Shown here piece after piece: positions 1-34,704 of a DNA stretch of 34,704 nucleotides (position 1 is its first letter; every line of letters begins with the position of its first letter). The stretch lies in the sequence record SRR20825006_124. One strand, given 5' to 3'. Under the pieces are notes generated by a model. It saw only the letters and a list, made by a program, of their open reading frames with translations. It ran no database searches and was not told the origin of the DNA. A program made the translations under genes and the position numbers.

Positions 1-1
1 C

Positions 2-1033
2 GAGCAAAATAAATATGCCGGTATTGGCGCTACCGTATTTTTCACTGCGTTAATGGCCTTTATCGCTTCGGGCTATGCGTTGTACACGGTTTTTGACAGT
101 ATTCCAATGGCAGTAGTTTTTGGTTTTGTCTGGGGATTGCTCATCTTTAATTTGGATCGCTTTATTGTTTCCACCATTAAAAAACGGGATAACTTCTTAG
201 ACGAATTTCTCCAAGCATTGCCGCGTTTGATTCTTGCCGTAATAATCGCTGTAGTGATCTCAAAACCACTCGAACTTAAAATTTTTGAGAAGGAAATTGA
301 TCGTGTGTTATTAGAACAGAAAAACGACCTAACACTCGCCAATCAAAATCAGATCGCGGACCAATTTACTCCGGCTGCCGCTGCTTTAGATTCCGAAATT
401 GAACAATTAAAAAGTGAAGTCACTACCAAAGAATCGGAAGTAAGTGCGCTTTATGACATTTACATTACCGAAGCCGAAGGTACTTCCGGCACCGGAAAAC
501 TAGGTAAAGGGCCGGTATACCAGGAAAAACGAGAAAAACACGATGCCGCTCTGGCAGAACTGCAACAGTTGAAACAAACCAATGCTGAAAAGGTCGCTGC
601 ACTCGAACTCGAGAAAGACAACCTAGCTGCTGATTACGAAACGCGCGTAACCGAAACCCAGCCCATCATTGATAATTTTGACGGTTTAATGGCGCGTATT
701 GATGCTTTGGAAACCTTGCCTTGGCTACCTTCATTTTTCATCTTTTTGCTGTTTCTAGCCATTGAAACCACACCGATTTTTGCCAAGCTTATTTCCCCAA
801 AAGGAGAATACGATCTTAAGCTAGCAGATGCTGAAGGCGAACTCAAATCGTGGACGACACAAAAAGCCAATCAGCGTAAAAACCTTATTGATGCCGACAA
901 CGTGATTAATGATAAAGTTTACGGCGACCTTACTGAGGAAGACGAACTCTACAATTACAAAAAGAAAATGGCTCGGGATCTGATGCAAAAGCAGCAAGAC
1001 GCATTCTATAAGCGACAGAGTAAATTACTTTAG
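2..1033 (+). CDS. DUF4407-like membrane protein with coiled coil (5'-partial)
   Basis: The frame is open from position 2 (EQNKYAGIGATVFFTALM...), so the true start is upstream of the window. It has N-terminal TM helices with LIFNLDRFIVS, a long coiled coil, a GxGxxGxGP motif and a C-terminal TM segment. Confidence 0.75.
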   Translation, partial: EQNKYAGIGATVFFTALMAFIASGYALYTVFDSIPMAVVFGFVWGLLIFNLDRFIVSTIKKRDNFLDEFLQALPRLILAVIIAVVISKPLELKIFEKEIDRVLLEQKNDLTLANQNQIADQFTPAAAALDSEIEQLKSEVTTKESEVSALYDIYITEAEGTSGTGKLGKGPVYQEKREKHDAALAELQQLKQTNAEKVAALELEKDNLAADYETRVTETQPIIDNFDGLMARIDALETLPWLPSFFIFLLFLAIETTPIFAKLISPKGEYDLKLADAEGELKSWTTQKANQRKNLIDADNVINDKVYGDLTEEDELYNYKKKMARDLMQKQQDAFYKRQSKLL

Positions 1034-1067
1034 TACCTACCTCAGAACAACCTCTGACGCTCACATA

Positions 1068-1098
1068 AAAAAGCCTTCTCTTTTGGAGAAGGCTTTTT
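1068..1098. terminator. Bidirectional intrinsic terminator
   Basis: 13-bp inverted repeat AAAAAGCCTTCTC / GAGAAGGCTTTTT with a 5-nt loop and A/T tails on both sides, between convergent genes. Confidence 0.85.
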
Positions 1099-1119
1099 AT
1101 TTTACCCAAATTTCACGCC

Positions 1120-2370
1120 TTAAAATCTACGATCAGGGTTGTAAACGCTTAAATCTAAAGAAGCTTTTTTGCCATCTATTAGTTCTGAAACCAAGAGTCC
1201 GGTTCCCGGGCCTAAGCTCCATCCCATCATTGCGTGACCTGCGGCGATGGTTAAGTTTTTCCATTTTGAAGGTCTGCCAATGTACGGCAATCCATCTGGA
1301 GTTACCGGTCTCAAACCGCATTGGGCTTCATCTTTTTCCTGCTCAGAGATCACCACATTATTAAAATACCGTGGCACCGCTTCAGCGATCGCTTCAACAC
1401 GGGCTTTATTAATATTGTGATTGATTCCGGCGATTTCCATGGTTCCTGCAAAACGCGTAAAACCATTCATAGGAGTTACCGCTACTTTTGCTTCGCACAA
1501 GATCGAAGGTAAAGTGATTCCGGTTTCGGTTGTAGAGTTGATGCGGTAGCCTTTACCTGCCTGCATCAAAATTTTCAATCCCAATTTTTTGTTCAACTCG
1601 CCGGCCCAAGCTCCGGTTGCCAAGATCACTTCATCAGCAACAAAAGTCTTTCCTGATGCGGTTTTTACATTAGAAAGCGTTCCGCTTGATGTATCAAAAT
1701 CGGTTACTTTTTCATTCTTAAAAAACTGGATCCCTTTGGCTTGTAAAAGGGTTTTAAACTCTTCCATAAACTCGCCCGGAGTGGTATGGTGATCACATTC
1801 ATAAAACGCCGCCCCTTTGATATCTAATTTGGCATTAGGCATCTTTTGCTGAACTTCTTCCGCAGAAAGCATACGCGCCGGCAAGCCTTCTTTATTGGCT
1901 AAAGCCAAAACATGCGCTTCTTCTTCGAGCATATGTTCTGTTTTGCAAAGCATAAGCAAACCGTCTTTCTTAAGCTGAAAATTGAAATGTTCTTCTTCTT
2001 TAATATCGGAATACAGATCGCGAGACAAAATGTTGATATCACGAATTGCCGGAATGGCTTTAGTTACATTTTCTTCTGAACACGAATTGTTGAATGCCAT
2101 CGTCCACTTGAGAAAATCGGCGTTCAAGCGCGGTTTAATATACAACGGACTCTTACTGCTAAACATCCATTTGATGCCTTGTTGCATCACACCGGGAGCC
2201 GCTAACGGAATAATATGGCTAGGTGTCAAATACCCGGCATTCACGTAGGATGCACCGGAATCCATACTTCCTTGGTCGATCACCGTTACTTCGTGCCCCG
2301 CTTTTTGAAGATAATAAGCCGAAGACAAGCCTATAATTCCACCTCCAATAATTACGCATTTTTTGCTCAT
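1120..2370 (-). CDS. FAD-dependent D-amino acid dehydrogenase (DadA/DAO family), probable D-hydroxyproline dehydrogenase
   Basis: N-terminal GGGIIG Rossmann motif, ASYVNAG, GKGY, GLRPVTPDGLP and GHAMMGWSLG. Substrate is inferred from operon context. Confidence 0.85.
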   Translation of the reverse strand: MSKKCVIIGGGIIGLSSAYYLQKAGHEVTVIDQGSMDSGASYVNAGYLTPSHIIPLAAPGVMQQGIKWMFSSKSPLYIKPRLNADFLKWTMAFNNSCSEENVTKAIPAIRDINILSRDLYSDIKEEEHFNFQLKKDGLLMLCKTEHMLEEEAHVLALANKEGLPARMLSAEEVQQKMPNAKLDIKGAAFYECDHHTTPGEFMEEFKTLLQAKGIQFFKNEKVTDFDTSSGTLSNVKTASGKTFVADEVILATGAWAGELNKKLGLKILMQAGKGYRINSTTETGITLPSILCEAKVAVTPMNGFTRFAGTMEIAGINHNINKARVEAIAEAVPRYFNNVVISEQEKDEAQCGLRPVTPDGLPYIGRPSKWKNLTIAAGHAMMGWSLGPGTGLLVSELIDGKKASLDLSVYNPDRRF

Positions 2371-2372
2371 AG

Positions 2373-4649
2373 TTAGTCCAGATTAAAGTCCCAAAGGGTT
2401 TGTTTGTCTAGTAAGTTCTCGATGAAATAGTTCCATCTTTTTTTCTGAAAATAGGTACTGTATTTCCCGGTATAGCCGTGTCGCTGACTCGGGATGATCA
2501 ACATATCAAATTGCTTATCGGCTTTGATCAGGGCTTCAGCCAATTTAAATGTCGCCGAAGGATTTACGTTATCATCGATCCCGCCATGCACCAGCAATAA
2601 CTTGCCTTCTAAATTAGGCGCCATTGTGATGTTTGACACTTCCTCATAGCGCTCATCAACAGGATAGCCCATATACATCTCCGGCCACCAGGCTTTTTCC
2701 ATTCTAAAATCGTGATCGCCGCTGCTGGCTACAGCCACTTTATAAAATTCCGGGAAGGCCAATACCGCATGCGCCGCATCAAAACCACCTGCCGAATGCC
2801 CAAAAATCCCCACACGCTCAGCGTCTACATAGTCGTACTTTTCGCCCAAATACTTAATCGCGTTCACGTGATCGCGCAGATTATCTCCCATATTCATATA
2901 AGAAACATCCCGAAAAGCTTTAGATCTCCCTGCAGTTCCCAGACCATCAATAGCCACCACGATAAATCCTAAATTGGCCATCGCCTGATTGCTCAACGCC
3001 TGACTGAAACTTTTGGGGAAACGCTGTGTATGTGGACCAGTATAGGTTGCATCAATAACCGGATATTTTTTTGAACTGTCAAAGTTTACCGGCTTCCAGA
3101 AGGCGCCATAAATAGGAGTTTTGCCATCTTTACCGGTTAGTGTAAATACTTCGGGCATCTGCCAGCCTTCTGCTTCAATTTGTGCTGTATTGGCTGTAGT
3201 TAGGGTCGCCGTGATCTTTCCATTCTTTTTGCTGCGCAATACCGTTTTTGTTGATTGATCTACCTTTGAGATCGCATCTACAAAATAATCAGCATCCTCA
3301 AAAAATGTGATCTCGTGATTTGCATTTTCAGGGGTTAGTTCGTTTATTTTTCCTTTTAAAGTAACCCGATACAATTTCTGATGGTACGGATTCATGGTCC
3401 CATCAACGCCCGAAGCGGTGTAGTAAATCATTTTGTCCTTTTCATCAATATGCACAATATCGTTCACTACAAATTCTCCGTTAGTCAATGGCTTGATTTT
3501 ACCGCTATTCTTATTGACTAAATACAACTGCTTCCAACCCTCACGTTCTGAAAGCACCACCAGATCATCCCAACCTTCGATTTCGCGATAGTTAAAATTA
3601 TCAATACTGGTTTGTGTAGCTTCTTCATAAAGCGGCTGCACAGTTTCTTCATCAAGATCAACCACTTTTAAATATTGCTCTTTGTAACCGCGTGAACGAT
3701 AGGAAGCGATCATTTTATGCGGCTCCTTATCTTGAAATTTCAACCAAATCCCATTGACGTGCACTTTTTTAGGAAGATCGATTGCCAGTTGTTTTTGGCC
3801 TTCTACATCAAAAAATACCGGTTTATACGTCACCATCGTCGTGTCTCCCGGAGAACCGCGGTAGTAACTTAATAATTTGGGTTTGTATAAACTGTCTATG
3901 CTGTAATCCAGCAGATACATTTTTTCTGCATTGCGCGTGTCTACCACTTGTGTCACTAAATACTTAGAGTCTGGCGACCATTGCACGCCAAAGTGTTTGG
4001 GACGCTCGGTTCCTTCGCCTTCTATGATGTCAAACCAGCCAATACTACTCGCATAATCATAACCTTTTTGACCATCGGTCGTTAACTGAATTTCCTCATC
4101 TGTTTGAGCATCACGAATAAATAAATTATGATCTCGGGTAAAAGCGATCCACTTTTTATCTGGTGAAGTGGACTCCATTTGATTGCGCCAATCACGAGAA
4201 TTCCTTGGTGTTTCTTCTTTACTCTTCTCTAAAGATGTTCCATCCCAGGTGAAGCGTGTATTTTCAAAATCAAAGCTTAGGCCAGTATTTGTCTTTTCAA
4301 TTTTTGAAACCGAAAGCTGAGCTGCATCTTGTTTCTTATTTAAGATTTCACTTAAAGCTTCTGCTAATTTTGACTGATTAAAAAGCGGTTTAACTTCTGA
4401 ATCTTTAAAAGAAAGCGTTTTATATTCCTTACCTGCTTCGGTATAGTTCACAAACCAAATCCCTGAATGATCTTCAAATTCAGTTACCGAAGTCGACAGG
4501 TTAAAAACCTTTTTATTCCAAAGATTAGCATATGTATACGCATTGGCTTGCTCATAATCTGCTAAAGTCATTTGCTCTTGCGCAACACTAGAAAAACTGC
4601 TAAACAACAGCCCCACAACAAAGAATAAACTGAATTTTACAAACTTCAT
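2373..4649 (-). CDS. Exported S9 family peptidase (DPP-IV-like, propeller plus alpha/beta hydrolase)
   Basis: Signal peptide ending SVA-Q, SPDKKWIAF and WSPDSK propeller motifs, nucleophile motif GHSAGG, DDNV Asp and RHG His. Confidence 0.9.
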   Translation of the reverse strand: MKFVKFSLFFVVGLLFSSFSSVAQEQMTLADYEQANAYTYANLWNKKVFNLSTSVTEFEDHSGIWFVNYTEAGKEYKTLSFKDSEVKPLFNQSKLAEALSEILNKKQDAAQLSVSKIEKTNTGLSFDFENTRFTWDGTSLEKSKEETPRNSRDWRNQMESTSPDKKWIAFTRDHNLFIRDAQTDEEIQLTTDGQKGYDYASSIGWFDIIEGEGTERPKHFGVQWSPDSKYLVTQVVDTRNAEKMYLLDYSIDSLYKPKLLSYYRGSPGDTTMVTYKPVFFDVEGQKQLAIDLPKKVHVNGIWLKFQDKEPHKMIASYRSRGYKEQYLKVVDLDEETVQPLYEEATQTSIDNFNYREIEGWDDLVVLSEREGWKQLYLVNKNSGKIKPLTNGEFVVNDIVHIDEKDKMIYYTASGVDGTMNPYHQKLYRVTLKGKINELTPENANHEITFFEDADYFVDAISKVDQSTKTVLRSKKNGKITATLTTANTAQIEAEGWQMPEVFTLTGKDGKTPIYGAFWKPVNFDSSKKYPVIDATYTGPHTQRFPKSFSQALSNQAMANLGFIVVAIDGLGTAGRSKAFRDVSYMNMGDNLRDHVNAIKYLGEKYDYVDAERVGIFGHSAGGFDAAHAVLAFPEFYKVAVASSGDHDFRMEKAWWPEMYMGYPVDERYEEVSNITMAPNLEGKLLLVHGGIDDNVNPSATFKLAEALIKADKQFDMLIIPSQRHGYTGKYSTYFQKKRWNYFIENLLDKQTLWDFNLD

Positions 4650-4703
4650 AAGCTACATATTTATTGGCAACGCCATAAGATTTAATATTCCGAATTTGTA
4701 TCC

Positions 4704-5711
4704 TTACAACACTTGAAAACCGAATGCGTATGGATCTTCAGTATCAATAGTCATCGTATTGTGACCATAAACTCTAGCCCAACCTTTTATACTTGGGATC
4801 ACCGCTTCAAAATCACCTACTCGGGTGACTTCTTCTACCCGACCTGTAAATTTTGAACCTATAAAACTCTCGTGAATAAAATCGGTATGCGGCTGAATAA
4901 TTCCTTTGGCATGCAATTGTGCAATGCGCGCCGAAGTTCCCGTTCCGCAAGGAGAACGATCGATGGCTTTATCTCCATAAAAAACTGCATTACGCCCTGA
5001 TGAAGTAGCATCTAGCGGGTTACCCGTCCACAACATATGGCTTACGTCACGTATGGTTTCATTTTCAGGATGAACAAAATGATCTTTGTATTTTGCATTG
5101 ATTTTTTCCCTTAAAATCTTGCTTAGGCTAATGATCTTCGAAGCATTATAATCGTGTACGCCACTAAAATTCTCCTGCGGATCAACGATCGCATAATAGT
5201 TTCCACCATAAGAAACATCAAATTTTAAAGTCCCTAACTCATCACAATCTATCGTCAAATCACGCGCAGCCAGATAACTTTTTACGTTGGTCAGTTTTAC
5301 CCAATCTACCTTTTTACCGGTTTGTTGATATTCAATCTCTACCAATCCGGCAGGAGCTTCCATTCTTATTTTACCGGGAGTTTTAGGGATAACAAGGCCT
5401 TCTTCAATGGCGATGGTAATGGTTCCTATGGTTCCGTGCCCGCACATAGGGAGACAACCGCTGGTTTCAATAAACAGAATCGCAAAGTCATTTGCCGGGT
5501 CGTGCGGCGGAAACAAAATACTCCCGCTCATCATATCGTGACCACGCGGCTCAAACATTAATCCGGTGCGAATCCAGTCATATTCTTTGAGAAAATGCTG
5601 ACGTTTCTCGCTCATAGTTTTGCCCGCTAACGCAGGACCACCCGTCTTTACCACACGCACAGGGTTACCACAAGTATGCGCATCTATACATTCAAAAGTG
5701 TGTACAGCCAT
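4704..5711 (-). CDS. 4-hydroxyproline 2-epimerase (proline racemase family)
   Basis: DAHTCGNPVR, EPRGH, and both catalytic Cys motifs MCGHG and DRSPCGTGTSA. Confidence 0.88.
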   Translation of the reverse strand: MAVHTFECIDAHTCGNPVRVVKTGGPALAGKTMSEKRQHFLKEYDWIRTGLMFEPRGHDMMSGSILFPPHDPANDFAILFIETSGCLPMCGHGTIGTITIAIEEGLVIPKTPGKIRMEAPAGLVEIEYQQTGKKVDWVKLTNVKSYLAARDLTIDCDELGTLKFDVSYGGNYYAIVDPQENFSGVHDYNASKIISLSKILREKINAKYKDHFVHPENETIRDVSHMLWTGNPLDATSSGRNAVFYGDKAIDRSPCGTGTSARIAQLHAKGIIQPHTDFIHESFIGSKFTGRVEEVTRVGDFEAVIPSIKGWARVYGHNTMTIDTEDPYAFGFQVL

Positions 5712-5735
5712 TCTTTAATTCACGTATTATATGTT

Positions 5736-7460
5736 CTATTTTGCTAATGCTTCTTTTGCTTTGGTTATGTATGCATTAACCTGCTCTTCTAAAATGGGTA
5801 GCGTCACTGTACCTTCTCCTAAAATCACTTCGTGAAAAGCACGAATATCAAAGGCTTCTCCCAATTCATTTTTTGCTTTTTTGCGTAGCTCACGTATTTT
5901 GAGTTCGCCTATTTTATAACTCAATGCCTGCCCCGGCCAACCGATATAACGATCAGTCTCCGTATTGATCTCGTGGATCGAAAGCGCGGTATTTTGCGAC
6001 ATATAATCTACCACCTCTTGGCGCGACCAACCCATAGCGTGAATCCCCGTGTCTACCACCAAGCGGCAAGCCCGCCACATCTCGTAAGTAAGCTGCCCAA
6101 ATTTCTCATAAGGCGTGCGATAAATCCCCATCTCATCAGCGAGATATTCAGCGTATAAGCCCCAACCTTCACCGTAAGCAGATAAGTATAAATTGCGTCT
6201 AAACTGCGGAATACTATCACTCAACTCCTGATTAAGCGCTCCTTGAATATGATGTCCCGGTGCTGCCTCATGCGCCGTTAATGCCGGAAGCGTGTACAAT
6301 GTACGACTGTCTAATTTGTAAGTATTTACCAAATAATGGCCCGCCTGCGTACCGTTAATACTACTGCCAGAATATCTTCCGCCGGTGTATTTTGGGGCGA
6401 TGGCGTCAGGTACTTTGATCACTCCGTAAGGTTGCCTAGGTAACTTGGAGAAAAATGCCGGTAATTCATTATCTACCCGCTTGGCAATATCTCTGGCGTG
6501 CATCAACAGCGCATCTTCGGTAGTTACAAAAAACTGATCATCGGTACGTAAAAACTCTAAGAAGTCTGCAAACGAACCTTCAAAATCTACTTCTTTGATG
6601 ATCTTTTCCATCTCAGCTTTGATGCGCGCAACTTCTTTCAACCCTAATTCGTGAATAGATTCTGCGGTGTAGTCTTTTGAGGTTGTGTAAAAATCGATTC
6701 GGTTTTGATAGAATTCCTTTCCGCCGGGACGTGAAGAAACACCAATTTGGTCTCGGGTTTGCGGTAAATATTCGGTTTCAAAAAAGGTTTTGATCTTTTT
6801 AAAACTCGGTATTACACTATCATTAATCACTTGCTGCGCCGCATTTAAAAGCGAATCTTTTCGCGCTGCGGCAATACTTTCCGGCAAGGCTAAAAACGGC
6901 GAGTAAAAATAGCTTTCGGTAGGATCTTCAACAATATGGGTATTGTAAGTAGACTCGTAACCATTAAAAATTATCTTAGGCTGATTGATGCCTTCTTTCA
7001 AGCCTTTTCGCATCAGCGCAAATTGACTTTCTGTAAAATAAGGAATGGCTTTCAATCGGTTTAAATAACCCACAGCCTGCTGATAGTTGTTGATGGGGCG
7101 CACCTGATAATTGAGATTCAAATGAAATCCCTGATCGGCCTGCAAGGGGTTGAGATACATCTTGTACTTGTAGTGATCTACGCGATCCTGCAAGACAAAA
7201 TTGAGCAGTTTATAGGAAATAAGCTCACTCTCGTTTAAAGCAGAAGTCGCTACACCTTCTAGTTTTTTTAATAAGGCTTGAGCAGCTTCTGCACGTGCCT
7301 TGGGCAGCTCTTCATCATAGCGTCCCAAAGGATAATCACGCCAGTTATAATCCCGCTGATTTTGATATTCAGCAATGATACTATCTAGGGAAACAGCATC
7401 TTGAGCTGAAACTGAAAGAGTTAAACTTGAAATAATAAAAAGAAGTAAATAGTGTCTCAT
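5736..7460 (-). CDS. DUF885 family exported protein (putative metallopeptidase)
   Basis: Signal peptide ending VSA-Q; HEAAPGHH, EGWGLYAE, RACRLVVDTGIH and RYIGWPGQALSYKIG motifs typical of DUF885. Confidence 0.85.
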   Translation of the reverse strand: MRHYLLLFIISSLTLSVSAQDAVSLDSIIAEYQNQRDYNWRDYPLGRYDEELPKARAEAAQALLKKLEGVATSALNESELISYKLLNFVLQDRVDHYKYKMYLNPLQADQGFHLNLNYQVRPINNYQQAVGYLNRLKAIPYFTESQFALMRKGLKEGINQPKIIFNGYESTYNTHIVEDPTESYFYSPFLALPESIAAARKDSLLNAAQQVINDSVIPSFKKIKTFFETEYLPQTRDQIGVSSRPGGKEFYQNRIDFYTTSKDYTAESIHELGLKEVARIKAEMEKIIKEVDFEGSFADFLEFLRTDDQFFVTTEDALLMHARDIAKRVDNELPAFFSKLPRQPYGVIKVPDAIAPKYTGGRYSGSSINGTQAGHYLVNTYKLDSRTLYTLPALTAHEAAPGHHIQGALNQELSDSIPQFRRNLYLSAYGEGWGLYAEYLADEMGIYRTPYEKFGQLTYEMWRACRLVVDTGIHAMGWSRQEVVDYMSQNTALSIHEINTETDRYIGWPGQALSYKIGELKIRELRKKAKNELGEAFDIRAFHEVILGEGTVTLPILEEQVNAYITKAKEALAK

Positions 7461-7482
7461 ACGTTTAATTATTTGGTTAACA

Positions 7483-7513
7483 AGATACAGTAGTACTTTA
7501 AACTACTGTATCT
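7483..7513. other. Intergenic hairpin (12-bp stem, 7-nt loop); possible weak terminator or mRNA stabiliser
   Basis: Perfect inverted repeat AGATACAGTAGT / ACTACTGTATCT between the ALDH and DUF885 genes; only a weak U-tract on the minus strand. Confidence 0.55.
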
Positions 7514-7541
7514 CTTGTCTAACTCGTACTAGTTGAAGCTA

Positions 7542-9119
7542 TTAAGCTTTACTATAGTTCCCATCAACCTTGCGAAGAATACCTAACGGATTCTCTTCTT
7601 TTAATGCATCTGGAAGTAATTCTTGCGGCCAGTCTTGATACGAAACCGGACGTACCCAACGGTAAATCGCGTCGTTACCTACCGAAGTAAATTTGGCATC
7701 AGAGGTAGATGGAAATGGCCCTCCGTGATGCATTGCAGGACAAACCTCAACACCGGTAGGAACACCATTAAATAAAATTCTACCCACACGTGAACGCAAG
7801 GCATCAATCACATCTTTATATGCTGCAACCTCGGAAGTTTCCGCGATAAGCGAACCGGTAAGTTGGCCTTCTAATGCGTTTAAAACCTCAAGCAGTTGCG
7901 CTTTTGAAGTACAGCTTACCAACATTGAAAACGGTCCAAAAACTTCTGCGTGCAACTTGGTATTCGCTAGAAAATCATCTCCGGTAACTTTTACCAAAGC
8001 CGGTTTACCATCATTTGCTCCTTCTGCTTCTAAGGTGACTGCAAGCACTTCAGTTCCTGCTGCGTCGAGCATATTTTGTTTTCCGCTTTCGTAAGCCGAC
8101 TGAATATTAGGATGCAACATGCAATGCGCAGGTTGCTCGCCTAAATACGCAGCCAGATTCTTACCAAACGTTTCTAATTCTTCTCCTTCTATTCCTAAAA
8201 TCAATCCGGGATTGGTACAGAATTGTCCCGCGCCAAGATTGATACTTCCCGCATATTTTTGCGCCCAGCTTTCACCATTGACTTTCAAAGCTTCCGGAAG
8301 GATCACCACCGGATTTATACTTCCCATTTCGGCATAAACCGGGATAGGTTTTTCTCTGTTCGCCCCAAGTGCAACTAAGGCTTTCCCCGCTTTTATGCTT
8401 CCGGTAAAACCAACACCTTTGATCGCAGGATGCTTAACCAGCTGCTCTCCTACCGCAATACCTTTACTGTTTAGGTTAGAAAAAACGCCGTCAGGCATTC
8501 CTGTTTTCTGCGCTGCTTTGATAATTGCTGAAGAGACCAATTCGCCCGTCGCTGCGTGCATTGGGTGACTTTTTACAACGACCGGGCAACCGGCCGCAAG
8601 CGCGCTTGCAGTATCTCCACCAGCGGTTGAGAACGCAAACGGAAAGTTACTTGCCCCAAAAACAGCAACAGGTCCGGTCGCGATTTGCATTTTACGCAAA
8701 TCAGGTTTTGGCGCAGGAGTACGCTCGGGATTACCGTGATCGATGGTGGCTTGCACCCAATCTCCTTGTTCTAACAAAGAAGCAAATGCATTAAGCTGAC
8801 CGATTGTTCTACCGCGTTCACCCATCGCACGACCTTCGGGAAGACCAGATTCGGTGGTGTAGGTATCGATCAATTGCTGACCTAAAGCTTCGATCTCTTC
8901 TCCAATCGCTCTTAAAAAAACTGCACGTTCTTTATCAGATTTGTGTTTGTAGACTTCAAAAGCTTCCGCAGCTAATCGTGCGGCAGCATCTACTTCGCTC
9001 TCGGTAGCTTCGGTAAATTGCCACTCATTCTCAATATTGAGCTTTGGGTTGATCGTTGTATAAGTCGTTTTTCCTTCCGCAGAAATTTTACTTCCTATAT
9101 AATTCTTTCCTGTAATCAT
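7542..9119 (-). CDS. NADP-dependent aldehyde dehydrogenase, alpha-ketoglutaric semialdehyde dehydrogenase type
   Basis: FGASNFPFAFSTAGGDTASALAAGCP, FTGS, EMGSINP, GQFCTNPG (catalytic Cys), EVFGP and NGVPTGVEV. The ATG at 9119 (MITGKNYIG) is preferred over the TTG at 9128. Confidence 0.88.
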   Translation of the reverse strand: MITGKNYIGSKISAEGKTTYTTINPKLNIENEWQFTEATESEVDAAARLAAEAFEVYKHKSDKERAVFLRAIGEEIEALGQQLIDTYTTESGLPEGRAMGERGRTIGQLNAFASLLEQGDWVQATIDHGNPERTPAPKPDLRKMQIATGPVAVFGASNFPFAFSTAGGDTASALAAGCPVVVKSHPMHAATGELVSSAIIKAAQKTGMPDGVFSNLNSKGIAVGEQLVKHPAIKGVGFTGSIKAGKALVALGANREKPIPVYAEMGSINPVVILPEALKVNGESWAQKYAGSINLGAGQFCTNPGLILGIEGEELETFGKNLAAYLGEQPAHCMLHPNIQSAYESGKQNMLDAAGTEVLAVTLEAEGANDGKPALVKVTGDDFLANTKLHAEVFGPFSMLVSCTSKAQLLEVLNALEGQLTGSLIAETSEVAAYKDVIDALRSRVGRILFNGVPTGVEVCPAMHHGGPFPSTSDAKFTSVGNDAIYRWVRPVSYQDWPQELLPDALKEENPLGILRKVDGNYSKA

Positions 9120-9170
9120 TTGTATCAATTTCTTTTTAATCGCTTAAACTGCATTAAGCTTGTTTACGCC

Positions 9171-9196
9171 AAAAGCACCACGATTGCGGTGCTTTT
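9171..9196 (-). terminator. Terminator-like hairpin inside the Hyp operon
   Basis: Minus strand AAAAGCACCGC-AATC-GTGGTGCTTTT (11-bp stem including one G-U), ending in a short U run about 50 nt before the ALDH start. Confidence 0.5.
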
Positions 9197-9378
9197 AATT
9201 AAACTATAATTTATGCTTTAAAAGGTTTTATAAAACCTCAAAAAAAATGAGTCGTCAGCTATTATGTCAAGTCTTGAAAATCGCCAAACCGTTGATAGCT
9301 AAACTTAAAATCTAATTTTAAACGAACGCTGCCTCCGACTCATTTTATCCACCAAATAATCTTTTAATTTATATTGAA

Positions 9379-10314
9379 TTACGCCAGCTCTTGCTGCGTA
9401 TTAAGGCCTTTGTATTCTGGTAAAGTAGGTCTGTTTTTTAAACCTTCTTCTATTATTTGTATTACCTCATCACGACGTGTTCCTGCAAGTGGTAAACGCG
9501 GTGCGCGCACGTGCTCAGAACCAATTTTAGTATACACTTCCGCAAGCTTGATATTTTGTACAAGTTGTGCGTCGATATCTAATTCTAAAAGCGGTAAGAA
9601 CCAGCGGTAGATCGCTAAAGCTTCGTCAATTCGACCTGCTTTTTGTAATTCGTAGATCGCAACCGTTTCAGCTGGGAATGCACAAACTAAACCGGCTACC
9701 CAACCGTCTGCACCCATCAACAAGCTTTCTAACGCCAAAGTATCTACACCCGTCATAATCTTTAAACGATCTCCAAAACGGTTTTTAATACGGGTTACAT
9801 TAGAGATATCTCGTGTAGATTCTTTCACCGCTTGAATATTAGGTTCTTCAAGTAATTCTTCAAACATATCAAGCGTCACTTCAATCTTATAATCAACCGG
9901 GTTGTTATACACCATAATTGGTAACGACGTACTTTGTGCAACCGCTTTAAAATAAGCGACAACCTCACGATCGCTCGCTTTGTAACGCATAGGAGGCAAC
10001 ATCATTAAACCTGCAGCTCCATCTTCTTCTGCTTGTTTTGCTGCAGCAATAGCCCCTTTTGTAGTTTGCTCTGCGATGTTCATCATTACCGGCACAGAAC
10101 CCGCAACGATCTCAACAGTTTTACGTGTTAAAATACTTTTTTCCTCGTCAGTTAAAGTACTGGCTTCCCCTAAGGTTCCTCCTAAAACAATTCCGTGAAC
10201 GCCAGCATCAAGCTGGGCTTTGATGTTTACCTCAAATAAATCTAAATCCAGTTTATCGTCTGCTGTAAACTTTGTCGTTACTGCGGGCATCACACCCTCC
10301 CAATTGATCTGCAT
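9379..10314 (-). CDS. DapA/NAL family lyase, probable 1-pyrroline-4-hydroxy-2-carboxylate deaminase
   Basis: GTLGEASTL (not the GTTGE of true DapA), YNNPVDY and Schiff-base KES; neighbours the Hyp epimerase and KGSA dehydrogenase. Confidence 0.82.
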   Translation of the reverse strand: MQINWEGVMPAVTTKFTADDKLDLDLFEVNIKAQLDAGVHGIVLGGTLGEASTLTDEEKSILTRKTVEIVAGSVPVMMNIAEQTTKGAIAAAKQAEEDGAAGLMMLPPMRYKASDREVVAYFKAVAQSTSLPIMVYNNPVDYKIEVTLDMFEELLEEPNIQAVKESTRDISNVTRIKNRFGDRLKIMTGVDTLALESLLMGADGWVAGLVCAFPAETVAIYELQKAGRIDEALAIYRWFLPLLELDIDAQLVQNIKLAEVYTKIGSEHVRAPRLPLAGTRRDEVIQIIEEGLKNRPTLPEYKGLNTQQELA

Positions 10315-10341
10315 CGTTTCTTATGTTTATTATTGATGGTA

Positions 10342-10349
10342 CAAATGTA
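10342..10349 (-). promoter_or_regulatory. Bacteroidota -7 promoter element for the Hyp operon
   Basis: TACATTTG (TAnnTTTG) on the minus strand 27 nt before the ATG at 10314. No TTTG -33 box at normal spacing, compatible with activator dependence. Confidence 0.6.
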
Positions 10350-10450
10350 GCAGGCTTCACTTCCTTTAGTTTTGTAGTATTTAACCAAAACATTGCATAT
10401 TTTAGCGCAATTACACATTTTCGCTTAAAATCAACGTCAAATTCTAACCA

Positions 10451-11305
10451 TTGAAGGTTTTACCATTTAAAATACCGAAGTCTGGCAATAATGCACTGAT
10501 CCTTCAGGAAGATCTGGAGCCCTTGTTTTATGACAAGCTGCATCAGCATCCTGAGATCCAGATGAGCTATATTCTTTCAGGCACCGGGACGCTTCTGGTG
10601 GGCGATACGGTAAGCAGATTTAATCCGGGAGATGTTTTAATATTTGGTGGAAACTTACCGCACGTCTTTAGAAGTGATCCTAATCCCGAAGGACTATCTC
10701 ATATGCTTACCATATTTTTTAACCGGGAAAGCTTTGGTGCGTCTTTTTTTGAGACCGAAGAATTAAAAGAGTTTGATCTCTTCTTTAAGCAAGCCGCTTC
10801 GGGTTTTAGAATCATTGATACGCAATCACGCTTTAAAAACTACTTTACATCCATAGCCAGCGCACCCAATTTAGAGCGCTTTATGCGTTTTATGCAACTG
10901 CTTTATGCCATTTATAACGCTCCCAAAGAACTACTTTCTAACTTCACTAAAAACACTAAATATACCGACACCGAAGGGCAGCGTATGAGTAATGTGTTTG
11001 ACTATTGCCTAAGCAATTTTAAAGAACGCATTAGTCTTGAAGAGATCGCAGACGTTGCGGTGATGAGCCCTACTGCCTTTTGCAGGTTTTTTAAAGAGCG
11101 CACCAACAAAACCTTTAATCAATTTTTGTTAGAATTGCGTATCGAGCACGCCTGCCAGTTGTTGCGTACTCCAGATTCTGCGGAGTCGATTGCCAGTATT
11201 GCCTATGCGTGCGGTTTCAACTCGGTCTCTAATTTTAATAGGTATTTTAAAAAACAAAAAGGGGTGAGTCCGCGTACTTACAAAAGCGCTGAAACTACCG
11301 GATAA
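10451..11305 (+). CDS. AraC family transcriptional regulator (cupin sensor plus double HTH)
   Basis: LHQHPEIQ cupin motif, FCRFFK, and IAYACGFNSVSNFNRYFKKQKGVSP AraC signature; TTG start; divergent from the Hyp operon. Confidence 0.92.
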   Translation: MKVLPFKIPKSGNNALILQEDLEPLFYDKLHQHPEIQMSYILSGTGTLLVGDTVSRFNPGDVLIFGGNLPHVFRSDPNPEGLSHMLTIFFNRESFGASFFETEELKEFDLFFKQAASGFRIIDTQSRFKNYFTSIASAPNLERFMRFMQLLYAIYNAPKELLSNFTKNTKYTDTEGQRMSNVFDYCLSNFKERISLEEIADVAVMSPTAFCRFFKERTNKTFNQFLLELRIEHACQLLRTPDSAESIASIAYACGFNSVSNFNRYFKKQKGVSPRTYKSAETTG

Positions 11306-11355
11306 TTTTTGTAACAATCTGAAATTCTGAGCTACTAACACCAAAACTTTTAATT

Positions 11356-11523
11356 ATGAACAAAGGTGTTTTTGCGATGGTTATGAGTATTTCACTTTTT
11401 GCTGCAAATCTTATCGCGCTTCATTATTATCAAATTTCAGACTTCTTCTACGGAATAGGTATTGGTATCAGCCTTGGGTTGATGCTTGTCGCCTTAAAAA
11501 GGATTGCGCTTCTTAAAGGCTAA
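11356..11523 (+). CDS. Small 55-aa two-helix membrane protein (absent from the ORF track)
   Basis: ATG..TAA read by hand: MNKGVFAMVMSISLFAANLIALHYYQISDFFYGIGIGISLGLMLVALKRIALLKG. It has two hydrophobic segments, a basic tail and an AT-rich leader, and fills the intergenic gap. Confidence 0.65.
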   Translation: MNKGVFAMVMSISLFAANLIALHYYQISDFFYGIGIGISLGLMLVALKRIALLKG

Positions 11524-11568
11524 TTGCAACGATTATTATTAATAATAGTCTTTATGGAAAACTTTTAG

Positions 11569-12126
11569 ATGATACTTAACTTGCTGAATTTCTGTTATAG
11601 AAAACTCTTCCTTTTGATTATTATTTGTCTTGCCAACACAGATTTGCAAGCGCAAATTCATCCGGAAAATGAGAGCACCAAATCGAAACTAACTTTTGAT
11701 CAAAATACCGATTTAACGATCTATGAAAATTTAGGGTTCTTCAGAAAATTTAAAAACACACTTACTTTTTATAATAATAAATTAGAAATGAGTTTCAGCG
11801 GAAATCTCGTTGAACAAGGACTTGCTAATTCATTTATCTCACCAGACCTTCAGTTACAGGCAGAACTTGAACTTACTTATAAATTAAGAGATAACCTTTC
11901 TATTAATAGTTATGGGAAGTATATAACTAACCCTTTAAATAACGGCGGTAACGGACAAACGCGTTACAACTCCTTATTTGAACAAAGCGAGATAGGTTTA
12001 GAAGTCAAAACCGAACTTCAAAAAAATATACAACTAGAAGTTGGCGACAAAATACTCTTAGATAACAACAATTTAAATCTTAAATCTCCGATGCGAGTGT
12101 ATACTCGATTACTAAAAAAATTCTAG
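11569..12126 (+). CDS. Hypothetical exported protein, possibly a small outer-membrane beta-barrel
   Basis: Signal-like N-terminus ending LQA-Q, alternating beta-strand patterns (AELELTYKL, IGLEVKTEL) and a C-terminal Phe. Confidence 0.55.
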   Translation: MILNLLNFCYRKLFLLIIICLANTDLQAQIHPENESTKSKLTFDQNTDLTIYENLGFFRKFKNTLTFYNNKLEMSFSGNLVEQGLANSFISPDLQLQAELELTYKLRDNLSINSYGKYITNPLNNGGNGQTRYNSLFEQSEIGLEVKTELQKNIQLEVGDKILLDNNNLNLKSPMRVYTRLLKKF

Positions 12127-12130
12127 TATT

Positions 12131-12916
12131 TTATAAAGAATTAAGCTTGCCCCCATCAATAGGAATCTGCGTTCCCGTGATGTATCCCGCGTGATCAGAA
12201 GCCAAAAAGGCTACTAGATAGCCGTATTCGGCGGGATCTCCTATACGCTTCACAGGAACCGAAGCTTCTAATTGCTTTAAAATTTCTTCTTCAGAAACAC
12301 CTTGCTCTTTTGCTTTTTTAGCATTTAGTGAAGTGATACGTTCGGTATTGAAGTAGCCGGTTAAAACACTATTTACAGTAATGCCGAAAGTACCAGCCTC
12401 GGTAGCCAGACTTTTTGCCCAAGTCACTACCGCTGCTCGTATAGAATTGGATAATACCAAATACGAAAGCGGCTCTTTTACAGATACTGAAGCTACATTG
12501 ATGATACGGCCCCATTGTTTTTCTTTCATAGAAGTTAAAGCCAATTCTGTAGTAAGCACTACCGTCTTAAACAAAAGGTCAAATGCCTGCTGATAGTCTT
12601 CAATTTCTTTTTCAAGCGCTGTACCCGGCGGCGGACCTTGCGTATTATTTACCAGAATATCTACTGAATTCTTTTCGAAATAAGCTGTAATGATTGATTT
12701 AAACGCAGCATAATCAGTAAAATCAACCTGAAGGATTTGATGCTGCTGACCGTTTTCAGTCGAGAGGCTTTGCTTGACCGTTTCTAATTTATCTAACGAA
12801 CGCGACATCAAGGTAACCGTCGCGCCACTTGCCGCCAATTGCATAGCGATCGCTTTACCAATTCCTGAGGTACTCGCACCAACAAGTGCCTTCTTTCCGC
12901 TTAAATCAATATTCAT
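12131..12916 (-). CDS. Short-chain dehydrogenase/reductase (atypical BKR-like subgroup)
   Basis: GASTSGIG, DILVNNTQGPPPG, WGRIINVAS and ITGTQIPIDGG; LSNSIR in place of YxxxK. Confidence 0.88.
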   Translation of the reverse strand: MNIDLSGKKALVGASTSGIGKAIAMQLAASGATVTLMSRSLDKLETVKQSLSTENGQQHQILQVDFTDYAAFKSIITAYFEKNSVDILVNNTQGPPPGTALEKEIEDYQQAFDLLFKTVVLTTELALTSMKEKQWGRIINVASVSVKEPLSYLVLSNSIRAAVVTWAKSLATEAGTFGITVNSVLTGYFNTERITSLNAKKAKEQGVSEEEILKQLEASVPVKRIGDPAEYGYLVAFLASDHAGYITGTQIPIDGGKLNSL

Positions 12917-12966
12917 CTAATTACAGTTTGTATTGTTATTGCCATTTTCTAGCCTTCAATAAGACT

Positions 12967-12991
12967 GGTCTCGACTGCACTTAACCTGACA
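12967..12991. repeat. Degenerate REP-like short repeat (TCTCGACTGC..TGACA type)
   Basis: GGTCTCGACTGCACTTAACCTGACA matches 28689..28713 at 17/25 positions without gaps. It resembles a flavobacterial dispersed repeat as I recall it; not verified. Confidence 0.4.
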
Positions 12992-13000
12992 CGCATTTTG

Positions 13001-13318
13001 CTATTTATACTCCTCCCGCGTCGGACTAAACACATCTAGTAATTTACACGGTGTTAAGGCTTTTCCGCTATGCGAAAGATGCGGAGCGATCACCACAATA
13101 TCTCCGGGATGATACACTTTGGTCGTTCCGTCAAGGGTGAACTCAAATTCTCCTTCAATCACGTGCATGATTTGTTCGTTCATATGACTGTGCTCAGGTA
13201 CTTGGGCGCCTTCTTCAACTTCCCAAAATGCGAGTGACGTATTTTGAGTATGTACGAGTTTACCGTGATATCCCGGCATAATTTCTTTAGCTGCTATTTC
13301 TGAAAGTTTATACTGCAT
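13001..13318 (-). CDS. Cupin domain protein
   Basis: PEHSHMNEQ metal motif, GEFEFTLDG, second-motif His (HSG) and DVFSPTREEY. Confidence 0.88.
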   Translation of the reverse strand: MQYKLSEIAAKEIMPGYHGKLVHTQNTSLAFWEVEEGAQVPEHSHMNEQIMHVIEGEFEFTLDGTTKVYHPGDIVVIAPHLSHSGKALTPCKLLDVFSPTREEYK

Positions 13319-13357
13319 ATTGTGTTGTTGTTTTATTTCTCTCTATTAAAAGTCCAA

Positions 13358-14359
13358 TTAATTTCCCCAAATCCTGTCCCACAAACTCGCCAAAACCTGC
13401 TTCATTGCTTCGGGATCTCGTTCTGCTTCTTGGATTTTTAAATCGTCACCCGCAGGAATCAACTGATAACTGAAGACAAAGCGCAAATCTTTCGCCTCCA
13501 AATCATAAACCCCAAACCGAAGATCATTATAATACAATTCTCCGTCGCGTTTCTCAATCGCATACCAACCATTTGAAATTTTATCAAGTCGCTCGATAGT
13601 TTCCGAATTCCTAAGATCACCTAATAACTGGGGATCTTTAGGTACGTATTTGAAGCTTATAGGTTGGCTATCAAAAAACGAATAATCGCCTAGCAAATAC
13701 GCATCGCCTACATCAATATTGGCGTGCCACAAAATTGTATTAAACGCTGCCGGTCGCGTATCGATTTGTGTGTATTCAATCTTTTCATTTGCTAAGGCTT
13801 CTGTGAATTTCTGATAACTGATTCCTTTTAAAACTAAAGTCAGTACCATATACACCGAACTTACTATGAGTCCGAGATTATTCCATTTTCGGCGTTTTCT
13901 GGAAGCTTTTGATAAGCGCATCGCCAGAATTAAAAAGATCAAAAACGGCAAGGTATATAGCGGATCGATCACAAATATATTTTGGTACGCCAACCTGAGA
14001 TCCAACGGCCAAAACAATTGCGTTCCCCAAGTCGTGTGCGCGTCCAAAAGCGGATGCGTCACCAATCCCCAGAAAAAGAGCCAGGACCAATCTTTCCAAC
14101 CGGCTTGTGCTTTTTTATGTAGTTGCGCCACGAGCCAACCTAAAATGGGCGCCATCACAATACTAAAAATGATAGAATGACTTATTCCTCTGTGAATTTC
14201 TATCGCAGTAAGCGGATCGAGAAATTTACCCCAAATAGTATCAAGATCAGGAATTGTACCGGCGATTGCACCGTACAACATCGCTTTGTTGCCCACTTTT
14301 TTTCCTAAAACGGCTTCTCCTACCGCAGCACCCAGAACGATTTGCGTCAACGAATCCAT
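13358..14359 (-). CDS. Membrane-bound metal-dependent hydrolase (YdjM family)
   Basis: MDSLTQ, PDLD, HRGISHS, HPLLDAHTTWG and IDPLYT motifs; several TM helices. Confidence 0.85.
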   Translation of the reverse strand: MDSLTQIVLGAAVGEAVLGKKVGNKAMLYGAIAGTIPDLDTIWGKFLDPLTAIEIHRGISHSIIFSIVMAPILGWLVAQLHKKAQAGWKDWSWLFFWGLVTHPLLDAHTTWGTQLFWPLDLRLAYQNIFVIDPLYTLPFLIFLILAMRLSKASRKRRKWNNLGLIVSSVYMVLTLVLKGISYQKFTEALANEKIEYTQIDTRPAAFNTILWHANIDVGDAYLLGDYSFFDSQPISFKYVPKDPQLLGDLRNSETIERLDKISNGWYAIEKRDGELYYNDLRFGVYDLEAKDLRFVFSYQLIPAGDDLKIQEAERDPEAMKQVLASLWDRIWGN

Positions 14360-16138
14360 CTATGCATCTATAATTTGCATCTTTCTGAGTAAGAAAGACG
14401 CGTTCATATTCTGGCAAATCCCTTTCTTAAAGGTGTAATCAAAAAACAACTCGTCGTTGATGATCTGCGCATCAAAATAATAATTCTTTACTTCTACAAG
14501 TTCATCTGCCGCTTCACACAAACTCAGATCGTGCGTAGCGATGATTCCGGTGGAATTTGAAGCCACCAATTTCTCAATGAATTTTCGGGAGCCGATAGCT
14601 TTATCGGTACTGTTGGTTCCTTTTAAAATTTCGTCCAGAATGATAAAATAGGTATCCGTTTTTATGGCATTTACAATAAACTGTAAGCGCTTCAATTCTG
14701 AAAAGAAATACGATTCATCATCGGTAAGCGAATCGCTAGTACGCATACTGGTGATCAATTTTATAGGGTCATAAACCGCTTCTTTGGCACAAATAGGAAG
14801 TCCTGTATTGCTCATCACAATACTCAAAGACACCGTGCGTAAAAAGGTACTTTTACCCGCCATATTGGCGCCGGTAATGATAAAAAACTGTTCGCTATCA
14901 ATATCAAAATCGTTAGCAACCGCCTTTTTAGGATCGAGTAACGGATGCGCCAGCGCTTTTGCAGTTAGCGTATGTTTTCCTTTTTTGATTTCCGCGAAAG
15001 CGTAATCGGGATGATTAAAACTGAAATTGGCCAGGCTGTTTTGCGCATCAAAAAATGCGATCACTTCAAACCAGTTGGCAACCTCATCTGCATTCAATGA
15101 AATCCAGCGTTCTATGCGATACGATTGCCTTAAATCTGAAAGAAAAAAGGAATTGATAAATACGCCCACTAACATATTAGAGCGCTGATCAAGAATACCC
15201 AGCATTTTTGAAAACTGCTCAATTACCGCCGAAGCTTTAGCCTTTTGAGACTTGATCTTATCCTGTTCCTTTTTTAGATAAACCGACGTAAACTCTTGCT
15301 CTTCTAACAAGAGCATCAATTTGAAATACTGCTCAAAAGTGGTTTGCGTTTTACCGGCTTTGTCCCAAAGGTCATTTACTTTCTTCACAAAAAACCCGTT
15401 GAGGATAAGTCCGGCTAAAAACCAATACAACACCACGGCTCCTGGAATGAGATCAAGATACGCCAACACAAAAAGAATCAGTGAAATGCCGGTAAATATG
15501 TTAGGCAGCCACTGCATGATTTTAGGTGCAAAATTGGTGTAGCCTTTAAGCCAGTTTAAAATATGTCGCGTGTCATAATTGACTTTTACCAGTCGCGCCG
15601 TAGCTCTAAATTCTTGTCGCCAATCAGATTGTGCTGCGAGTTCTTTAACCGCTTCCTGTTTTTGCGGAATATCATCGATGTCATTGGCGGTAAGCAAGGC
15701 TGCCAATTTTTGCGCTCCACTGGCTAAACCCGTTCTGTTTAAATATTGAAAGAAAGATCCTCGCCCAAAAAGATCAATATCCTGACTGAACTCGTGCACC
15801 GGATTTTTAAAAGTATCGCCATCTGGCAAATCATAAAAATCACGATCGAGTACTCGGAGTTCAGTTTCATTTATTGAGATCATCTCCTGTAGAAAATCCC
15901 GCTTGTATTTAAGTTGTGAATGCCTCGAAACCAAGAACAGAAACAGGGCGATCTCTGCAACAATAATCGCCAGAAGAACGCGCGTGTTTCCCCATAAGAA
16001 GTAAATAGCTGCAACACCCATTAAAAACACTGCGAGCCGTATCATACTGCTCGAAAGCAGTAAGGCTTGCATCTTTTTTAGCTGCTCTTGATAAATGGTA
16101 ATTTTTGAGGTATAGTGGGCTCTGGGATCTTGCTGCAT
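14360..16138 (-). CDS. Membrane-anchored MutS-related ATPase (MutS domain V)
   Basis: HPLL, Walker A TGANMAGKSTFLR, SYFFSEL, LDEILKGTN and ATHD; hydrophobic helices near residues 25-70 and 210-250. Confidence 0.88.
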   Translation of the reverse strand: MQQDPRAHYTSKITIYQEQLKKMQALLLSSSMIRLAVFLMGVAAIYFLWGNTRVLLAIIVAEIALFLFLVSRHSQLKYKRDFLQEMISINETELRVLDRDFYDLPDGDTFKNPVHEFSQDIDLFGRGSFFQYLNRTGLASGAQKLAALLTANDIDDIPQKQEAVKELAAQSDWRQEFRATARLVKVNYDTRHILNWLKGYTNFAPKIMQWLPNIFTGISLILFVLAYLDLIPGAVVLYWFLAGLILNGFFVKKVNDLWDKAGKTQTTFEQYFKLMLLLEEQEFTSVYLKKEQDKIKSQKAKASAVIEQFSKMLGILDQRSNMLVGVFINSFFLSDLRQSYRIERWISLNADEVANWFEVIAFFDAQNSLANFSFNHPDYAFAEIKKGKHTLTAKALAHPLLDPKKAVANDFDIDSEQFFIITGANMAGKSTFLRTVSLSIVMSNTGLPICAKEAVYDPIKLITSMRTSDSLTDDESYFFSELKRLQFIVNAIKTDTYFIILDEILKGTNSTDKAIGSRKFIEKLVASNSTGIIATHDLSLCEAADELVEVKNYYFDAQIINDELFFDYTFKKGICQNMNASFLLRKMQIIDA

Positions 16139-16182
16139 GCGTTAGATTGAAAAATGATTAGTGTAAAGCTATATATTCAGAA

Positions 16183-16554
16183 TCAATCCAGCCTTTTTAA
16201 TTCTTCTTTTAGCTTTTTGGTAAGACTGCTTACGATGAGCGCGTAACTGTGATCAATGAATTCCTTTAGCTCTTTTGTAGTTAATTCCCCATTAAGTACC
16301 ACAGTATTCCAGTGTTGTTTGTTCATATGGTATCCCGGCAACACACTCTCAGGATATTTTTCTCGTAAGAGAACGACCTCTTCAGGATCGCATTTAAGAT
16401 TGATGCGCGGCTCACCGTTTTCCCAACTCGTCAAACCGCTTAGGGCATACATTTTTCCCATCACTTTAAATACCAGCGTATCTTTATCAAAAGGAAAATG
16501 CTCGGTGGTTCCGGGTTTCTTAAGGCAGTAGGTTCTATAGCTTTCGATGTTCAT
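16183..16554 (-). CDS. MmcQ/YjbR family DNA-binding protein
   Basis: FPFDKDTLVFKVMGKMYAL, NLKCDP, PGYHMNKQHWNTV and IDHSYAL. Confidence 0.9.
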   Translation of the reverse strand: MNIESYRTYCLKKPGTTEHFPFDKDTLVFKVMGKMYALSGLTSWENGEPRINLKCDPEEVVLLREKYPESVLPGYHMNKQHWNTVVLNGELTTKELKEFIDHSYALIVSSLTKKLKEELKRLD

Positions 16555-16555
16555 C

Positions 16556-17080
16556 TTAAAACGGGTAATACATTATATGATCTTCCATCAGATACCCCTT
16601 ACCGATGTCAAAATCTTCAGAATACATATTCTTAAAACCGTAGTATTCATAAAACGAAGTAGCTTTGTTATCCCGATTAACGTTTAGCGTTACACCAAGA
16701 TCTCCGGCTTTTTTAGCTTCCGCGAAAGCGAAATCCATCAAAAATCGTCCTGCTCCGGTTCCTTGTGTATTGGGTAACACATAGATCTTATCTACTTTAG
16801 TGATTGTACCTCTCGTAGTAAGTTTTTCATTGTTATACTGTGGAATGATCGCCAGATAACCACAAGGCGCATCATTACTGTAAAGAATATAAAATAAGCT
16901 GCCGGTTTCGGTTTGTTTTTTTAATGAAGCGACACTGTACATCATCTCCATCATATAACTTATTTGCGCTTCAGAAAGAATATCTTTAAAAGTAGCGGGC
17001 CAGACCTCATCGACCAGTTGCTTTAAGACCGGCCAGTCTTTTTCTTGAACCTCTTTTACGCTAAATTGCTTTGGACTCAT
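16556..17080 (-). CDS. GNAT family N-acetyltransferase
   Basis: KIYVLPNTQGTGAG acetyl-CoA motif A and LNVNRDNKATSFYEYYGF. Start is 17080 or 17089, overlapping the upstream gene. Confidence 0.88.
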   Translation of the reverse strand: MSPKQFSVKEVQEKDWPVLKQLVDEVWPATFKDILSEAQISYMMEMMYSVASLKKQTETGSLFYILYSNDAPCGYLAIIPQYNNEKLTTRGTITKVDKIYVLPNTQGTGAGRFLMDFAFAEAKKAGDLGVTLNVNRDNKATSFYEYYGFKNMYSEDFDIGKGYLMEDHIMYYPF

Positions 17081-17690
17081 TCTTATCATTTAATTGAGGT
17101 TTTGTTGCGGTCTCCAAGGCTTTGTAATCCAATTTCCAACCGATGGTTTGCACCAGATTTTCCATCAGAGCGACCGTGCTGAGCGCTTGATTAGATGCTT
17201 CGCCAAACAATCCGCTTTGTGGAATTTTATCTACAATATGTTGTTTGGCTTCGCGATTGATTTCGGTAAGATCTGTTGATGTAAAAGGATTTGCCCAACC
17301 CTCTTTCTTATCGTAGTATTTAAAATCGGTTTCTATGCTGAGCAATTCCGGCTGCGGGAAATCGGTTAGAATGATCGTCCTGTTTTTAATATCGGGCTGC
17401 ATTTTGATTTTGGTCAGATCAAAACCTACATAGGCTTTCGCATCGATAAGCACCAAAGCTTTTTTGCTCCCTAAAAAGAGATTGAGCCATTTATCTTTTA
17501 CATTTTGATAGTGATAGATCTCAGAGAAATCACCTTCCACCGTAATAAATTTACACACGCTGCGTATTTTTTCCATCAAAACCACAGACTGCTCTTGAGC
17601 ATTTTGCTGCTTTTTTGTTTTGTTGAATCGCGTGAATATAAAATAGGCCACAACGCTTCCTATTGCTAAACCAATGAATAAATACTCCAT
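17061..17690 (-). CDS. DUF4230 family protein with N-terminal TM anchor
   Basis: N-terminal TM helix; KFITVEG, KKALVL, AYVGFDL and PQPELLS pattern. Confidence 0.72.
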   Translation of the reverse strand: MEYLFIGLAIGSVVAYFIFTRFNKTKKQQNAQEQSVVLMEKIRSVCKFITVEGDFSEIYHYQNVKDKWLNLFLGSKKALVLIDAKAYVGFDLTKIKMQPDIKNRTIILTDFPQPELLSIETDFKYYDKKEGWANPFTSTDLTEINREAKQHIVDKIPQSGLFGEASNQALSTVALMENLVQTIGWKLDYKALETATKPQLNDKNESKAI

Positions 17691-17694
17691 AAAA

Positions 17695-17702
17695 CAAAGA
17701 TA
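17695..17702 (-). promoter_or_regulatory. Internal -7 promoter element directly before the DUF4230 start
   Basis: TATCTTTG followed by TTTT and then the ATG at 17690 on the minus strand. Confidence 0.55.
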
Positions 17703-17705
17703 AGG

Positions 17706-18059
17706 CTAGTTGCCAATCTCACCCAAATGCGTAAACTTAAAACCACGCTCATATTTAAGCCCGTAACCCAATATGCGATCAAAAGCAGCGTGCGCAAAAA
17801 GAATGATCCCTGCCAACTGTAAATACTCAAATTCCATAAGAATACCGATTAAGTAAAGTGCAACTCCTAAGCTTTTTAAGTGAAACATATTGTAGCACCA
17901 AGCGCCTACTTTAGGCCCCATCAAATAGCCTAACATACCAATATCCGGCACAAAGAATAAACCTATAAACCACCACCAGCTTAAGTCTAGAGTCGAAAAG
18001 AGGTATCCCGCTAGAAGCAGCGCGCCAAGCTCTTCAAGTTTCAGAAGTGTTTTCACCAT
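17706..18059 (-). CDS. DUF4260 family membrane protein
   Basis: LKLEE, PDIGMLGYL, YNMFH and DRILGYGLKY..GFKFTHLG. Confidence 0.82.
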   Translation of the reverse strand: MVKTLLKLEELGALLLAGYLFSTLDLSWWWFIGLFFVPDIGMLGYLMGPKVGAWCYNMFHLKSLGVALYLIGILMEFEYLQLAGIILFAHAAFDRILGYGLKYERGFKFTHLGEIGN

Positions 18060-18808
18060 TAGTTCTCTAAGGTATACAGGATAGGTTTACTTGGCGCAGC
18101 ATCATTCTCAAAAGAGGTGATCTGCAAATTGAGGATATAGCTACCGTCTTTAACCGTATGAGGCACGTAGATCATTTCGGTGATTGTAGCGTCAAAACGT
18201 ATTTTCCCACCGGTATACCACCAGGCCTTATGACTGGCTAAAACGCCTTCATCGCGCTCACGATCTACACTAGGCAGATCTATAAGCAAATGCTTCACGC
18301 CACACTCTTTTATGTAAGCGGTTGCATCTGCCATAAGGTAGGGCCAATTAGTGTGCGACCATTTTCTGCTTTTTTTACTGCTCGTATTAGGCAACGTACG
18401 TATTACCAGCGCTTCGGGAGTTTTTGATGCCAAAGCTTTTGCTACTTGTTTTTTAGTAAACACTAAATCGTCTGCAAACGACTCCGGCACTAAAGTGATC
18501 ACTTCCGCAGTAAACATAAATGTTTTTAAATGCTCATTGATGCTGTGAACCTTTTCGGTGATGTGCCCTACACACTCGGTATGTGTGCCGTGCGCGTGCG
18601 GATTGAGATACACATTATTAAAATTCACCACAGATCCCTGTGCTACAGCTGCCACCCATTTACCTTCTTTTACCGGTTCTATTTTTGGAGCCTCCAAATA
18701 CCAGGCAACGGGATTTTCTTCACCGCTAATCACAGGTATGCTCAGGTCTATGGGTTTTGAAAAGTCTACGGAATATTCAGTCTGGTTTATAGTAATTTTC
18801 GCTTGCAT
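18059..18808 (-). CDS. Cyclase family metal-dependent hydrolase (kynurenine formamidase-like)
   Basis: HAHGTHTECVGH motif, LIDLPSVD, H..W, ITE and DAAPSKP; stop overlaps the next start (TAATG). Confidence 0.82.
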   Translation of the reverse strand: MQAKITINQTEYSVDFSKPIDLSIPVISGEENPVAWYLEAPKIEPVKEGKWVAAVAQGSVVNFNNVYLNPHAHGTHTECVGHITEKVHSINEHLKTFMFTAEVITLVPESFADDLVFTKKQVAKALASKTPEALVIRTLPNTSSKKSRKWSHTNWPYLMADATAYIKECGVKHLLIDLPSVDRERDEGVLASHKAWWYTGGKIRFDATITEMIYVPHTVKDGSYILNLQITSFENDAAPSKPILYTLEN

Positions 18809-18871
18809 AGGCTTGTTCTGGCTGGTTCACCTGAATAAGTTACTATTTTCGCAGATTGTTACAGTAAAATC

Positions 18872-20002
18872 TCAGGAAAGATTGAGTATAAATAAGTCAC
18901 TCGCCAGACCATCACTTAAAAACTTTCCTTTTTTAGTCACCACAATGCGGTCATCATCTAAAAACAGTAGATGTTCCTCAATATGCTTTTGCGCTTGCTG
19001 CAACACATAGGTTCTAAATTTTAACCCGAAATCCTTCTCGATCTTTTCTAGCGAAACTCCCCAAATTGTGCGCAACCCCGTCATCACATACTCGTTATAC
19101 TTATCTGTAGTTGAAAGGGTTTCTCGTTCTATCGGAAGCGTATCTGCGGCGATGGCTTTTATGTATTTAGGGTTGTTATTGATATTCCAGCTGCGCGTAT
19201 TTCCGTCAAAGCTGTGCGCAGAAGGGCCAATTCCTAAATACGGTTTTCCCGTCCAGTACGCCGTGTTGTTCTGAGAGAAATAGCCCGGCTTACCGAAATT
19301 GGAAAACTCATAATTCTCAAAACCGGCTTTCTCCATGTGTGCGAGTAAAATTTCAAAATGCTTTTGAGCAACAGCGTCGTCCACAGGTTTTACTACGCCT
19401 TTTTCAATAAACTTTTGGAGCGCCGTATTGGGCTCTACCGTCAATGCATAACTCGATATATGCGGAATACTCAGTGCAAGGGCTTGATCTAGATTTTCTT
19501 GCCAACGCGCATCGCTCATATCAGGCATTCCGTAAATAAGGTCTATCGAAATATTATCAAAATACTGCTTCGCAAGTTGCAAACAGCGTAAAGCTTCATT
19601 GGCATTGTGTGCGCGATTCATCAACTTGAGATCTTCTTCAAAAAAAGACTGCACCCCAATACTGAGTCGGTTAATGCGAGAAGCTGCAAGCATTATAAGT
19701 TTAGCTTCGGTAAGGTCATCAGGATTGGCTTCAAGCGTGATCTCCGGTGCTTCTAGTACCTTAAAATGATCATCAATAGTGTTGAAAATCTGCTGAAGAT
19801 CTTCAGCGTCTAATAAACTAGGCGTACCTCCACCAAAATAAATAGTTTGCAATGGCCCGGGGATTTCCTCCTTCCGTAGAACCATTTCTTTGCATAACGC
19901 ATTGACGAGTTCGCTTTTCTTTTTTAACGACGTCGAAAAATGAAAATCACAATAGTGACACGCCTGTTTGCAAAAAGGAATATGAATGTAAAGCCCCGCC
20001 AT
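18872..20002 (-). CDS. hemW: Radical SAM heme chaperone HemW (HemN-like)
   Basis: YIHIPFCKQACHYCDF (CxxxCxxC), YFGGGTPS, EANP, RLSIGVQS, YEFSNF and YLGIGPSAHS; lacks the HemN N-terminal extension. Confidence 0.9.
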   Translation of the reverse strand: MAGLYIHIPFCKQACHYCDFHFSTSLKKKSELVNALCKEMVLRKEEIPGPLQTIYFGGGTPSLLDAEDLQQIFNTIDDHFKVLEAPEITLEANPDDLTEAKLIMLAASRINRLSIGVQSFFEEDLKLMNRAHNANEALRCLQLAKQYFDNISIDLIYGMPDMSDARWQENLDQALALSIPHISSYALTVEPNTALQKFIEKGVVKPVDDAVAQKHFEILLAHMEKAGFENYEFSNFGKPGYFSQNNTAYWTGKPYLGIGPSAHSFDGNTRSWNINNNPKYIKAIAADTLPIERETLSTTDKYNEYVMTGLRTIWGVSLEKIEKDFGLKFRTYVLQQAQKHIEEHLLFLDDDRIVVTKKGKFLSDGLASDLFILNLS

Positions 20003-20014
20003 AACTACTAATCG

Positions 20015-20569
20015 CTACTTTTTTACACGCTTTTCATTCTGCTTTACAAAAGCCTCCCAACCGGTGTAACTTTTGCCGGCAACGGTTTTCCCGGAGTTGA
20101 AATGGTGGCACACCGCAGCGGCAAGACCATCTGTACTATCTAAATTTTTAGGTAATTTTTTTAAACCCAAAAGGCTTTGTAGCATTTTTGCTACCTGTTC
20201 TTTACTGGCGTTTCCGTTACCGGTAATCGCCATTTTTATTTTCTTAGGAAGATATTCGGTCACCGGAATTTGGCGTGACAAGCCCGCAGCCATCGCAACG
20301 CCTTGCGCACGTCCCAGTTTTAACATCGACTGTACATTTTTACCAAAAAATGGCGCTTCGATCGCCATCTCATCAGGATGATAGGTATCAATCAGCTCCA
20401 CCGTACGCTCAAAAATAAGTTTCAGCTTCACATAAGGATCGTCATATTTTTTTAGCATCAACTCGTTAAGCTGCATAAACTGCATCTTTTTATCAACCAC
20501 TTTGATCAGGCCAAAACCCATAATGGTCGTCCCGGGATCGATTCCTAAAATGATTTTTTCTGATTTCAA
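20015..20569 (-). CDS. ruvC: Holliday junction resolvase RuvC
   Basis: ILGIDPG, AIEAPF, LGRAQG, KMAITGNGNASKEQV and DSTDGLAAA; TTG start. Confidence 0.95.
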   Translation of the reverse strand: MKSEKIILGIDPGTTIMGFGLIKVVDKKMQFMQLNELMLKKYDDPYVKLKLIFERTVELIDTYHPDEMAIEAPFFGKNVQSMLKLGRAQGVAMAAGLSRQIPVTEYLPKKIKMAITGNGNASKEQVAKMLQSLLGLKKLPKNLDSTDGLAAAVCHHFNSGKTVAGKSYTGWEAFVKQNEKRVKK

Positions 20570-20601
20570 GCGCTAATTTTTTTACATCTTTGAAGCTTTC
20601 G

Positions 20602-20609
20602 CAAAGCTA
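20602..20609 (-). promoter_or_regulatory. -7 promoter element for the ruvC gene run
   Basis: TAGCTTTG on the minus strand 32 nt upstream of ruvC. Confidence 0.55.
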
Positions 20610-20621
20610 AACATTATAAGC

Positions 20622-21731
20622 GTGATCCTTGTTGCAGCCTTCATAATCCTATACACAATTCTCATTGCCGCGCTTTGTGTTGGTTTTTTTAGATGGAAAC
20701 CATTTTCACCTGAACAGGTTTCTACTGAAAATCACACCTGCTTTTCGGTGATTATTCCGTTTAGAAATGAAGCCAAACACCTTCAGGCGTTATTAGAATC
20801 TTTAAATAATCTGAATTACGACAAACAACATTTTGAGGTACTTTTAGTCAACGATGCTTCTACCGATGCTTCTTTAGCAGTGATTGAAGCATTCCAGAAC
20901 ACGAGCAAGTTGCACATAAAAGTTTTAGACAATGAGCGCTTTTCGGCTTCTCCAAAAAAAGACGCGCTTACCAAAGGAATCTCACAAGCCAAATTTGAGT
21001 GGATCATTACCACCGATGCAGATTGTACGGTTGCTCCAGGCTGGTTAGCTGTTTATAATCAAGCCATAATTCAAAATTCTGTATTGCAATTTATCGCCGG
21101 ACCAGTACTTTTTTCAAATGCAAAAAACAGTCTTCTGGGGAGCTTTCAGCAATTAGATTTTTTAAGTCTGCAAGGCGCGACGATAGGCAGTTTTGGTTTA
21201 GGCCAGGCCTTTATGTGTAACGGTGCCAATCTTGCTTTTGCTAAAACTCAATTTCAGCAGTTGAACGGATATCAAAACACAGATCACATCGCCAGTGGAG
21301 ATGATGTATTTCTAATGCAAAAATTCATTAAAAATGATGCTAAGCAGGTAGAATATTTAAAAACTTCAAAAGCTTTGGTGATTACAGCGCCTCAACCGAA
21401 TTTAACTGCACTTATTGCCCAGCGAAAAAGGTGGGCCGCAAAGGCCAGTGCCTATACCAGTGCATTTGCGGTTTTAACCGCAATGGTTGTTTTCACAGGA
21501 AACCTTGCCGTTTTGTTACTTCCTTTTTATGCCTCAGCAGGATGGTTTTTACTTTTAAAAGTTGGTATTGATGTGGTTCTAATCACACAAACAGCTCTTG
21601 AATTCAATCAAAAAAAACCGCTGTGGCATTTGATTTGGGTTGTTTTTGTATATCCCATTTTTACAGTGTTTATAGCACTTGCAAGTCAAACAGGAAGCTT
21701 TGTATGGAAAGGGCGTACTTTTAAAAAGTGA
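20622..21731 (+). CDS. Membrane glycosyltransferase family 2
   Basis: SVIIPFRNE, VNDASTD, TDAD (DxD), CNGANL, GDD and QRKRW; N- and C-terminal TM helices. Confidence 0.9.
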   Translation: MILVAAFIILYTILIAALCVGFFRWKPFSPEQVSTENHTCFSVIIPFRNEAKHLQALLESLNNLNYDKQHFEVLLVNDASTDASLAVIEAFQNTSKLHIKVLDNERFSASPKKDALTKGISQAKFEWIITTDADCTVAPGWLAVYNQAIIQNSVLQFIAGPVLFSNAKNSLLGSFQQLDFLSLQGATIGSFGLGQAFMCNGANLAFAKTQFQQLNGYQNTDHIASGDDVFLMQKFIKNDAKQVEYLKTSKALVITAPQPNLTALIAQRKRWAAKASAYTSAFAVLTAMVVFTGNLAVLLLPFYASAGWFLLLKVGIDVVLITQTALEFNQKKPLWHLIWVVFVYPIFTVFIALASQTGSFVWKGRTFKK

Positions 21732-21733
21732 GA

Positions 21734-22213
21734 TCAGTCCACCTTGACAACCACGGGCATTTTAAAAGTAGTTTTTACAGGAATACCGCGCTTATTTGCT
21801 GCGGAAATACGAGGTAAAGAGTCCAGACTATCTTTAAGCCAGCGTTCTAATTCAGGGAGTTGTACGGCAATGGTATCTGGTATTTCAGCACGGTCGATAT
21901 TCAGGTTTCCTACTTCAGAAATACTTAAATACAACCAAATCGTATCGTTTAATTCTGACTCAACGATCACCATTTTATTGGAAAGCTGTCGTTGAAAGTT
22001 AAGCGCCAATTCGGTTTTAAAGCACTGATATCTTGCATTTTGATCCTCTAACGTATCGCAACTCGCAAAAGAGGGATATTCATCGACCTCGCTCATATTG
22101 ATCGCCTTGAGTTCTTCTTCTGCCAAAACCTCTGAAGACACTTTTTTGGTCTCAAGGTCTTTACAGCCTGTTACGCAAACGGCAATCGCCAAAAGAACTA
22201 GAAATCTAAACAT
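21734..22213 (-). CDS. Hypothetical lipoprotein with a TonB C-terminal-like domain
   Basis: Lipobox VTGC; VDEYPSF..C......C and ANKRGIPVKTTFKMPV resemble flavobacterial TonB_C-like proteins. Confidence 0.6.
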   Translation of the reverse strand: MFRFLVLLAIAVCVTGCKDLETKKVSSEVLAEEELKAINMSEVDEYPSFASCDTLEDQNARYQCFKTELALNFQRQLSNKMVIVESELNDTIWLYLSISEVGNLNIDRAEIPDTIAVQLPELERWLKDSLDSLPRISAANKRGIPVKTTFKMPVVVKVD

Positions 22214-22279
22214 GTAACATCTCGAAAATCTTGCACAAAGATGTGAAAACGTGCGGTATAAAACTAAACAATATCTGTT

Positions 22280-23386
22280 TTAAAAACGATATCCCAAGCT
22301 AAATTCTACGCCTTCGGCCTTTGCACCGTGTGCTTTTACCGTTACCGCGGCAAAAACATCATCGGTAAAATAACGCTTCAACCCCAGGCGGTTATACAAT
22401 CGGTTTTCAAACTCGTAAGGATAATAAATATAATACCCCAAATGCGAAACAAACGCAACCTTATTAAAGCGCAGCTCGTGCCCGATAAAAAGCCCAACCC
22501 GTTTCCAATCTTCATCGCCGCTCACGCCCAACTCAGGGAACGATGCAGCCTGAAGCTTGATCAGCTCTTTAAAGAAATAGGCAAAAAATACATCTGTACC
22601 GGCAACCAGCGTGCTTTTGTGATTGATGCGTTTATCTGCAAATGCTGAAACCACAAAAAATGGAAACTGCCCCTGCCCTACAATATCGCTTTCATTAGCA
22701 CCGCCACGCAAAACCAAATTATAATGAACAGGCTCTGTAAATTTTGTACGCTCACCTTCTGGAATATAATCAGGAAATTCCTCGTAATCGAGATTGTAAT
22801 TGACACCAACGTTAAAGGCAAACGTATTAGTACTATTATTAGGCGCGCGCAAGTTTGCATTGCTATAATGAATGATCGTAAAACCCGTATTTAAGCCAAA
22901 TCCTTTGTACAAATTCTGCTTGTTGTATTGAAGCGCTATGTACGTTGAGCTAAGTAATTTTGTTCCGTAAGCGTTGTTGATGTAATTGGTTTCAGGATCG
23001 TACGGGCTGCCGGCAATAGCAACACCCTGACCAATCCTAAAATACGCATTTCGATTTAAAAAATAGAAATTGAAATGCCCATAGAAGCTTATATTCTCGC
23101 CCAAATATTCATTATGCAGATCTTGATAGACCATTGAAAATCCCCAATCAGGATAATTATAACGACGCTCCCATTCATTAAATCCGTAAGTTTTTCGGTT
23201 GTAACTTAAAATAAAACCTGTAGGATGCCCCGTGATCAAATGATTGATATCAGGATTATGCTCAAGGATGCTTCCGTAGAAAAAAGAAGCATCTAGCGAA
23301 ACCGGCTTTTTTTCTTCAGTAAAGTCTCGTTCTTGCGCACTAAGGCCAAAAGAAAACATCAGGACAGCAAGAAAAAGAATTCTCAT
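22280..23386 (-). CDS. Acyloxyacyl hydrolase / PagL-like outer-membrane beta-barrel (copy 1)
   Basis: Signal peptide LSA-Q, HYSNA (PagL-type HxSN motif), aromatic-rich strands and C-terminal LGYRF. Confidence 0.75.
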   Translation of the reverse strand: MRILFLAVLMFSFGLSAQERDFTEEKKPVSLDASFFYGSILEHNPDINHLITGHPTGFILSYNRKTYGFNEWERRYNYPDWGFSMVYQDLHNEYLGENISFYGHFNFYFLNRNAYFRIGQGVAIAGSPYDPETNYINNAYGTKLLSSTYIALQYNKQNLYKGFGLNTGFTIIHYSNANLRAPNNSTNTFAFNVGVNYNLDYEEFPDYIPEGERTKFTEPVHYNLVLRGGANESDIVGQGQFPFFVVSAFADKRINHKSTLVAGTDVFFAYFFKELIKLQAASFPELGVSGDEDWKRVGLFIGHELRFNKVAFVSHLGYYIYYPYEFENRLYNRLGLKRYFTDDVFAAVTVKAHGAKAEGVEFSLGYRF

Positions 23387-23392
23387 AAAACG

Positions 23393-24145
23393 TTAATCTT
23401 CAAAAATTAATCGGCCCGTGTAGCGCTCTTCAACGTCTACTATTGGCGGGCGATTTACTGCGATCACATCACCGGTACCCGTGATAACTCCGGTTAAACT
23501 TTGCTGCGGATTCACGATCATTTTATTAGGAGCGCGGTGATAAATATCAATATTCTGAACCACAAAATCCCGACCTTCAAAACGCGGATTCTCATTTTGG
23601 AACCCTAGATTCATATTTTCAGCTTTTCCGGTCATATAAAACACACTTTTACCATTGGCATCAATGCGTAAATTTTCGGTATCCAGATCTAAGTGAAACT
23701 CCCCGTTCTTTCGTAAAATCACATCAAGTTTGATCGAAGTATTGCTCACCAAATACAGTTCAGGAAACACTAAAGTCCCGTCGCTATAAATCTCTCTTGA
23801 AGAATTATGACGAATTTCGGTAAGGTTAGGCACGGTTACAAAAACCTCAAAATTGCCATACTCACGCACCAGATTGCAGCGGTTATCATTGCGCAACACT
23901 AAAACCCCATTTTGCACTTCAATGAGTGCCTCGTTTACCAGATTTTTACCGGTGCGTAACAGCACTTTATACTCCTCGCCCTGTTTGATGTGTACGATCA
24001 CTTCAGCCTCGGCTCTTAGCTTTGTAAACTCAGGAACTTCGTATTCAACTTCCACCGTCTCGCCAGAAGTCTGAAAGCAATCTTCGGCATTTTCAGAATT
24101 ACACGAAATAAGCACTATAAACAGCGCTAAAATGATCTTTTGCAT
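23393..24145 (-). CDS. Head GIN domain (DUF2807) lipoprotein
   Basis: Lipobox LISC, EFTKL..V.IKQG, NGVLVL, beta-helix-like repeats and C-terminal ITGTGDV...G.L. Confidence 0.75.
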   Translation of the reverse strand: MQKIILALFIVLISCNSENAEDCFQTSGETVEVEYEVPEFTKLRAEAEVIVHIKQGEEYKVLLRTGKNLVNEALIEVQNGVLVLRNDNRCNLVREYGNFEVFVTVPNLTEIRHNSSREIYSDGTLVFPELYLVSNTSIKLDVILRKNGEFHLDLDTENLRIDANGKSVFYMTGKAENMNLGFQNENPRFEGRDFVVQNIDIYHRAPNKMIVNPQQSLTGVITGTGDVIAVNRPPIVDVEERYTGRLIFED

Positions 24146-24286
24146 GTATCAACAACTTTTGTGAGCAAATTACGGCAAAAAGAAGCAGAACCCCGCATTT
24201 ATATTTTAAGCGCAAAAATAAAATGAGAATATAAACCCGCCTTTTAGGAGATTTATTGAAATTTGGCGCTGTAAATAGTTTTTATT

Positions 24287-25912
24287 TTGACGAAAAAATT
24301 CTACTTCGTTTTAGCCTCGATCTTTATCGTGATGCTCGTAGGCATCAGCCAGGGCGGACTCACAGAAAGCAGTGAAGCTCGCTATGCCGAAATTGGCAGA
24401 GAGATGGCACTAAGCAACGATTTTTTGCATCCTAGAATGTTAGGAATAGGCCATTATCATAAACCTCCCGTTACCTATGCGATAACGGCTCTTGGTTATA
24501 AAATCTTTGGTTTTAATGAATTTGGAGCACGCTTTTTTTTAGCGGTCGCATTACTGCTTCAGTTGTTGCTTGTTTATAAAATGGGTAAACTTTGGTTTGA
24601 AGATCGCAAAACCGGAATTTTTGCCGCGCTGATCTATTTTACCTTTCCTATTGTACTCGCAAGTGTTTTAAACCTTACAACAGACGCCTATCTAAATACC
24701 TTTATTTTATCAAGTATTTGCTGCTTTCTGGTTGTCAAACTCAAGAAGAAAAAAAGCTTTTTATATCTAGGATATGCGCTTCTAGGGATCGCATTTCTAA
24801 TCAAAGGTCCGGTGGCATTTTTACCCGTCGCCCTATTTATGATCTGTTATAAAATAAGCACAAAAGAGCCGATAAAACCTTCTAAACACACGGTTTTAGG
24901 CATCCTTTTATTATTGGGTATTTCTGCATCTTGGTTTATCGCTATTGTTTTAGAAAAACCTAATCTGCTTGATCATTTTATTGAAGATCAAATCGTAAAA
25001 CGCAGTGTTGATGCTTCGCAATTTAAACGCAGTAAACCCTTCTGGTATTACCTTGCTTTTGCGCCATTACTCTGCCTACCTTGGACTGTACCATTTGTTT
25101 ACGTACTTATCGCAAAGCGGAAGCGCTTAGCTTTCACCCCACAACTCAAAACTTTAGGATTTTCTTGTTTAGCGATTCTCCTGGTGTTCTCACTGTTTTC
25201 TTCAAAACTCATTTTTTATATTTTACCGCTGTATCCTTTACTGGCGCTACTTTTTGCCGGTGTTTACAAACAGGTCTTAGAACACGAAAAAAACTATTTT
25301 CTACTAACTTACAAAGTAGGCTTTGGAATTTTAACCGGAATGGCAATCGCATTGCTCTGTATTCCCACATTTGAATACAAAATTTGGTTTAGCATACTTG
25401 CGCTAGCAGCAATAGGAAGCTATTTCTACTGGTGGAATTTTAAAGCTAAAGCCTCAAAGAGCACACGCCTTTTTGCCTTAAGTACTGGAGCAACACTCCT
25501 TTTATTGCTGTTGTATTTCAGTTTTGCACCTCAAAACGAACTCTTATTACGCAGTTTTAAACCGCAATATGCTTTTATCGAAAAGCAAAGAAAGGACACA
25601 AAGGATTACAAAGTGATTGTCTACGATTATCGCCTACCTTCTGCGGCATTTTATTTGGGAGATCGCATCGTCACTGTGACCAACACCAATTACGAGTCGT
25701 TACGCGATACGCGATTTGAAAGAGATTCTAGCTGGACGCAATCTTACATTGATCTTAGAGATCCAAACAACTATGAGCGTTTTAAAAGCTTACTGAAAGA
25801 CTCTACAAATATTATAATCACAAAAGACCGTAGACCTATTCCTGATAGTTTAGAATATCTGACCAAGCATTTTGAGGTTGAAGAATTTGGCGACTGGCGC
25901 GTGCACTATTAA
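24287..25912 (+). CDS. ArnT / GT83-like (PMT-2) membrane glycosyltransferase
   Basis: EARYAEIGREM, HKPP, NEFGARF, KGPV, PFWYY and SKLIFYILP; many TM helices; TTG start. Confidence 0.85.
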   Translation: MTKKFYFVLASIFIVMLVGISQGGLTESSEARYAEIGREMALSNDFLHPRMLGIGHYHKPPVTYAITALGYKIFGFNEFGARFFLAVALLLQLLLVYKMGKLWFEDRKTGIFAALIYFTFPIVLASVLNLTTDAYLNTFILSSICCFLVVKLKKKKSFLYLGYALLGIAFLIKGPVAFLPVALFMICYKISTKEPIKPSKHTVLGILLLLGISASWFIAIVLEKPNLLDHFIEDQIVKRSVDASQFKRSKPFWYYLAFAPLLCLPWTVPFVYVLIAKRKRLAFTPQLKTLGFSCLAILLVFSLFSSKLIFYILPLYPLLALLFAGVYKQVLEHEKNYFLLTYKVGFGILTGMAIALLCIPTFEYKIWFSILALAAIGSYFYWWNFKAKASKSTRLFALSTGATLLLLLLYFSFAPQNELLLRSFKPQYAFIEKQRKDTKDYKVIVYDYRLPSAAFYLGDRIVTVTNTNYESLRDTRFERDSSWTQSYIDLRDPNNYERFKSLLKDSTNIIITKDRRPIPDSLEYLTKHFEVEEFGDWRVHY

Positions 25913-27000
25913 AGCCTGATCCCTATCCCAAACTCAACAGCTTCGGCTTTTGCACCGTGAGATTTTAAGGTAATCGCTCCAAAAATATTTTCGGTAAAAT
26001 GACGCTTGAGTCCGCCTCTAAAATATACGCGGCCCTCAAAATCATAATCGTAATAGGCATAATAACCAAACTGCGTCACGAAAGAGTTTTTATTAAAATG
26101 CAATTCGTGCCCTACAAAAACTCCGGCGCGCTTCCAATCTTCATCGCCTTTAGTACCGTATTGCTGGGCAAAAGCAATAGATTCATACTCGATCTGATCT
26201 TTTAAGAACGGACTCAAAAACAGATCGGCTCCTACCATTAAACTGCTTTTATGCGTTATACGCTTATCTAAGAAAGAAGAAACCACCAAAAATGAACGAC
26301 GCCCTAGACCTATATAATCACTTTCATTAACACCGGTACGCAAGGCTAAATTCCATTTTATGGGCTCAGTATATCTGCTTTTAACTTTAGGAATATATTC
26401 CGGAAACTCGTCATCATCCAATTGGTAATTCAACCCAATATTGAAGGTAAAAGAATTGGTACTCGCATTAGGAGCCCGCACATTTGCGTTAGAGTAATGT
26501 ACTAGCGTAATCCCTGTTTGCAAGCCAATACGATCAATGATATTAGGCTGCTGATAATTGAGCATCACATATGTTGAACTCAACAAAGTGGATCCGTAGG
26601 CATTATTTCTAAAGTTATCGTCAATATCAAAAGGCTTTGTGGTAAAGGCAATTCCTTGCGCAATACGCACCATCAAATGTCTGTTGAGCGCATAAAAATT
26701 AAAATGCCCGTACAAACCATAATTCTCTCCTAAATATGGATTCTTCTGATCTTGAGAAACAAAAGAAAACCCATAATCAGGATAGTTGTAGCGTGCTTCC
26801 CAATCATTAAAACCGTAAGTTCTTCGGTTGTAGGCTAAAATAAAACCCGTGGGATGCCCGGTTATGAGATGCGAAATATCTTTATTATGCTCGAGAATGC
26901 TTCCGTAGGTATAATTAAGATCAAAACTATAAGGTTTTACTTCTTCCTGGCTGTATACCGAAACAAAACACAATATGGCAACAATAAACTTGTAATTCAT
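25909..27000 (-). CDS. Acyloxyacyl hydrolase / PagL-like outer-membrane beta-barrel (copy 2)
   Basis: Full-length paralogue of 22280..23386 (shared HLITGHPTGFIL, RYNYPD, LLSSTY, HYSNAN, GDEDWKR, HGAKAE); signal peptide VYS-Q. Confidence 0.75.
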   Translation of the reverse strand: MNYKFIVAILCFVSVYSQEEVKPYSFDLNYTYGSILEHNKDISHLITGHPTGFILAYNRRTYGFNDWEARYNYPDYGFSFVSQDQKNPYLGENYGLYGHFNFYALNRHLMVRIAQGIAFTTKPFDIDDNFRNNAYGSTLLSSTYVMLNYQQPNIIDRIGLQTGITLVHYSNANVRAPNASTNSFTFNIGLNYQLDDDEFPEYIPKVKSRYTEPIKWNLALRTGVNESDYIGLGRRSFLVVSSFLDKRITHKSSLMVGADLFLSPFLKDQIEYESIAFAQQYGTKGDEDWKRAGVFVGHELHFNKNSFVTQFGYYAYYDYDFEGRVYFRGGLKRHFTENIFGAITLKSHGAKAEAVEFGIGIRL

Positions 27001-27018
27001 TCTCTAAAAGATATCCGG

Positions 27019-27026
27019 CAAATGTA
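27019..27026 (-). promoter_or_regulatory. -7 promoter element for PagL-like copy 2
   Basis: TACATTTG on the minus strand 18 nt upstream of the ATG at 27000. Confidence 0.55.
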
Positions 27027-27048
27027 TCAAATATTATGAGTATTCGAT

Positions 27049-28002
27049 CTAAAACAATTCTGAAGCAATCGCTTTAATATTATCGCTTTTACCCATAGAG
27101 TAATAATGCAACACCGGCGCACCGCCATCCATCAACTCTTTTGATTGCTGAATCGCCCATTCAATACCCACTTGACGTACATCGGTATTGGTTTTACACG
27201 CTTCAACCGCATCGATCAACTCTTGAGGCAGGTCTATTTTAAACACCTGCGGAAGCAATTGCAAATGGCGTTTTACCGCAATAGGCTTAATTCCCGGAAT
27301 GATAGGAATATCAATACCTTCTGCACGTACCAGATCTACAAATTCAAAGTATTTTTTATTATCAAAAAACATTTGAGTAACCACGTATTCTGCACCGGCC
27401 TCTACTTTTTGCTTCAGTCGTTTGAGATCGGTTTTTAGAGAAGGAGCTTCCAGATGTTTCTCAGGATACCCCGCAACACCAATGCAAAAATCAGAACAGT
27501 CTGAAGTTTCCACCATCCCGTTAAGGTAGCGGCCTTTATTCATCTCAGCAATTTGCTCTACCAATCCTAATGCATACTCGTGACCGCCCGGCGTAGGCTT
27601 AAAATATTGCTCCTCACGCATAGCATCACCACGTAACGCCATAAGGTTGTGAATGCCCAAATAATGACAATCTACCAGCAGATACTCGGTTTCTTCTTTG
27701 GTGAAACCACCGCATAACACGTGTGGCACAGTGTCAACATTATACTTATGCTTGATCGAGGCACAAATACCAATAGTTCCCGGGCGCATACGGGTCACTT
27801 TTTTATCTAACAGGCCGTCTTTCTCGATATACACAAACTCTTCGCGCGACGTGGTAACATCAATAAAGGGAGGTTTAAACTCCATCAACGGATCGATATT
27901 GTTATAAAGTTCTTGTATACTTTTTCCTTTTCTAGGCGGAATCAACTCAAAGCTAAATAACGTCTTCCCGTTTGCGTTTTTTATGTGGTCTGTAATTTTC
28001 AT
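27049..28002 (-). CDS. metF: 5,10-methylenetetrahydrofolate reductase
   Basis: FSFELIPP, ALRGD, VAGYPEKH, KVEAGAEYVVTQMFFD and PIIPGI; start is 28002 or 28008. Confidence 0.93.
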   Translation of the reverse strand: MKITDHIKNANGKTLFSFELIPPRKGKSIQELYNNIDPLMEFKPPFIDVTTSREEFVYIEKDGLLDKKVTRMRPGTIGICASIKHKYNVDTVPHVLCGGFTKEETEYLLVDCHYLGIHNLMALRGDAMREEQYFKPTPGGHEYALGLVEQIAEMNKGRYLNGMVETSDCSDFCIGVAGYPEKHLEAPSLKTDLKRLKQKVEAGAEYVVTQMFFDNKKYFEFVDLVRAEGIDIPIIPGIKPIAVKRHLQLLPQVFKIDLPQELIDAVEACKTNTDVRQVGIEWAIQQSKELMDGGAPVLHYYSMGKSDNIKAIASELF

Positions 28003-28067
28003 AAGCATCTACCTGGTCCACTTTAACGTGTTCTCAGGTTTTGTTTTGGTTGTATTAGTTGTTTTGG

Positions 28068-30800
28068 TTAATCGTCAGAAATATTAGGATTGAGCCATTT
28101 TTCTGCGAGACGTGTTTCAATATTTTTCCGCTTTGCGAAATCACTTACTTGGTCCATTTTAATTTTCCCCAGCCCGAAATAGCGCGCCTGCGGATTCGCA
28201 AAATAATACCCGCTCACTGAAGCTGCCGGCCACATAGCCAAGCTTTCGGTCAATTCAACACCTATGGTTTCTTTCACTTGAAGCACATCCCAAATAGTTA
28301 GTTTTTCTAAGTGATCAGGACAAGCAGGATATCCTGGCGCAGGACGTATCCCTTTATATTCCTCTTTAATTAACTGATCATTATTTAAAACTTCATCGCT
28401 AGCATAGCCCCAATGTTCCTTACGTACACGTTCGTGTAAGTATTCGGCAAAGGCTTCAGCAAAACGATCGGCCAGCGCTTTTACCATAATACTGTTATAA
28501 TCGTCGTGTTCTGCCTCATATTTGGCAGCCAATTCTTGTGTCCCAAAACCGGCGGTAACACAAAAGCAGCCCATATAATCCTGTTTTCCGCTTTCTTTAG
28601 GAGCGATGAAATCTGAAAGTGCAATATTGGGTTTTCCGGAAGCCTTTTTGCTTTGTTGTCTCAAGGTTCTGAAAATGAATTTTTCTTCGTTCTCAACTGC
28701 GCCCGAAGTGACAATCTCGATATCGTCGTCATTGATCGTATTGGCAGGAAACAGTCCGAAAATCGCTTTAGCCTTCAGTAATTTTTCGTCTAAAATCTTT
28801 TTAAGAATCTCCTTTGCGTCCGCAAATAATTCTTGTGCTTGAGCGCCCACAACATCGTCTTCCAGAATATCAGGGTATTTTCCGTGCAGATCCCAACTGC
28901 GGAAAAACGGCGACCAGTCAATATACGGCACAAGTTTATCAAGGTCAAATTCTTCAATAACCTGTATTCCTAATTGATTAGGCTTATACGCTTCAAAAGC
29001 CTCCCAATCTAACTTCCATTTATTTTCACGCGCCTGATCGATCGTTAGAAAATCACGTTTTTTTCCTCGTGTTAAAAAGCGCTCTCTAAATAGCGCGTAT
29101 TCTTCTTTGATCCCGGCTTTATAGGTTACTGAAGAATCAGGGTTGAGCAGATCGCCAACTACGGTAACGGCTCGTGAAGCGTCATTTACATGGACAACCG
29201 ACTCCGGATATTCAGGATCGATTTTAACTGCGGTATGCGCTTTACTTGTGGTTGCACCACCAATGAGTAATGGCACTTTAAAATCTTGACGTTTCATCTC
29301 TTTTGCGAGAAAAACCATTTCATCAAGCGAAGGTGTGATCAAGCCACTTAAGCCTATAATATCAACATTTTTTTCTTTTGCAGTAGCAATAATTTTTTCC
29401 GGCGGAACCATAACTCCAAGGTCTATGATCTCATAGTTATTACACGCCAATACCACGCTCACTATATTTTTACCTATATCGTGCACATCACCTTTTACGG
29501 TCGCCATCAACACAAGGTTAGACTTCTCTTTTTCTGAAGCCGGCGGCGGGTTTTTCAACTTTTCTTCTTCGATATACGGCAATAAATGAGCTACCGCTTT
29601 TTTCATCACACGCGCCGATTTTACCACCTGGGGAAGGAACATTTTTCCATCACCAAAAAGATCACCCACGACGTTCATACCGGTCATCAAGTGCCCTTCG
29701 ATCACGTGCAAAGGTTTTTCTGAAGCCAGACGGGCTTCTTCTACATCTTCAAGAATATACGCATCAATACCTTTTACCAAGGCTCGTGTAATACGATCTT
29801 GTAAAGGTTCTTCTCGCCAAGAAAGATCAACGGTTTTTTCTTTAGCCGTTCCTTTTACGCTTTCGGCAAAATCAAGAAGACGCTCAGTTGCATCATCACG
29901 ACGGTCTAGAATCACATCTTCAACGTGTTCTAAAAGATCTTTAGGAATATCATCATAAACCTCAAGCATCGTAGGATTTACGATACCAATATTCATCCCG
30001 GCTTTAATCGCGTGATATAAAAACACGGAGTGCATCGCTTCGCGCACCACGTTATTTCCTCTAAAACTAAAAGAAACATTGCTCACCCCACCACTTACAT
30101 GGGCGTGCGGCAAGTTTTCTTTCACCCATTTTGTAGCTCTTATAAAGTCAAGAGCGTTGAGGCGGTGCTCCTCCATACCAGTTGCTACCGGAAAAATATT
30201 TAAGTCAAAAATGATATCCTCCGGCGGAAAACCAACTTGGTCCACAAGGATGTCATAGCTACGCTTAACGATCTCTATACGACGGTCATAATTATCAGCC
30301 TGACCTATTTCGTCAAAAGCCATTACGATAACCGCTGCGCCGTAGCGTTTTATTTTTTTTGCGTGATCAATAAATTCAGCCTCACCTTCTTTTAAACTTA
30401 TAGAATTTACAACACACTTACCTTGTACCACTTGCAACCCTGCTTCGATGATATCCCATTTTGAACTGTCGATCATAATGGGAACGCGTGAAATATCAGG
30501 TTCTGCGGCAATAAGGTTTAAGAAAGTCACCATCGCCTTCTTTCCGTCGATAAGTCCGTCGTCCATATTGATATCAATGATCTGGGCACCACCTTCAACC
30601 TGATCACGAGCGATATCTAAAGCTTCGTCAAACTTTTCTTCATTAATAAGTCTTAAGAATTTTCTAGATCCAGCGACATTAGTACGCTCTCCAACGTTAA
30701 CAAAGTTGCTTTCAGGAGTTACAATAAGCGGTTCTAGACCGCTTAATCTTAAGAACCTCGCCGTTTCATTCTTTTTAGCTTTATTCAAATCAGCTTCCAT
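28068..30800 (-). CDS. metH: Cobalamin-dependent methionine synthase: pterin-binding, cap, B12-binding and activation domains
   Basis: [30 protein letters not shown]12 motif [17 protein letters not shown] and [12 protein letters not shown]. The ATG at 30800 is preferred. Confidence 0.96.
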
Positions 30801-30826
30801 ATTCAATCTTAATTCGTATCCGTTCG

Positions 30827-31840
30827 CTAGGCGTTAGTAGCCTGTGGCAACGGTCTTGGCTTATATTCTTTAACGAGTTGCGCAATCGCGCTAATGTGTT
30901 CTGGAGTGGTCCCGCAACAACCGCCAATGATGTTGATCAATTGTTTGTCTAAATATTCTTTAATTTGAGCTGCCATTTCCTCTGGAGTCTCATCATATTC
31001 TCCAAAAGCATTAGGCAGACCGGCATTAGGATAAGCCGATATCGCAAAATTAGATTTGCCTGAAACCACCTCTAAATATGGTGTAAGTTGCTTTGCCCCT
31101 AAAGCGCAGTTGAATCCCACAGACAGTAAAGGAAGGTGACCCACTGAGATTAAAAAGGCCTCAGCAGTTTGCCCGGAAAGGGTGCGCCCGGAAGCATCGG
31201 TAATTGTACCGCTTACCATCACCGGAATTTCAATATTACGTTCTTCTTTAATCTCTTCAATCGCGAATAATGCAGCTTTTGCATTAAGCGTATCAAAAAC
31301 AGTTTCGACCAGAAGAATATCTACGCCGCCATCAATTAAAGCTTCGGCCTGTTGCTTATAAGCAATGCGTAGCTCATCAAACGAAATCGCTCTAAAACCT
31401 GGATCATTTACATCTGGAGACATACTCGCGGTTTTGTTAGTAGGACCAATAGCTCCCGCTACAAAGCGCGGTTTTTCTGGCTCTAGCGCAGTAAACTCAA
31501 GCGCTACTTTCTTAGCAATTTTTGCAGATTCAAAATTGAGTTCGTACACAAATTCTTCCATCCCATAATCTGCCATGGCTATGGTAGTACCGCTAAAAGT
31601 ATTGGTTTCTACAATATCTGCTCCCGCCTCAAAATATTTGGCGTGTACTTGCGCGATCGCATCGGGCTGGGTGATACTCAACATATCATTATTACCCTGT
31701 ACAGGAGTAGGCCAATCTTTAAAACGCTCTCCTCTAAAATCTTCTTCGGTGAACTTATAGCGTTGAAGCATGGTCCCCATCGCTCCATCTAAAATTAGAA
31801 TGCGCTTTTTAAGTTCCTCTTGAATGTTATTCTTACTCAT
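30827..31840 (-). CDS. metH: Methionine synthase homocysteine-binding module (N-terminal half of split MetH)
   Basis: [26 protein letters not shown], and zinc ligands GFNCALG and GGCCGT; start is 31840 or 31846. Confidence 0.93.
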
Positions 31841-31990
31841 AATCATTTCCTCCAAAAGTCTTTAGACTATTACTAACGTCTAAAAACACAACTTTCATTC
31901 TTGTATAAATCAATACTACTCTAGATCTTAGAGCAGTTTGCAAAATTAGGTTATTAAGAAAGCATATGGAAAGCCGATGAGACTTGTTTT

Positions 31991-32090
31991 TGTTATCTAT
32001 CGCTGATGTAGCGTAGAATGTAGCACCTTCTCCGAGAGGAGGGTTGCTAAGGTTTCATCGGGTCTAATCCCTCTACCTTTCTTGATAACA
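31991..32090 (-). ncRNA. SAM-I riboswitch aptamer
   Basis: Minus strand TGTTATC-AAGA-AAGGTAGAGGGATTAGACCCGATGAAACCTT-AGCAACC..GGTGCT-ACATTC..-AGATAACA. It shows P1 TGTTATC/GATAACA, ATCAAGA, kink-turn GAGGGA..CCCGATGA and P3 GCAACC/GGTGC, and lies upstream of metH-metF. Confidence 0.92.
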
Positions 32091-32348
32091 GCAATAAATA
32101 ATGAACTAGGATGCAAATATTGTAAATCGCATTGACAAAATGCAATTTTAAGAGCATAAATATTGTCATTTTTTAGGTCTGATTTTCGACGAAGAACGCT
32201 ATAACAACGAGTAAAAAATAACTTGTAAATCTTAACTAAGTTAAAAAAACCAACTAACATATTGATTTTTAGTAATTTAATTAATGATAATAAAATGTAT
32301 ATTTAAAAGTTAAATTTTGTTTCTTTACACAACCCAAATTCTAAGCTT

Positions 32349-32936
32349 ATGAGCAATACAACTACCTCACAATCATCACGTTTTAAAATCGTTAACTATG
32401 AGGATGCCTCTCCCGAGGTTCAGGCAATTTATGATGATACCAAACGAACGTTACAATTACCTTTTGTTTTAAATTGGTTTAAATGTCAAGGTTCAAACGC
32501 AACATTACTTAATGGAAACTGGACCAAGCTGAAGTCTACCTTGATGATGGGAGATGTGCCTAATGTTTTAAAACAGCTTATCATCTACAAAGTTTCTAAG
32601 GAGCGTAATTGTGAATATTGTGCACAAGCACACGGTATTTTTGCCGACAGCATGAGCGCTATGATTTCTGACAACCCTAGCTTTAGAGCAACTGAAGATC
32701 TTGAAAGCCCTCTTATTCCTGAAAGCTTTAAAACAGCGATCAAAATCGTGACCAAAGCTGCTTTGCACGCTAATCAAATAAGCGATGCAGATTTTAAACA
32801 GCTACAAGAAGTAGGCTTTGACGAAGGTGAAATACAAGAACTTATGGCACAGGCTGATTTAGTCAATATGCTGAATACCCTTGCCGATGTTTCAGGTATT
32901 AAAATTGACAATGAGCTCATGGAAGCTCAGGCCTAA
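32349..32936 (+). CDS. AhpD/carboxymuconolactone decarboxylase-like protein with CxxC
   Basis: EDASPEVQAIYD N-terminus, NCEYCAQAH (CxxCxxxH) and ISDADFKQLQEVGFDEGEIQEL...N.LAD C-terminus typical of peroxidase-related AhpD proteins. Confidence 0.82.
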   Translation: MSNTTTSQSSRFKIVNYEDASPEVQAIYDDTKRTLQLPFVLNWFKCQGSNATLLNGNWTKLKSTLMMGDVPNVLKQLIIYKVSKERNCEYCAQAHGIFADSMSAMISDNPSFRATEDLESPLIPESFKTAIKIVTKAALHANQISDADFKQLQEVGFDEGEIQELMAQADLVNMLNTLADVSGIKIDNELMEAQA

Positions 32937-32948
32937 TCATCTTTAGTT

Positions 32949-33800
32949 TTGAATCTTTCGGGCGCAAAGTATCGTATTACTTATGAAGCCTTTTCTAAAT
33001 TCTCCGGAAACTTAAGTAAAGTTGAGTCACTAGAAGAATTAGGCAAAATCATAAGTAGACACTTAAAATACCTGTTTAACTACAAGGTATTTAAAATCAT
33101 GATTTTGCATGAGCAATCGCTTGCGGGGTATACCTTTCTGCCCGGCAAAACAATCACGCATAACCAGCAACAAGATCTTGAACCTTATGAGCGCCTATTA
33201 CTTAAGGACAGAATTCCCTTTGTAAATTCAATTGATTCAACAGAATTACCAGAATACCTTAAAGATGTAAAACTAAATAATGGCAATTTATGGGGTTGGT
33301 TTTTAGCGTATTCTGAATATCAGATCTGTATTTCTCTTGTCTCTGATGATGACACGTATTTTAGCAGCTCAGACGTAGATATCGTTCATCTATTAGCCGA
33401 TAGTGTTGCGTCAAAATACAGACAAATCAGCCTAAGCGAGATCTTACAACAGAATAATATTCATTTGGAATCACTGGTTACAGAGATCGCTTGTAAAAAC
33501 AAAGAGATCAAAGCGATTAATGACAATCAACAACTCGTCATTGAAGCACGGACGGAAGAACTTCTTCAAAAGAATAAGAAGCTTTTTGAACTTTCTAGAT
33601 TGAATGCACACGATTTGAGAGAACCGCTTAGTCGCGTTTTAGGCTTACTCGAACTGGCTGAACATTTACCACAAGACGAACTGCGCTCTTCTATATTACC
33701 AAAAATTAAAGAAGCCTCTGGGCATTTAGACCAAGTTATACAGCGCGTAGTCACTCAAAGTGAAAAAGAGCTCATCAATATTAAATCATCTCAACCCTAA
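32949..33800 (+). CDS. Soluble sensor-like protein: possible GAF-like domain, coiled coil and HisKA phosphoacceptor; no HATPase domain
   Basis: H-box NAHDLREPLSRVLGLLEL, signalling-helix-like VIEARTEEL and second helix HLDQVI; ends about 60 aa after the His. The GAF call is tentative. Confidence 0.72.
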   Translation: MNLSGAKYRITYEAFSKFSGNLSKVESLEELGKIISRHLKYLFNYKVFKIMILHEQSLAGYTFLPGKTITHNQQQDLEPYERLLLKDRIPFVNSIDSTELPEYLKDVKLNNGNLWGWFLAYSEYQICISLVSDDDTYFSSSDVDIVHLLADSVASKYRQISLSEILQQNNIHLESLVTEIACKNKEIKAINDNQQLVIEARTEELLQKNKKLFELSRLNAHDLREPLSRVLGLLELAEHLPQDELRSSILPKIKEASGHLDQVIQRVVTQSEKELINIKSSQP

Positions 33801-34183
33801 TGACTACAAAGCCCCTAAAAGTGATGCTGGTTGATGATCAGAAAATGGCCAACTTTATCAATAAAAAATTGATAGAGATCAGTGGTTTCTCTAGTCACAT
33901 AATTGACTACACCATTCCTAATGCAGCGCTTTCAAATTTAGACAAAGATCAACCTGATCTTATATTTCTAGATTTAAATATGCCTGAAATTAACGGCTGG
34001 ACGTTTTTAGATATTCTTGAAAAAGATGAGCGCCCTACGCGTGTAGTTATCGTCACTTCAAGTACGAGTAGTATTGACAAAGAAAAGGCTCAGAAGTATG
34101 CTCGGGTTATTGACTTTTTAACTAAGCCACTCACCAAGAACACCATTCTAAGCCTTAAATCTAAATTGAATCTAGCAGGGTAG
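33800..34183 (+). CDS. Single-domain response regulator (receiver)
   Basis: MLVDD, PDLIFLDLNMP (phospho-Asp), VTSS and KPL; start overlaps the upstream stop (TAATG). Confidence 0.92.
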   Translation: MTTKPLKVMLVDDQKMANFINKKLIEISGFSSHIIDYTIPNAALSNLDKDQPDLIFLDLNMPEINGWTFLDILEKDERPTRVVIVTSSTSSIDKEKAQKYARVIDFLTKPLTKNTILSLKSKLNLAG

Positions 34184-34184
34184 A

Positions 34185-34703
34185 CTACTCAATAGCCTGC
34201 ACCACTGCTTTCTCTGCTTCTTTTCTTGATCCATCAAAACCATCTATACCACTCACCGTAGTATACTTCATCACATAGCGTTTTCCTGGGTTGATAATTT
34301 TATAGGCAGATTGACACATCATTGTCGCCTCGTGGAAACCACATAAAATCAACTTTAATTTACCGGGATAAGTATTAACATCACCAATGGCAAAAACACC
34401 GGGTATATTGGTTTGATAATCTAAGCTGTTATCTACTACAATAGCATTCTTTTCAATCTCAAGACCCCAGTTTGAAATAGGACCTAGTTTTGGCGAAAGA
34501 CCAAATAAAGGAATAAAAGCATCTGCTTCTACCGAAATTTGCTCTTCGTTCTTCTCTATTACCACTTCTTTAAGTTCATCTACACCACCAAGACCTACAA
34601 CCTCTGCCGGCGTGATCAAGTTGATCTTACCAAGCATTTTAAGCTCACGAACTTTTTCAACAGAATCTAAAGCTCCTCTAAATTCATTTCTTCGGTGTAC
34701 TAA
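34185..34703 (-). CDS. Ferredoxin-NADP reductase / TrxB-like FAD oxidoreductase (5'-partial)
   Basis: The frame stays open to the window edge (LVHRRNEFRGALDS...). Motifs HRRxxFR, TNIPGVFAIGD, YPGKLKLI..GFHEA and YTT. Confidence 0.88.
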   Translation of the reverse strand, partial: LVHRRNEFRGALDSVEKVRELKMLGKINLITPAEVVGLGGVDELKEVVIEKNEEQISVEADAFIPLFGLSPKLGPISNWGLEIEKNAIVVDNSLDYQTNIPGVFAIGDVNTYPGKLKLILCGFHEATMMCQSAYKIINPGKRYVMKYTTVSGIDGFDGSRKEAEKAVVQAIE

Positions 34704-34704
34704 A

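Follow-up and report, generated by a model that had tools for sequence, protein, structure and literature searches.

A candidate sensory cassette pairing an AhpD-fold protein with a GAF-like domain in Bacteroidota

Stand-alone sensors and kinase-like proteins without an ATPase domain

One way to place the three-gene module described here is to start from the H-NOX and NosP proteins, stand-alone sensors that are co-encoded with kinases or c-di-GMP enzymes (PMC6769237, in the sections drawn on here). Accessory regulators of kinases with a similar working principle are treated in the sections consulted of PMC12189002. As in the H-NOX and NosP systems, a small soluble protein is encoded beside a cytoplasmic signalling enzyme, and the type of output differs between genomes. 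The differences lie in fold and partner: here an AhpD/CMD fold carries a Cys-His site, whereas the known sensors have an H-NOX or FIST fold with haem; and the partner here keeps a dedicated GAF domain, whereas HqsK and VpsS are described, in the same sections of PMC6769237, without a sensory domain. Because the fold differs, the module is not a member of the H-NOX/NosP group, although the working principle is alike. Sestrin2 is a case of the AhpD fold used as a partner-binding sensor. It matches the model of our first protein with Z 10.3 (rmsd 3.0, 151 aligned) and shares the use of the AhpD fold in signalling, but it is eukaryotic, has two domains and binds another partner, and is an analogy only.

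By fold, the nearest described proteins are those of the TIGR01926 group (2pfx, 2prr, 2oyo, 6k40; PA0269; Bmp8). The first protein of the module shares with them the fold (TM ~0.75) and the arrangement Cys-x-Tyr-Cys-x3-His; it differs in a Gln for the relay Glu, a third Cys in the motif NWFKCQG, profile scores below the cut-off and a fixed link to a GAF domain.

The second protein has precedents of its own. Nonenzymatic histidine kinase-like proteins of the type ‘HisKA, no HATPase’ are a described class, archaeal in the portion of the source used here (Galperin et al. 2018, PMC5847659). They too have a sensor with a C-terminal DHp, a conserved His and no ATPase domain, and a phosphatase role was proposed for them as well; the present protein differs in belonging to a Bacteroidota DHp clade, in having a cognate receiver and in its extra upstream protein. 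In a sample of the phylum, 21 of the best 30 DHp matches lack the ATPase domain and end 53-68 residues past the His (L199-L227), several of them beside a receiver; with the described class, this means that an ATPase-less HisKA protein is nothing peculiar to this locus. The closest studied phosphatase is the phytochrome DrBphP, in which the Glu at H+4 serves the phosphatase and the acidic residue at H+1 the autokinase; that phosphatase required ATP, with help from the ATPase domain, and DrBphP carries an Arg at H+7 (PMC8292422, in the sections available). The module resembles the DrBphP-DrRR pair in the H+4 Glu and in a related single-domain receiver; at H+1 its family is non-acidic in 84/92 members, the window's own protein having Asp. 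It differs in lacking the ATPase domain, which DrBphP retains along with a need for ATP, and in having neither the H+7 Arg nor a bilin module.

The literature searched, most subscription journals being outside its scope, gave no description of an AhpD-like protein coupled to a GAF signalling protein, nor of any system of this architecture, as had been supposed; the sensory cassette is apparently undescribed.

The locus and its distribution

The window, meaning the whole stretch of DNA analysed (34,704 nucleotides of record SRR20825006_124), carries the module as three genes on the plus strand. Gene 1 (32349..32936; 195 aa, ATG start) encodes an AhpD/CMD-fold protein; gene 2 (32949..33800; 283 aa, TTG start) encodes a GAF-like domain, a coiled coil and a DHp; gene 3 (33800..34183; 127 aa, ATG start) encodes a stand-alone receiver. 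Genes 1 and 2 are separated by 12 nt, and genes 2 and 3 overlap stop to start in TAATG. Upstream, on the same strand, lies an AT-rich intergenic region (32092..32348), the presumed operon promoter, with 23% GC against 40.5% over the window. This arrangement, first read from the sequence alone in an earlier note, was re-found in every part, and the impression given there that all three proteins are cytoplasmic is supported by 19-residue hydropathy maxima of 0.77-0.92, values that imply no membrane helix.

Both flanks are on the minus strand: on the left, the N-terminal part of metH (30827..31855, by domain match) with a SAM-I riboswitch (31990..32091; RF00162, 81.6 bits) of the divergent metH operon; on the right, convergent, the 3' part of a TrxB/ferredoxin-NADP-reductase-like gene (34185..34704; Pyr_redox_2/TrxB-type match). 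The SAM riboswitch-metH assignment thus stood, and the ‘FNR-like’ label holds in the sense of ferredoxin-NADP reductase but not in that of the Fnr regulator. A functional tie to metH or its riboswitch was rejected: metH is a neighbour in only 18/80 loci, and the riboswitch points away from the module. A second sequence, 90% like this riboswitch, lies ~10 kb off in the nearest genome (L002). Elsewhere in the window, two nearby PagL-like (lipid A deacylase) paralogues (22280-23386 and 25909-27000) are found around a DUF2807 gene and a glycosyltransferase.

A TAnnTTTG-like box with one mismatch to the consensus (32312-32319, plus strand) is a promoter-like candidate; TAnnTTTG is what we take to be the Bacteroidota -7 consensus. 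Exact TAnnTTTG occurs in 27/104 upstream regions of orthologues, whereas shuffled sequences gave 8.5; most copies lie 30-49 nt ahead of the start. A search of these regions for an operator motif gave nothing beyond this promoter-like box. A metatranscriptome contig of 1,673 nt spans 32328-34000, although contigs cannot prove a transcript or its start and DNA may be present; a contig from another study spans 32490-33596, with DNA carry-over again possible. Metatranscriptome cover at 32192-32332 was low in four runs.

The genome collection yielded 142 relatives, and the best 80 were read for gene order. The trio is kept in order, with short gaps, in 79 of these 80 loci, the 80th being cut just inside gene 2; the loci span Flavobacteriaceae, Hymenobacteraceae, Chitinophagaceae, Owenweeksiaceae and one Verrucomicrobiota genome, in many flanking contexts. 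No fourth conserved gene appears among these best 80 of 142, and the flanks vary by lineage. The trio is a real conserved sensory cassette, strongly coupled at the level of the genes and kept in order beyond chance, and the synteny across Bacteroidota suggested for testing holds in several families.

A locus named Leeuwenhoekiella palythoae (L003) encodes a protein with 99% identity to the product of gene 1, and the nearest genome (G001) carries the region of the window at 98%. Within the genus the module is present in 21/23 genomes; it is absent from 14 other genera of the family in the same sample. Two near-complete genomes of the genus (L280, L287) show an empty site, in which the oxidoreductase gene is followed within ~450 nt by metH and the trio is missing. 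The trio had been expected to be patchy at this metH/FNR site: it is indeed present or absent there as a unit, but the metH neighbourhood itself is lineage-specific. More widely, the module was found in 0/400 genomes sampled across the phylum (best other score 86 bits) and in 0/300 from the order of L063; it, or a gene 1 orthologue, was found in 18/400 from the order of L057. The module offers a small soluble three-protein system, in culturable marine Flavobacteriaceae, for the role of ATPase-less histidine-kinase-like proteins.

A fixed AhpD-GAF pair with exchanged outputs

In one order, covered by 401 genomes, gene 1 orthologues and the full-length GAF domain occur in the same 19 genomes, at 20 loci each (one genome carries two pairs), and all are adjacent. 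The reverse search with a GAF profile led back to these 19 genomes and their 20 places, with a single weak and partial match besides, although the profile was built from many of the recovered sequences, at most eight candidates per genome were scored and related genomes are not independent. The outputs in this order are not uniform: 11 loci have the DHp-only form, with the receiver adjacent in 11/11, eight have a full kinase and one a SpoIIE domain. In the fetched loci with a gene 1 orthologue above 250 bits, a set that includes repeat views of single places, the GAF domain is adjacent in 145/150; three more show its first residues at a contig end, and two are cut. Beside more distant AhpD-like proteins this GAF domain was found in 0/33 loci.

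Reduced to 106 non-redundant pairs, the outputs divide into 92 DHp-only, 12 kinase-type and two SpoIIE, a split biased towards the window's own type by the way in which loci were gathered; the variants come from metagenome loci and the order sample. Pfam detects the HATPase domain in four of the full kinases (L146, L156, L163, L175), eight more being judged by sequence; the SpoIIE cases are L186 (Pfam) and L232 (motif); L145 has a different HisKA type, cut by a contig end. The earlier note had treated the trio as one unit. Its link between the AhpD-like protein and the GAF input stands, but since relatives carry a full kinase or SpoIIE in place of the DHp and receiver, the invariant unit has two parts, AhpD-like protein and GAF. 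These natural full-kinase and SpoIIE versions would provide a direct enzymatic readout in the search for the signal; proteins related in sequence to the full-kinase form are known by name from Mucilaginibacter paludis and M. gracilis.

A tree of the DHp helices, from 68 columns and with many forks open, places the AhpD-linked DHp-only proteins with other Bacteroidota DHp-only proteins (support 88) and with HNLRAP-type kinases, and the AhpD-linked full kinases apart (support 99). As the DHp-only helices group away from the AhpD-linked kinases, the sequences point to outputs that were exchanged behind the AhpD-GAF pair, more than shortened. In a quick tree of the AhpD-like proteins all 92 DHp-only loci fall on one side of a branch (99), although long outgroup branches leave the order of events unsettled. 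Covariation between genes 1 and 2 over the 106 pairs gave no signal, the top z of 7.4 falling within the 5.8-8.7 of four partner-swapped controls.

A simple account of such a locus would be that gene 1 encodes an ordinary peroxide-detoxifying enzyme, either the regulated output of a two-component pair or its passenger. The AhpD fold with its CxxC fits, as do the sulfur and redox genes on the left and right flanks in the genus; but the receiver has no DNA-binding domain, gene 1 stays with the GAF domain across several outputs and many flanks and is lost jointly with the other two genes, and in the phylum sample no neighbour of this kind stands beside ordinary AhpD-like genes. We regard this account as very improbable.

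The pair invites the perspective of a stand-alone sensor: we give an even chance to the reading in which gene 1 encodes a sensor of AhpD fold that docks onto the GAF domain dedicated to it, and the DHp without an ATPase likely dephosphorylates the adjacent receiver. A wider version, which we put forward tentatively, supposes a two-protein sensory unit: an AhpD-fold enzyme that has become a switch based on thiols or a metal would dock on the GAF and serve several kinds of output (kinase, SpoIIE, ATPase-less DHp and perhaps cyclase), the majority form driving a phosphatase-only DHp that is part of a large ATPase-less class in Bacteroidota. The cyclase enters by way of one locus (L114, at L271:3719-5492), in which the gene for a distant AhpD-like protein lacking both Cys of the CxxC immediately precedes one for an adenylate/guanylate cyclase with a GAF domain whose match to this family is weak (probability 67%). 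If this is the same system, the Cys-less protein would argue against thiol sensing.

The AhpD-like site, the GAF surface and the DHp-receiver pair

Gene 1 scores 22.3 bits against CMD and 47.5 bits against TIGR01926, both below the cut-off; its predicted fold (pLDDT 89) is the all-helical AhpD/CMD fold of the peroxidase-related group, with 2pfx as best structure match (Z 19.8, rmsd 2.7, 183 aligned), Bmp8 at Z 17.9 and M. tuberculosis AhpD at 10.9, just above Sestrin2. The candidate site comprises the CxxC motif Cys88-x-Tyr90-Cys91 (32610-21, plus strand, as are all the codons below), His95 four residues past it (32631-33) and the third conserved Cys, Cys46 (32484-86); Asn176 is a further residue of note. 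In the 150 orthologue loci above 250 bits, Cys88 is present in 149, Cys91 in 150, His95 in 149 and Cys46 in 148. A Glu 12 residues before the first Cys forms part of the AhpD proton relay (PMC3141380, in the parts drawn on). At that place the alignment puts Gln76 (32574-76), in 150/150 orthologue loci; the five best-matching relatives of solved structure carry Glu there. Gln is no unique mark, as it also stands there in 36/150 library representatives below 250 bits. Two intermediate AhpD-like relatives (L193, L194) keep the Glu and have neither Cys46 nor a GAF neighbour. Tandem-duplicated relatives exist (P0199 and P0213, of 307 and 383 aa), and in three Gillisia loci (L023:3882-4442, L051, L062) the module is preceded, on the other strand, by another AhpD-like gene with a CxxC, distant in sequence.

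The work on AhpD gives the greatest importance to both Cys and the His and, in the same parts of PMC3141380, mentions one family member without the Glu. Since the literature searched yielded neither an E118Q mutant of AhpD nor residue data for Bmp8, that the Glu-to-Gln change would reduce turnover is something we can only infer from sequence; against an impaired enzyme, the CxxC, the Tyr and the His are all kept. The signal read would rather likely be the state of the Cys46/Cys88/Cys91/His95 site, by oxidation, by an electrophile or by a bound metal, slowed turnover having made of it a switch.

The partner's model (pLDDT 88) has a GAF-like domain at residues ~3-165, a helix of ~100 residues and a closing helix. 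The domain has no Pfam match at all; the fold and its matches to the GAF domains of PDE6 (Z 12.7, rmsd 3.5, 173 aligned) and PtsP (Z 12.3) back its original identification as GAF-like. Its best-kept residues across output types (R9, Y12, E13, K40, Y41, D142, K156) are mostly on outer helices. It is these helices that the AhpD-like protein probably contacts, the long coiled coil then passing the change to whichever output is fused to it.

A second perspective supposes that the AhpD-like protein is a reductase, dehalogenase or similar enzyme whose substrate or product is the GAF ligand, contact being unnecessary. An enzyme that makes or destroys a ligand would produce the same AhpD-GAF pairing; the mean identity of 66% for the AhpD-like protein against 31% for the GAF domain is as expected of an enzyme, the debrominase Bmp8 is a near structural match, and in the GAF domain Glu81 together with Trp115/Trp117 could form the lining of a pocket. 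Yet the relay Glu is replaced, the best-kept GAF residues lie mostly on the outer helices, conservation of the two Trp reaches just 87 and 90 of 106 pairs, and no transporter or pathway gene accompanies the pair; we consider it fairly unlikely. The docking sensor, if correct, would extend the functions of the AhpD/CMD family, which is large and for the most part uncharacterised, to sensing, and those of this GAF subfamily to protein docking.

Downstream, HisKA matches residues 220-271 of gene 2 at 25.3 bits, just below the cut-off, with no HATPase match: of the two marks of a class I (HisKA) kinase, the DHp with its H-box His is present and the C-terminal HATPase is not. The helix pair (~211-280) carries His221 (33609-11) with Glu225 at H+4, and the protein ends 62 residues past His221 without an ATPase domain. 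The stop falls 54-66 residues past the His in 79/79 loci, immediately followed by the receiver gene, and this shared end rules out a frameshift or assembly truncation. Gene 3 (Response_reg, 69.5 bits) has no output domain; alignment assigns its phosphorylation residues to Asp12-Asp13, Asp58 (33971-73), Thr86 and Lys109, and its nearest solved structures are 3ilh and then 6xvu, which is DrRR. Within the best 80 of the 142 relatives, the DHp His and H+4 Glu are present in 80/80, D12, D13, D58 and T/S86 in 80/80 and K109 in 79/80, the other being cut. The proposed combination of a HisKA protein without a kinase domain and a stand-alone receiver is thus confirmed by the domain matches and the intact His and Asp sites.

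What passes between them is a closer question. With slightly better than even confidence, we suppose that the DHp acts as a regulated phosphatase or phosphate sink for a receiver that works by protein contact and obtains its phosphate from another kinase or from a small phosphodonor. This reading follows from the fixed H+4 Glu, the mostly non-acidic H+1 and the DrRR-related receiver. H+1 may be N, S, T, D, Q, E, H, R, K or I, and is acidic in 8/92 DHp-only proteins against 10/12 kinase-type partners. Asn at H+1 does not prove loss of His phosphorylation, as full-length kinases have it too (5/31 others and 2/12 AhpD-linked). EnvZ reportedly retains phosphatase activity without its catalytic domain. 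Against a phosphatase, the window's own H+1 is Asp; H+7 is Ser (Ser/Thr/Cys across the family), with Arg at H+8, so that the H+7 Arg is absent; and the DrBphP phosphatase required ATP and draws help from an ATPase domain that gene 2 lacks.

The invariant His (80/80 in the best 80 of 142) equally fits phosphotransfer. The same sensor pair could thus govern a DHp that serves as a phosphotransfer station to gene 3, or as a heterodimer partner that siphons from or blocks a full kinase: phosphoacceptor and phosphotransfer roles are named as possible for the class (PMC5847659, same portion), RetS-GacS is a precedent for heterodimers (PMC12189002, same sections), and the nearest genome has 29 full-length HisKA kinases. 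Yet H+1 varies freely while H+4 is fixed, and no stand-alone ATPase gene was seen there, all 42 HATPase matches lying in frames of at least 261 aa, so that a split-off ATPase partner for gene 2 was not seen in that genome either. This alternative appears quite unlikely to us, and we narrowly favour a phosphatase or sink over phosphotransfer.

In the same genome, an ATPase domain would fit in 29/29 of the other proteins that Pfam matches to HisKA, and one more DHp-only protein is missed by Pfam (L216). A second ATPase-less DHp-receiver pair, of 632 aa plus receiver, lies at L270:3803-6088. Two kinases of this genome whose H-boxes are related, a phytochrome and one of CheB/CheR type, were considered as cognate kinases and set aside, as nothing ties them to the receiver. 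ORF translations at L143:5743-13115, also in this genome, show a cluster of a CheB/CheR-PAS kinase, a bacteriophytochrome-like kinase, two receivers and a haem-oxygenase-like gene.
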